From positions 422,034,001 through 422,098,000 of the forward strand of contig JBNRSN020000003.1 in the NCBI GenBank assembly GCA_051313645.2: DNA of 64,000 nt, given 5' to 3'. The translations under genes were made by a program, and so were the position numbers. Of the stretch, positions 1 to 64,000 are shown piece after piece. The notes under the pieces are model-generated. The model saw only the letters and a list, made by a program, of their open reading frames with translations, was not told where the DNA came from and made no database searches. This stretch comes from Centroscyllium fabricii. Taxonomy: Eukaryota. Within the stretch, counting starts at the first letter, position 1; each line of letters opens with the position of its first letter.

Positions 1-669
1 AACAGTATCAACAGCATTGCAGTATTGGATATAAAATTACTGTAGAGAAAATAACTGTAGAAATGGATTACAGAAGCAACCCATGTCATGCATATCATCT
101 TATGCCACAACACAATGGTGGCACAACATGTTAGATGCTTGCTGAGTATTTCCAGCATTTTCTATTTGTATTTCAGATTTCCAACATCCACATTTTGATT
201 GTGTGTTAGAACTGGGGTTCTCTTTTGACTTTTTAAGTCACATAGTTGTGTCCCATGGAGACTCGGGGGGACTACATATCTGTGCTCCCATTAACCTGCA
301 TATATCACCGGTTGCCAATATTAACAGATCTTGGTATTCTTGTTTAGGATTTGTCCATCACTCTGGAAATAGCACTAAGCACAGCCCTTGCCAAACCTCC
401 AGCTGTACAAAATTCAAACAGAATAAACCAGCAAATAAGAAATATAGAGGACAGAGTTGCTTAGGATAGATTAGCAGGCCTCATGGGCTGTATGTGGTCC
501 ACAGGGAATAATTTAGAAACTCCTACTCTACAAGTTCGCATTTTAGGACTTTTTTTGGTATGATAAAGAGCAGCATAGTGGTACAGTACATTGGTCTATC
601 AGCATACCAGGCCACTGAATGGTATGACATTGATTAGCATTTTTAATTGCCCACGTGGCAAGTTCCTGA

Positions 670-1083
670 AATAACAACAGAAAACGCTGGAGAAACTCAG
701 CAGGCCAGGCAGAATCGGTGGAGAGAGAAACAGAGTTAACGTTTCAGGTCGATGACCTTTCTTCAAAACTGGAGAAGCCAGGAGGGGCGATAGATTTTAA
801 AGCTTGCGGGGGCTGGGGAATGGGGGGGGGGGGGGGGGGGGCTGAAAGAACACAGGAAAGATCAGCGACAGGCTGGAAGGCGGGGAAGGTAAGAGATATT
901 CGGAGAAATGAAGGAACACAGGATGGCTCTAAATAGGTGCGAACAGCTTTGAAGAAAGGTCATCGACCTGAAACGTTAACTCTTGTTTCTCTCGCCACCG
1001 ATGCTACCTGGCCTGCTGAGTCTCTCCAGCGTTTTCTGTTATTATTTCAGATTTCCAGCATCCGCAGTATTATGCTGTCGCTC
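670..1083. mobile_element. Penelope-like element (PLE) terminal remnant, two copies in inverted orientation
   Basis: About 100-bp inverted repeat (667-768 vs 948-1049) of the same tail that follows the GIY-YIG ORF at 6171-6753. Flanked by 14-bp direct repeat TGGCAAGTTCCTGA (656-669, 1084-1097). Confidence 0.75.
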
Positions 1084-1726
1084 TGGCAAGTTCCTGAGCT
1101 TGTCAGTCAGGGGAACTGCTGAGCAGAAGCGAGAATAAAACCAATCCCGATTGCAGCCACATATCTCCAAACATGGACGCTGGGGGAGGGAAAGGAAGGA
1201 AGGAAGGAAGGCAGGAGGGAAAAATTACACTGAAATAAAATGATCCCAAATGTATACTGGGCTTGTAACTAAGATCATTAGTAACATTTTAGGAAATGTC
1301 TGCCAATTGCATCACTTTCTACAATATTAACAGACCGGCACCACTGAAATTCGAGGTATAAAAACCACAAAACCTGAACGCTCGCAACATGCAATTAGCG
1401 TCAACTTGTCTATAGGTGTAGAAAAAGCAAAAAGTAGAACATTTGCGGGTTTATTAAGGAAATATTGTCTTCATTTACTCAATACTTTTGAGTTCAGTTC
1501 TTCAATATCGGACCAGATACAACAGATTTGGATTTAATTGTTTAATTATCATGATATGCATTGCCCTTCATTACACATGGTAAGTGAAACATGTATCATT
1601 TGAAAATTCCAAATAATAAACTAAATTGCTTTCTTGAACTCGCCAACTTTTTAAGTATGCTGATTTAATAGAATTATATCAATTTAGTTAATGTAGGCAC
1701 AATATTTATTGACTGCTAATTTTCAA

Positions 1727-2461
1727 CTACTGGATTTTGCATGGATAATAATGGCAAGGCTAACAGCGCTCACCGTTATAACGGGATAAATCGGACAGCA
1801 ACTTCTGGCGCCCACACAGACGCAGTTAAATGCGGAAATCCGAAAGCTGCTGTCTCCTCCACAGGCTGCGCGGTTACAGTCCTTGCTGATAGACTCGGCA
1901 CTGAAATGAATGCAATGGCGTGAACTTGGGGTACTTGTCCACTAATTCCTCGCTAATGATGGCAGAAAAAGTTAACAGCTGATGGATTCAGGAGTCAGTG
2001 AGTTTTTAAAAAGTGTGTTAAGTGGTAATTACTGCCAAAAAACCCTGCTGGCCCTGAAAATGTAATTTTACAAGTGTGGAGTCTCATTCCCTCAGAAGTT
2101 AATTAGTGTTGGAGATTTAAAAGAAATAATTTTTTTCAAACTTTTTCGGTCTGTCTCTTAATTCCATCTGTCTTTTCCAATTGTTATTCCACTTTCTGTA
2201 CATGATTTAAATCTAATTTATACTTCCTGGTTTAGACTCTGCGTTTCTCAGTGAGGATTCTTTAATCTGATTGGTTGAAGAGCCTTGGTGTTTCTTTTCC
2301 TGCTAACAGACACCACAGATCCCCCGTAGAGAGCACTGCACTGGATTAGATGTTGGATTAGAGCAAGTCTCCGAGCTAAAATCCACAAAATTTTGTGGGC
2401 TGCTGTCAGCAAGGTGAACAGCGAGCTCCATTCCTTCGCTGCTGACCACAAAATCTTGGGC
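1727..2461 (-). mobile_element. Old non-autonomous DNA transposon (Harbinger-type MITE), related to 50011-50777
   Basis: Degenerate termini (CTGGATTTTG...CAAAATCTTGGGC). Its right end is reverse-complement similar to the left end of 50011-50777 (TTTGTGGTCAGCAGCGAAG). AT-rich core. Confidence 0.55.
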
Positions 2462-3026
2462 ATCATGGTGACATTTGCCTATTTGCAAGGAGATGCAAAT
2501 GTAATTATAAGTAAACATGATCTTAAAACAAATAAGGCCAAACACTGAAAGGACAATTTTATATTATGGACACATTAAACCATGGAAAGGAATTTATCTT
2601 TCTAAGATTTGCTGCTCATGTTCTGCAACAAACAGTTATTTAAGTGTTGAGGTTTTGCAGTAGAATATAAAAGCTACATTTTTTGTTGTACAAATGCACA
2701 TTGAACAATAAGCATTAAATACCTCTAGATGCATCAAATATAAGGGCTGCTTTTTGAGTCTCAAATCACCTGGTACCTTAACGCTTTTGTTAATTTTCTT
2801 GTGTCAACATATCTATACAGCAGTGCAAATGTCAATGCCCAAGGAGGTTTTAAACAGTTCAACTTTGCACATCCTCTTAAAAGCTAAAAACAATCCACCT
2901 TTTCTGTACAGAAGAGATTAATGATGCCTCCCAAGCCGTCATAAAACCAAAACATTTTTCAAACATTAGTGGTATTCCTTTTAAGATCAAATTTCAGTTT
3001 ACAAGAATTTGGAATTAAAATTGAAA

Positions 3027-3332
3027 TGGAGTTTGCACATTCTCCCCGTGTCTGCGTGGGTTTCCTCCGGGTGCTCCGGTTCCTCCCACAGTCCAAAGAT
3101 GTGCGGGTTAGGTTGATTGGCCATGATAAATTGACCCTTAGTGTTAGGGGGATTGAATATGTGGGGTTGCGGGGATAGGGTGGGATATGTCGGTGCAGGC
3201 TCGATAGGGATATGGGGACAAGGCAGGGACAGGGTGCTGTTTGGATGATCAGCCATGATCTCATTAAATGGCGGAGCAGGCTCGAAGGGCCGAATGGCCT
3301 ACTCCTGCTCCTGTCTTCTATGTTTCTATGTT
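3027..3332 (+). mobile_element. 5'-truncated HE1-like V-SINE
   Basis: V-domain core TGGAGTTTGCACATTCTCCCCGTGTCTGCGTGGGTTTCCTCCGG plus CR1-type 3' tail ending in TTCTATGT repeats; similar to 60829-61227. Confidence 0.85.
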
Positions 3333-4148
3333 TCCTTCATAGTGATCACACTAAGACATGCGTCACAACATTTTCTGCCTCTAGATGTGGCTAAAGTCTA
3401 TTCTTAAAAAACAAAATCAAGCCATCTAGTGGCAGTAAAAGGTACTGTACTAATCTTAGATTATGCCCCAGGAGAAAAGTGCCAAAGCCATCAAACTATA
3501 GTGAAATAAATTGGACAGAAAATATAATGTAATAACCTTGACTTAAACAGTCCTTTAAAATGATCCTAAAATGGTCGTATCTCCATGGAAAAATGTTTGG
3601 CAAACTTTCTGGGAGAAAAGACAGACATATAAAGTCATTTCCATTACATGTCACCTCAAAATGAAGTGATGGCGTGGCTGATGCGAGTTACATTACCCGG
3701 TTCTAAAATAAACAAAGACTCTTCTCATATATTTGTTCATGAAGATGATTCAACACAATTCAATTTATAAAATAAACAGTATACTGAATCCCTCTGTATG
3801 CACTGAATGGGGATAATTTTTCCTAAGAATTTTTTTTATCTTGAACAGGATTTACTGCTCAAGTAGTTTTACTGCACTTCCCTTTCTGTTCAAAAATCCT
3901 AAAAATAATAATTTAATTTCATAAGTGTATGTTTTGAGTTTCTGGTTATACGTCGAAAAAGGGGAGCAAAAATAGTTTTGCCAAAAAAGATGAAAACAAA
4001 TCAAAATTCAGCACAGACAGCATAATTATTCCTGCAATTGACCAAACAAAGTTTGACCTTTATTCTCTGATAAAATACACTACAATCCATTTCTGGGAGA
4101 GGGGTATTTTAGGCCAAAGGTATTCCTGCAGCACTACCCTTCTAAGCC

Positions 4149-4553
4149 AACATAGAAACATAGAAACTAGGAGCAGGAGTAGGCCATTCGGCCCTTCGAG
4201 CCTGCTCCGCCATTCAATGAGATCATGGCTGATCATCCAAACCCAGCACCCCGCCCCTGCCCCCTCCCCATATCCCTCGATCCCTATCGAGCCTGCATCG
4301 ACACATATCCCACCCTATCCCCGTAACCCCACCTTTTCAATCCCCCTAACACTAAGGGTCAATTTATCATGGCCAATCAACCTAACCCGCACATCTTTGG
4401 ACTGTGGGAGGAAACCGGAGCACCCGGAGGAAACCCACGCAGACACGGGGAGAATGTGCAAACTCCACACAGATAGTACCCGAGGCTGGATTTGAACCCG
4501 GGTCTCCAGTGCTGTGAGCCAACAGTGCTAACCACTGTGCCACCGTGCTGCCC
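4149..4553 (-). mobile_element. Full-length HE1-like V-SINE
   Basis: On the minus strand: tRNA-like head with A box (GTGGCACAGTGG) and B box (GGTTCAAATCC), V-domain core and CR1-derived tail. Confidence 0.9.
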
Positions 4554-5111
4554 TAAGTATTGATATCCCAAATAATTGTCTCCATATGAAGTTGTATTAA
4601 AAATTGTAGTTTTTTTTAGCGGTTACTTCTAGGAATAAAGCGTTTGTGAAGGTCAGATTATTACTCACAATTCCTACCCTATAATTTCTTGCAAGGCTAG
4701 TCATTTGAAATCAAGCTACACTGTAGTAACCATTCAAATGAAATGGTCAGCATGATTTATCCCTGTCAAAAGTATAGAATGCACTCCACTAGCCAGGACA
4801 TTCATCATTTTACAAACTATGCACTGAAAATCTTTGTCTAATAACTCAAACATCCAAGAAACCTCTTAAAGACTTGGATCTGGCCATAAAGCAGCAAAGA
4901 ACTAACAATGCAATGTGGAACCAACATGCTCTTCCACATCGAAATAAGGCATGTTAAAATAATAGAAAGGCCATTACCCGAGCCAAGTGAAATTTAGGCA
5001 TCACATATGAGCTTATGATGAGGGGAGTGTCACTCGCAAGTTATGTAGTGGTGACCAGCCATGATAGTATAAAGTTATTTCCCCATCAAGTTGACATGAA
5101 CACCTTAAAAA

Positions 5112-5509
5112 TAGTCAAACCTGCGTTAGCGGCCACTTCCACAGAACGGCCACCTGTTCATCGCGGCCACATCGCATTCCTCCAGAGAGAAAAACAATGT
5201 AGTAAGCCCTGTACAGAACGGCCACCTGTTCATCGCGGCCACCCGTTCTTTATTCCTCCAGCACTTTCCCACCGCACACAGCTAGTGGGCTGGGCTCCGA
5301 GTGGGCTCCACTGGGCAGGGCTGGGCTCCGAGTGGGCTCCCTTGGCCGGGCTGGGCTCCACTGGGCACCGAGCAAGCTCCCTGGGCCAGGCTGGGCTCAG
5401 AGCGGGCTCCGCCGGACCGGGCTGCCAACCGGGTCCTACATCTTCCCGGACCGGCCGGCTCTGAACGGTGTCCGGGGGGCGGGGCTGCAGAGAGTCTCCG
5501 TCTGCCTCT

Positions 5510-5569
<60 letters not shown>

Positions 5570-5688
5570 CCTGTGTACATGTACATAAAAACAAAATGGC
5601 CACCGTCAACCTGAATAGAAAGGCCACCTGTCTATAAAGGCCACTTTTTGCCTTTCCCGTGAGTGGCCTCTCTGTACATGTTTGACTG
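5112..5688. mobile_element. Tc1/mariner (pogo/Tigger-like) MITE with GC-rich internal repeats
   Basis: Inverted termini (T)AGTCAAACCTG...CATGTTTGACTG, repeated subterminal GGCCACCTG motifs and internal GGGCTGGGCTCC repeats; TA TSD decayed. Confidence 0.65.
5513..5568. repeat. (CA)n microsatellite
   Basis: Pure CA run inside the MITE; source of the THTHTH/VCVCVC ORFs. Confidence 0.98.
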
Positions 5689-6170
5689 TGGTACCATTTC
5701 AGATCAGAAACCTTACACAATGGGCTTTGGGGACAGGGGAAGTGGCAGGGGAGGAAGAGACACAGTTTATGGAAATCTAGTTTTGTGGGAAGGAAAGTGA
5801 TAAATGGCACCTCCCCCCCCCCCCCCCCATAAAAAAAAAGTACTTTAACCAGCAGGCACCTACAATAGGACAAGACCTGAAACACAGCACACAGATCCCC
5901 AAACCAAACCCAATTACACAGGGGAAACACATATAATTATAGGTGAAAACAACTAAGTTGTGGCAGGCTTACATGGAATTATGATAGTGCCTAACCTCAA
6001 GAACTTGCTTTGCCCTTTTTACCAACCAGGAGAACCACTGTTTTCACTGCAAGAGTGGTGTAACAAGTCCCCTAGCATTACCCTCCAAGATCAACATTGG
6101 GGTTTGGTGAAGAAAAGAAGGGGTCCTTATGCATGCTGAGGAATAGCATTGAAAACAATCTCTTGGATCC

Positions 6171-6753
6171 TGGTGAAACAGCGATTTACTTGTACTTCTT
6201 GCAATTTAATATACTGTATTCGCTGCTCACGATGCGGCCTCCTCTACATCGGGGAGACCAAACGCAGATTGGGTGACCGTTTTGCAGAACACCTCCGTTC
6301 AGTCCGTAAGGGTGACCCTGAGCTTCCGGTCGCCTGTCACTTTAATTCTCCACTTCACTCCCACTCTGATCTCTCTGTCCTCGGCCTCTTGCACTGTTCC
6401 AGTGAAGCTCAACGTAAACTCGAGGAACAGCACCTCATTTTTCGATTAGGCACTTTACAGCCCTCCGGACTCAATATCGAGTTCAATAATTTCAGGTAAT
6501 AAACCTGCCCCCATTTTTCATGCAGCATGATTTTGCCATTCCCATTTGCTACATTTTCACAGCATGTTCTTTCAATCCTTCCCCCCCTCCAAACTGCACC
6601 CCCCCCCCAACTGTCTCTGCACCTGCTTAATAGCTGTTACATTTCCAGTTTATTCCAGTTCCGATGAAGGGTCCAGAACCCGAAACGTTAACTCAGTTTC
6701 TCTCTACGGATGCTGCCTGGCCTGCTGAGTATTTCCAGCATTTTCTGTTGTTA
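6171..6753 (+). mobile_element. 5'-truncated Penelope-like retroelement: GIY-YIG endonuclease C-terminus plus 3' tail
   Basis: ORF 6149-6499 reads FTCTSCNLIYCIRCSRCGLLYIGETKRRLGDRFAEH...HFN...GLNIEF (GIY-YIG with CxxC, typical of PLEs). Hammerhead-like motif at 6657-6693. 10-bp TSD TCTTGGATCC (6161-6170, 6754-6763). Confidence 0.9.
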
Positions 6754-6763
6754 TCTTGGATCC

Positions 6764-7616
6764 CAGTATCTTTTGCCCACCACAGATTGCATGGATTGCA
6801 GATTTCTCTGCCTTTTGGGGTTCAGCAATTCTGTCTCAGGAATCATTGAAGTGGACTAGTTATGGGTTCTATACTTCTAAAAGATGCAAATGATTGCCCT
6901 TTTTCAAATCAGTTTATTACTGTACTAAATCAGTTGAAGGATATTTGGCCTTATTGATCAGTTGAGCTGCTAGATCTTGAATTATCTTGCAATTAATACA
7001 GGGACAATCAAGTTTTAGACAATTTTTCTCCAGAGTCACTGCTAGTTTCAAGGCTGCCGTTGGATAGGTTAATGACAACCTCCAGATTTTCAATAGGAAA
7101 TGCAGACTCGGAGTAGTTAAATTGTCCATGGTAAACCTAAAATACTCTGAATTTCAGTCCTCAACATGAAGGGGGCATGGGGCAGGGCCCATGTGGTTAA
7201 TATGAAAAAGATTTTCATAGTGGATCTGGTCTGCCTCAGAAACTTCATAGTATTGACTACCTCTATTACTGTTCCACCGAGTGGCATCCTTAAAACCACA
7301 ATGGTCCCTCATTAGACGATCCTCACAGATTGTAAGGGTAGTTTTGTTAAACAATTAAATTTTGTGTGTGAGCAAACTAGTAGCTGTGCAATAAAATATT
7401 CTCGGTGCTTCTTGGGTGACTTCATCTAGAATTGTAATCTCCATAGTAGGAAAAATTCACCAATTCCATGCTCCCAATAGGAAGGGAATGGTTAGAGATG
7501 GAGGCTACAATACTGCAGCACTAATTCCGATCCATCCTCCCTTTAAGCGTGGCTCCCCACCAGTAATTTGGGTAACAAAAGAAAGATGTCCCCATCTGAA
7601 GTCTTCACACTGATCA
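6764..7616 (-). mobile_element. Possible highly decayed DIRS-like reverse transcriptase fragment
   Basis: Frameshifted minus-strand peptides GGTVIEVV-NTMKFLRQTRSTMK and EYFRFT loosely recall DIRS RT (KGAIEEV...LNKFLxxxKFxM...KFLRF). No intact catalytic motif seen. Confidence 0.25.
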
Positions 7617-7620
7617 CTGT

Positions 7621-8199
7621 TGTAAGGGGACAAAAGTGACTTAGAATTAAAAGTTAGAAGTAACTATAACTTCTTAGAATTAAAATTAGTGGGAAATAGG
7701 TTTGTCTCCTATCCTTGTTTAGGAATATAGAACCCTGATCAGACAGGAACTGTAAAACTAATGAGCTGGTCTTTTGTCCTTGCTTAATATAAGGCAGGAC
7801 ATACAGATGGGACATACACTCCTGTCCAGACCAGGAACAGATAAATTAACCTGCGAATGCTGTAAAGATGGGTTTCTGTGAACCATTCAGCACCCTCCCT
7901 GATAAGGGGCATCGAATGGACAAAGCCGTCCGCCTATTCTGTAGACCAATCAATGATCGTAGAAGGGGGGCGCACGCCTCAAGTTAGGGTATAATTGCTG
8001 TACGTATTTGATACTCGGGGGAAGAATCCTTTCTCTGGGAGGAGACTGAGATTTTCCCCATGCATGTACACGAATAAAGATCGTGAAACTTATCCACGGT
8101 GTCCGTCTGGTGAATTTGTGGTTGCTATAGGGCAAGTGTCGATCCCTTATCTCAGGGGGTCCGCTTGAGAGGAGGGAAGACTTCTCTTTTACCCCAACA
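7621..8199 (+). mobile_element. Solo LTR (579 bp) of an ERV or LTR retrotransposon
   Basis: TG...CA termini (TGTAAGGGG / CCCCAACA) and 4-bp TSD CTGT (7617-7620, 8200-8203). CCAAT (7946), TATAAT (7990) and AATAAA (8073) lie in U3-R order. Confidence 0.88.
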
Positions 8200-9841
8200 C
8201 TGTAAATGATTTTCCAAAGTTGCAGAAATGCTTTTTTTGGGATGGGGGGAAGTCACAAGTTGAAGCCATTATCTAATCATACTAAAAGGATTTGTGCAGG
8301 GTTGTCTGCTACTGGAATGGCTTTTCTGTAGTTCGTACAAATTTCAAAGCCTAGAATCAGCATGAAGGAAACATTTTCTGGAAAAGAACAAGAATGAACT
8401 TAAACTGTAAAAGATACCAAGGGTGAAGCCACAGGCCAAATGAACGCAGGACTCATTTTTTTTTATTTTTTTTTAAAGAAAAGCTTTTATTTAACCAGCT
8501 GGTGTGAAGATTAAGTAACGAATCGTAATAGCAGCAGACAATAATCATGTTGCCGCCAGGCGGGGGAGAGGCGGAATGAGGCGACCTTTTATAGTATGAA
8601 AAGAAGTCAAATAGTTACCAAGCAAAAAAAATCGCCGCCATCACCCAATTTTTCAGTGGTGTGATTCAGTTTATTCATGGTATATGGTGGATTATAATTT
8701 AAGTTTAATTCTTACATTTACAAAAATGTTCTGCAGTTTACATTTTTTAAATGCACAAATATTTCTGCAATAAAAAGGGAAACTACATACTAGTGACATT
8801 AATTAGAGCTTCCCACTGCTTTTGTTTTTTAAAAAAGGGGCAATTAAACATAATTATGATTTACTAATCATTAAGATTAATTCCCAAATCCGAAATTGTC
8901 AGATAATTTAAAAAGTACTTTTAAAGCATTTGACAAAAAGCCCCTAGTGGTACTAATGTCCAATGTATTTTAAAAGTCTCAATGAAAAAAAATCTTAATT
9001 AGAGGCTCATTAGTATGTAAATGCATTCATGTTTTGTTACAACTGAGTAGGGATGGCTCTGCAGAAAAACCTATTAAAAAAGTTATTACAACAAATGCAA
9101 AGCTCACCATTGGTTGGTTTACAGATTTTCTTTCCCTAGATAAGAAAAATAATGCTACTTTCCCATTTCAGATGTTGGCTGTGCAACATCCGGTTTAAGG
9201 AGGCACTTCGGTTTGCTCTGACTTTTTGTTACAGTGGTGGCAAAATCTAAAAAATAGTCACACACATGCATAATTCTCTCACAACCTTTTATATATACAA
9301 ATTAACTGCTTGAAGACTCAACAGCTGCTCTTCAATATCGTGCCATCATACAGGAGGCTAGATAGTGAGCATTATCAGGCTACTCAATAAGGCGGGGCGC
9401 TCAGCCCACTCCTGTCCTCTCCCAGCATCTACCCCCCCGCCACCGGAAGGAGTCATTAGGTAGTGGTCAGGAGTGGAATCTTTGACCAATTCTACCCTTT
9501 CCTTCCCAGCCCAGAAGGCCAAATTGCAGCACCCCTATTGCTACCCCAGATGAGATCAGCCAAGTCAGTACTGCCCAGGAGTTGAACTCGGAACCTTCTT
9601 GGTCTGAATGATTCAGTGCACACAAGGCAGTGAATTTACTGCTGACCTCGGTCTTTGGCCTCCTACACTGTTTTAATGAAGCTCAACAGAAGTTCAAGGA
9701 ACAGCACCTCATCTTTCGATTAGGCACTTTACAGCCTTCCGTACTCAACAGGGAGTTCAACAATTTCAGATCATAACCTTCGCTCCCATTTTATCGGACA
9801 GCAGCTGTTAGTAATTACTCTGCTATTGCCATTTACACCTC

Positions 9842-10138
9842 AGAGTAATTGAGTTTTACAGCACAGAAAGAGGCCCTTCGGCTCATTGTGTCCGCGCCGG
9901 CCACCAAGCCGTGTCTATTCCTCTTCCTACCCATGTCGTTGGTACTAATGTGAACCATGACCTCTGCCTGTTCACCCTCCCCCTTCAGAATGCCCTGCAG
10001 CCATTCAGTGACATCCTTGACCCTGGCACCAGGGAGGCAACAAACCATCCTGGAGTCACGTCTACGGCCACAGAAACGCCTTCCTTTCCCCTTACGATAG
10101 AATCCCCTATTACGATTGCTCTCTCACTCTTTTCCCTC
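9842..10138 (-). mobile_element. Internally deleted CR1 derivative: ORF1 SGNH-esterase fragment joined to CR1 3' tail
   Basis: Minus-strand RAIVIGDSIVRG...MVCCLPGARVKDVTEWLQGILKGEGEQAEVMVHISTNDMGRKR (CR1 ORF1 GDS esterase motif). It runs directly into a tail (GGCCTCTTTCTGTGCTGTA) like that at 46205-46255. Confidence 0.75.
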
Positions 10139-10328
10139 CCCTCCTCTGAATCCATCTCGTGTTTCTTTACTTGTCCCATTCCCATCTTCTTTTGCCTCGC
10201 ACAATCATCACTTTTGTCATTTAATCTCTCCTGCCTTCCACCCTATCACAGACCTTCCCTTTTGTTCTTTCCTCCTCGCCCCCTTTCCCTGCACTGGTTT
10301 AAAGCCTGTTAAATCTCTACACTTTTCC

Positions 10329-10365
10329 AGTTCTGATGAAAGGTCATTGACCTGAAACGTTAACT
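10329..10365 (+). ncRNA. Minimal type I hammerhead ribozyme motif (PLE-associated)
   Basis: AGTT CTGATGA A AGGTC att GACCT GAAA CG TT AACT: core CUGAUGA/GAAA, stem II, stem I AGTT:AACT and palindromic loop-less stem III (AACGTT). Activity not shown. Confidence 0.65.
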
Positions 10366-11305
10366 TTGTTTCTCTCTCCACAGATGCTGCCTGACCAGCT
10401 GGGTGTTTTCCAGCATTTTGTTTTTATTAGTGAATTGACTAATGTGGATGTTGAGGGAGCTTATGTAAGCATATTTTTGAGTGTTTTCTTAGAAAATTCA
10501 ACACTTAAAAGGATTAATATATTTCTCCAAAGAATTTGCAATGCTGGATAACGTTTAAAAAAAAAAAGACGGTTGTGTAGTGAACAAGTGTTGTAATTTG
10601 CTGACGTACACTATCTGTCTGAATACTACTGAGATTAGTGAGTTTATCTGAAGAGCCATACTAGACATTTACAGGTGCTGCATATGGAGTTCATGCTTGA
10701 CTGAGTTATAGTGCTGCTGTGGTTTTTTCTTTTAATATGCTGCGATAAGATTATTTTAATTTTTTTAAATGGCAGCTAAATTGCAAGTAGTTCGAATAAC
10801 GTAAAACAGACATCACTCTGACATGCAGCAAAGACATAAAATAATTTGAAAAATAAGAATGTCATTTTGCACTCTTCCCTCCTCACCGAAAGAAAATCAT
10901 CTCCCACATCGGAGCTCAGCCTAACTGCTGCTGCCAGAGAATCAATAACTCTAATATGTTCCCATACATGGAGCAATCTTTACAATTGGCATGCAGTTAA
11001 ACACTCACTGATCTATTTTTACATTTTCTTTTGGTGACGCTCACTTTAGAATTTGTATATATTTTTTGCAATCAACAATAATTTTAAAAAGCAATACCAA
11101 AATGACCTATGGGAAAGAATTAAACACTTTTAGAAAGGAAATGTATTGTGTAAACTGTCTCTCTTCACAGATGTTGCCTGACCTGCACTGCCTGTTCTTA
11201 TTTCAGATTTCCAGCATCCACAACATTTTGCTTTTGTATTATTGTGGGAAAGGCTTAACATAAGGAAGTAATATGAGAATGAAAGGGTTGTATAAATGCT
11301 TAATA

Positions 11306-11748
11306 CAGGTTGAGCACCGTTAATCCGGACACCGATAAGCCGCTAACTTCAGTCGTCTGGAACGAATCCGGCTGACTGGTCTGCGCATGCGCGAAATGGC
11401 CGCCGCGCTTGCGGGCCTCTTCCCGACTGCCAGACTGGTCCGCGCATGTGCGAAATGGCCACCATGCTTGGCTGCGCATGCCTGGACCTCCCCAAATGAT
11501 TGATGCTTCGGCAAGCGCATACCATTCAAAATGGCCACCGGCCTTCGCTGCGGCCATTTTGAATGGTCCCGAACCGATTGATGCTTCGGCAAGCGCATGC
11601 GCAGACCATTCAAAATGGCCGCAGCGAAGGCCGGTGGCCATTTTGAATGGTTGGCGCATGCGCTCGCTGAAGCTTCAATCGTTCAGAGTTTTCACTTGTC
11701 CGGCACCGACCTGGTCCCGCCCGTGCCGGAGTAACGGTGTCGGACCTG
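11306..11748. mobile_element. Tc1/mariner (Tigger-like) MITE family A, motif-array subtype
   Basis: TA|CAGGTTGAGCACCGTTAATCCGG...CCGGAGTAACGGTGTCGGACCTG|TA; internal GCGCATGCGC and AAAATGGCC repeats. Confidence 0.85.
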
Positions 11749-12061
11749 TACATGAGAAGCTGGAAAAGTAGTGACCACAGGTGGTATTAGTGCAAATGAA
11801 AAATGAATAGCATTTAGGGTGCATGCAATTAGAAAATGGATTAAAAGGTTCTGTAGGCCAGAAAAACACAGGTGGATACAGATCATCACGTTTGTTGAAG
11901 TACTGCAACATTTAAATGAAAAAGACAAAGCAGACTTATTCAAGTATAAAATATTTCAAAATACTGCGATAAAAGAATGTAACAGGATAGAAAAGAAACA
12001 ACAGAAGTAGGTTGCATTGAAATGGCAAACCCAAGAAACATGCCTCTCTTTAAAAATAGTA

Positions 12062-12462
12062 TAGGTTGAGCACCGTTAATCCAGACACCGTTTGTCCGGC
12101 AACTTCAAACATCCGGCATAAATCTGGCCGATTGGTGCGCGCATGCGCAAAATGGCCGCCGCGCTGGGCTGCGCATGCCCAGGCCTCTCCCCGACCGCCC
12201 TGCGCATGCGCAAAATGGCCACCACACGTGGCTGCACATGCCCGGGCCTCCCCAATTGGTCTGCGCATGCGCAATATGGCCGCCGCGCTTGGCTGCACAT
12301 GCCCGGGCCTTTCGGCGAGCACATGCGCAGACCATTCAAAATTTCACAGCGGACATTTTGAATGGTCTGCGCATGCGCTCGGCGAACTTCAATCATTCTG
12401 ATTTTTCAAAAATTCGGCACGGTCCTGGTCCCGACCGTGCCGAATTAACGGTGCTCAACCTG
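12062..12462. mobile_element. Tc1/mariner MITE family A, motif-array subtype
   Basis: TA|TAGGTTGAGCACCGTTAAT...ATTAACGGTGCTCAACCTG|TA; three ~60-bp internal units. Confidence 0.88.
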
Positions 12463-12999
12463 TAATAAGTAAGATTGTGTATGTTTTCTTTGAAGTGCAG
12501 AAGCATCGACAATTTAAAGTGAAAGCGGGGGTAGGCGGTGGGGTGTTAACATTAATAGTTAAAAAAAAAAATCAGAATTTCTTTGAGAACTGCAGTACTC
12601 CAAGATAATTTTTGGTAGTTTCCCTTCCCCACCAAAGCAGACAGTTTCTACAACTGCGTTTTGCTCAAACAATCTGTTGCAATACATTTTGAGGAAGGAG
12701 GAAAGTAGAACAGAACAACACAGTTTCTGATGGTTGAAACTCCAGCATCTTGTTGACAGTGACACACTTGACCTGCCATCAAAGGCACTTGATGCAACAA
12801 GGTATGAGCTACATTTGTGTTGCATTTTTAAAACAAATCTTGTTAATTTTTATAAAATATATAGAGTTGGAATTGAAAGAAGTTAAAAAGGTTTTATTAT
12901 ATACTAACATTTCTGTAAATCAGCCATCACTAGTAGGTTTAAATGTGCAATTTAATTGGAACAGTTTCATCTAACTAGACTAATTCACACCAACATTAT

Positions 13000-14200
13000 G
13001 GGATACATATCAGGAACAGAGCAGACTGCTTCACTCTGTGGCAAAGTGACAAAAACCTCCTCATTAATACACTGGTTAAATGGCAGGGACTGCAGTTACT
13101 AGCTGTGCAAGGGCTAAACTCTTTGCTGCAGACTCCCACATCCTTTTCCTTATCTTACAGATTTTCCCCTCTCCCGAGTGAGCGCCCTTGGAATGCATTG
13201 CAGCGCACCCTGTAAATCACAGTACACCCCACTGCCACCGCCACCATCACCTCACCAGTCTTGTTTTTAGGAACAGATGATAAATAAATCAAAGTGCACT
13301 AAGCAGTGCTTCCACATGGCAATCGCCTCCCTCATTCCTTCTGCAGCTCATCAATCAAACTATTGTCTACTTGAAAGCCAAGGCTTGTAAATGTCATCTC
13401 CACTCAAGCCCAAGGAGGAGAAAATCAAAATGCTGCAAGGAGTTTTAATTGGATAGTGTAATTAAACTAAAAAACCCCGGTAGGCCAGCTTTGACAGGAT
13501 AGCTAAGACCCCTTTTAATAGGCCTATGAAATAGTATTTGGAATAAGGAATATGCATCTCATGATTATTTGTTCTTGTTTTTCCAACCCTGGTATTACTG
13601 TCGCTTGCTACAATCTCACTTAGGTTTTGAATGAGTTGAGTGATTTTTTACACGATCAAACTAGCACATTTTAGAGGGAAAGGAATCATCTACTAATTAG
13701 AAGACAAAATGACTTGACGTTACATTAGCTTGTTCCACCTGCAATATCCGTAGTTAGGTTAAGAAATTAGAACGAATTCTGAAGTTTAAAAAAAAAAGCT
13801 AGCGCTTCTCCAAGGATTGGAATTTATATAGTTAACTGTTTTGAATATTGAATTTTCTTGGCACTTTACAGAACACAATTTTAATAATCACAAGAATGGC
13901 TTTTGTGGAGAGAGGGCGAAGAATAGAAAATAAAGACAAAAAGAAAATGAGCACAAAAGATAATTTCGCCTGAAGGCATTTTTTTGTTATTTAGATCCCT
14001 TTCTCCCCTTACACGTTTGCAAGTTGAGAACGGGCATGTGACCTGTTCCTCGGGCTCTGCTTTGCCAACAGCCATTTGGAGGTGCACAAGAGCAATCTGG
14101 GTTGCTCCTTCACCTCCCCCCCCCGCAACGCAACCCAATTATATTATAGGAAAAAAAACTTATTCATAGTACCTTTTTAATGAATAATTAAACATACCTG
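13000..14200. promoter_or_regulatory. Candidate conserved non-coding element(s)
   Basis: TE-free block with PBX-type ATCAATCAA (13350), TGACAG and paired TAATT motifs. Conservation not verified. Confidence 0.35.
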
Positions 14201-15329
14201 TGAAAAGCAGTAATCACAGTATCCAAAATATTTTAAACATCTGTGATCAATATATTTTCTAATTGGCCAGGACTTGCAAGGGAACAACAAATCAGAACAG
14301 AAATTCCTGTGGTCATCATGGAAATCATGACCAATCAATCAGACTCGTGAACTGAACTGAACCAGGACTAGAAGAATGAATCTACATGGATTAGCATAGA
14401 CGCAAGAAACAGTTAAAATAAAGCGGATACCGACAAATACTGCCAAATCACATTAGAGGGGGTTTGGCAATAACAGTTAGGGAAGGACAGTACTCCACAA
14501 CATCACGGCCAAAATATTATTCGGCAACACAAAAATCTGGACTTTACCTCAACACAACCTGTCCCCAAAAAAATGATTACCGGTTCCAAATTACAACAAA
14601 AGCAGGAGAGAAAAATACACTTTTCTGTAAATGACTCCAACTGTAGTGCTACATCACGGAAAAAAACGACGTTGAACAGTATGAGGAAACGGGGAAATAG
14701 GCCTTTCCTGACCGATCACCAGTTGCCGCTGTTCTTCTTCGGCACTCTATCCAACATGGATTAAGTAGCACCAAGTAGGGAAAATGCATTAACAGAGAAA
14801 TTTGCATGTGGCTTTTACATCTTGCCAAAAACAACAAATTGGCACCAGGGCTCAAGTATAGATTATCTTGTCTGACAACTGTGAAAGCATCCCAAGTAGT
14901 CCAAATGCAATATTAAAAACTGGACCAATATCAAGCTGGCGCTTGCTGCTCTGCAGTGAACCTATACCAGCACCTTAGGATTAGTCATATGGGTTATTTC
15001 TTAAACAAAACGTTTCTTCAGTAGTTTTAACGAAGCAGCCGAGGGCACTTGTACTGCCAGGTACTTTGCTAAAAAATATTGGCCCTGGACTGATAATTTT
15101 GTGAACTCACTGCTCACATGTAATAAGTCACAGAAGAGGTCAGTATTAGTGGAAAGTCAGCAAACAGTAAGTGTATATTAAATGAATTAAAATTACCTTC
15201 TTTTAAAGTTTACTTCCAGTGCAATCCATATTACAGCAAGATTCAAGGCATTAATTACACTGAACTGAGTAAACATAAGAAAGGAGCACTGGAGGGCACA
15301 ACACTACATTAGCATGTGTCAAGTACCTT

Positions 15330-15830
15330 TGGTTTTAAATGAAAACTACATAAAAGCATTTCTGCCATCAATTTTGCTATCACTAACAGCCAGCATGAAT
15401 TCTGCAAGAAAAGCTATTTTCGCGCAGATGTGAAATTCAATGAAAAAGACCGACTCTTGTAGGAACATCAATCAAAACGTCGGCTGCAGTGACAGATCTC
15501 AACGGTGAGGGAGGGTTAAAGGTCACAGGTTAAGGAAAAAGCCAAGCTCTGGTTCAGCTCTAATATCTCTGCGGTGGAAGTCTTGGAAAGGTACACCCTC
15601 CTGTATTAGCCTACCATCATTAATCTTCTTGCCACCTTCTTTAGCTAGTCAAGCAGAACCGCTCAATAGAAAACTATATGATGGGCCACTACTAGGAAGG
15701 CCCAGTCCCCATTATCAGGTTAACATTCTGTTAAGCCCCTCTGCAGCAATGGAATGATAACTCTTGAAGAGATCAAGGTCACATGATGTACTGCATGCAA
15801 TTAATGACAAGTGGGATTTAACAGTATAGA
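15330..15830. promoter_or_regulatory. Candidate enhancer / conserved non-coding element
   Basis: Cluster of ATCAATCAA (15467), TGACAG (15490), tandem DR1 GGGTTA-a-AGGTCA-c-AGGTTA (15513-15532) and TCAAGGTCA (15773) in TE-free sequence. Confidence 0.45.
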
Positions 15831-16832
15831 GCAGTGCTCACAAAGAAGAAACTGAAATGTCTTTGTTGCATTTAATAGTCTGAAACGAAGCAATCTTTCA
15901 TCCAGTATCAAGGTTTGACATATATATTAGCATACTATCATTTCCTTATGGTGCAATACCAAATGCTTTTTACTGGCTTGTGCATAAACCAGGGAATAAA
16001 AGGTGCTAATTGGTTAAATCAATGCATCATTGCAAAGGCACCGCAACTATTTAAATATTGGCTGGATTGGCGAGCCATTTTGAAAAGTGGATTTAAAGTA
16101 TTGTTGATTCTGTACTGTGAAGTGCACCAAATAAACTAGGTTTAACACCACTATCCTTCAAGAGAAAAAAATGAACCAACCGGAACAACGAACTGCAGAG
16201 GGATGCACTAATATGTTGATTTTTTTTTACTACGTATGGTATTTTCAACATTATTCTATAAAATGTGAAGCATTCTTGTCACAATACATATTTAACACAT
16301 AACATGCATCATCAATTTAGTGGTGTTTTGGCTGTTGTAATTCCTACTGACCAGTTCTTTAAAAGCAACAACTAATTTTGGACAATTATACATCAACTTG
16401 CCTTTTTATGGAAAAAATGTCCCAAGGCACTTCACAGAGATATAATAAAAAAATGATAAGGCAGAGAAGCATCTACAAATAGGGGTGACTGAAAGCTTGG
16501 TCAAAGAGGTGGGTTTTAAGTATTGAGATGCGCCTTCATTCATCTAGCCCCTATGCTTTGGAATTCACTCCCTAAACCTCTCCGACTGCCTACCCCTTGG
16601 CATTAAGAGGGAGCAGGCAGTTCTTTCAGTGCCCTGGCTAACACTCCTCCCCCAAGAATGCTACCAAAAACAGATTATTCAATCATTCAACTCAATGCTG
16701 TTTCAGATATTGCTGTGTGCAGAAATGACAGCCAAATTTTTATGCACAACAATCACTACCCTTCAAAGTAATTAATTGTACAGAAAGTGCTTTACATGTT
16801 TGAGGAATGTGCATGTTTTTGTTTCGAAAAGA

Positions 16833-17550
16833 ATAGAAACATAGAAGCTAGGAGCAGGAGTAGGCCATTTGGCCCTTCAAGCCTGCTCCACTATTCAATG
16901 CGATCATGGCTGATCATCCAAACTCAGTACCCTGTCCCTGCTTTCTCCCCATATCCCTTGATCCCTTTAGCCTCAAGAAATATATCCAACTCCTTCTTGA
17001 ATATATTTAATGAATTGGCCTCTACTGCCTTCTGTGGTAGAGAATTCCACAGGTTCACCACTCACTGGGTGAAGAAATTTCTCCTCATCTCTGTCCTAAA
17101 TGACTCACCCCTTATCCTTAGACTGTGACCCCTGGTTCTGGACTCCCCGGCCATTGGGAACATCCTTCCTGCATCTAGTCTGTCCAGCCCTGTTAGAATT
17201 TTATAAGTTTCAATGAGATCCCCTCTCATTCTTCTAAACTCCAGTGAGTACAAGCCCAAATTGACCCAATCTCTCCTCATACGTCATTCTTGCCATCCCA
17301 GGTATCAGCCTGGTGAATCTTCGCTGTGCTCCTTCCATGGCAAGACTGTCCTTCTTTAGATAAGGCGACCAAAACTGCACACAATACTCAAGGAGTGGTC
17401 TCACCAAGGCCCTGCACAACTGCAGCAAGACATCCTTGTTCCTGTACTCAAACCCTCTTACTACGAAGGCCAACATACCATTTGCCTTCTTAACTGCCTG
17501 CTGCACCTGCATGCTTACCTTCAGCGACTGGTGCGCAAGGACGCCCGAGA
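16833..17550 (-). mobile_element. CR1 LINE 3' fragment
   Basis: Minus-strand QVQQAVKKANGMLAF...LVRPLLEYCVQFWSPYL...LYSLEFRRMRGDLIETYKI (CR1 ORF2 C-terminus, frameshifted) plus 3' UTR. Confidence 0.93.
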
Positions 17551-17554
17551 CCCC

Positions 17555-18342
17555 GGGGGTGATTTTGCCGGAAACGGCGGGAACCTGGCGGGGATTGGTC
17601 TGGGTCGCCTCCGGCCCCGCCCACCCAAACAGCTGGGAAGGCCACGCAATTTTAGTTTAATTAGGTTGTTAAATCCCCATCGGCGGCAGCGGGAGGTAAT
17701 TAGGTCAATCGAGTCGGGCTGCAGCGAGGCTGCGAGCAGCTTGATTGACAGTTCCAGCACTGGTTGTTGTCAGTTCCCATGGAAACACTCCACTGTGACA
17801 TCACAGTGGAGTGCAGCCAATGGGAAAGGCCAAGTGCTGGTGACTGACAGGTGGGCAGGCGGGCTCAGAATCCCTCGCAACTCGCAGCGGCTGTCAGGAG
17901 CTGTGCAGAACTGAGATTTCTCAGTTTCTGCTCACAGCTGCTGCTGCAGACAGAACGGAGTTATTTACTCCTCTAAGGTGCTGGAGGCATGCCAAACATT
18001 TGGCAGCATGTCCTTCACACCTTGAAGGAGAAAGTTATAAATGCAAGAAGTCACACAACACCAGGTTATAGTCCAACAGTAATAACCAGCGCGGTGCTCC
18101 CGCTGGGTTTCACCCAGCGGGGTTTAGGGTGGCGGGGTTAGGGCGGGAAAAAGGGCAAAATGGCCGAGGGCCCTTAAAATGGCATTAAGGGCCCTTAACG
18201 AGGTGACAACCCATTCCCGCCGGTTGGCGGCGGGGAATCTGGGCGGGCAAAAATGAGAAAGCGGCGGGGAGGGGGTGGGCGGGAACTGCCGGTTCTGCTG
18301 CCGCCGAAAACCCCGCCTCACGGGGACATGAAAATCCCCCCC
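17555..18342. mobile_element. Harbinger-type MITE family C
   Basis: Termini GGGGGTGATTTT...AAAATCCCCC; colinear with 46390-47215. Confidence 0.75.
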
Positions 18343-18874
18343 CCCCCGTCTGCCCTCTCCACTGGAGGTAAAAGATGTCTCAGTCAACCCACTAGGTGTA
18401 CAATGATTTACACCTTCCACCCCGCAAACATTTTCTTTATTTGGAAATAATTGTTTTACATTATGACCAATAAAGAGAGAAAGAGAGGCGGTTAATCTTA
18501 AACTGAAGATAGAGAATTACTTTCTGAAAGAAGCACAAGTGACCTTCCTATAAACCATTTGTGATACAGTAGCTAGTATAACCACACGGGTAGCAAGCTG
18601 GAGTTCTTGCAGAAGCCGAGGGGGACGTGAATCCATAAGTAAAACAATCATACTTTATCATTTTAAATCTAAGTTCCCACAAGAAAGTAGATTTTTGTTT
18701 TCCCCCTCAAGAGTTCAGTACTGTAATACAGTCCTGAAATAAGATAAATAAAAATTCTGATGTTACTGAGATTAAAACCACCAAGCACGACTTAATATAT
18801 ACATACAATACTGAAAAATTTCTCAAAGCAAGTTTAGATCTTGTTTCTAAAGAACAAATTTAAATCAAAACAAT

Positions 18875-19614
18875 GGGCCAAAAATTCTGCCCGCAACGCG
18901 TGAGTACGGACGGGGCACTCACACGTCGGCCCATCGGAATTGCCGGTTTCCGGCATGCGCGCGAAACCGGCAATTCCAATCCCCTGAAAGAAGGGGTCAG
19001 GGGTCGGAATGCGTGCGCGGCAGCGGGTGCGCAATGGACTTGCGATTTTTTTCCACAGGTTTTTATCAGCGTAAGTAAGGAAAAAGTTACGGCTGGTTTT
19101 TTCATCCGTAAATAGTGGATTTCAGCAGGTAAGTCTTTATTTAATTCAATTTTAACACTAATTTAAAGAAAGGTAAGTTGATTTTTAGCCACGTTAAATA
19201 CTTTAATTATTTTTTTCAATTTTTTTGTTGTTGTTTAAAATAGCTAATTTGTGTAATTGATAGTAATTAAAAAAAAGATATTTAAAAAATTTTTATTTTA
19301 AGATTGAGTATGGTTTTGGGGCTGTAGTATTCATAAGTTTGACAGATCTTCCTGTCAAACTTATGAATGGAGCATTCTTTGCTCCGGTTGGCTCCCCGTG
19401 GCCCACGTGATCCCGCAGGAAGCTTCACACTAACTCAGACGTTCAGATGCAGCAGCACAACGCGCCGGGATCTCAGGAGGGCCCCGCATCGGAATTTCAG
19501 GAGCGCCCCGCATCGGAATTTCATGCGGGTGAAATGGAGAACGGCAGGCGCGGTCCCTAAGTGTGGGTTGGAGGTTTGCACTCGCGGGAAGCCTCCAACC
19601 CGAATTTCTGGCCC
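18875..19614 (+). mobile_element. Harbinger-type MITE family D
   Basis: TIR GGGCCAAAAATTC...GAATTTCTGGCCC; CpG-rich arms and AT-rich core; similar to 32435-33171 and 43889-44638. Confidence 0.8.
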
Positions 19615-20196
19615 AAAATAAACCTGGAGACTAGAATCTTGCATCTTATCCTTCTTCAAGCAGCTTTAACATAAATCCCCCAAAGCAGTACTTGTCAAAT
19701 TAACTTGAATATCTATGTACAGACTAAAAATGATTCTGATAAAATACAAAAATATCCCCCTAATTAGCATCACTGCTTTATGTACAATTCTGTAGCTTGC
19801 ATTTTTAAGAAGAGCAGGAGTGAGATAAAAAATCTGACTGACGTTAGAATGCCAATAACTGATTGGTAGTGGCAGATCATATTAAATTCTCAACTTAACA
19901 AATTTGACCGGGTTTATCACCAGCAAATTCTGATGGATTAACAGGGCACCATTTCACAGAGTGTGACAAAATGTTGTTCAACCTTTAGACGGCTGAAAAT
20001 TTAGAAATTGATTTGAGTAACAGAATACAGATACGCAGCTAGCAGTTTAAAGGATAAAAACATGCATCATAGGCACCACTGTCTTATCTAATATTAAACC
20101 TGTGGACAATATGCAGCTCTAATTTTTCTATTTGAGTGCATGCACTCACTCACACAACAGCACAAAGATAGAGCGCATAAATGTAGTACTACATAC

Positions 20197-20334
20197 TTGG
20201 ACTCTTTTCTTCCACAAGGTCACAAGCGCAGAGTAGATCGGAATCAATTGAAATGGGTTTCTGTTTAATCCAGAACTTGGTGGTGGCCTTCTGATTAGTA
20301 ACAGGGTCTATCTCCACCTTTTCTCCCGAGATAC
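20197..20334 (-). CDS. MAPKAP1: MAPKAP1/SIN1 internal coding exon (138 bp, phase 1-1), PH domain
   Basis: tcacag|GT ATC TCG...AGT CCA A|gtatgt translates (G)[45 protein letters not shown], nearly identical to human [46 protein letters not shown]. Confidence 0.97.
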
Positions 20335-21106
20335 CTGTGAATCAGTGGGGATATAAACCAGTGGGCCGTGTAAGTGATTTTATATCAACCATTTGACACA
20401 CTTTATAAATCTTAATGGAATGAACACATAAAGTACTCTCTTAAGCCTTCCAAAACTCGAGTTTTTCTGCAGCATATGAAGTGAAGACTGAATATAGAGC
20501 AGATTTCTAGATCACCAAATAAATTAAAAAATGATAATAGTGTCTGAAATGGATACTGTACTCTTCAAAACAGCGCAGTATCCTGCATTTCGGCACCACT
20601 TAAATAGACGCTGCTTTATTCAGTTTAATACAAGCAAGGTCTCCAGTATTCAGTACTGGTGAGTCACAGAGACAAATAAAACAGTCATAGCATTACCCCA
20701 GCTATTTAGAATATAAAACTACATGAATTTATCAGATTTTTGAGTTATGGCCAATTGTGGTTTGATATTATAGTAGTTATATTATTATGGCAATACAAGA
20801 GCCAATTTCTCTTAATGCATATTGCGAGTTACAAAGTAATAAGGAAATGCCAACTTCGAAAGATGTCGTCCAGACCCTGAGACACAATGGTGTTCAAATC
20901 CATGAATTTTGATATATACACAAGACTCATCAAGATCAAATTTAAACTATACATTTTTTTGTTACTCATGACTTATCAAATCAAGCTTTGTGAAGAAAAA
21001 GCCAGCTAAGGGACTCGATAGTGTACGGTAACGAGAATTTGGATGAGTTGACAGCAAACAAAGCTTCATGGTGTGGAAGCAGAGTTAGTCACAATATAAC
21101 TATGTA

Positions 21107-21565
21107 CAGGTACACAACCCTTTATCCGAAAACCTCGGGACCGGGCGGGTTTCGGATAAATATGGTTTTTTAGAGTTGGCCCCAGTGCGCATGTGCAGAT
21201 CGCTTGCGCATGTGCATTTCCGTGTTTGCGGCCGAGGAGCGGCATATCGGCCATTTGGAGCGGGAGACCGGACATTTGGAGGAGGGAGACCGGCCGTTTG
21301 GAGGAGGAAGACCGGACGTTTGGAGGAGGGAGACCGGCCGTTTGGAGGAGGAAGACCGTACGTTTGGAGGAGGGAGATCGGCTGTTTGGAGGAGGAAGAC
21401 CGGACCTTTGTTTCCTCAGCACGGCATCAACAGCACGAGATCGGGGTAGGAACGTGCTTTTTCTGCTGCAGCTTAAATACGTTTTTTCTTAAATAAATTG
21501 AAGAAAAACTTCATTTTTTGGAGCTTTTCGGTTTTTGGAGTTGCGGATAAGGGATTGTGTACCTT
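21107..21565. mobile_element. Tigger-like MITE family B with expanded internal 22-bp minisatellite
   Basis: TA|CAGGTACACAACCCTTTATCCG...CGGATAAGGGATTGTGTACCT; about 7 units of TTTGGAGGAGG(G/A)AGACCGG(C/A)CG; paralog at 58238-58556. Confidence 0.85.
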
Positions 21566-22449
21566 AACTACTTGATGCAACAGAATGTTGCATGACTCAT
21601 ATGAGGGGACTGAATGTTCAACTGGAAGTTTTATATGGATGTAGAATAGAATCTTGTGCACATTATAGTCAAAATTATACAGCTCTAGGTAATAATTTTT
21701 AAGTATCGTTCAAATAAAACTCGAAAACATATTAGTGGATGGGAAAAATACACAACATTGCAATGGCACTTGCGCTCTCAGTCAGTTTAAAAAAAAAAGA
21801 GAAACAAACCTTTTAATGCTATGCGAGATCTATCTATACTCTGTTCAACCTATGTAAAATCTACTTATTCTGTCAAAAAAACACCCTTCTTGCAAAGGGA
21901 TGCACTAGTAATCATTCAGTGGCAACTTGAACTTACTTTTCTCAACCGTAAACACGAATAAATAGTTTTCTAATGGAGGATAGAAATGAGCCATCACTTT
22001 CAACTTCACTATGCTATTTAAAAGCCTTGTATTTGGTTCTTGAGTTCACATTTAGCGCACAACTATTTTTCTTAACTTAGGAATCGCAACAGTGTCTGAA
22101 TAATTTGGAAATCTGGCAAAAATTCTACGTTGAGCACTGATGTTCAAAAATTTTAGTGTCAGATTGTAGTTTATGTAAATTGGAAGTGAAAATGCAAGTT
22201 CACAAAAACAGCAGCTGCATAAATCATTAGCAAGAGAGACAACAGAATAAAATGCTTTACAACACTTCAGTGAATTTTAACGTGTAATTAGTTTTCATAA
22301 TTTCAGACTTTCAATGTGATCAATAGGCTATAGTCACCATTTCTGTGCTTATATTTAGCGGTATGGTTTTTTTCTTGGTTTAATTTTCGTACAACTGACA
22401 GTTAAAAACCATTCAACATGCTTGAATAACATTTAGAGAATGAATGAAC

Positions 22450-22872
22450 TTAAGATTTATATAGCACCTCATCACATCCTAAAGTGCAGTCACTGTTCTT
22501 ACATGGGTAAACGTGGCAGCCAATTAGTTCACGGCAACTTGCCACAAACAGTGAACGACTAGGTAATCTGTTTTTTTTTGGTGGTTTTAGGCAAAGGAGA
22601 GATATTGGCCAGGACATCAAGTGAACTTTATGCTCTTCTTCAAATAGTGCTGTGGGGTGTTTAGTGTCCACTTGAGTAGGCAGACTTGGGGGGGGGGGGG
22701 GGTCGTCATGATTTAACATCTCATTTGAACAATGGCACCACTGCCAATGCAGCACTTCTTCAGTACTGTACTCAAGTATCAGCCCAGATTAAGTGCTCAA
22801 GTCTGAAGTGGAGCCTGAACCTACAACTTTGATTCAGACAAGAGTGCTTGCTACCAATTGAACTAAGCTGAC
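22450..22872 (-). mobile_element. Ancient Deu-domain-type SINE (SacSINE1/AmnSINE1-like)
   Basis: Motifs TGCTCTTCTTCAAATAGTGC, TTTAACATCTCAT, CAGTACTGTACT..AGT.TCAGCC.AGATT..GTGCTCAAGT and a tRNA-like end; colinear with 25850-26250. Confidence 0.65.
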
Positions 22873-23165
22873 ACTGAATAAAAAGATATTTTCAGGCAAG
22901 TCACAGAAATAAAAATTTACGCTACAATGTAATTCACTGCTGAATAGATATATTTGAGGCCAAGATGGCATTCAAATTAATATTTTATCTCCGTTGAGAG
23001 ATTTTCAAGATGGCAAGAAGCCAGCTACCTCTGGAAATTTATATTGCAATGGATATCACTCCATTGTTTCAACAAGAATGGTAACTCACATACCGAACAG
23101 GTGTATTAAAGCTGCTTTTGTGCTCACAATAGTCATGAGTAACAAAAATATATAGTTTGAATATA

Positions 23166-23504
23166 CAGGTTGAGCACCGTTAATCTGGCACCCGATGGTC
23201 CGGCAACTTCAGTGGTTCGGCACGAATCGGAACCGGCAGCCTTCAGTTTGTGGAACAGCCGCCCGGCGGCGCCGCCGGTTCCCGCAAAGGGTGGGCGAGC
23301 GTCAGGTGTTTGGGTTGCTGCTGGACAGTGTTCTAGCCCCGGGCTCTATCCCCGGGCTCCCTCCCGGGGAGTGTTCTACTGTGCGCTCCGGGCCCCGGGG
23401 AGTGTTCTACCGTGTGCTCCCCTCGAACCTTCAGTGGTCTGGAATTTTCAGTAATCCGGCACCAGCCTGCTCCAGAGGGTGCCGGATTAACGGTGCTCAA
23501 CCTG
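23166..23504. mobile_element. Tc1/mariner MITE family A, short subtype
   Basis: TA|CAGGTTGAGCACCGTTAATC...GATTAACGGTGCTCAACCTG|TA; interior shared with 28958 and 60199 (those two in opposite orientation). Confidence 0.9.
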
Positions 23505-25849
23505 TAATGCCAACATCACTTGGACATTTAAAAAAACAGAATTATCTGAGAATCGATGACATTGATTTAACTTCTGAAAGAAAGGCTTATTTCATGAGTA
23601 CCAGAGATGATCCTTCTTTCAGAATACAGATAAACGCAAAAGCTGTTAGATGCCTGGCAAATAGGCATATTAAGTTCTGCACAGATTTAACCCATGTTTG
23701 CCTGACCACTGTTGAAGACAGCACCTTGCTTTCATCAACAATGACCAACTTTGGTCCGCATAATAGTTGCTGCATTTCAAAAATAACATGTGAAGTACTT
23801 GGAGACATGTTAACATGATATGAAGTTCTATGAACTCAACTATAAATACAATTTGGTTTTGTAAAAAAGATTCAATCGATCTCCACTCCCACTTCACAGA
23901 ATTGGGTATTAAATGGGCACGAAGCACGAGATCACTGCATAGCTTTCCCCCCCGCCCCCCCACAAATAGGCCTTTTTATTAACATAAATGTAAATATAGA
24001 GGCTTTCAATGTGACGACACCCAACAGTAAAAATTTGCCTTTAATCAATTGCCATTTGGAGAAAAGACAACAAATTCAATATTTTTTATGATGATTGTAA
24101 TTTTCATTAAACAAGGAAGACAACATTAAGTAACAGGATGTGCAAACCCCAGAGGAGTAGTCAGATCATTAAAACCTTAAAAATATGTTTATCTCAATAA
24201 AATTACGAATTAAAGTAAATAAAATGTGTACATACAAATACACTGAAGATAGTGAATAATTTCACATTTTACATTTTTTTTTAAATAAGAGGTAGGTTAC
24301 AAAATAAATCGTAGATATTTAGAAAAAAGCTTGGGTTTATTTATTTTTTAAACATACATTTTTAAGTTACTGAAATCTGTCAAAGAAAAAAACAAAACAA
24401 TTGTTTCTACTTTCCAAAGCCCCCCAAATTGCAAACTAAAACGGGAATACATCTAAAATTCATTCTATGGTCCAAAAGCTCCAGAAGCCACAGAAGCAGT
24501 CAATATTGTTAATGTACCTTGTTAATTTGATGGGATTTGTCAGGTAACTCCACTGGAAAATTATATAAAACTGTTCCAGATGAACAGATGATAGTGACAT
24601 GAATTAAACTGATAGAACAATACCAGAATATAAACCAGAAATGACACCTAAAGTGGCTGTTGATTTATTGCCATCCTGAGTTTAGTTCTGGGCTTCCATG
24701 TATATTAGTGCTACAAATCTGGGTCCATTTAGCAGTGAGATGCTCGTACATACATCACTAGCTCCTGCTCCAAGCCAAGGTCATTCCCCATTGCATCAAT
24801 CTTTTCAGCAAAGGCTACTCCGCTATTCTACTCGTTTTTACCCATTCGGGCTTTGAATTTTTTGGGGGGGAGGGGGGGAAAGAGGATGATCGGATAATGA
24901 AGCTGTTTCTACTACTACTTCCTAAATCATCTCATCATCTTTAATTTTAAACACTGCTGAATTATTCAACTGATTTAAAGAAGTTCACCATTTAATGCTT
25001 TTGGCCAATCCCTTTTAGTAAAAATAAAAGTATGCGAATAGGAAACTTTTCTTCCTGTCTTCCAAAGTACAGTGTGCAAATTAATAAATTTATGAAATGG
25101 CAAAAAATTAAGGTATAATGTAACAAAATCATATTACATCTTTACATGGCAAAAGTAGTCACTAGTTCAGTAAGGATGTATGCTTCATGTACTTTATTCA
25201 GAGTTTTAGTTGGTATTAACATCTCGCTGTGCAGTCTGCAACAAACTCATTTTTAAAATAGCAAAAATAATTGTTGTTGGTTTAGATATTGCCAATTTTC
25301 ATTAATCATGAACAACATTCATTTTTGTTGGAGATAAAAAAATACTTTTCACTGCACTAGTTAAACACAACTGCTGCTTCTGGAAGTTTGTCAAGTTAAA
25401 AATGTTACCTTTACACACTAAGGCGTGAATAGCAGCTTCTTTGCAAGTTTTGTTTTTGTTAGGTGTCGTCCAAGGCACTTTAGAACTCAAAAGTATGGAC
25501 TTAAAATGGCAGACATTGCCACAGGAATATAAAGCATTACCTGAAAAATTAAAGCATTGTGCACCTTTTTACAGTTAATTCTTTATAAGATTATTTTCTC
25601 ATTTGCCAAACAAAAGTGCAATTTTTGGGGGATTTAAAAAAAGAGACATCAATAGGAAGCTAAACGCCAAATAAAAAAACCAGGTGTGAACTGGAAGATT
25701 GCTTAATACATGAAAAAATTTCCAAGCACTTTATTATTGCTACTATGATGGTTTACTTTTGGTCCGATTCAGTTGCGTGAGGAAACTGCGAGCAGATAAC
25801 TTTTTGAAAACATGATGAATAACGTATTGTTCAGATATGGAGATAGAAA

Positions 25850-26250
25850 ATACTTGCATTTATATAGTAACCTTCATGTCCTCAGGATGTTCAAAATCGC
25901 TTTGGAGTCATTGAATTATCTTTAAGTATTGCCAATGTTGTTTTGTAGGCAAAAGCTCATTTGCACACAACCAGGTCCCACAAACAGCAATGACATAAAT
26001 GACAGAATAATTTGTTTAGGCGTTCTTTGGTGAGAAAGAAATGTTGGCCAGAACACTGGGAAAACTCCCGCGCTGCTCTTCAAATGCGGCAGGGGATCAT
26101 TTACCACTCGAGAGGGTGTCTCGGTTTAACATTTTATCTGAATGACTGAATCTCTGACAATGAACAACTCCCTCAGTATTGTACTGAAGTGTCACCCTAG
26201 ATTACGTGCTCAAGTCCTGGAGTGGGGCTTCAACCAATGACCTTCTGACT
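25850..26250 (-). mobile_element. Ancient Deu-domain-type SINE
   Basis: ACTTGCATTTATATAG tail and a core colinear with 22450-22872. Confidence 0.65.
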
Positions 26251-26547
26251 GTAGACAGGATATGCTGTGAGCACTCTTTGTAGCCAATAGACGCTTAAGA
26301 TTTTCCTCACAGTTTTGATCAAATAGCCCAGCGGGAAAAAAAGGTATCTTCCAATTATCGCTACAGCATACTGGCCTTCAAATATCATGGCAACCCAAGT
26401 CACAGTAAGTAGTGAAGGAAATCCATTTTAGAATCATCAATTACACTCTGGATGGAACAGGTTTGATGGACGGAATGGTTTTTATTCGCTCTGGATTTTC
26501 TTAAGGCTCCAGTACCAATGTACACCCAGAAATACGTTAGCAAAATA

Positions 26548-27582
26548 CAGGTTGAGCACCGTTAATCCGGTAACCGAAAAGCCGGCAACTTCAGTCGTCC
26601 GGCACAAATTGCCCTAACTGCCCTGCGCATGCGCAAAATGGCCGCCACGATCGAGGCTTCGGCGAATGATCTGCGCATGCGCTCGCCGGCACATGCGCAG
26701 ATCATTCGTCGAAGCCTCAATCGCGGTGGCCATTTTGCGCATGCGCAGGGCGACAAGACAGGAGAGGACAGCAGAGCCCAGTCCAGCCTTTGATCAGCCA
26801 GCAGGCCCGGCACATTCACACTCACCGTCCCGATGACTTCAGGAGACGCCGGCCCCATGGAAGGCAGCAGCGACTTGGACTTGGGAGGCTGAGAGCTCCG
26901 GCGCCTCAGAGTCGCTGGGAGACGAGGAGGAGGCCTTCTCCGACCTGTCGGATGAGGAGCAGATGCCCCACATCGGTGTTTAGCGCGTGCCCTCAACCGC
27001 GCTTGAAACGGGGACAAGTCCTGCCTGGCTGGCCTTGATTGCGTGGGGGGGGGGGGGGGGGGGGGGTGGTGGCAGGAGGTTTGTGATTGGTGGAATGACC
27101 CGTCAATCCCGTGGCTGGGGGAGGGGAGGAGCCTTGTGATTGGTGAAGCAGCCGGTCAATCCTGCGGCTAGGGTGATAGGAGGCTTGTGATTGGTGGAGA
27201 GGCCTGTCAATCCCGTGGCTGGGGGGGAACAGGAGGCTTATGATTGGTGAAGCAGCCTGTCAATCCTGTGGCATGATGTGGAGGTGCCGGTGTTGGACTG
27301 GGGTGGACAATTGTAAGAAGTCACACAACACCAGGTTATAGTCCAACAGGTTTATTTGAAAGCTTGGTGATTTCAAATAAAACTGTTGGACTATAACCTG
27401 GTGTTGTGTGAATCCTGTGGCAAGGAGAGGGAGGCGATTTTGTGATTGCAATGTTATGCGCATGCGCGCGGCCATTTTGAATGGCGCGCGCATGCGCACT
27501 GGCCAGCTTCATTCTTCCGTATTTTTCGCTATACCGGCCAGGGCCCAGTCCCGCCCGTGCCGGTATAACGGTGCTCAACCTG
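26548..27582. mobile_element. Tc1/mariner MITE family A, long subtype with nested insertion
   Basis: TA|CAGGTTGAGCACCGTTAAT...TAACGGTGCTCAACCTG|TA; contains NRF1/YY1-like motifs, four GATTGG..GTCAATCC units and the insert at 27274-27410. Confidence 0.88.
27274..27410. mobile_element. Short PLE-derived element (second family) with fold-back end
   Basis: Starts GATGTGGAGGTGCCGGTGTTGGACTGGGG like 35653 and 55082; ~40-bp inverted repeat; 12-bp TSD AATCCTGTGGCA (27262-27273, 27411-27422). Confidence 0.75.
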
Positions 27583-27858
27583 TACTGCAGATGCTGGAAA
27601 TCTGAAATAACAACAGAAAACGCTGGAGAAACTCAGCAGGCCAGGTAGCATCGGTGGAGAGAGGAACAGAGTTAATGTTTCAGGTCGATGACCTTTCTTC
27701 AAAACTGGAGAAGCCAGGAGTGGGGATAGATTTTAAAGCTTGTGGGGGCTGGGGAAGCTGGGGGGGGGGGGGGGCTGAAAGAACAAAGGAAAGATCAGTG
27801 ACAGGCTAGAAGGTAAGAGATCTTCGGAGAAATTGAAGGAACACAGGATGGCTCAGAA
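27583..27858 (-). mobile_element. Penelope-like 3' terminal remnant
   Basis: Closely similar to 667-930, including the poly-G tract and the hammerhead-like motif. Confidence 0.8.
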
Positions 27859-27989
27859 TACACCCAGCAATAGACAATTGTTGACAAACAGCACCTAGAA
27901 TTTCAGCTTACATGAGTGAAATTAAGACTCCATTTCATATGTCATAAAGATAGAAAGCAATTCTGAAAAAGGTCTAGCTAAACTGAAGG

Positions 27990-28500
27990 AAAAAAGGACA
28001 AGTGAAAGGCAGCTTTGGCAGTGCAGCATTAATATATGGACCTGCTGCACTATGGAGTGGGAAGATTCACGTTTTTGTATATTTACCTAAAGAGGTGGTG
28101 ATGAGGAGAAATACATGTCCTCTAAGGGAGAGAAAGTTGTAATGAAGGAAGGAATTAAACTATATCATTCTTGCCCACCCAACCCAGTTAGAGCTCCCAC
28201 CAGCCTTGGTAGAGGAATGGTGTATAGAGCTGGTGGGAAGAAGACAGAGGTGAATAAGTTGGTCAATTTAATAATTTCATGTAGAATTTCTTTAAAAAAA
28301 AGTGTATCAGCAATGTCTAAATTCTTGATGACATCCTTCAGGAAGCTGCCCACAGACACTCCATTTCAAGTTCCCATTCAAAAATCACTTAATTTGCCCG
28401 AGTTTGATTTCAGATGTGGAGTTTTCCCTCATTCAGAAGGTGATTGGTCTGAGGGGAGAACACATGCAAAATGTGCATGTGGGGTGGTCACAACGAGAAT
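27990..28500 (-). mobile_element. Possible decayed DIRS-like tyrosine recombinase fragment
   Basis: Minus-strand LFTSVFFPPALYT, then SHSI and a frameshifted C-KAA, recall DIRS YR motifs (LPVFFPKPH...AHSTR...ICKAATW) in the expected order. Confidence 0.25.
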
Positions 28501-28957
28501 ATCATCAACTGGCACTCACAATAACACGTTGGCATTTTGCATGTCTTAATAATGCAACACCAGGATCAAGATTCTATAATTGTGACAAGGTTGTCCAGGC
28601 ACCGTCAAGACTCAACACTGTCTGCAATTAAGGAAAAAGATCTGGAGAGCGAACTTGTAAATTGCTCTCCTACTCGAGGACAAAATCAATTCTGGTTTCA
28701 CTCTGGAACTACATTCTCTACAAACATTGCTAAATTTTAAAACCTTTGTATTGAGAAAACAGCAAAAAATGTTTCAACCCTATTAATGTGTTAAACACCA
28801 TTGCCTAGTCATCACAATTCCTGTCTAATTGTTAGTAACAGATATAAATGCCAACACATTTAAAATTTGGCTGTAGATTTGCTGACTAATATACCCATGG
28901 AAAAAAAACTTTTTCCTATTGAGAAGTGGTGCTTGAAATTTGAAAAAGGGGGCAATA

Positions 28958-29299
28958 CAGGTTGGGCACCATTAATCCAGCACCCTCGGGACCAGACTGG
29001 TGCCGGACCACTGAAAATTCCAAACCACTGAAGGTTCGGGGGGAGCGTGCGGGTAGAACACTCCCCGGGGCCCTGAGCGCGCGGGTAGAACACTCCCCGG
29101 GAGGGAGCTCAGGGATAGAACACTTACAAAACCTAAAAAAGCAGAAACCCAAATGCCAGACGCCTTCAGCGCTCGCTCACCCTTCACGGGAAATGGTGGC
29201 GCCACCGAGCGGCTGCTCCGCAAAATGAAGAGCGCCAGTTTCCAATCGTGCCGGACCACCGAAGCTGCAGACCATCAGGTGCCGGATTTGCTCAACCTG
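28958..29299. mobile_element. Tc1/mariner MITE family A, short subtype
   Basis: TA|CAGGTTGGGCACC...TGCTCAACCTG|TA; reverse-complement similarity to 23166-23504. Confidence 0.85.
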
Positions 29300-30469
29300 T
29301 ATTAATTTTGGTTTTTGTAACAAGTTTACTTATTTGAAATAAAATCTGTAAGGCTAGAAATTATATGAAGAGATCCTGCTTTTTGTGTACATTAACTTCA
29401 TGGTGAACATCAATACCGTTGGAAGAGAGACCCAGACACATTTGTATTTACCATGTGGTAGAGTGTACCTTACATAAAGCAGACAGACAGAATTAAAATA
29501 TGACTGAAAACTCACATTTATAAGCACATTGAAAGGTGCATTAACCCCTGAAAGCTGTACTCACAGGTCAGTCCCATCAGTACTGAACAAGTTGAACCAT
29601 TCATTTCACCTAACAGCTCCACTCCCCTTATATCATTTATCTTTAGTGATAAGGGATGACCTTTTCAAGCTTTCTGTTCTGACAGCTTCCAGATGCAGAG
29701 AGGTAAAAAATTCTCCTCGAAGCAAACTAGCAGCGACTGGCAAAAAAAAGTGAGCTTTGCAAAATAGTTTCTTATGTGAAGGGTAGCATGCAATTTCTTC
29801 ACTTTCATCACAAGAGTACAAAACTTTGCACAGCAGCTAAAAATTCAAATAGGATATCATATTGAAAAAACTTTTCCATAGCACCTGGCACTGACAAAAC
29901 AATAATACTCAGAATCACAGAAATGTCAGCCTTTGGCCCATCACAATTAAGCCAGAGCTACCTTAACATTGGATTCAGCTAATTTAATTTAATTTCCCTG
30001 TACTCCTTTAATATTTTTCATCTTCAAGTGCTTAATTTCCTCTTAAATGTTGTGGTTGATTTGGCAAATTGTGTTGATTTAACAGCCACTTGTGGTAATG
30101 CATTTCACGTTCTAATAACACTTTGCACGTCGCTCTCATGAGGCTTTTCTGCTGAAGATACAAATCATATAGTATTTCACATGCCTTTCACATTTGAGAA
30201 CAGTGCATATATAAAACTCTTGCTCCAAAAAATCTGTAATTATTAGAGTGCAAATGATATTCAAAAGAAGAAATTAAATGCTTTTCACATTGATAATTTA
30301 AAAAAAATGAAACATTGTGAAAATGTCACCAGTGGTACTGAATATTATTGCTGATACTGTATAAATATTATGTTTATAATTTGCTGATTGAATAGACAAG
30401 GTTGCCTGGACTTGTACATCTGCTAAATGTATCTTCAAAATGTGCATTTCAGAATTGTGTTATATCACA

Positions 30470-31388
30470 GCATAGTTCGCTGATAACTGCAGTGTTCAGT
30501 GCCATTTGCAACTCCTCAGATAATGACGCATGCAGCAAGTCCTGGACAACGTTCAGGCTTGGGCTGATAAGTGGCAGGTAACATTCGCGCCACACAAGTG
30601 CCAGGCAATCACCATCACCAACAAGCGAGCGTCTAACCACCGCCCCTTGACATTCAATGGCATTACTATCGCTGAATCTCCCACCATTAATATCCTGGGA
30701 GGTCACCATTGACCAGAAACGTAACTGGACCAGCCACATAAATACTGTGGCAACAAGAGCAGGTCAGAGGCTGGGTACTCTGTGGTGCGTGTCTCACCTC
30801 CTGACTCCTCAAAGCCTTTCCATCATCGACAAGCCACAAATAAGGAGTAGAAATTCGGGTGCGTACGCGCTGGGTACTCACACGTAGGCCCATCTTCTTG
30901 AGTGCAGCTCCAACAACACTCAAGAAGCTTGACACTATCCAGGACAAAGCAGCCCGCTTGATTAGCACCCCATCCACCACATTAAACATTCACTCCCTCC
31001 ACCACTGGCGTACCGTGGCTGTAGTGTATACCATCCACAATATGCACTGCAGCAACTCACCAAGGCTTCTTCGGCAGCACCTCCTAAACCCACGGCCTCG
31101 ACCACCTAGAAGGACAAGGGCAGCAGGTGCATGGGAAAACCACCACCTCCAAGTCCCCCTCCAAGTCACACACCATCCTGACTTGGAATTATATTGCCAA
31201 TCCTTCATCGTTGCTGGGTTTAAATCCTGGAACTCCCTAGCTAACAGCACTGTGGGAGCACCATCACCACGCAGACTGCAGGGGTTGAAGAAGGTGGTTC
31301 AGCACCACCTTCTCGAGGGCAACTAGGGATGGGAAATAAATGCTGGCCTCGTCAGCGATGCCCACATCCCATGAACGAATAAAAAAAA
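30470..31388 (+). mobile_element. LINE 3' fragment (CR1/L2-group RT C-terminal region), frameshifted
   Basis: TTCGCTGATAAC (decayed FADD), QQVLDNVQAWADKWQVTFAPHKCQ...ILG-VTIDQKRNWTSHI...KKLDTIQDKAARLI; ends in an A-rich tail. Confidence 0.88.
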
Positions 31389-31612
31389 ATTATACTTTCC
31401 GCAGCAATCTGAATAATTCGTTTCTTCGTGTTTCAGTACAATTAATATAATCGACAATATAGCCAGCCATTAAATAATTATTTTGAAACGAGCAATTTAC
31501 GGGAAAGAGGCCAATTTACTTTAGGTAATAATGTTTAAAAAATCTAATTTTTTGTTGTTCTGAAGTCATTGGACATGCATAAAGGTTGCATTTTACAAAT
31601 GCTAAGAATTAC

Positions 31613-31753
31613 CTAATTGGACATCAGTGGTGAATCGAAGCTTGTGAACAATGCTGACTTTGTAAGATTTGTAACGATGACTGCTCAGAATATCCTGCAC
31701 TGTAGTCATATCCAGAGGTGGCTCGTCCTCGGAACTCTCCTCTCCTCTTGAAC
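31613..31753 (-). CDS. MAPKAP1: MAPKAP1/SIN1 internal coding exon (141 bp, phase 1-1), linker and start of PH domain
   Basis: ctgcag|GT TCA AGA...CAA TTA G|gtaatt translates (S)[46 protein letters not shown](G). Matches human [48 protein letters not shown]; phase agrees with both flanking exons. Confidence 0.96.
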
Positions 31754-32434
31754 CTGCAGATAAAAAAAGGAACTGTGAAGTAAAGGAAACCTTCCAAGTA
31801 CAAAAACCATTAAGTACTTGTTTAAAAATGAAATCAATCCAACTTTTAAAGGGATTATCAGCAACGGGTATTATAGAAAAAGGAAAGAATATGAGTTTGA
31901 CATAATAAGCAAATATATTACAGAAAATACTTGAAAGACTGAGGAGTTAACGTTTCACTCATTGAACTCTGTCAGAACTCATTTTTGACTTTCAAATTGC
32001 TATCTCCTCAAACTAATTTAACCCTCTTGAAACACTGACTCCCTCACTGGGACATGTTTGCATTGACACAGGTCAACCTTTGGTACCTTGTTCAGGTGGC
32101 TATTGAAGCCTCAACAGCACTTTCCAATTCTGACTAAGGGTTCACACCCTAAGCGCTGGGGCAGATTTTCAACTTGCTGCCAGGATGTGAAACTGCCACT
32201 GCAGATCAGCTGCCCGTACTAGAAACCGCCAAATATTAATTTCCATTAATTTTAAAATCAGGCAGTTTCCATCAGACAGTTAACTCGCAATGCCAGTTTT
32301 ATGCTTGTGCCGCAAGTAGAAAATCTACCCAAGCAATCCTCTGTTCTCTCCGTAGATACTGATCAAGTGTTGCTGTGTTTCTTTCAGCTTTCCAGCATTT
32401 GCAGTTTTTTGTTTTTAGTTTAAGCACATAAATT

Positions 32435-33171
32435 GGCCCAGAAATTCGGGTGCGTACGCGCTGGGTACTCACACGTACGCCCATCCAAAGTGCCGGTTTC
32501 GTGCATGCACAGCGCATGTGTGTAAAACTGGCACTTCCGATCCCGACAGAAGGTCAGGTATCGGAATGCGTGCGCGGGAGCGGCAGCGCAATGGATTCAG
32601 ATTATTTATTTTTTACGGGTTCTGTGCCCGGCTAAGTATGGAAAAAGTTACGGCTGCTTTTTTTAATGTGCAAAGGCTGGTTTTCAGAAGGTAAGTGGTG
32701 AATTAATTCTTTCTAAAATATTTTTTCTACAGATTTTTTATTTTTAAATGCTTTAAAGAAAGGTATGTTTATTCTTAGCCCCGTTCAAAACTGTAATTCA
32801 TTTTTTCAAAAATTTAAATTACTGTTTAAAATAGTTATGTAATTGATAGTTATTTTTTTAAAAAAGTGATGTTTAAAAAATATATATTTGACGATTTAGT
32901 GATTTTTGGGGCTTGTAGTTTTCATACTTTTGACAGATCTTCCTGTCAAACTTATGAATGGAGCATTCTGTGCTCCCATTGGCTCTCCATGGCCCACGTG
33001 ATCCTGCGCAATATCTTCGCCGCTCGGATCCGGGAGCGCGGCACGCCGGCGGTTGAGGAAGGCCCCACATCGGAATTCCGCATGGGCCCACAGCTCAACG
33101 GCTGGCGCACTAGGTAAGTGCAGGTTGGAGGCTTGCACACGCGGGATGCCTCCGACCCGAATTTCTGGGCC
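32435..33171 (+). mobile_element. Harbinger-type MITE family D
   Basis: ATT|GGCCCAGAAATTCGGGT...ACCCGAATTTCTGGGCC|ATT: perfect 17-bp TIR and 3-bp TSD. Confidence 0.9.
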
Positions 33172-33611
33172 ATTATGTTTGACACACGAAGCAACTGTGC
33201 ATGTTAGAGGTTTTTTTTTGGAAGAACTCACTCTTTAGCAGGACTGCAGCTCTGTTACTTACTCTTGGAGAGTCTTTGTAATTTGATTTTCCAAACTATG
33301 CATAACATGCATTGATCAAAAATGATAAATCAAGAAAGCGATGAACAACCTATGCAGAACTAATGATGTGGAAGTAGTATCTAGCAGAAATTAGTACCAG
33401 TGGCATTACAAACAAGAGACTATTTTCCAGTAGCCCAAGGAGAGAGTCGATGTTTTAAATTACTTAGCAGCACTCTGAGTTCATATACAGAATGTTTCTA
33501 ACAAAAGGAGTTTCCTTTGTCTTTGAAGGCTTTCAATTCTTCCCAAAACACTATGACCGTACTTCCCAATTACTTTCTATTTTCAGTTGTCCCTTTACAA
33601 AACAACCTTTC

Positions 33612-34201
33612 ATAGAACATAGAACATACAGCACTGTACAGGCCCTTGGGCCCTCAATGTAGTGCCGCCCTTAGTCCATCTCTGATTTTTCCTGTCCCCC
33701 CTACTATTCCTTCCCCTCCATGTACCTGTCTATCATCCTTTTAAAAGCACCCAGACTGTCCGCATCCACTATTTCAGATGGTAACCTATTCCATTCCCCG
33801 ACCACTCTCTGTGTAAAGAACCTGCCCCTGCCATCCGTTCTGAATCTTCCTCCTTGAATCTTGTGCTCGTGTCCTCTTGTTGACGTTCTTCCCGCCCTGG
33901 GAAACAGTCTTTGCACGTTTACTCTATCGATCCCCCTCATCATTTTAAACATCTCTATCAAGTCCCCCCTCTTCCTTCTCCGTTCCAGGGAGAAGAGTCC
34001 CAGCTCCCTCAACCTCTCCTCGTATGACTTCCCTCCCATTCCCGGCAGCATCCTGGTGAATCTCCTCTGCACCCTCTCCAGCGCCTCCACATCTCTCCTG
34101 TAGTACGGTGCCCAGAACTGCACACAGTGCTCCACGTGTGGCCTCACCAGTGACCTGTACAGCTGCAGCATGACCTCCCGGTTCTTAAACTCTATTCCCC
34201 T
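33612..34201 (-). mobile_element. CR1 LINE 3' fragment (distinct subfamily)
   Basis: ORF 33704-34246: RGIEFKNREVMLQLYRSLVRPHVEHCVQFWAPYY...LFSLERRRKRGDLIE...FFTQRVVGEWNRLP; CATAGAA-repeat tail. Confidence 0.93.
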
Positions 34202-34671
34202 GTTGATTCTTTTCATTTTGTCATTTAAAAACCTATATAAATGCAAGTTGTTGTTGCTGAAATATTCATTTTAGATTGTCAGATGACTTGTTTCCTCTTC
34301 CTCTGAAGGCACTAACTCCTTCAGTAGGGTATATTTCCATGGACACACGTCAAGCTCTGGTACCTTGCCCAGGTGGGACAGTATCCATGTTCAAGTCTTG
34401 GCTGTGAGGACTGGAAGGCTGCCGTCTGACTCTGGGGACATCATGGCTAAAAACGGATGCTATCCTCTGTTTATCTCCATACATGCCCATTTCCAGTAGC
34501 GATGAGAAGCAGGACTGGTGGATTTGCCCTCATCTAACCCGGAAATATTGTGGGTAGTTGTAGTGCCCCATCTACATTAAAACAGTGACTGTATTTCAAA
34601 GGTACTGCATTGGCTGTAAAGCGCTTTGGGATTTCCGGAGGTCATGAAAGGCCCTAGGTAAAATGCAAAAC

Positions 34672-34975
34672 TATTCCCTCTGGCAAGTGGGTCAAGAACC
34701 AGAGGCCATAGATTCAAACTCATTGGCAAAAGATCTGGAGGGGAGATGAGGATCAGTTTTTTCCCCACTCAGTTGTCGGAATCTGGAACGTGCTCTCTGA
34801 AAAAGCGGTGGAAGCCGATTCCATAAATAATTTTAAAAGGGAGTTGGCGAGTGCTTGAGGATAAGGAACTTACAGGATTACGGACAAAAAGTGGGGGGGG
34901 GGGGGGGGTGGGACTAAGCACGTCTGATCTTTCCACGGTACAGGCTTCTGTGCGGTGAGCTTCTATGATTCTATG
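34672..34975 (+). mobile_element. Old CR1 3' end
   Basis: GGGTCAAGAACCAGAGGCCATAGATT (SRTRGH motif), ATCTGGAAC (WN) and TTCTATGATTCTATG tail. Confidence 0.75.
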
Positions 34976-35652
34976 AAGTTCTCTCTTTTCTATTACTGGC
35001 CCAGCTAAGTACTGATCGGGGCTGAAATCTGGGACCTCCCTGGTCGATACAGGTCAGACAACTACGTTGTCATCTCTGAGCCATCAGAATTTCAAATTCA
35101 TTTTTATTGTAAAAAACAAAAGGAACAACTTGCTGAATTTTGCTCTTAAAGTGAAGATTGTGAACATCTGAAGAATGGAATATTTCCAGTGTCAGCATCA
35201 AGCATGTACAGGTCAGGTACAGCAGTCAGCTGCGGAGTAAAGGACTCTGTACTGCGGCAACATGTCTTCAACCCAATCTCATACAGACTGCCGTTTTTGC
35301 ACCAGTGGAAACTTGTTCTTCATTTTTGCACATCAGCTTTCCTTGCAGCCTCTCTGAGCGAGACATTCTATTGGTGCTAATTAGGGGCCATTTTCTGCTG
35401 TGATCCCATATTGTGGAGATACTGTCCAAACTCCTTTCAAGTTTCCTCATTCCCTCAGAATGTTCACACCCTGGGCTGGGTTGGATTTGAATCGATGTCC
35501 AAAGGTGCAAGGAACACCCACTGGGCTACCCAGAGATCTTCCCTGGTTTCTTTTGTCATCTGATATTTTCTTTCTTTCTTTCACTGTCTTCATTGTTCCA
35601 GTCTTCCTCAACTATCTCTTTCTACGTTTTCGACAATGCTTTCCTTAATCCC

Positions 35653-35821
35653 GATGTGGAGGTGCCGGTGTTGGACTGGGGTGGACAAATGCAAGAAGTC
35701 ACACAACACCAGGTTATAGTCCAACAGTTTTATTTTAAATCACAAGCTTTCGGAGCGTCTGCCCCTTCTTCAGGTGAAAGAGAAGTTGATTTAAAGAACG
35801 CACATATGGAAGGGAGAGTAC
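35653..35821 (-). mobile_element. Short PLE-derived element (second family)
   Basis: Same sequence as the 27274 insert; 11-bp TSD TCCTTAATCCC (35642-35652, 35822-35832); contains a hammerhead motif. Confidence 0.78.
35740..35777 (-). ncRNA. Minimal type I hammerhead ribozyme motif
   Basis: Minus strand TCAC CTGAAGA A GGGGC agac GCTCC GAAA GC TT GTGA: core, stem II, stem I TCAC:GTGA and palindromic AAGCTT stem III. Confidence 0.65.
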
Positions 35822-38237
35822 TCCTTAATCCCAGTAGTTTAAGTCTCTCTGATCAGCATTCATCTTAGATTTGCTGCCATTGCTCTTTAGACAGATGTTC
35901 CTATGAGGACCTAATGTAAGAAAATTTCACAGGCTAGTGGAAATGGGGCATTAAGGAATACTGGTAAAGGTGACTAGTAAATAAAATGTCTCAACACAAT
36001 GTATACCCTTATTCATTTTGCATTTTAAAATCTTTAACTCATCCACTAGCTCAGTGAATTAGTGCCGGTTCTTTCAGTTTGACAAGCACTTTGTGCAGTC
36101 AGGTGATGTGAATGATATTTCAAACACACTTTATATATTTATATATTAACACTGTCCGTTGTGTTTAACAAATGAAACAGCTTAAAAAAACAATTTTGCA
36201 TATGGTTTTCCCAAAAGAAAAAAAAAGTCAGAGGTAATCGATCACTTAGTCATCAAGAAAGCCTACATAACAGGAAGCAAGTCGCTTTCACTCCAAGTGT
36301 GACATTTCCTGGCGCTAGGCTGTCGGCTAGAGCCAGTATTAAAAGCCTGCTGTCACTTGCTGTGAATTATACATTATTTGAATCCCTGGCATTTCATCTA
36401 TTTTTCACTCTGAAATGAAATCAAGCACATGCTACAGTACATCAGGCAAAGAATGTAAATGTTAACACCTGTGCTGAACATCGCAGTGAAAATCACCCTC
36501 ATGTATATAAAAAAATTCATAACAGCAACTAAATGTGTGCTGAACTTAGTACACAACTTCCTGTATGACAATCACATCATCTCCATTAATACAATCGTGA
36601 TTTCAAAGGTTTAAAAGATCTCCATTAAACTGGTATGTTAAACCCTTCATAAATCAAGATGTCACTGACCGAGCTGGCCGGGTGTATTCAGTAAGTTTAC
36701 TGAAGAATTGCAAATTCTACACAACCTAATCTTTAAGCATTGAAGCAGGACAGTAATTGTTCCGCAATAAGTGCTTCTCAGTTTGGAACATGTATTTCTA
36801 GTACAGAAAATGTTGGAAAACAGGGAATTTCTTGACCATTATTACATCACTATGTCAGAAGCAGTATCGCATGCTTCGAAAACTAGATGATTTGCTTGCA
36901 ACTAGTACTAGGAACTCTGTAGAACCGGAAGGATAAAAGCATTTATAGTAAATTTAAAATCATAACTTCTTGTTAATAAACCTTTTAAGGAAGCTTGTAA
37001 TACATACTATTTTCCAAACTCTTCGTATGAGGTTTCTAGCTTACAAGGCATCATGCCAATAGGGTGCACAGCACTCAAAATGTAACCTCCGTAGACTACA
37101 AACATATAGAACTATTTAAGCTTTCAGGTATATTTTCTGTAGAAAAGTCTTGTATTGGAGAATGGGGGTGGGGTGGGGCAAACAAGATAGAAATGTGATA
37201 TGTCAACTGCAACTTAGCAGCCAGAGTCAACAGTTCCCAGGCAAGATTAATGTTTGTAAATACAGGTGCACTGTAACACTATCGATTCAGCAAGAGTGGG
37301 TAGTATTAGAGCCTCTAACATAACTCGAGTACATGCTGCGTTTATCACAGAATCTTTCAGTGATGGTTTGGTAATCAAGGGTAGTGCATGCAACCATCAG
37401 CCATCTTCTCAAATACACACTGGGGATTTACTAGAGTCACATTTTTCTGCAATTGTTATTAGTGGAAGATTGCCAGTTTGTCTCCCAGGGACCTCAAGGT
37501 TCAATCAACGGTTTCAGCAAACAGCACTACAAAATTATACCTTCTACAATTTGGGATTAAGAATGTATGCAACAATTAGGGACAATTGGATGATGATATC
37601 AAAAGATTTTTATTTTATTTGCTAGTTTTCTCAGTAAAACAATTTGATGTAAAATAAGCTGCTCTTCCCCATCCATCAACTTGTTTTTTGGATTCATTTG
37701 TACGAAATTTCTGAATATAAAACAAAGGATTTCATAACTCAAGGTTTTCACTCTCAATAGAGATACCTTACCTTCTAAAATCACCATGCCATCAGAGAGA
37801 ATCATGAGTAACCCTGAGGGACACTAACGGCATCATGATGTCACCCAAGCAACTATCCTTTCACATGAAGGGGTGTTCCTCCCTTATCCACCTCCTAAAA
37901 GATTTTCATAACGTGATAATATGGCAGCGAAAAAACCACCACAAAAAACATTTTGCCGACAACTAATCATTTCCAATTGGGCTAAAATTAGGCTGATTGG
38001 AACTTGGCATATGGCGAATCATTCCATTAATTTTTGTTCATTACGCTGCGGTGAAGGGCCTTGGGTCGTTTTCCTACGTTAATTTTAAAATAAAAGAGTA
38101 GGTGGTTAAAAAATAAATAAATAAATAAAGCGCTAGATCAATGCAAGTTATTATTGTGGTTGAAAGCCATACACGGTGCATGTCCTGTGGAACACAAACA
38201 ACTGTCTAATTTTACAACTGATCTCCTCTTACACATC

Positions 38238-38552
38238 AGAAATAAAAACAGAAAATGCTGGAAATATTCAGTGGATCAGGCAGCATCTGTGGAGAGAGAA
38301 ACAGAGTTAATGGTTCAGGTCGATGACTTTCCATCAGAACTGGAAAAAGCTAAGATGGAAAAGGTTTTAAGCAGGTTTTAAGAGGCAGGGAAAGGGGAGG
38401 AAAGAACAAAAGGGAAGGTCTGTGATAGGGTGGAAGGCAGGAGAGATTAAATGACAAAAGTGATGATAGTGCAAGGCAAAAGAAGGTGGTAAAGATACAA
38501 AAGATGGATCTAGAGGAGGTGTAAATGGCAAAGGCAGAATCATTACCAACAG
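38238..38552 (-). mobile_element. Penelope-like 3' terminal remnant
   Basis: Reverse-complement similarity to 9805-9840 plus 10140-10425; decayed hammerhead motif near 38305-38341. Confidence 0.8.
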
Positions 38553-38559
38553 CTGCCCG

Positions 38560-40400
38560 AGAGGGATGAAAGTCAGGCTAAGGGGGACTTCAGATTATAT
38601 CTAAGGATTACTCTAATCTAACATCACATGCAATAAGATTGATCAAACACCATGGTTACTGTTTACCAAACCTGCAATTCTTTTGCTACAAGAACATATA
38701 CAATTTCCAATCGAGATTTAGTAGATACTGCGGATACTTAAGGATGGATGAAACTTCACACAAAGCGAGGCCATTGCCAAGCTTATTGCTGCACGCCTTC
38801 CTGGAACCCACAGTTCCCACCAACAAGTGGGAATCTGCTCCAATAGCCATGTTGTTAGTTTGAACCTCCTCTTCCAATGTTTACCACTCATCTTTACTCC
38901 TTTCATATTCAACAAACCCCACAAGTTTGAGTATTCTGTTCTCCAACTTCACTATTCTCTCCTTCAGGTTCTACGGCTCAGAACGGATTAAATAACTCAA
39001 TACCCATCCTCCTGGACCCACAAAATAGCAGACATAGAATCCCATATTTTCTTAGCAGCTGAGGAAAACAAGAGCTCCTAAACCTTTTGGGGCCAGAATA
39101 TCTCTGGCAGGTGCACGGACGGTCTCAAAAATTTCCGTGTTGAATCTGGGGGAAAGAGGTGGTATGCCTAGGGAATGAAGGGTATAACATTCCCTCATCG
39201 CCTTTCTCAGCCAGATATTCCTAAAAATAAATGCTTTCCTGAGCCAGCAATTGGTAATAATTTGCCCTATGGGTCGAATATGAAACACAAAATTCTCAGC
39301 TAAGCACGCATGTAAAGCAGAATCCCTCGGCTGCAGCCCATATTGATGTCTCCAGGCATATCTCTGTAGACCATAGACAACTCCAATCGTTTAGCAATGA
39401 GCTTTTAAATGATCCAAACTGAAAGGGGAACTGACCATGATGGCACAAAAATCTGCAGTAACTGTTGCACTTACTTTTACCACCTGTTTGTGTACAAATT
39501 TGATCCAATACCCTAGATGCAATGCAATCCTTATCTAACAGATAGATAGATAGATAGAATAAATATGTATAGCTGCTTCCGCCGTTATGATGCTTTTTAG
39601 GTTCTTGTGAAGAATCAGTGCTTCGAAAGTACAGGTGATTTATCATGTATAGTCTGTTTGTATAATACCACTGAGGAACCTTGAACTAGCAGGTACAAAG
39701 GGCATCTTAAATTGTTGCTGGGACTATACCTTATCAGATCTTTTAGAAGCTGGGGCAAATGGACTTAATGTTTCCCACTTCTCAAACTGCCCACATTGTG
39801 ATTGGAAAAAAATCTGTGAAATTAGGTGAATTACAAAAAGGTCCACTGAATCTAGGATGGAGAACCAGTGAGAAGTACTGGGTTGCAGACTCAATTTAGA
39901 GGTAATACAAGCATTTCAGCCATGAAATTAAACATGATTTTAACCTGAGCACAAGGTGGCGGTTTCCTCCTCCTCTTCAGGTATATGGCCTTCACCCTTT
40001 CAGATTCACGTTTGGTGACTTCAGATTCATGGAACTCATTAGCTGACTCAATATTATGAACCAGAAATTTCTGCTGAGATTATTTGAAGACTGAATATGG
40101 TGCATTAATCAACACCAGTGACTTGGGGAACAAGTTGGTCCTACACAGGCTCTGCCAAAAGGGAAGCTAAATCTTGCATGGTTGAAATGATGGAGTTGAA
40201 ACTTTCTTTTGGAGAGCTATAAATCCAACAATCTGCCCCGTGCTTCTTAGAACAGTATCAATGGGAGTTACTATTAGCTAAGGAAGACTCTTGGAATGAT
40301 ATTAGAGGCATGTTGCACCTCTGGTTTGGAGCAAAAAGACACGAGCAGAATGCCTGGCGCCATACTGATTGCAAATGTGCTGGTTGCAGTTTTTCTCCAT
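38560..40400 (-). mobile_element. Possible very old DIRS-like gag/RT fossil
   Basis: Coding-like composition with stops and frameshifts; minus-strand peptides WETLSPFAPASKRSDKV, RNIWLR, WVLSYLI and LEEEVQT..AI loosely recall vertebrate DIRS ORF1 and RT N-terminus. Confidence 0.22.
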
Positions 40401-40402
40401 TT

Positions 40403-40830
40403 AGAAACATAGAAAGATAGAAAATAGGTGCAGGAGTAGACCATTCGGTCCTTCGAGCCTGCACCGCCATTTAATGCGTTCATGGCCGAACATGCTACCT
40501 CAGTACCCCATTCCTGCTTTCTCGCCATACCCCTTGATCTCCCTAGTTGTGAGTATTATATCTAACTCCCTTTTGAATATATTTAGCGAACTGGCCTCAA
40601 CAACCTTCTGTGGCAGAGAATTCCACAGATTCTCCACTCTCTGGGTGAAGAGGTTCCTCCTCATCTCAGTCTTAAATGACCTCCCCTTTATCCTTAGACT
40701 GTGACCCCTGGTTCTAGTCTTCCCTAACATTGGAAACATTCTGCCCGCATCTAACTTGTCTAAACCAGTCAGGATTTTAAATGTATCTATAAGATCCCCC
40801 CTCATTCTTCTGAAATCCAGAGGATACAAG
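40403..40830 (-). mobile_element. CR1 LINE 3' fragment
   Basis: ORF 40500-40829 RRMRGDLIDTFKIL...RTRGHSLRI...FTQRVENLWNSLP plus 3' UTR. Confidence 0.93.
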
Positions 40831-40841
40831 TTCAGTTAAAA

Positions 40842-40971
40842 CACTGTATGCTGCACGCACTGCTTTATGTTGCAAGCATTGTATAAGGCTGCATGCACTG
40901 CATTATGCATACTGCATGCACTGCATTATGTGGCACACACTGCATTATGCTGCACGCACTGGATTATGCTG
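40842..40971. repeat. Degenerate ~19-bp minisatellite (CACTGCATTATGCTGCACG-like, about 6-7 units)
   Basis: Direct tandem repetition visible next to the CR1 5' truncation point. Confidence 0.85.
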
Positions 40972-41372
40972 TTAGATGATGGCATGTTCATCTGTACGTG
41001 GAGGATAAGTGAATAAGGAAAAATAAATCCTTTCCATTCACTTGCATTGTGTAGAGCTCCAAAGCGAAGCATAACATTTCTTGGGAGCAGTTCAATTATA
41101 TTTTAGAGTTTGAGATTTCCTGACATATCTGCAGTATTTACATGCACTAAGGATCAAATCACATATCCTAAACCTGCAAATTTTTCATTAGTTGTACGCA
41201 TCAGGCCAAGTCGGTTGTGCTGGCCAGTTTGTGCTGGCTTCCCCAAAAGGATAAATGAAACCGGACTGTGCTATCACTGTTTAGCAACTCTGCTAGCTGG
41301 CCATTTTTGGTTGACAACTGCCCTGCTGAACATTATGGAATTGCCACATTTGGATTTGGTGATCAATCAATT

Positions 41373-43768
41373 ATAGGAACATAGAAGATAGGAGCAGGAG
41401 TAGGCCATTCGGCCCCTCGAGCCTGCTCCGCCATTCAATGAGATCATGGCTGATCATCCAAATTCAGTACCCTGTCCCTGCCTTCTCCCCATATCCCTTG
41501 ATCCCTTTAGCCTCAAGAAATATATCCAACTCCTTCTTGAATATATTTCATGAATTGGCCTCAATTGCCTTTTGTGGTAGAGAATTCCACAGGTTCACCA
41601 CTCTCTGGATGAAGAAATTCCTCCTCATCTCTGTCCTAAATGGCTTACCCCTTATCTTTAGACTGTGACCCCTGGTTTTGGACTTCCCCGCCATCGGGAA
41701 CATCCTTCCTGCATCTAGTCTGTCCAGTTCTGTTAGAATTTTATAAGTTTTAATGAAATCCCCTCTCATTTCTTTTAAACTCCAGTGAATATAAGTCCAA
41801 TCGACCCAATCTCCCCATATACATCATTCCGGTCATCCCAGGTATCAGCCTGGTGAATCTTCGCTGCATTCCCTCCATGGCAAGAACATCCTTCCTCAGA
41901 TAAGGCGACCAAAACTGCACACAATACTCAAGGTGTGGTCTCACCAAGTCCCTGTACAACTGCAGCAAGACATCCTTGTTCCTGTACTGGAATCCTCTCG
42001 CTATGAAGGCCAACATACCATTTGCCTTCTTCACCGCCTGTTGCACCCGCATGCTTACCATCAGCAACTGGTGCACAAGGACACCCCGGTCTCGTTGCAC
42101 TTCCCCTTCTCCAAATCTATTGCCATTCAGATAATAATCTGCCTTCCTGTTTTTGCCACCAAAGTGGATAACCTTGCATTTATCCACATTATACTGCATC
42201 TGCCATGCATCTGCCCAATCACCGAACCTGTCCAAATCATACTGGAGTTTCTCCTCACAGCACACGCCCACCCAGCTTTGTGTCGTCTGCAAATTTGGAG
42301 ATATTACATCTAGTTCCCTCATCTAGATCATTAATATATATTGTGAATAGCTGGGGTCCAAGCACCGATCCCTGCGGTACCCCACTAGTCACTGCCTGCC
42401 ACTCGGAAAAAGACCCGTTTATTCCAACTCTTTGCTTCCTGTCTGCCAATTAGTTCTCGATCCAAGTCAGTACCTTACCCCCAATCCCATGTGCTTTAAC
42501 TTTACACGGCAATCTCTTATGCGGGACCTTATCGAAAGCCTTCTGAAAGTCCAAATACACCACATCCACTGGTTCTCCCTTATCTATTCTACCAGGTACA
42601 TCCTCAAAAAAATTCCAGTAGATTAGTCAAGCATGATTTACCTTTTGTAAATCCATGTTGAATTTGTCCAATCCTGTCACTGTTTTCCAAGTGCTCTGCT
42701 ATTACATCTTTTATAATGGACTCTAGCATTTTCCCCACTACTGATGTCAGGCTTATAATTTCCCGTTTTCTTTCTACCACCTTTTTTGAATAGTGGTGTT
42801 ACATTAGCTACCCTCCAATCCATGGGAACTGTTCGAGTATATTGAATTTTGGAAGATGACCAGCAAGGCATCTACTATTTCTAGGGCCACTTCCTTAAGT
42901 ACCCTAGGATGTAGATTATCATGCCCTGGGGATTTATCAGCCTTCAATCCCGTCAATTTCCCCAACACCATTTCCCATCAAATACGGATTCCATTCAGTT
43001 CCTCCCTCTCTTTAGACCCTGTGTTCCTGACATCTCTGGGAGGTTATTTGTGTCCTCCTTTGTGAAGACAGAACCAAAATGTGTATTTAATTGGTCTGCC
43101 ATTTCTTTGTTCACCATTATAAATTCCCCTAATTCTGACTGCAAGGGACCTACGCTTGACTTCACCAATCCTTTCCTCTTAACATATCCACCAATCCTTT
43201 CCTCTTAACATATCCACCAATCCTTTTCTCTTAACATATCTATAGAAGCTTTTACAGTCAGTTTTTATGTTCCTGCAAGCTTACTCTCATACTCTATTTT
43301 GCCCCTCTTAATTAATCCATTTGTCCTCCTTTGCTGAATCCTAAACTGCTCCCAATCCTCAGGTTTGCTGCTTTTTCTGGCCAATTTGTATGTCCTCTCC
43401 TTAGATCTTATGCTTTCCCTAATTTCCCTCGTTAGCCACTGCTGAGTCACCTTTTTTGTTTTATTTTTATGCCAAACAGGGATGAACAAATTCTGTAGTT
43501 CATCCATGCGATCTTTAAATGTTTGCCATTGCCTATCCACCGTCAACCCTTTAAGTAACGTTCCCCAATCCATCCTAGCCAACTTGCACCTCATAACATC
43601 GTAGTTTTCTTTATTTAAATTCAGGACCCTAGTCTCAGAGTCAAATACTTCACTCTCCATCTTAATGAAGAATTCTATCATATTATGATCGCTCTGCCAC
43701 AAGGGGCCTCGCACAAGATTGCTAATTAATCCTTTCTCATTACATAATACCCAGTCTAAGATGGCCTG
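41373..43768 (-). mobile_element. CR1 LINE, ~2.4 kb ORF2 remnant (endonuclease end, RT, 3' UTR), frameshifted
   Basis: SDHNMIEF (endonuclease end), [35 protein letters not shown] and [11 protein letters not shown]; internal 26-bp triplication at 43164-43240. Confidence 0.95.
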
Positions 43769-43888
43769 ATTATAGTATCACATGGGGAGTTATCAAAATT
43801 GATCACTTCAACTGAATTTGACTGTAATACACAAAAAGATTCTTACCCAAGATAATCTTAAATAAGATCATATATCCCTGCAGATAAT

Positions 43889-44638
43889 GGCCCGGAAATT
43901 CGGGTCCCAACGCATGAGTACGCGCTGAGTACTCACGCGTAGGCCCAACAAAAGTGCCTGTTTCGTGCATGCACTGCGCATGCGCAGGAAACCAGAACTT
44001 CCATTCCTCTTAAAGCAGAGGTTCAGAAATGGAACGCGTGCGTGGGAGAGGCAGTGCGTGCGCATCGAACTTATGTTTTTTCCCCCCAGGTTTTTCCGGG
44101 AGGGTAAGTCTGCCAAAGTTGCACATGTAAAAAGCAGTCGTAAGGCCTGCTTTTAACAAGCTAAGTGGTGAATTAATTAAAATTAAAACATTTTTTCCAC
44201 AGGGTTTATTATTTTGAAATACTTCAGAGAAAGGTAAGTTTAATTTTAGCCCCGTTAGAAAATGTAATTATTTTTTTCAAAATTTTAATTTTTGTTTAAA
44301 ATAGTTATTTAATGTAATTTATAGTTATTTTTAAAATGTGATTTTTAAAAATTGTGAAGTTTTAGGGATGTTTTGGGGCTTATGGTATTTCGAGTTTTGA
44401 CAGCTCTTCCTGTCACTTTAATGAATGGGCAATTCCTTGCTATCATTGGCTCTCCATGGCCCACGTGATCCCAGGGGATGCATCGCACTAACTGCGCCCC
44501 TGGGATACGCAAGCGCTGCGCGCCGGCAGTTGGAGGAGGCCCAGGATAGGAATCCCACAGATCAACGGCCGGCGCGCTAGGTAAGTGCAGGTTGGAGGCT
44601 TGCACCCGCGGGAAGCCTCCGACCCGAATTTCTGGTCC
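43889..44638 (+). mobile_element. Harbinger-type MITE family D
   Basis: AAT|GGCCCGGAAATTCGGGTC...GACCCGAATTTCTGGTCC|AAT. Confidence 0.88.
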
Positions 44639-45534
44639 AATGTTTTTAGGCTGAGATGACTGCTTTTAAACTGATGAACCCTGACGAGATCACTTTGCCC
44701 TCAAGAGTCACCTCTTAGTTGACCAGTCAAGAGTCTGAGTGTATACTTTGATATATTACACCATTTCTATTTAATACCTTGTAGAATACCTCTCTAACCT
44801 TGAAAATACTTATTAAACAAAATTAAAAAGGAACACTGTCCTCCATTACAGAAGATACTATCTTTTATTAAACACTAGAACATGTATAAATCACCTGTTT
44901 ACATTTCAGTACCAATGCTACTGATTATAACACTAAGGCTGCACTCAACTTTATCTGATCCTATGTTTCTTTTTCATAGTCTAAATGCAAAGAGTTGACA
45001 TATTTATACCTTTGCTTTCAGCACTAGAGTTCGTTAATGCAGTAACAAAGAGCATATACAGTTGTTTATCACTGACCATGTAAAAGTATTCTTACACATG
45101 TAATAGTAAAACCTTTAAAAACCACATAACGTCTGTTCTATGATTTTGCTTTGTTCAATTAAGTGTGTCTTTGGTTCATATGCACATGAAGGTTAAGGTT
45201 AATTGAAGTTGAAGTTACTCTGTACCTTCCTTTTAACAGAGGTGCGTTTGTGAGCATAAAGCATTATTTTTAAACCTAGGGTTAGTGTTAAATTTACAAT
45301 TAGCCGGCTAAATTTGAAATAATAATCCCAGTTTATACTGCAGTTGTCACAAATGTGGATAATTGGAATGTAAAACCAGCTTTAAACCATACAAAGATAA
45401 AGAGCAATGTTAGGCAGTTCAATGGAATAACAGAATGCTGTCCCACATATTTATGAGTTTAATTTTCAACACTGCTTTGCTCCCCATCTCAGTTACATTG
45501 TGGAGAAGCATTTAAATAAAAAAACATAAAACAA

Positions 45535-46283
45535 GGCAAAGGAATACACAATGAATGGTAAGACCCGAGGAAAGACAGAGGATCAGAGGGACCTTGGTGT
45601 GCGTGTACAACAGATCCCTGAAGGCAGCAGGACAGGTGGATAAGGTGGTTAAAAAAGCATATGGGATACTTGCCTTCATTAGCCGAGGTATAGAATACAA
45701 GAGCAGGGAGGTTATGATGGAGCTGTACAAAACGCTGATAAGGCCACAGCTGGAGCAGTGTGTGCAGTTCTGGTCGCCGCACTATAGGAAGGATGCAAAG
45801 GATATTCACCAGGATGTTACCTGGGCTGGAGCACTTCAGCTGTGAAGAAAGACTGGACAGGCTGGGGTTGTTTTCCTTAGAGCAGAGTAGGCTGAGGGGG
45901 TCCTGATTGAGGTGTACAAAATTATGAGGGGCGTAGATAGAAAGGAACTTTTTCCCTCAGTAGAGGGATCAATAACCAAGGGGGTATAGATTCAAGGTAA
46001 GGGGCAGGAGGTTTAGAGGGGATTTGAGGAAGAACTTTTTCACCCAGAGGGTGGTTGGAATCTGGAACTCACTGCCTGAAAGGGTGCTAGAGGCAGGAAC
46101 TCTCACAACATTCAAGAAGCATTTAGATAAGCACTTGAAATGCCATAGCATACAAGGCTACGGACCAAATGCTGGAAAATGGGATTAGAATAGACAGGGT
46201 TTGATGGCCTGCGCGGACGCGATGGGCCGAATGGCCTCTTTCTGTGCTGTATGATTCTATAACTCTATTAATCTATGACTATG
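45535..46283 (+). mobile_element. CR1 LINE 3' fragment flanked by a 144-bp duplication
   Basis: QVDKVVKKAYGILAFISRGIEYKSREVMMELYKTLIRPQLEQCVQFWSPHYRKD; CTATGA-repeat tail. Confidence 0.92.
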
Positions 46284-46389
46284 ACAAAGATAAAGAGCAA
46301 TGTTAGGCAGTTCAATGGAACAACAGAATGCTGTCCCACATATTTGAGTTTAATTGTTAACACTGCTTTGCTCCCCATCTAGTTACATT

Positions 46390-47215
46390 GGGGGGGATTT
46401 TTCCGGAAGGGTGGGAACCTGGCAGGGATTGGTCTGGGTGGCTTCTGGTCCCGCCCGCCCAAACAGCTGGGAAGCCCACGCAATTTTAGTTTAATAAGGT
46501 TGTTAAATCCCCGTCGGCGGGAGCTGGAGGTAATTAGGTCAATCGAGTCGGGCTGCAGCGGAGCTACGAGCAGTTTGATTGACAGTTCCAGCACTTCTTG
46601 TTGTCAGTTCCCATGGCAACACTCCACTGTGACATCACAGTGGAGTGGAGCCAATGGGAAAGGCCAAGTGCTGGTGACTCACAGGTGGGCGGGCGGGCTC
46701 CGAATCCCTCATAGCTTGCACCGGCTGTGAGGACATGGTGAGAACTGAGATTGCTCAGTTTCGGTTCACAGCTGATGCTGAAGCCAGAACAGAGTTACTA
46801 TCTCCTCTAAAGTGCTGGAGGCATGCCAAGCATTTGGCAGCACGTCCTTCACACCTTAAAGGAGAAAGTAATAAATTCAATAAGTTACACAACACCAGGT
46901 TATAGTCCAAAAGTAATAACCAGCGCTGTGCTCCCACTGGGTTTCACCCAGCGGGGTTTAAGGTGGCGGGGTTAGGGCGGAAAACACGGCAAAATGGCTG
47001 AGGGCCCTTAAAATGGCATTAAAGATGCCAATTAAGGGCCCTTAACGAGGTGACAACCCATCCTTGCCGGTCGGCGGCGGGAAGGTTTTGGGGCGGGGAA
47101 TCTGGGCGGGGGAAAATGAGAAAGCGGCGGGGATGGGTGGGACCCGCCGGTTCCGCTATTTTGACGGCCGGGCCGCTCAAAACCCCGCCTCACGGGAACA
47201 TGAAAATCCCCCCCC
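46390..47215. mobile_element. Harbinger-type MITE family C
   Basis: ATT|GGGGGGGATTTT...AAAATCCCCCCC(C)|ATT; empty site preserved at 45491-45510; paralog 17555-18342. Confidence 0.85.
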
Positions 47216-48105
47216 ATTATGGGGAAGCATTTAAATAAAAAACATAAAACAAAAGCAGAGAGATTAATCTCCAAGCTGTCCTTGGGTATCTCCAAATGGC
47301 CTGCAGAAAGCAGCATGATGACGTTTAAGAACAAAGTTCAGTCGCCTACTTCAGTTGTGATGTAGTCTGGGAAACAAAAGAAAAAATAACCTCTCTCTAA
47401 AAAAAGCAAAAAGGGCACCTTTGCCAAAATGAACTTCTGGTTCAGGAGCATAGAATTTCTTGAATTGAGAAATAAAAAGTGCCGAAGGCTACACTGCAGG
47501 ACATTACCAACATTGAAAAGTGCAAGAGACGCCCAGGCAAACCAGGAAATGATGACATCAACACATCAGAGCTTGCGAAGAACAACACACGAGATTGTGC
47601 ATTTTGGAGCGCAGAAGAAACAGAAGGAGAAAGTTCAGAGAAGCAGAAACCAGAGCAGTATTGATAAAACAGAAAAATAATGATTCCGACAAATTGAGGA
47701 ACAGCTTGAAGACTGGAGAAGGAAGAAGGATCACCCATCACATGACAGGTGTGGTATAAATATTGACCAACCTTATTTACATTTCTAACGGAATCAGAGG
47801 CTTCATAATTCTATTATGAACACCAATTAAATGATGAAGATTTTTGTTGTCCTATTCCGAGTGGAAACTGGCTTCAAATGTGATTTCTCCATTTCAGTGG
47901 GTGCATTTGTAAGAAAGAGTTCTTGAGAAAGGAACTTAACTTTGGCAGCAAAGACTAATATATATATCTATACATATCTATATCTATAAATATATATATC
48001 TATAGGTTTTTTTTTCTCTCTCTTTTTTCAATCCACACTTTCGTCTGGACTTTTCTTTTTCTCTTTACTCTGCCAGAGCCGTTCACACCTATTCAGAGCC
48101 ATCCC

Positions 48106-48142
48106 AGTTCTGAAGAAAGGTCATCGACCTGAAACGTTAACT
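48106..48142 (+). ncRNA. Minimal hammerhead ribozyme motif in PLE tail (tail extends to ~48208)
   Basis: AGTT CTGAAGA A AGGTC atc GACCT GAAA CG TT AACT. Confidence 0.65.
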
Positions 48143-50010
48143 CTGTTTCTCTCTCCACCGATGCTGCCTGGCCTGCTGAGTTTCTCCAGCGTTTTCTGTT
48201 GTTATTTCTAATGTAGTAAATTTCACCCCACCAAAATTAAGCTCACCTCTAATCTACTGTACTGTTAAGTTACAGTAAATACAAAAATAGCACTTACAAA
48301 CAGCTTTTCAATAGACATGCCAGACTAATCATTTGCATTTTCTACAGTGATTAACATGAATTAGTATTTCACTAAATTCAAATTCCACCCTAGGTACTAT
48401 GTAAACAAAACCCATCACTTGCGTTTCATCTGTTGTAACACACTTGAACCTTGTGGCACTCTGGAGTCATGTTGTCAGCAGCATTTGCTGGTTATTTTGC
48501 GCCAACCATTGATCCCAACATGTACTTCCAGAAGTACAGATGATAGAATTTAAAAAAAATGTAATATGCTTTTTAAAATGCAAGCCATGAGTTGGAACTT
48601 TATAAACAATTTAGATAAATAAGCAAGAGCACCACCCACACAATAATTCAGTTATATTACTGTAATTGAATTACTATAATGATGTGCAGCTATTACCTGC
48701 AATTAAACAAATTGTCCACACCAACTCCCCAACTAAATTTACTGTACGAATTGAGTTTCCACTGTGTGCAACTCGGATTTGAAGTCTTATAACCAATTTT
48801 AATAAATTAACACTAATTTGCTTTGAATACCAATAACCAAATGATGTTAGAAACTGACAAAGACAAAGAGTGCACTTACAGAGTAGCTACCAGTTTAAGA
48901 GCCATATCTGTAGTTATTTCAACAGGGCAGAACTTGGTTTACACTGCTTGGGTCCTGCCTGGTTGGAATTTTAACGGTACTGTTTCAGAGAGGTCTCTGT
49001 GCATGTCTGAACCCAAAAATGTCAATGTTTAGAGGGTGGGAGGAATCTCTGCTTAAACGTTTAAATTAAAGTTAGGTAGATTTACAAAGTTAGGTAGATT
49101 TACCAAGTGTCCAAAGGTTCCAAAAGACCATCTAAGTACTTTGCAAACTCCATTCGACACTACACTGTATTTGCACTCATTCCGCTTTGCTCTCGACTCA
49201 CGTTGGGCCCAAACTCTATTTTCACTGCCAGTTTAGCACCAGTGCAGAGCAGAAATTGCTTTCTAGCATTGTTAAGGCACCCTGAGTCACATGCTCCAAA
49301 AGTAATAAGTAACACTTCACAGATCCACATATCATCAGCAACAACCCTTCAGATCAATTTATAATAGGAGAGAAACCCACTGAAGCTCATCTGTTTGCAC
49401 TGCCATCATGGCATTCAACTGTTTTTGAACAACCCCAAATGTCTTGCCTCCATAATTTACTTTGATCACTTATTCCAAAGATATTTCACTCTTCGGTAAA
49501 GAAATCTTCCCTGACATCTTCTAAACATTGTCACCTGATCTTCATTGATAGTTTCTCTTCCTATTTTTATTGGCATATTTTAATGTACTAACTTGGGTCT
49601 ACTTTATCTGCAGATTTAATAGTTTATTATACACTTAGACAAGACCCACACCTCCCCATTCATAAGCTTTTAAAATCTTTCCTCGTAATTTTTACACTTG
49701 GGATCACTCTTGCTGCTTTATTCTGCACTCGAATGTAAGCACTTCTTTTGTGGTGTGGTGTGGCCAAAACTGAACACAGGTTTTGAAGTCATTGCATTGA
49801 AAAGTAGCAACATAACTTCTACATACTTACATTTGACTATTCTGGCTATATGGTCTAACATTAAATTCATTTGTTAATAGCTCTGCTGCATTAGCTGGAC
49901 ATTGAATGCAAGGAGTCTTGTACTGCACCCAGGTCGCTACGTCTCCTTGTACTAATTTAATTTAATTCATATATACTGAAGTTGCATACTTCTTTTCACT
50001 TATATGTAAT

Positions 50011-50777
50011 GGCCTGGAATTTGTGGTCAGCAGCGAAGCAAAGACATGCGTGACTGGCCCCGAAGTACGCGCGGCACAAGGATCTCGCAATCCCTGTGTT
50101 GAGAAGGTCTGGTTTTCTGACCTTGAATTCAATAGACTGTAATGGGGATCCCTTTGTTCGAACTGCTATGATGCCAGCAGGCTGCCTAAGCAGCCAATCA
50201 AAAGGCAGAATTTTCTCAGACAGCGAACAAGAAAGTGTGTACGCTGTTGGAATTATAACTTTTTGAAATAGTTAGCGAGAACAAAACAAAGATCGGGGCT
50301 CTCGCATGGGAAAAGGCAAACCTGAAATAAAGATGGACTAACTTTTTAAAAAATGTAAAAAATGTTTTTTGATAAAGTTTCTCAAAGTTTTTAATTTTTT
50401 ATTAAAATGGACAAATTTCACATTGCACAAAATCTAAAATTAGTTTTCCAGGCCCTTAACATTTGTTTAACAGTCAATATGCTGGTAAAACCCCAGTTAC
50501 ACCTGATCCCTTTGGGTCTAACTTTTAGTGGGGAATTTAACAGCGTAATTACTGCGGAAGAGCCAAAGTTTCCATCAGTTTCAATGATTTGGCTGATTGC
50601 ATAGACTGCCGGCTCTGCGCTGGGGTGGGCACAGCGCAACCTGTTTCGGAGTGGTCATTGACAGACCGTAACTTCGGGATTTCCACATGCGCCAAATCCC
50701 TATGTTGTGGCCAGTTTCAAAGGTGGAATGATGGAACGTTGCCAGTTTGCAGTCATCCTGACCGCAAATTCCGGGCC
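50011..50777 (+). mobile_element. Harbinger-type MITE (older family)
   Basis: AAT|GGCCTGGAATTTGTGGTCAG...CTGACCGCAAATTCCGGGCC|ATT. Confidence 0.8.
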
Positions 50778-50930
50778 ATTATTTTACATTTCTCAGCATC
50801 AATTTTTTACGTTTGTTTAACAACGTAACGGATTTAAACCATTTTGCCAATAATCTGCTGCATCTGCATTCTCCACTGTCCTTTTAATTTTGTGTCATCA
50901 GCACATTTTTAAAGTTGATTTCGGTATCCA

Positions 50931-51298
50931 CAGAAACACACAAGATAGGAGGAGGAGTAGGCCAGTCGGCCCTTCGAGCCTGCTCCGCCATTTTGATGAG
51001 ATCATGGCTGATCATCCAAACCCAGCACCCCCCTCCTACCCTCTCCCCATATCCCCCGACACCCCCAACTCTAAGAACTACATCTCACACACAACTCATG
51101 GGCAATTTTTTAGTATCTCCAATTCCCCTAACCTGCATGTCTTTGGGTGGTGGGAGGAAACCGGAGTACCCGGAGGAAACCCACACGAACACGGGGAGAA
51201 CATGCAAACTCCACGCAGAGGTGTCCCGGGCCAAGCAGGATTCGAACCCAGGAGCTCCTTATTGCGAGGCAGCAGTGCTAACCACTGCGCCACCGTGC
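50931..51298 (-). mobile_element. V-SINE variant (tRNA head, V-like core, CR1 tail)
   Basis: Minus strand GGCACGGTGGCGCAGTGGTTAGCAC...GGGTTCGAATCC, core GTGGAGTTTGCATGTTCTCCCCGTG and CR1-type tail; middle region differs from the 4149 and 60829 copies. Confidence 0.85.
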
Positions 51299-51346
51299 CA
51301 TCCACATCATTTATGTAGATTAGGAACAGCAGGGTCCCAAGCACTG

Positions 51347-52507
51347 AAACATAGAAGATAGGAGCAGGAGTAGGCCATTCGGCCCTTCGAGCCTGCTCCG
51401 CCATTCAATGAGATCATGGCTGATCTTTGGCTGAGATCATGGCTGATCTTTCAAGTTCAGTACCCCGTCCCCGCCTTCTCTCTGTAACCCTTAATCCCTT
51501 TAGCCTGAAGAAATATATCCAATTCCCTCTTAAATATATTTAATGAACTGGCCTCCACTGCCCTCTGTGGCAAGGAATTCCACAGGCTCACCACTCTCTG
51601 GGTGAAGAAATTCTTCCTCATATCTGTCCTAAATGGTTTACCCCTTATTCTTAGACTGTGGCCCCTGGTTCTGGACTCCCCCGCCATTGGAAACATTCTT
51701 TCTGAATCTAACCTGTCCAGGCCTGTCAGAATTTTATATGTTTCGATGAGATCCCCTCTCAATCTTCTAAACTCCAGCGAGTACAAGCCCAAACTACACA
51801 ATCTCTCCTCGTAGGTCATTCCTGCCATTCCAGGTATCATCCTGGTGAATCGCCGCTGCACTCCTTCCATGGCAAGAACATCCTTCCTCAGATGAGGTGA
51901 CCAAAACTGTACACAATACTCAAGGTGTGGTCTCACCAGTGCCTTGTACAGCTGTAGTAAGGTATCCCTATTCCTATACTCGAACCCTCTTGATATGAAG
52001 GCCAACATACCATTTGCCTTCTTAACTGCCTGTTGCACCTGCATGCTCGCCCTCAGTGACTGGTGCACAAGAACACCCAGGTCTCTCTGCACTTCCCCAT
52101 CTCCCAATCTATTGCCATTTAAATAATAATCTGCCCTCCTGTTTTTGCCCCCAAAGTGGATAACCTCACATTTATCCACATTATAGTGCATTTGCCATGT
52201 ATCTGCCCATTACCCCAACTTGTCCAAATCGCACTGGAGCTTCCTGACATCCTCTTCAGAGCTCACCCCCCCTCCTAGTTTAGTGTCGTCTGCAAATTTG
52301 GAGATGTTGCATCCAATTCCATGGTCCAGATCATTAATATATATTGTGAACAGCTGGGGTCCCAGGACAGATCCCTGCGGCACCCCACTAGTCACCGCCT
52401 GCCACTCAGAAAACGAGCCGTTTATTCCAACTCTCTGTTTTCTATCTGCCAGCCAGTTCTCTATCCACGTCAATACTTTGCCCCCAATCCCATGACCCTT
52501 TAACCTT
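51347..52507 (-). mobile_element. Young CR1 LINE 3' fragment (RT C-terminal half)
   Basis: ORFs 52210-52473 and 51457-52191 are in one frame, separated by a stop: [10 protein letters not shown]...FADDTKL...LVRPHLEYCVQFWSP...WNSLP. Confidence 0.96.
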
Positions 52508-52699
52508 TGTAGAACTTCACTTAGCTTTCCCTTCCCTCCATTTTGGTGTCATACCCTCTCAGAAGCACTCCTGGTTTACCTATTTTTAACCCGTTACCTG
52601 TCAGCCTATATTCTTCCTTGAATTCTTGCGGCTTTCAGTTTAAACTGAAAGTCTTTCACATAGCACTTGCAAAAAGCATTATGAGAGTCTAAATATATT

Positions 52700-53414
52700 G
52701 GGCTGGATATTCCGACTCCCATGGGTGCGTACGAGGTGTGTACGCACCCATATGAGCTTCCCAAGTGCTGGTCTCAGGCATGTGAAACGCAGGCATTAAA
52801 ACCCGGCACATCCGATCCATCAAGAATTCTCTTGACCGATTGCACGCCTGCTCAGGAGAAGGGCAGAGTTCCGCTTCCTGTACAACCTCCGCCCGCTGAA
52901 TACCTTTAATAATCTTACTACACCTGGTAAAAGCAGCATAAGAGTTTAAAAAATATATTTTAAGATTATTTTCCCCCCACTCATTTATAATTTAAAAATA
53001 CTTTCAAAAAAAGTTTATTTTTAGTCTTGTAAAAACAATCTCACAAAAATTAAATGTTTAAAATATTTAATGTAATTTTAACTAACTTTAAATATGACCT
53101 TTTAAAAATTTGACTTAATGTGTAACTGTGTTTAAGTGATTGCCATTCATACTTTTGACAGATCTATGCATCGAGACCTGTCACAAGTGTGTAGGGGGGA
53201 TTCCGGTCTTTGATTGGTTCCCCATGGCCTACGTGGTCCCAGGGTTGCTTACGAATTGCCTGCGCCCCAGGATACCTGGGCCTCTGCCCGCACGGACCCG
53301 GAGAGGCCCAGGATCGCAAGTCTCGGGATCTACGGAGCCAGCAGGTAAGTGCAAAGATTTTTCCCGATCGGAGACATCCGCACGCAGGAAGCCTCCGATC
53401 GGAAAATCCGGCCC
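52700..53414 (+). mobile_element. Harbinger-type MITE, diverged relative of family D
   Basis: ATT|GGGCTGGATATTCCGA...TCGGAAAATCCGGCCC|ATT; shares TTTGACAGATC..CTGTCA and AGGTAAGTGCA...GCCTCCGA motifs with family D. Confidence 0.82.
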
Positions 53415-54808
53415 ATTATTTTATGTTGTCTGCATATCTGCAGCATCCTCAAATAAGTTGAGATGCTTTATCAAGCAGGACCTAGCCCATCTAACCCTGC
53501 TGCTGGCAGTTTCTTATACTTATGAACTCAAGCCAGACTATTTCATTTTATCAATGGAAGAGACATGTCACATAGTAAATTAAAGGCAAAATTTAGTGGC
53601 AGTGTAAGGAAAAATGAACAGAATGAGTGATACTCTTCAACTTTCCTTTAATTTCCACTTCCTTCCCTTGATGGAAGGGTTTTGCCTTCTGTTTGGCAAC
53701 CCAGGTATCTCCAGCTGAGATCAAATAATTCACATTGTGGGGGGATGTCAAGAACAGGCCCGCACACAGACTTGAAGCATAGTGACAATTTCAGCCAGAT
53801 GCATACATGCAGTTCTGTCTCCGTACTAAATAAGGACTTCTAATTGAGCTGTGGACTGTACAAATTACTATGCACGCCTGTTAAGAACATAAGAAATAGG
53901 AGCAGGAGATGGCCATTTGGCCCTTCCAGCCACTTCCGCCATTCAATAAAATCATGGCTGATCTTCTACCTCATCTCCACTTCCCTGCACTCTACCCATA
54001 TCCCTTGATTCCCTTAATATCCAAAAATCTATCGATCTCTATCTTGAATATACTCAATGACTGAGTCTCCACAGCCCTCTGGGGTAGAGAATTCCAAAGA
54101 TTCACTACCCTCAGTGAAGAAACTTCTCCTCATCTCAGTCCTAACTGGCCGACCCCTTATTCTGAGACTGTGACCCCTGGTTCCAGACTCCCCAGCTAGG
54201 GGAAACATCCTCCCTGCATCTACCCGGCCAATCCCTGTAAGAAGTTTGTATGCTTCAATGAGATCACCTCGCATTCTTCTAAATTCTAGGGAATATAGGC
54301 CTAGTCGACTCAATCTCTCCTCATAGGTCAATCCCCCCATCCCAGGAACCAGTCTGGTGAACCTTCGTTGCACTCCCTCTATGACAAGTATATCGTTCCT
54401 TAGGTAAGGAGACCAAAACTGTACACAATACTCCAGTTGCTGTTCCACCAGGGCCCTATATAATTGCAGTTAGACATCTTTACTGTTATACTCAAATCCT
54501 CTTGTAATAATGGCCAACATACCATTTGCTTTCCTAACTGCTTGCATGTTAACTTTCAGTGATTCGTGTATGGCACCACCCAGGTCCCTCTGAACACCAA
54601 CATTTCCCAATCTCTCACCATTTAAAAAATACTCTGCTTTTCTATTTTTCCTACCAAAGTGGATAACTTCACGTTTCTCCACATTATATTCCATTTGTCA
54701 TGTTGTTGCCCACTCATTTAGCTGGTCTATATCCCCTTGAAGCCTCTTTGCATCCTCCTCACAACTTACATCCCCACCCAGTTTGTATCATCAGAAAACT
54801 TCGATATA

Positions 54809-55788
54809 CAGGTTGAGCACCGTTAATCCGGTAACCGAATAGCCGGCAGCTTCAGTCTGCCGGCACAAATTGCCCCGACTGCACTGCGCATGCGCAAAAT
54901 GGCAGCCGCCATCGTGGCTTCAACGAATGATCTGCGCATGCGCCGAGCGCATGCGCAGATCATTCAAAACAGCTGCGGGTGTTTTGAATGATCTGCGCAT
55001 GCGTCGCCGGAAGGTTAGCGCATGCGCAGATAATTCAATACGGCCGCCGGTTATTTTATCGATAACTGTAATTGAAGCCATGATGTGGAGGTGCTGGTGT
55101 TGGACTGGGATGGACAATTGTAAGAAGCCACACAGCACCAGGCTGTAGTCCAAAAGTCCCACTCGAAATCACGAGCCTTCGGAGCGCCGCTCCCCCATCA
55201 CCTGACGGGGAAGCGGCGCTCCGAAAGCCCGTGACCCCAACTAAAACCGTTGGACCACAGCCTGGCGCCGTGTGACCTCTTACAATTGAAAGCAAAACGG
55301 GATTGGATAAATTGCCCCCCCGCCGACCCGCGCCACCCTCCTTTCCACCCCCCCCCCCCCCCCCCGGACCCGTGCCACAATCCTTTCCCCCCCCCCCCCC
55401 CGACACAATCCTTCCCCCCCCCGACACAATCCTTTCCCCCCCCCCCCCGCCCCCGGACCCGCGCCTTCCTCCTTCCCCCCCCCGAGCCTTCCTCCTCCCC
55501 CACCCCCACCCCCGACCCGCGCCGCGCCACCCTCCTGCCTCCCCCCGCAAGACCGGCCTTTCACTGCTGCCCGACAGCCACAAAAGCCTGAGCCCATCAA
55601 AAAACTTCGCGGCGGCCAATATTGGACGATCTGCGCATGCGCGCGACAGCCAATAACAATGTTGCGCGCATGCGCGCTGCCATTTTGACTGGTGCGCATG
55701 CGCAGTGTCCAAACTCGTTCTCCCGGTTTTTTCCATTTCCCGGCACGGGCCTGGTCCCGCCCGTGCCGGATTAACGGTGCTCAACCTG
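54809..55788. mobile_element. Tc1/mariner MITE family A, long subtype, inserted in CR1
   Basis: TA|CAGGTTGAGCACCGTTAATCCGG...CCGGATTAACGGTGCTCAACCTG|TA perfect 23-bp TIR; contains a PLE-derived hairpin insert and C-rich tracts. Confidence 0.92.
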
Positions 55789-56416
55789 TATTACATTTGG
55801 TCCCCTTATCCAAATCATTAATGTAGATTGTGAATAGCTGAGGCCCGAGCACTGATCCTTGCGATACCCCACTCGTTACAGCCTGCCAACCCAAAAATGA
55901 CCCGTTTATTCCTACTCTCTGTTTTCTGTCCGTTAACCAATCCTCAATCCATGCCAGTATATTACCCCCAATCCCATGAGCCCTAGTTTTGTTTAATAAC
56001 CTCTTTGGCACTTTATCAAATGCCTTCTGAAAATCCAAATACACCACATCCACTGGTTCCCCTTCATCTATTCTGCTAGTTACAACCTCAAAAAACTTTG
56101 TCAAACACGATTTCCCTTTCATAAATCCGGGGTGACTCTGCCCAATCCTATTATTATTTTCGTCCTTAATAATAGATTTTAGCATTTTCCCTACGACTGT
56201 TGTCAGGCTAACTGGTCTGTGGTTCCCCATTTTCTCTCCCCCTCCTTTCTTTCTTGAATGTGGGGTTACATTTGCTACCTCTCAATCCGCGGGAACCATT
56301 CTAGAATCTATGGAATTTTGGAAAATGACAACCAATGCATCTACTATCTCTATAGCCAACTCTTTCAAAACCCGAGGATGCAGGCCATCAGGTCCAGGGG
56401 ATTTGTCAGCTTTTAA

Positions 56417-56999
56417 GGCCCTGTCACACCTAGACGTTTTAGCCAGCGTATGCAAATTTGGCTAAAACGCTGAACTTTTGACTTTTTTTCAGTTTTGGGC
56501 GTATAATAGCGTATGCATAACGTATTAGTAACGTACACAGAACGTATCGATAACTTAGATAACTTATACCAACGAATGCTTAGCGTGTTGTCGGCGTTCT
56601 CAACTTATGCCCAACGATAGTCTAACGTATGCATAGCGCGCGGCAGCGTATCGCCGACGTTTTAGATAAATGTTGATACGTTGGCATACGAAATCGTCAA
56701 GGTGTGACAGGGCATGACAGGGGCACAGGTAAGGTGTGTTCAACGATCGCCTAACGTGCCTACAACGTATGGCCAGCGTATGCGGAACGTGTGAATCATA
56801 CGCTAGATACGTCGAGATTTTTTGTGCATGCTCAAAAATTCTCGACTTACTCGAAGTACAACGACGTATGCAACGTATGCCCAGCGTATGCCAGCGTTCT
56901 CGTAACGTATGCATAACGTACCCATAACGTATCCGACGTAACCCAGCGTTTTAGCCAAATTTGCATACGCTGGCTAAAACGTCAAGGTGTGACAGGGCC
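56417..56999. mobile_element. Young non-autonomous DNA transposon with long TIRs, TTAA-flanked (superfamily uncertain)
   Basis: TTAA|GGCCCTGTCACACCTAGACGTTTTAGCCAGCGTATGCAAATTTGGCTAAAACGCTG...near-exact reverse complement|TTAA (about 56-bp TIR, 1 mismatch); inserted in CR1. Confidence 0.9.
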
Positions 57000-57605
57000 T
57001 TAAGTCCCATTAATTTCTCCAGTACTATTTTTTTTTACTAATATTAATTTCTGTCAGTTCCTCATTCTCGCTAGACCCTTGGTTCTCCACTATTTCCAGG
57101 ATGTTTTCTGTGTCTTCTTCCTTGAACACCATACACCTGGCATTTGGCATATCTTTAGCAATCGTTTATTAATTTAATCATTTGTAACTTCAAAATTATT
57201 TTTTGGTTGTTTGACCAACATACCTTTTTAATTAGAACTAAATGGATTAATTAATACATAAACTTTAATCATTGGGCAAGAACTGATAAATCGAGCAAAG
57301 CTATAGTTTATTAAAAGTTTGCACAACTGTGGGAAATAAAACCTGCATTGAAGACATACAAACATCATTACCAAATCATTTACTCAGGAAAAATGTAACC
57401 ATTGAACAATTATCATCCTAAAAGTTCTGTTAGTGCAAAATGTGGCAAAGTCAAAAACTCCTGAAATTTTGTAGATTACAATATCCTCTTAACATTTTGA
57501 CAAGATGAAAATAGTCTGCATTGGTCATCAGAAAAAGGGACACGTTCTTGTGTTGCATTAAACTACAATAGCAGATCCATGCCAAAAAACTCTCATCCTT
57601 CGAAA

Positions 57606-57850
57606 GAAACATAGAAATTAGGAGGAGTAGGCCATTCGGCCCTTCGAGCCTGCTCCGCCATTCAATGAGATCATGGCTGATCATCCAAACCCAGTATCCC
57701 GCCCCTGCCCTCTCCCCATATCCCTCGATCCCTATCAAGCCTGCATCAACACATATCCCACCCTATCCCCGTAACCCCACATATTCAATCCCCCTAACAC
57801 TAAGGGTCAATTTATCCTGGCCAATCAACCTAACCCGCACATCTTTGGAC
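57606..57850 (-). mobile_element. 5'-truncated HE1-like V-SINE
   Basis: Near-identical to 4155-4403. Confidence 0.88.
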
Positions 57851-58237
57851 TCTCCACCCCGCCCAAACCCATGTGATCACCTGGGAGAGGCGAAAAACCA
57901 GATAAAAAACCCAGTAGCCAATTTGGGAGAAAAAAAATCAGGAAAATTCCTCTCTGACCCATCTAGGCGATCGAAAACTGGTCCAGGAGATCACATGGTC
58001 GATCTGAACCTAGCCTCACGTCCACTTACCTGCCCGCTCACCATAACCCCTAATTCCCTTTACTTCCAGGAAACTGTCTATCTCTGTTTTAAATTTATTC
58101 AATATAGTAGCTTCCACAGTTTTAAAATTCCCAATAGTTACAATCCTTCAAGTTCCTCTTAATTTACAAATACACAAATTACAACTAGATATAAATTTCA
58201 CCAGATAAAATTTAATTAGACTCAAAGATATAAAGTA

Positions 58238-58556
58238 CAGGTACACAACCCTTTATCCGCAAACCTCGGTACCGGGCGGGTGTCGGTTTTCGGATAAATA
58301 CGGTTTTGAGAGTTGGCCCCAGTGCGCATGCGCATTCCCGTGTTTGCGGCCCAGCTCGCAGCCGGGGAACGGTATATCGGCCGTTTGCAGGAGGAGACCG
58401 GCCCTTTGCAGGAGGAGATCGGCCGTTTTTTTCCTCAGCACGGCATCAACAGCACGAGATCTGCTGCAGCTTAAATCATTTTTTTCTTAAATAAATTGAA
58501 GAAAAACTTCGGTTTTTGGAGCTTTTCAGAGTAGCGGATAAGGGATTGTGTACCTG
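58238..58556. mobile_element. Tigger-like MITE family B
   Basis: TA|CAGGTACACAACCCTTTATCCGC...GCGGATAAGGGATTGTGTACCTG|TA. Confidence 0.9.
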
Positions 58557-58929
58557 TATTGGTACGGAAAAGGTGAAACAGAATTCACCTTTGAATGGGT
58601 TGTTGTACTGTAAAAACTAATGAAACTGGATTACAATCAGATTGAGATCCCAGCAACTCTTTCCAAATACATAAATGTCTCAATTTGTTGAGATCATAAG
58701 ATTCTTTGATCTGAAAGCCTAGAGATCAGCAAATCTTTCAAATCTAGTTAAAAGAAATACCATCAACTTCAACATCCTCTTGTTTTCTACTTTCAATTTG
58801 AATGTTATTTGTGTTTCAATGCTGGTCGCATCAGAAGAATTGGTTTGGGGTTGGGGGTGGGGGGTAAAAGGAAGAGAGGGTTACTGAAGCCTGAAACAGC
58901 TGAATGTAGTAGATACAAAGAGAACGTTT

Positions 58930-59460
58930 TCAATCTTGTATTTCAACTATGTATGTTAATTCAGCTCCCTCACACTGCCAGGCTCAGTAATTCCTCCTCG
59001 TCAGTTGCTCCGATGAAGTAATTAGCACTCAAATGATTGAAACAAAAGGAAAATAAACCAAAAATCACTGTCAAGGTTAATCATAATTCTTTGCAATGTT
59101 TAGGTTTTAAAAGGGCTACTGAAGGGAAAATCCCTCATTCAAGTCTTGCTTCTACTTGAAATGCAAAGAATATCTATGGTATCTGTCATACGTTTGTCCT
59201 AAAATCAATGACACGCATTTCTCCCCCTCCCCCGCCCCATCATCTTTTTACAGCTAAATCTAGAGTGTTAGCTGTTTTGGAGCAAAATTATTCAGATCGC
59301 AAGTTAAAAATGCAACTACAACCTCTATAATGGTTAATGTGGGATTTTTTGATCGAGGATTTTAGAATTAAACAGGCTGAGGCACGTCACTTCAGAGCTG
59401 AAGTTGCTGATACTACATTTGCACTGACACCATGTTGAAACAGAAGAGATAAGGGTGCAG
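58930..59460. promoter_or_regulatory. Candidate conserved non-coding element
   Basis: TE-free, motif-dense block (TTAATT, GTAATTAG, TGATTGA next to AACAAAAG, TGTCAAGGTTAATC). Conservation unverified. Confidence 0.35.
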
Positions 59461-59772
59461 TCAGTTTCTGCCAAAATCTTCAAATTTTCCCTTTTTGCAA
59501 AGGAATGTTAAGGCACATGTTCCTTCATCAATCACAGTAGTTGCAAACAATCATTTAATATTTTATATCAATGATAGTTATCAAAACCTGCCATCTGTAT
59601 ATTGCATTTTTAAATCAGATTAAGTACATTATGTAAATATCCCAAATCTTTATAGTTTTTTTTATTTTTTTAAAGGACAACCATTTCAAACATGCATGTT
59701 TCTAATCAGTGTTTTGCTGACACATGTATTTTGAAAATTAAGCTTGTTCAAAAGTTAAAAGGTCAAACTTAC

Positions 59773-59880
59773 TGTACTCTCTGACCAGACAGAATTCCAA
59801 AGTGCTCTGACTCTCTAAGGTACGATCTAAATCTACAGCTACGTTAGGTTCATTTTGCTTCTCAAGCCGATACTGATGCC
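59773..59880 (-). CDS. MAPKAP1: MAPKAP1/SIN1 internal coding exon (108 bp, phase 1-1), C-terminal part of Ras-binding domain
   Basis: Reverse complement ttccag|GG CAT CAG TAT...GAG TAC A|gtaag translates (G)[35 protein letters not shown](S). This matches recalled human SIN1 [37 protein letters not shown]. Canonical AG/GT sites and a polypyrimidine tract. Confidence 0.96.
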
Positions 59881-60198
59881 CTGGAACGAAAAAAAGGCCA
59901 GCAAATAATGTGAATGAGAAACTTTCATGCTAATTGTGCAGAAACTGTAGTTAAAACACTTCAAAAATTAGGGTATATATTCTCTCCCCCATCCCAATGC
60001 AAAAAATGCCCTAAGTTGATTACAATGTATTAAAGCATCTTTTCACCAAAATCAGTGGGAATTTTTATTTTGTGGTCAAGACCAAAAAAAGGTAAATTGC
60101 TTCACGTACCAAGTGTAACTCAACATAGAATTTGAATACAAGATGGAGTTTCTGCTAGGTCATGCAGCAATTTACAGCAGTCTGCAGACATCAAACTA

Positions 60199-60474
60199 CA
60201 GGTTGAGCACCGTTAATCCGGCACCCTCGGGACCAGGCTGGTGCTGGATTACTGAAAATTCCAGACCACTGAAGGTTCGGGGGGAGCGCGCGGATAGAAC
60301 ACTCCCCGGGGCCCGGAGGTAGAACACTGTCCAGCAGCAACCCAAACGCCAGACGCTCGCCCACCCTTCGCGGGAACCGGCGGCGGCGCCGAGCGGCTGC
60401 TCCACAAACTGAAGGCCGCCGGTTTCGATTCGTGCCGAACCACTGAAGTTGCCGGACCATCGGTGCTCAACCTG
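60199..60474. mobile_element. Tc1/mariner MITE family A, short subtype
   Basis: TA|CAGGTTGAGCACCG...CGGTGCTCAACCTG|TA. Confidence 0.9.
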
Positions 60475-60828
60475 TAATTTAAGTCGATTTGGAATTTCTA
60501 TTTTTTTCCTCAGATTCTCTGACTACAGGAAATTCTGCCCTTGGATGTTACAGTTCTAATCAAAACTCTTGTTCCCTTCCTCTCTAATTTATCTACCCAA
60601 CCCATTTTTGCATAGAATTTAATAGCTGCTAACCTGCTCAAGTATTGTGGAAGTATCCATAACCAGGACAGACCAAGCTCAAATTTAAAATCTTGTTTTA
60701 GCCCTTCTCACAATGAAGTAGTCTTTTTGCATCAATTTTCTCCCTCTCCTGAAGGTGCTTAACTCTTGCTGCTGGAATGTGGTTCAATGTGCCAGTCGCC
60801 CTCCAGTACCTCGCTCAAGTGGCCACAT

Positions 60829-61227
60829 GACACGGTGGCACAGTGGTTAGCACTGTTGTCTCACAGCACTGGAGACCCGGGTTCAAATCCAGCCTCGGGT
60901 ACTATCTGTGTGGAGTTTGCACATTCTCTCCGTGTCTGCGTGGGTTTCCTCCAGGTGCTCCGGTTTCCTCCCACAGTCCAAAGATGTGCGGATTAGGTTG
61001 ATTGGCCATGGTAAATTGACCCTTAGTGTTAGGGGGATTGAATGTGTGGGGTTGCGGGGATGGGGTGGGATATGTGTCGATGCAGGCTCGATAGGGATCG
61101 AGGGATGTGGGGAGAGGGCGGGGGCGGGGTACTGGGTTTGGATGTTCAGCCATGATCTCATTGAATGGCGGAGCAGGCTCGAAGGGCCGAATGGCCTACT
61201 CCTGCTCCTAGTTTCTATGTTTCTATG
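60829..61227 (+). mobile_element. Near full-length HE1-like V-SINE
   Basis: A box GTGGCACAGTGG, B box GGTTCAAATCC, V-domain and CR1-like tail TTTCTATGTTTCTATG. Confidence 0.9.
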
Positions 61228-61458
61228 AACTTAGGCGTTGGATGCTGGGAGGCTATTGGATTGCAGGGGGCATAAAGCGGATATGTCCTCACTGAATGTC
61301 CACACATATGCTTTTGCAGTCGGTAGGTGAGTGTGCTGGATTGTGTCCAGAGACATGAACAGTGGTGAACTTCCCCTCCCGACCCAGAATCACTGACTCA
61401 CATTCTAGCGTTCATACCACTGGTCAGCCGGCTCAGCCCAGACCAGAGATTTAACCTG

Positions 61459-62175
61459 ATAGCAAAATATTGCGGATGCTGGAAATCCGAAATAACAACA
61501 GAAAACGCTGGAAAAACTCAGCAGGCCAGGCAGCATCGGTGGAGAGAGAAACACAGTTAATGTTTCAGGTCGATGGCCTTTCGTCAGAACTGGAAAAAAA
61601 ACAGGAGAGGGGATCGATTTTAAAGCAAGTGAGGGCTGGGGAAAGGGGGAGGGGGTGAAAGAACAAAAGGGAAGGTCAGCGACAGGATAGAAGAAGAGAC
61701 ATCTGCGTTTGTGTGTTCAATTATATACGTTCTTTTTCTGTGTTTTGGCAAAAGAAGATGTATCTTGTCATGCCAATAAAGCAATTTGAATTGAATTGAA
61801 AATTGAGAGACTTTAAGAGATATTCAAGGAACACAGGATGGCTCTGGATGAAGTGTGAATGGCTCTGGCAGAGAGAAGGACAAAGAAAAAAGCCCAGACG
61901 AAAGTGTGGATTAAAAAGAGAGAAAATATACGCAGGTGTGTATATATGTGATGGGGACGGAGGTTATGATCTAAAATTGTTGAACTCTATGTTTAGTCCA
62001 GAGGTCTGTCGAGTGCCTACGTGAAAGATAAGGTGCTGTTCCTCGGGCTTACGCGGGACAATGCAAGAGGCCACAGACAGAGGGGCCTGAATGGGAGTGG
62101 GGTGGAGAATTAAAGGGACAGGCCACCGGGAGTTCGGGGTCCCCCTTACGGAATGAACGGAGGTGTTCCGCAAAG
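61459..62175 (-). mobile_element. Penelope-like remnant (GIY-YIG tail plus 3' end) with a small nested non-LTR 3' tail (~61700-61806)
   Basis: Minus-strand RKPEEQHLIFHVGTRQTSGLNIEFNNFRS; 15-bp TSD CAGAGATTTAACCTG (61444-61458, 62176-62190). The nested piece ends AATAAAGCAATTTGAATTGAATTGA with GAGAC on both sides. Confidence 0.85.
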
Positions 62176-64000
62176 CAGAGATTTAACCTGCTGGGCTGGC
62201 AGCCTGAATGTATCAGCTGCTCAATACCTGAACTAGCTATGTCACCAGAGGAGTCTTATGGCGTCCTTTGAAAATTAAGTACAATTCAGATTCAAATTGC
62301 AATCTAATAATAGGATCAATGTTTATAAACTAAGATATTGAGGATTTAGCTATACTGGGCCTGTACCACTGTAATGGCACATACCCTGCTGCAGCCTTAC
62401 ACTCATGTAGAGTGAGGAGGTTGACACACAGCGCACCGTATATGAGTCACCGGGTTTTATGTAAAAAGATGTCGAGCATCATTTACAAAACAATGAAACT
62501 TTAACTTGTAGAAAGCTTTAAAAGTAACAGATTGAGGGAGTGACTGGTGCAGTTGATAAGAACACTCATTCTTTTCCTCTTGGCACTCAGATTTGAACCT
62601 ACACCATCCCAGATGAGATAAAAGTGTCCTGTCTGCTTCTACTAGAGCAAAATTAGTTCACTAGTCTCCACATTGTTGCAGTGAGCACAAGCCCTCGTGG
62701 TACAAAAGTGAGCAGTTTCACTCATAAGTCATAAAGGTGCTGGAATGAGAAATAGAAAGAAGAAATTAGTGCAGAAGGGGGTAATTTTTCTGCAGCTGAG
62801 ATTGAAGTGCATTGTTGGGGTAATGTGAAGGAAGCTTTACTCTGTAGCTAAGCTGTCCCTGTTGACATTGATAATGGTACCAGAACCGGAAAACAAGTTC
62901 CAATCCCCAATATTAGCATAAATAGCATCTCAAAAAGAAAAAATAAGGAAAAGATTTTTTAAAATTAATATTCCTCATGACATGCTCTGTACTATGAGAC
63001 AGTTTTGATTTTTACAATTCAATGTTGGAAGAGAACACTTCTTTAAATTTCAGCAAACTTTCCATTTTAGTAACTCTAAAGCTAAATGGATTTAAACTGT
63101 CATTTTCCCAAGAGCCATTTATTTTGGCGAGCTCTATTGATTTCTTTTTTATTATTTGGGTGCAGGAAATGCAGTTATTTCTGAATAATGGTATGTTACT
63201 ATTACAACTACCCACATCTATTACAATTACACAACATGAACCAGAACCTTCAAATGAGCCCATTTAGTGATTCAAACAGCATTTCAGAATGATTCTGTAA
63301 CATGACCACAAACTATTTCTATTTGGAGCATTCTTCAATTTCATTACATTTTTGAAGCATTGGACCCAAAATATTTTATCTGAAATAATCTGTGTGTTTA
63401 ATTAATATAATTCACTAAATTACCCAAATATTACAAACTCTGTCCTATTTGTATATAGTGTAAAAATGCTGCTTTAATCATTGATGGCTACAGTAACACA
63501 AGCTGTCTTTGTAAATCAATATAAATTCTGCAAAGTGACAGATCATAATCTGTAAGACACTTTAGGATATTACATGTCAACTGGGGGTTTTACCATATGA
63601 GACAGCAGGCACATTATTGCAATTGTAGAAAAATCTGTGTATGCATAAACATGCTACAGCATAGAACCGACAGTGTGCAAGTGTTTGCAGACAATAAAAA
63701 TCACGCAGGCTGAAGCAATGGCCGTACTTTGCAAATTGCTCGTCGCTAAATTACTACAAAGGTCTTATGGTTTTGTATGATTACTGGACGCATTTAACTT
63801 GTGATAAGATTACACATATGTAGAGCTGCACATAACTAAAAACAAATTTTTCTTTCCTTCCCTTTCATTGCACATAAAGCAAGTTTTCTAGCAGTACCCA
63901 TATTCAACATTTCCATTATTTTACAAAATCGGATAAGATGCAGCTGTGATGGAACCTTACCTTCTGTTTGGGTGTATAGTTTAGATGACCCTCAATGTAG

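What the first reader, a model, noticed from the sequence alone, without database searches (positions are those of the whole stretch)
11306..12462. MITEs built from tandem NRF1+YY1 composite motifs
Seen: family A MITEs (11306, 12062, 26548, 54809) share a TIR but have different interiors. All are built from TGCGCATGCGCA, often abutting AAAATGGCCGCC; 12062-12462 has three ~60-bp units, and 11521-11651 has palindromic CATTCAAAATGGCC...GGCCATTTTGAATG cassettes. Known: these match NRF1 and YY1 consensus sites typical of CpG-island housekeeping promoters. Inference: non-coding MITEs may mimic CpG-island promoters to stay open or unmethylated in the germline, and may disperse portable promoter or looping modules.
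Basis: partly seen in the sequence, partly recalled or inferred. Interest (0 to 1): 0.7.

Follow-up and report, generated by a model that had tools for sequence, protein, structure and literature searches.

The report
Jumping gene evolving host-factor docking sites
These two short repeats are gene-less copies of a cut-and-paste jumping gene whose ends gained promoter-like motifs step by step and kept them, likely to recruit host proteins that open its DNA for jumping, while the inserted copies lose their CpGs as fast as other repeats do.

Summary
11306-11748 and 12062-12462 are TA-flanked MITEs of a Tigger (pogo) lineage with roughly 250,000 copies in this 7.2-Gb genome. The motifs are real (21 exact GCGCATGCGC in the window, 0.03 expected).

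I found the autonomous partners (2.3-4.3 kb, DD32D transposase, same TIR). Their transposases form a ladder rooted at compact, motif-free elements (AU p=0.999; other roots p<=0.003). Along it the NRF1-like site, then the YY1-like site, arise by point changes in a tandem unit at the 3' end; they then appear at the 5' end and multiply. Among 36 MITEs, motif columns show 3 lineage-level changes in 34 columns against 119 in 97 spacer columns, which points to selection on the transposing lineage rather than on inserted copies.

Likely job: recruiting NRF1/YY1 to open both ends in the germ line. Binding is untested and the motif names are recalled. The scan noted these MITEs before on other DNA of this genome; the notes shown did not mention the ladder.

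The parts
11306..11748 (+). MITE, motif-rich subfamily (consensus 448 bp), TA on both sides
   Evidence: (8671 first-look candidates, 40 scored at 86-89%)
11306..11328 (+). left 23-bp TIR
   Evidence: same TIR on autonomous Tigger copies
11329..11367 (+). subterminal block (CCGG[A/C]A-type repeats, CTTCA); shared with all ladder stages, inferred transposase-binding region
11383..11400 (+). fused NRF1-like + YY1-like site 1
11442..11459 (+). fused site 2 (one CpG decayed)
11522..11567 (.). palindromic cassette 1 (two opposed YY1-like sites); inverted duplicate of cassette 2
11593..11663 (.). NRF1-like site, palindromic cassette 2, NRF1-like site; its right half is the 3'-end unit of the autonomous element
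11726..11748 (-). right TIR, diverged in this subfamily
12062..12462 (+). MITE, motif-rich subfamily (consensus 401 bp), TA on both sides
   Evidence: (6835 candidates, 40 scored at 89-92%)
12062..12084 (+). left TIR
12131..12310 (+). 2.9 tandem 61-bp units, each with a fused NRF1-like + YY1-like site (12139, 12202, 12263) and a weaker second NRF1-like site
12313..12386 (.). fold-back of the 3'-end unit (NRF1-like and YY1-like site on each arm, partly decayed)
12440..12462 (-). right TIR
26548..27582 (+). motif-rich non-autonomous element of a later stage (left end 0.92 to the youngest autonomous stage)
54809..55788 (+). internal-deletion derivative of the youngest autonomous element
   Evidence: ends 1.00 and 0.99
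23166..23504 (+). motif-free MITE derived from the basal, motif-free stage
   Evidence: ends 0.84 and 0.87 to stage S0
28958..29299 (-). motif-free MITE, inverted; one TIR partly deleted, end approximate
60199..60474 (-). motif-free MITE, inverted

Best explanation
The two elements are non-autonomous copies (MITEs) of a Tigger/pogo cut-and-paste transposon whose ends gained NRF1-like and YY1-like motifs stepwise and kept them in the transposing lineage, likely because host NRF1 and YY1 bind them while they are unmethylated and would open the chromatin next to both TIRs for the transposase. SHOWN: TIR and TA flanks; autonomous partners with the same TIR; a rooted ladder from motif-free to motif-rich; first appearance of the motifs at the 3' end, downstream of the gene; near-absence of lineage-level change in motif columns; ordinary CpG decay once a copy has inserted. 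INFERRED: that the motifs are read by NRF1 and YY1 (names recalled; no PWM scan, no binding data); that the benefit is access of the transposase to the ends, with a promoter or enhancer role for the transposase gene as a second benefit in autonomous copies; and that the benefit is short-lived (new or transiently unmethylated copies), since most copies become methylated.
For: Family: 25 of 30, 21 of 30 and 21 of 30 fetched copies have TA on both sides. Autonomous copies of 3.9-4.3 kb carry the same TIR and a 578-616 aa ORF with CENP-B_N, HTH_Tnp_Tc5 and DDE_1 and a DD32D triad. Ladder: 57 of 60 transposase cores, main backbone splits with 87-100% bootstrap and one at 52%. All 10 outgroups are closest to the motif-free stage, e.g. 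a Latimeria jerky homolog at 78.3% versus 73.6%. A root at that stage has AU p=0.999 and six other roots p<=0.003. NRF1-like counts in the first 300 bp: S0 0 of 7 elements, S1 0 of 7, S2 4 of 4, S3 6 of 8, S4 16 of 16 (3-5 sites each). Fused site: 0, 0, 0, 4 of 8, 16 of 16. In the last 300 bp: 0 of 8, 2 of 6, 5 of 5, 9 of 9, 15 of 15. The homologous 3' unit changes base by base into the two motifs in ladder order. Selection test on 36 MITEs, non-CpG changes, internal vs tip: motifs 3 vs 17, spacers 119 vs 127 (Fisher p=0.004; same with a second tree); 2 of 34 motif columns versus 58 of 97 spacer columns have any internal change. The transposase backbone is under purifying selection (pN/pS 0.16-0.45). 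An NRF1 gene is present (five exon hits in order at one locus). Precedent: NRF1 binds and activates unmethylated young retrotransposons in mouse germ cells (PMC12420836, abstract and section 10); a YY1 site CAAGATGGC is kept at the start of mammalian L1 (PMC5381506, passages), and the same 9-mer follows the NRF1-like site in most S4 elements.
Against: No binding, accessibility or methylation data. CpG deamination alone turns a (GC)n run into GCGCATGCGC, and fold-back template switching explains the palindromes, so origin needs no selection. CpG changes inside the NRF1-like site taken alone (0 internal, 15 tip, versus 14 and 69 in spacers) are too few to show selection. The selection set was chosen by having at least two motifs, was aligned across those motifs, and lost 5 of 41 elements with a different left end. 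Tip changes are also lower in motif columns (0.5 versus 1.3 per column). TIR columns, surely functional, do not pass the same test (39 internal vs 38 tip), and subterminal repeats do so only marginally. Motif-free MITEs also reached high copy number (12 of 53 sampled elements; 6720 candidates), so the motifs are not required. The outermost 3' NRF1-like site is damaged in several S3 elements. Tip lengths of the basal stage (~0.021) are not longer than mid-ladder ones (~0.024), and outgroup polarity is weak beyond the S0-S1 step, so the ladder is not clock-like.
Confidence: 0.55

Rival explanations
1. The motifs are only the promoter/enhancer of the transposase gene in autonomous copies; MITEs inherit them and carry them as passengers.
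For: The youngest autonomous copies have 3-5 NRF1-like sites and the fused site about 900 bp upstream of the ATG, plus one more pair about 330 bp upstream. 54809 is a plain deletion derivative. NRF1 and YY1 act at retrotransposon promoters (PMC12420836; PMC5381506).
Against: The motifs appear first at the 3' end, downstream of the gene (S1: 2 of 6 right ends, 0 of 7 left ends). The left ends of the 11306 and 12062 subfamilies match no sampled autonomous copy better than 0.78, yet keep and multiply the fused site.
Confidence: 0.2
2. The motifs are by-products of mutation and DNA structure: CpG deamination of (GC)n runs, template switching and concerted evolution of repeats, or selection on hairpin or Z-prone shape, with no host factor involved.
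For: Strong fold-backs (z -12.9, -10.7). The 12-mer is a perfect purine-pyrimidine-alternating palindrome (sequence). (GC)n intermediates are seen in S1.
Against: The non-palindromic YY1-like site is as invariant as the palindrome (0 and 2 internal changes in two 7-column sites), while adjacent spacers in the same repeated unit vary (10-column spacer windows: minimum 4-5, median 9 internal changes). Homogenisation should spare whole units, not motifs. The only lineage-level change in the left YY1-like column swaps between AAAATGGC and AAGATGGC, both recalled as YY1 forms.
Confidence: 0.13
3. The motifs are extra binding sites for the element's own transposase, which changed specificity along the ladder.
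For: They lie 50-100 bp inside both TIRs. The transposase changed by about 45 non-synonymous differences at the S0-S1 step. JRK, from a related transposase, binds Tigger terminal repeats (PMC13538051, passage).
Against: TIR and CCGGCA-type subterminal repeats persist through all stages and in motif-free MITEs and are the natural candidates. Two unrelated motifs that both match recalled host-factor consensus sites would be a coincidence.
Confidence: 0.05
4. One reading: MITEs mimic CpG-island promoters, stay unmethylated in the germ line and spread working promoters or looping modules.
For: CpG observed/expected is 1.1 in both elements versus 0.52 in the window. CpGs inside NRF1-like sites decay about 27% less than other CpGs (67/836 vs 179/1642, p=0.023; 50/723 vs 208/2149, p=0.024; site permutation p=0.007). 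One of the two motif-rich sets shows copy-to-copy heterogeneity in CpG decay (p=0.011).
Against: Element-wide CpG decay equals that of motif-free MITEs and other repeats, also at the ends of the youngest autonomous copies (0.020 vs 0.020 in coding DNA, 11 copies). The local NRF1 effect is not significant in matched GCGC context (p=0.13-0.24) and may come from how the search picks copies. TEs are hypermethylated in elephant shark (PMC5437953, passages). No host-gene domain was found in 52 of 80 window ORFs scanned.
Confidence: 0.07

Closest known systems
Tigger family of the pogo superfamily (Gao et al. 2020, PMC7386202, passages; PMC9219625, passages and Table 1) and its MITEs
   Same: TA target duplication, 23-bp TIR, one ORF with CENP-B_N + HTH_Tnp_Tc5 + DDE_1, DD32D as in JRK; Chondrichthyes Tiggers of 2094-4525 bp are listed there; nearest database proteins are named jerky or TIGD2-like. 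Likeness of the TIR to human Tigger4/MER46 is recalled, not tested.
   Different: The passages I read describe no host-factor motifs in the ends and no ladder of end replacement. Ends here grew from about 200 bp to about 1 kb (5') and gained motif blocks.
Mammalian LINE-1 ladder evolution with 5'UTR turnover and a kept YY1 site (PMC5381506, passages)
   Same: Ladder-shaped single lineage, repeated remodelling of the regulatory end, retention of a YY1 site.
   Different: L1 is a retrotransposon that must be transcribed and swaps in non-homologous promoters. Here a DNA transposon builds the sites by point changes, at both ends, first at the 3' end, and gene-less copies keep them.
NRF1 activation of unmethylated IAP and L1 in mouse germ cells (PMC12420836, abstract and section 10)
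   Same: A methylation-sensitive host factor licensing young mobile elements that are otherwise methylated.
   Different: Shown for retrotransposon promoters in mouse; the text has no occurrence of 'DNA transposon' or 'YY1'. Here binding is only predicted.
Mariner silencer acting with YY1 and PRC2 (PMC4777549, abstract)
   Same: YY1 sites inside a TA-targeting DNA transposon, near its 3' part.
   Different: That element lies in the ORF and represses. Here the sites are non-coding, paired with NRF1-like sites and amplified in MITEs. A repressive role cannot be excluded.
Xenopus MITEs domesticated as liver enhancers (PMC12676858, search listing and passages)
   Same: Vertebrate MITEs with internal direct or palindromic repeats and regulatory potential.
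   Different: hAT, Harbinger and Kolobok families with host exaptation shown by chromatin data; no such data here.

Membership tests
MITE | short, no coding capacity | tested here: met
   443 and 401 bp; one ORF of each element (of three >=100 aa listed per element) scanned, no Pfam family; no transposase segment in alignment to the autonomous copy
MITE | terminal inverted repeats and target duplication | tested here: met
MITE | high copy number of uniform length | tested here: met
   6835 and 8671 candidates; fetched copies 391-409 and 428-460 bp; whole family 17 paired + 7 single TIRs in 599.8 kb, about 250,000 genome-wide (119,000-429,000)
Tigger (pogo superfamily) | TA target duplication and short TIR (<=40 bp) | tested here: met
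Tigger (pogo superfamily) | autonomous partner with CENP-B_N, HTH_Tnp_Tc5, DDE_1 and a DD29-36D-type triad | tested here: met
   (DD32D)
Tigger (pogo superfamily) | placement in the Tigger/JRK clade rather than pogoR or Passer | tested here: inconclusive
   top named homologs are jerky or TIGD2-like; no tree with pogoR or Passer references was built
Tigger (pogo superfamily) | mobilisation of these MITEs by this transposase | not testable with these tools
   inferred from shared TIR and ends
CpG-island promoter | GC > 55%, CpG o/e > 0.65, > 200 bp | tested here: met
   GC 0.59, o/e 1.1
CpG-island promoter | unmethylated in the germ line (no CpG hypermutability) | tested here: not met
   CpG transitions 5.8-6.3x other G/C transitions
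CpG-island promoter | transcription start and open chromatin | not testable with these tools
   needs CAGE or ATAC data
NRF1 / YY1 binding site | match to the consensus | tested here: inconclusive
   match to recalled consensus strings, far above shuffles; CAAGATGGC is named as YY1 in PMC5381506; no PWM scan was run
NRF1 / YY1 binding site | factor present in the host | tested here: inconclusive
   NRF1 gene found; YY1 not searched
NRF1 / YY1 binding site | binding in vivo | not testable with these tools
   needs ChIP, CUT&Tag or EMSA

The most novel reading that the evidence does not exclude
A vertebrate cut-and-paste transposon evolved NRF1 and YY1 sites from scratch at both ends to make its own TIRs accessible for excision. 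Gene-less MITEs built the fused NRF1-YY1 module first and the coding lineage later took it over. The genome preserves the whole series, base by base, so selection for chromatin access in a DNA transposon can be tested directly by comparing natural stages.
Probability: 0.3. Interest if true: 0.8.

Novelty: new variant of a known kind. Interest (0 to 1): 0.57.

Why it matters
Why transposons carry host transcription-factor sites is an open question: did they come with them, and for whose benefit? This genome holds a rooted series in which a DNA transposon starts without the sites, builds them by point changes and then holds them nearly fixed while neighbouring bases drift. That argues for selection on the element itself, including on copies with no gene to express. 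It also makes one family the main source of NRF1-like sites in the genome (54 of 60 exact 10-mers in a 600-kb sample lie within 450 bp of a family TIR), a large potential sink for NRF1 that the host appears to keep methylated. If the motifs raise access to the ends, natural stage pairs give a ready test.

Tried and rejected
Pfam searches of the genome (DDE_1, HTH_Tnp_Tc5) returned other pogo-type families. Family TIRs in those loci were MITE insertions (L100, L107, L119, L217, L218, L221), not autonomous partners. The partner came from a protein search with a second Tigger family. A nucleotide tree rooted with that distant family put the root at the young end; I rejected it as long-branch attraction after the protein-level outgroup and AU tests. 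Tip lengths did not order the older stages. RNA: no RNA holder listed. Contigs of runs X1 and X2 cover all 30 bins of the stretch but cannot show expression or copy number. Rfam: no match in the window. Pfam on 52 of 80 window ORFs >=100 aa: only GIY-YIG and two RVT_1 fragments, so the host-gene context stays unknown; short exons would be missed. PDB: only the CENP-B DNA-binding domain. The unbiased sample stayed at 600 kb, which leaves the local protection of NRF1-site CpGs open. Literature: ten searches showed no listing on NRF1/YY1 motifs in Tigger or MITE ends. The library lacks most subscription papers and Repbase/Dfam entries, and no supplements were read; the supplement tables of PMC9219625 and PMC7386202 may list this element.

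Full report
OBSERVATION. Both elements are real. 11306-11748 and 12062-12462 begin and end with a 23-bp inverted repeat and are flanked by TA. The window holds seven elements with this TIR: four motif-rich (11306, 12062, 26548, 54809) and three motif-free (23166, 28958, 60199). GCGCATGCGC occurs 21 times against 0.03 expected, 19 of them in the four rich elements. The fused site occurs 8 times against 0.00 expected. The 61-bp array in 12062 and the palindromic cassettes in 11306 are as described. The names NRF1 and YY1 rest on recalled consensus strings, with YY1 = CAAGATGGC also read in PMC5381506; no PWM scan was run.

HOST AND COPY NUMBER. The window lies in a 7.2-Gb genome. I take it to be a cartilaginous fish from recalled LINE/SINE tails and from earlier scan notes; this was not tested. 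Each element has thousands of first-look candidates (6835, 8671 and 6720 for 12062, 11306 and 23166; 40 scored and 30 fetched each). Sixty evenly spaced 10-kb stretches (599.8 kb) held 17 paired elements and 7 single TIRs, about 250,000 copies genome-wide (119,000-429,000). 54 of the 60 exact 10-mers in that sample lie within 450 bp of a family TIR.

METHYLATION TEST. With the query copy removed, shared non-CpG variants collapsed and CpG columns over 35% variable skipped, CpG transitions exceed other G/C transitions 6.3x (4.8-8.3) in the 12062 set, 5.8x (4.5-7.4) in the 11306 set and 5.9x (4.4-8.0) in the motif-free 23166 set, 29 copies each. The controls give 4.8x (2.8-8.2) for a SINE-like repeat and 7.7x and 6.8x for two Tigger coding regions. 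Normalised to all non-CpG changes, the MITEs (4.2, 3.6, 4.1) lie below the coding regions (6.7, 5.7) and above the SINE-like repeat (2.5), again with no rich-versus-free difference. These are the best-scoring copies, so any unmethylated subset should be enriched among them. CpGs inside NRF1-like sites decay about 27% less than other CpGs (p about 0.02 in each set; site permutation p=0.007), but not significantly so in matched GCGC context (p=0.13-0.24). Non-CpG changes in these sites are lower in one set only (p=0.011 and 0.51). I conclude that copies are methylated in the germ line like other repeats, and that local protection is possible but unproven.

AUTONOMOUS PARTNER. A protein search with another Tigger family found loci with the same TIR about 1.4 kb upstream of the catalytic region. 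Full copies are 3.9-4.3 kb, TA-flanked, about 99% alike in coding DNA, with a 578-616 aa ORF. The protein has CENP-B_N, HTH_Tnp_Tc5 and DDE_1 domains and a DD32D triad, and its named homologs are jerky or TIGD2-like. Both ends carry the motif blocks. 54809 is a deletion derivative (98.6% over 507 bp). A compact relative, with a 200-bp leader and about 2.3-2.4 kb where uninterrupted, has the same TIR and no motifs; the motif-free MITEs match it best.

THE LADDER. Of 60 loci fetched, 57 cores longer than 900 bp were used (L335, L337 and L345 dropped). With CpG-prone columns masked they form a ladder from the compact group (S0) to the youngest group (S4, tips 0.001-0.010); the main backbone splits have 87-100% bootstrap and one has 52%. 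Ten outgroups are all most similar to S0. The closest, a Latimeria protein, sides with S0 at 17 versus 5 sites of the first step, but only 9 versus 8 and 7 versus 4 at the next two. With stage consensuses (L310 and L311 left out of S0) and six outgroups, the S0 root has AU p=0.999 and six other roots p<=0.003. Motif counts rise along the ladder at both ends, at the right end first. The homologous 3' unit, absent from most S0 copies, appears as a motif-free tandem repeat, becomes GC-alternating, then NRF1-like, then gains the YY1-like site. NRF1-like sites reach the left end in S2, and the fused site appears there in S3. The right ends of the 11306 and 12062 subfamilies match S2 best (0.83, 0.85), a stage whose 4 sampled left ends lack the fused site, while their left ends match no stage above 0.78. 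This suggests, on thin sampling, that the fused site arose in MITEs or in an unsampled side branch before the coding lineage had it.

SELECTION ON THE MOTIFS. From flanks, random stretches and the window I collected 53 further elements: 41 with at least two NRF1-like sites and 12 with none, the latter all with S0/S1-type ends. For 36 of the 41 (five with a different left end dropped) I counted non-CpG changes on internal branches, which passed through transposition, and on tips. Motif columns: 3 internal and 17 tip in 34 columns. Spacers: 119 and 127 in 97 columns (p=0.004; a second tree gives the same). TIRs: 39 and 38 in 46. Subterminal repeats: 14 and 23 in 39. Only 2 of 34 motif columns against 58 of 97 spacer columns ever change internally. 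Caveats: the set was selected on motif presence, tips contain unsampled lineage change, the ends may recombine, and the TIRs do not pass the ratio test. Even so, the motifs are the most constant part of the ends.

MECHANISM. Shown: stepwise gain, lineage-level constancy, decay after insertion. Together these point to a benefit at the moment of transposition, not after it. Because the sites appear first downstream of the gene, sit 50-100 bp inside both TIRs and are multiplied in gene-less copies, I favour recruitment of NRF1 and YY1 to open the ends for the transposase (inferred, 0.55) over a pure promoter role (0.2), structural or mutational by-products (0.13), transposase binding (0.05) and lasting CpG-island mimicry (0.07). 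NRF1 is encoded in the genome. Its methylation-sensitive binding to young retrotransposons in mouse germ cells (PMC12420836, abstract and section 10) fits a short window of action.

COMPARISON. The elements are members of the MITE class and very likely of Tigger (PMC7386202 and PMC9219625, passages). They fail the CpG-island test of germ-line hypomethylation. The lineage behaves like the mammalian L1 ladder with regulatory-end turnover (PMC5381506, passages) but is a DNA transposon. Ten paper searches showed nothing on such motifs in Tigger or MITE ends; repeat databases and supplements were not seen. Earlier scan notes on this genome called these MITEs ordinary decaying insertions with promoter-like ends and reported capture of gene starts by Tigger-type MITEs; the lines shown did not mention the autonomous ladder.

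UNEXPLAINED. The backbone changes much faster than inserted copies: summed synonymous difference S0 to S4 is about 0.36, while S0 tips are about 0.02. Error-prone copying at each jump, repeated re-invasion from another host, or top-hit bias could cause this; re-invasion would mean part of the motif gain happened in another genome.

VERDICT. Observation confirmed; interpretation partly supported. A known kind of element with an unusual, well-preserved history of regulatory gain. Interest 0.57.

Noticed in passing
L291-L350 (Tigger ladder): The transposase backbone accumulates about 0.36 synonymous differences from S0 to S4 while inserted S0 copies are only about 0.02 from their neighbours: more than tenfold faster than a host clock.
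   Followed up: partly
window 21107-~21600 and 58237-58556: A second Tigger MITE family (TIR starting CAGGTACACAA; partner family L261-L277) also carries NRF1-like sites near one end. Only 1 of the 10 autonomous right ends recovered (L268) has one: a possible independent gain.
   Followed up: partly
window 43976; L198:9961; L204:1249: NRF1-like 10-mers in what looks like a third, unrelated repeat.
   Followed up: no
L291 element positions 271-480; window 55080-55290 and 27270-27410: The youngest autonomous element and its derivatives carry a palindromic fragment of a common repeat (recalled as Penelope-like) inside the 5' end; a GIY-YIG fragment lies at window 6140-6496.
   Followed up: no
L310, L311, L215, L216 on contig C800; L214 on C823: Near-intact copies of the basal stage (six at 98-100% protein identity, five on C800) and of a second Tigger family; L215 lies beside a C2H2 zinc-finger ORF. 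Possible segmental duplication or domestication in a zinc-finger cluster.
   Followed up: no
L217:2024-3526: Intact 500-aa pogo-type ORF with no TIR pair found: candidate domesticated TIGD-like gene.
   Followed up: no
contig C967 (L211, L212 and further hits): Eight hits with a 558-aa open frame of another Tigger family on one contig; L211 has a retroelement-type integrase ORF beside it.
   Followed up: no
L100:2349-2050 and L107:1332-1480: In two copies of another Tigger family a left MITE end is joined to the transposase at nearly the same point, just before the catalytic domain.
   Followed up: no
L010: Two MITE copies head to tail with no TA between them.
   Followed up: no

Follow-up and report, generated by a model that had tools for sequence, protein, structure and literature searches.

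Genomic copies of a Penelope-like hairpin with the probable imprint of ADAR editing, spread by a MITE in Centroscyllium fabricii

Edited sequences in RNA and in genomes

Clustered hypermutation has been described in several systems that resemble, each in part, the locus studied here; statements about the papers cited in this article apply to the accessible portions of their texts. The closest are the avian retroviruses RAV and ALV, in which A-to-G hypermutation of the ADAR type was recorded in the 1990s (reviewed in PMC12925331). There, as we propose here, an edited double-stranded RNA that included an inverted repeat was reverse-transcribed, and roughly half of its adenosines had been converted. 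Those cases were isolated viral clones, whereas the present one concerns an endogenous, non-viral retroelement in which the changes are heritable. Dozens of separate events seem to have contributed, a parent locus can be identified, and a DNA transposon amplified the focal insert. Vertebrate retrotransposons edited by APOBEC (PMC4866542, PMC2873906) also carry clustered hypermutation of one type fixed in genomic copies, but the change in that case is G>A, arises from deamination of cytosine in cDNA and has no tie to RNA pairing. One of these surveys (PMC4866542) filtered for G-to-A changes, and ADAR is absent from its main text. Hyper-editing of A to I in RNA inverted repeats (PMC4365171) yields clusters that are restricted to stems and depleted for a 5'G, as we find; there the change stays in the RNA and a 3'G is enriched, whereas here it is in the DNA and a 3'G is not enriched.

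The insert itself resembles the Penelope-like elements (PLEs), which possess a pLTR, a minimal hammerhead and a tail of 30-40 nt (PMC11167929, PMC4209133). As in those elements, the two end positions lie 34 nt apart and both strands seem to be primed, and an ORF with a reverse transcriptase (RT) and a putative GIY-YIG-like motif is accompanied by a hammerhead-like motif; neither editing nor edited progeny is described in the accessible text of those two papers. Finally, Steele and Lindley (PMC11817618) have hypothesized that ADAR-edited RNA is copied back into DNA. Their proposal concerns somatic, in-place events read from cancer signatures, while ours concerns germline retrotransposition that would have left the discrete copies seen here. 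In the literature searched, which consisted mostly of papers available without subscription and taken without supplements, we found no account of a genome in which retrotransposon copies bearing ADAR edits have become fixed.

A C-rich hairpin within a MITE

The DNA analyzed, called the window below, is a stretch of 64,000 nucleotides. Table 1 lists the features of the hairpin and of its host, a non-autonomous DNA transposon (MITE) that, from its TA duplication, we take to be of the Tc1/mariner type. The extent of the arms and of the 34-nt leader given in a preliminary description of this DNA holds.

Table 1. Positions in the window of the hairpin, its host transposon and the comparison copies
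Feature	Positions	Strand	Basis or remarks
Host MITE, non-autonomous DNA transposon, TA-flanked	54809-55788		23-bp perfect terminal inverted repeats (TIRs) at 54809-54831 and 55766-55788
Target-site duplication, left copy, 11 bp, one change relative to the empty-site form	55070-55080	+	Empty-site and older filled MITEs
Unpaired PLE 3' tail, 34 nt	55081-55114	-	0/9 T changed; unpaired in the fold; two RT start sites (PMC11167929)
Left arm, pLTR, sense on the minus strand	55115-55199	-	11 T>C, 3 A>G
Mirror hammerhead motif, altered, interrupted by the loop junction	about 55169-55203	-	Reading by eye
Relic minimal hammerhead motif, core altered	55198-55234	+	Reading by eye against unedited kin
Loop of the hairpin, 4 nt	55200-55203		Sequence and fold
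Right arm, pLTR, sense on the plus strand; its end is the inner RT start site	55204-55288	+	12 T>C, 4 A>G
Target-site duplication, right copy, first 5 nt common to the arm end	55284-55294	+	Sequence
Unedited sibling hairpin insertion, same subfamily, comparison copy	27274-27411	-	Sequence comparison
Unedited single-arm sibling, second subfamily, comparison copy	35653-35818	-	Sequence comparison

As a reference we took, at each position, the base most frequent among 30 unedited copies of the family, 13 of which extend over the inner stem. Against this reference the stem carries 23 T>C changes, affecting 11 of the 23 T in the left arm and 12 of the 25 in the right. There are also 7 A>G and a single G>A; of the six transversions, four are at columns that vary within the family. 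The earlier count by eye (over 20 T>C, about 7 A>G and few transversions) was accurate, as was the statement that the leader lacks T>C (P=0.008), although this tail does have one C>T and one G>A. The same asymmetry is evident without any reference, because the two arms may be compared with one another. On the plus strand the hairpin contains 17 C.A mismatches and no G.T (P=1.5e-5), which means that RNA of the minus strand would form a G.U-rich stem of 85 bp. The predicted fold of this RNA is indeed an 85-bp stem with many G.U pairs (-156.8 vs -108.7 kcal/mol). The minus strand is also the sense strand of the element at this locus, with the tail at its 3' end, and it is the strand on which the changes read as A>G.

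Each of the A>G changes on the plus strand lies opposite a T>C (7/23 vs 0/25, P=0.003). A T that precedes C, equivalent to a 5'G on the edited strand, is changed in 3 of 10 cases compared with 20 of 38 for all others, a difference that is not significant (P=0.29), but the claimed sparing of such T residues is strong when other loci are pooled (see below).

The C-rich bases are not an assembly error, since all 40 of the scored genome matches to the stem were 100% identical and contigs from three of four short-read runs cover it; raw reads therefore back these bases. Both hammerhead cores were said to have been destroyed. With the core positions that we take to apply, damage to both is seen in the sequence, and it was probably inconsequential. 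Rfam returned no hammerhead match anywhere in the window. It did return a mir-5595 match at 26652-26719, far under the gathering score, which corresponds to an internal palindrome of the MITE. The sibling hairpin at 27274-27411 also lies within a MITE (26548-27583) that has the same terminal repeats, and it has its own target duplication.

Relatives with T>C clusters in a Penelope-like family

The family to which the insert belongs is very large: one 28-nt motif from the arms has 112,125 matches in the genome. Copies are commonly fold-back hairpins with target duplications; they have two alternative end points separated by 34 nt, and they contain a CUGANGA/GAAA hammerhead-like motif. A longer copy (L058) encodes a 383-amino-acid frame with YIDD, cut by the end of the locus, that matches RVT_1 with E=1.9e-5, under the curated cut-off. 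The RT frame is followed by YLI...WYIGET, which we presumptively read, by eye, as a GIY-YIG-like endonuclease motif and for which Pfam has no match. Two ORF fragments from another copy (L220) matched no Pfam family, and a PDB search gave no significant match. In PLEs two internal RT start sites bracket the tail, and the PLE protein extends both strands (PMC11167929). Judged from these sequence features, the insert family fits a Penelope-like assignment. Within a set of unedited hairpins (L061-L090) the two arms frequently carry different bases at fixed, subfamily-specific positions, suggesting that they were copied from different templates.

Additional loci were located with two patterns, each of which forced two T>C changes and which gave 66 and 58 matches. 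Thirty were fetched per pattern, and removal of 10 duplicates or MITE copies left 50 distinct loci. The further hairpin-restricted clusters envisaged in the preliminary description do exist: at least four additional, unseeded T>C were present in 34 of the 50 loci (one, L157, qualifies only through a noisy alignment), compared with a background of about 0.4 T>C per arm. Pooled over these 34 loci, trimmed alignments contain 364 T>C, 27 G>A, 17 A>G, 13 C>T and 20 transversions, a ratio that is inflated by the choice of loci with seeded T>C and by the T>C threshold. The context bias and the sparing of the tail, where 9 of 161 T are changed, are unaffected by this choice.

On the edited strand the fraction of sites changed depends on the 5' neighbor, with values of 0.49 for U (62/127), 0.47 for A (218/461), 0.25 for C (74/301) and 0.09 for G (18/192). 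This bias is highly significant (P=5e-24) and remains so when alignment columns are treated as the units (P=1.5e-4), and the avoidance of 5'G agrees with published ADAR sites, at which an upstream G is depleted (PMC4365171). Human hyper-editing additionally has an enrichment of 3'G (same source), which is absent here (80/207 vs 327/873, P=0.75; odds 0.86 when adjusted for the 5' base) in a comparison that draws on few columns and in which the one UAG site is biased by seeding. Among 22 loci that possess arms of both orientations, 17 have at least four T>C in each, and none has four A>G in any arm. This last result rules out twin priming from edited sense RNA alone, which would place T>C in one arm and A>G in the other. 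The genome contains adenosine-deaminase family genes at five places, a count made at the family level that takes ADAR, ADAT and ADAD together.

More direct evidence on the order of events comes from 18 loci that share an 85-nt spacer, nine of which were aligned. One of these, L200, is unedited, and both copies of its target duplication are preserved; at other sites, the L200 spacer is carried by L196 and by the L193 group. In L196, T residues are changed in the two arms that flank the spacer (17 of 50 and 13 of 25), whereas the spacer itself and a third arm, with 33 T each, have none changed, and in the predicted fold of L200 minus-strand RNA it is these two flanking arms that pair, across the spacer. 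L194 has 15 of 50 T changed, with 8 sites in common with L196. Single-arm edited inserts (L167, L168) lie between the two copies of a target duplication with no partner arm, and in L167 the flanks are unedited. Since no partner is present inside the duplication, these inserts must have been edited before insertion. Most of the L200 daughters (L193-L210) adjoin a short tandem repeat and have one edit set in common, suggesting that a single edited copy multiplied along with the satellite.

Parents were not found in every case. For the two other hairpins that were tested (L124, L150), the assembly holds no parent with the same loop junction, the matches being to themselves. Furthermore, five hairpins (L114, L121, L124, L131, L150) have the tail on the side from which the edited strand cannot prime, and are exact at both RT start sites. 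A second cDNA primed on the other strand, together with a jump from one side of the stem to the other in a longer hairpin RNA, might account for both the wrong-side tails and the missing parents.

Several other sequences bear a resemblance to these. A SINE-like family in the window (4151-4547, 57601-57851 and, on the minus strand, 60831-61227) has a CR1-like end with 4-6 T>C relative to five CR1-like copies in the window, and a further copy (50931-51219) has 12 T>C among 20 differences; this family is possibly another fossil of edited RNA. In L142 (1240-1785) and in L129, L123 and L153 (near 1400), edited stretches start at the truncation of this SINE-like element and resemble chimeric retrocopies produced by template switching. 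The T>C changes of L142 seem to extend into the CR1 flanks of the hairpin, and in L153 (about 1400-2300) the hairpin lies within a stretch like an LTR-retroelement integrase that is seemingly C-rich on the same strand.

Spread as DNA and the origin of the edits

The focal hairpin is one member of a large transposed set. Thirty loci were fetched from the 40 identical matches, and all had the MITE TIRs, TA on both sides and differing flanks. Filled MITE copies that share the insert junctions number 1,797, with 897 in forward and 900 in reverse orientation, and the exact focal variant is present in 109 copies. All 20 filled copies that were sampled possess the edits, so that these are ancestral and are shared with other MITE copies. 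These numbers bear on two suggestions made earlier. The minus strand had been linked to MAPKAP1 pre-mRNA, and exons resembling SIN1/CRIM (MAPKAP1-like) do lie on that strand, 48-77 kb beyond the window. However, a single-locus origin tied to this gene is ruled out by the identical copies and by transposition in both orientations, so that the place of this copy relative to the gene is incidental. Local rewriting at the focal locus is likewise unsupported, because the edits are older than the spread of the MITE.

Empty-site MITEs are also present. A search with flanks from the focal subfamily gave nothing, because those flanks had drifted, but older flanks gave eight, each with a single 11-bp target that is perfectly duplicated in the older filled subfamily. 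When the native bases at the junction were searched for among filled MITEs, the one match itself contained 16 T>C. Taken together, the empty sites, the target duplication and the lack of an unedited filled MITE suggest that the insert came in already edited, or else that an unedited form never spread, and that it then multiplied as DNA.

The older subfamily also separates two layers of change. A less-changed version of the insert was first indicated by short reads, and 180 matches yielded 59 loci, comprising 53 of the older subfamily, 2 truncated older pieces, 2 intermediates and 2 of the focal type. In the majority sequence of 19 older copies there are 19 T>C, whereas A>G is absent. Compared with this subfamily, the focal lineage has a further 4 T>C, one G>A and 7-8 A>G, the last at A.C mismatches; two additional changes, a T>G and an A>T, likewise restored pairing. 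The A>G changes are thus a later layer, which followed the original T>C. ADAR1 favors an A opposite C (bioRxiv 10.1101/2025.01.02.631069), and a second round of editing on the other strand is therefore possible, but the T>G and A>T are corrections that ADAR does not make and they favor arm-to-arm repair in DNA. Either process, repair within the DNA hairpin or another cycle of RNA editing and reverse transcription, may account for the later layer. The focal MITE subfamily also has, at window positions 55310-55550, a C-rich microsatellite in place of about 250 nt that are present in older and empty copies.

Judged from sequence comparisons, the history of the insert is very probably as follows. 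A PLE hairpin RNA of the minus strand would have formed a double-stranded stem, in which adenosines would have been deaminated to inosine, presumably by ADAR. A reverse transcriptase, probably the PLE's own, would then have copied the edited RNA into a MITE in the germline, with an 11-bp duplication, and the MITE with its edited insert would have multiplied as a DNA transposon to about 2,000 copies. The central proposal of the preliminary description, that an edited minus-strand hairpin RNA was reverse-transcribed, is thereby supported: the spectrum is not a strand-symmetric shift from AT to GC that extends beyond the stem, raw reads contain the bases, and the idea that the C-rich form is a separate monomeric subfamily is ruled out by the MITE context of the identical copies, by edit sets specific to each locus and by the parent and daughter data.

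An alternative that still requires both ADAR and RT is that edited RNA rewrote existing loci in place by RNA-templated conversion. The junctions of L124 and L150, which have no parent, would be understandable on this basis, as would hairpins of either orientation that are exact at both ends and flanked by target duplications, and in vitro the PLE protein of an anole can nick the pLTR of its own element (PMC11167929). Rewriting in place is nevertheless unlikely in general, although it may have produced some of the hairpins that have no parent or a wrong-side tail, given that L200 and its daughters occupy different sites, that the single-arm insert L167 has no local partner and unedited flanks, and that no unedited filled MITE was found. 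Nor would a parent hairpin be needed if adenines had been deaminated on DNA, for instance by ADAR acting on the cDNA in an RNA:DNA hybrid formed during insertion, and ADARs do edit DNA in model DNA:RNA hybrids (PMC12925331). This is much less probable still. The edits track RNA:RNA pairing, sparing the tail, loop and spacer, which would also have been within the hybrid, and both arms are changed on one strand although cDNAs started from two ends would be opposite strands.

Ordinary mutation, whether by GC-biased conversion between the arms, by selection for a stem that tolerates G.U or in a separate C-rich subfamily, is barely credible and is already largely refuted. Correction between the arms probably did act afterwards, as the A>G, T>G and A>T of the focal lineage restore pairing, but it does not explain 17 C.A mismatches with no G.T, or the absence of A>G beside 19 T>C in the older subfamily. 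Selection for G.U tolerance is further opposed by the single G>A in the stem, since C>U would be equally tolerated. Edit sets that differ from locus to locus, the 5' context bias and a background of about 0.4 such changes per arm also argue against ordinary mutation.

RNA editing is usually thought to end at the RNA; these copies would represent edits that have been turned into inherited DNA. They suggest that an inosine-rich RNA is still capable of retrotransposition. An unedited parent with separately edited daughters provides an internal control, and the system offers a direct measure of how often edited RNA enters a germline. It also counsels caution with repeat variants that have shifted toward GC, as some may be fossils of editing. 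More broadly, it is likely that A-to-I editing has acted here as a recurrent, heritable mutagen, in which hairpin-forming PLEs supply double-stranded RNA, ADAR edits it and retroelement RTs write it back, possibly hundreds of times, sometimes together with adjacent host DNA or repeatedly within a lineage. The result would be a fossil record of the specificity of germline ADAR, in a lineage for which there is little RNA data.
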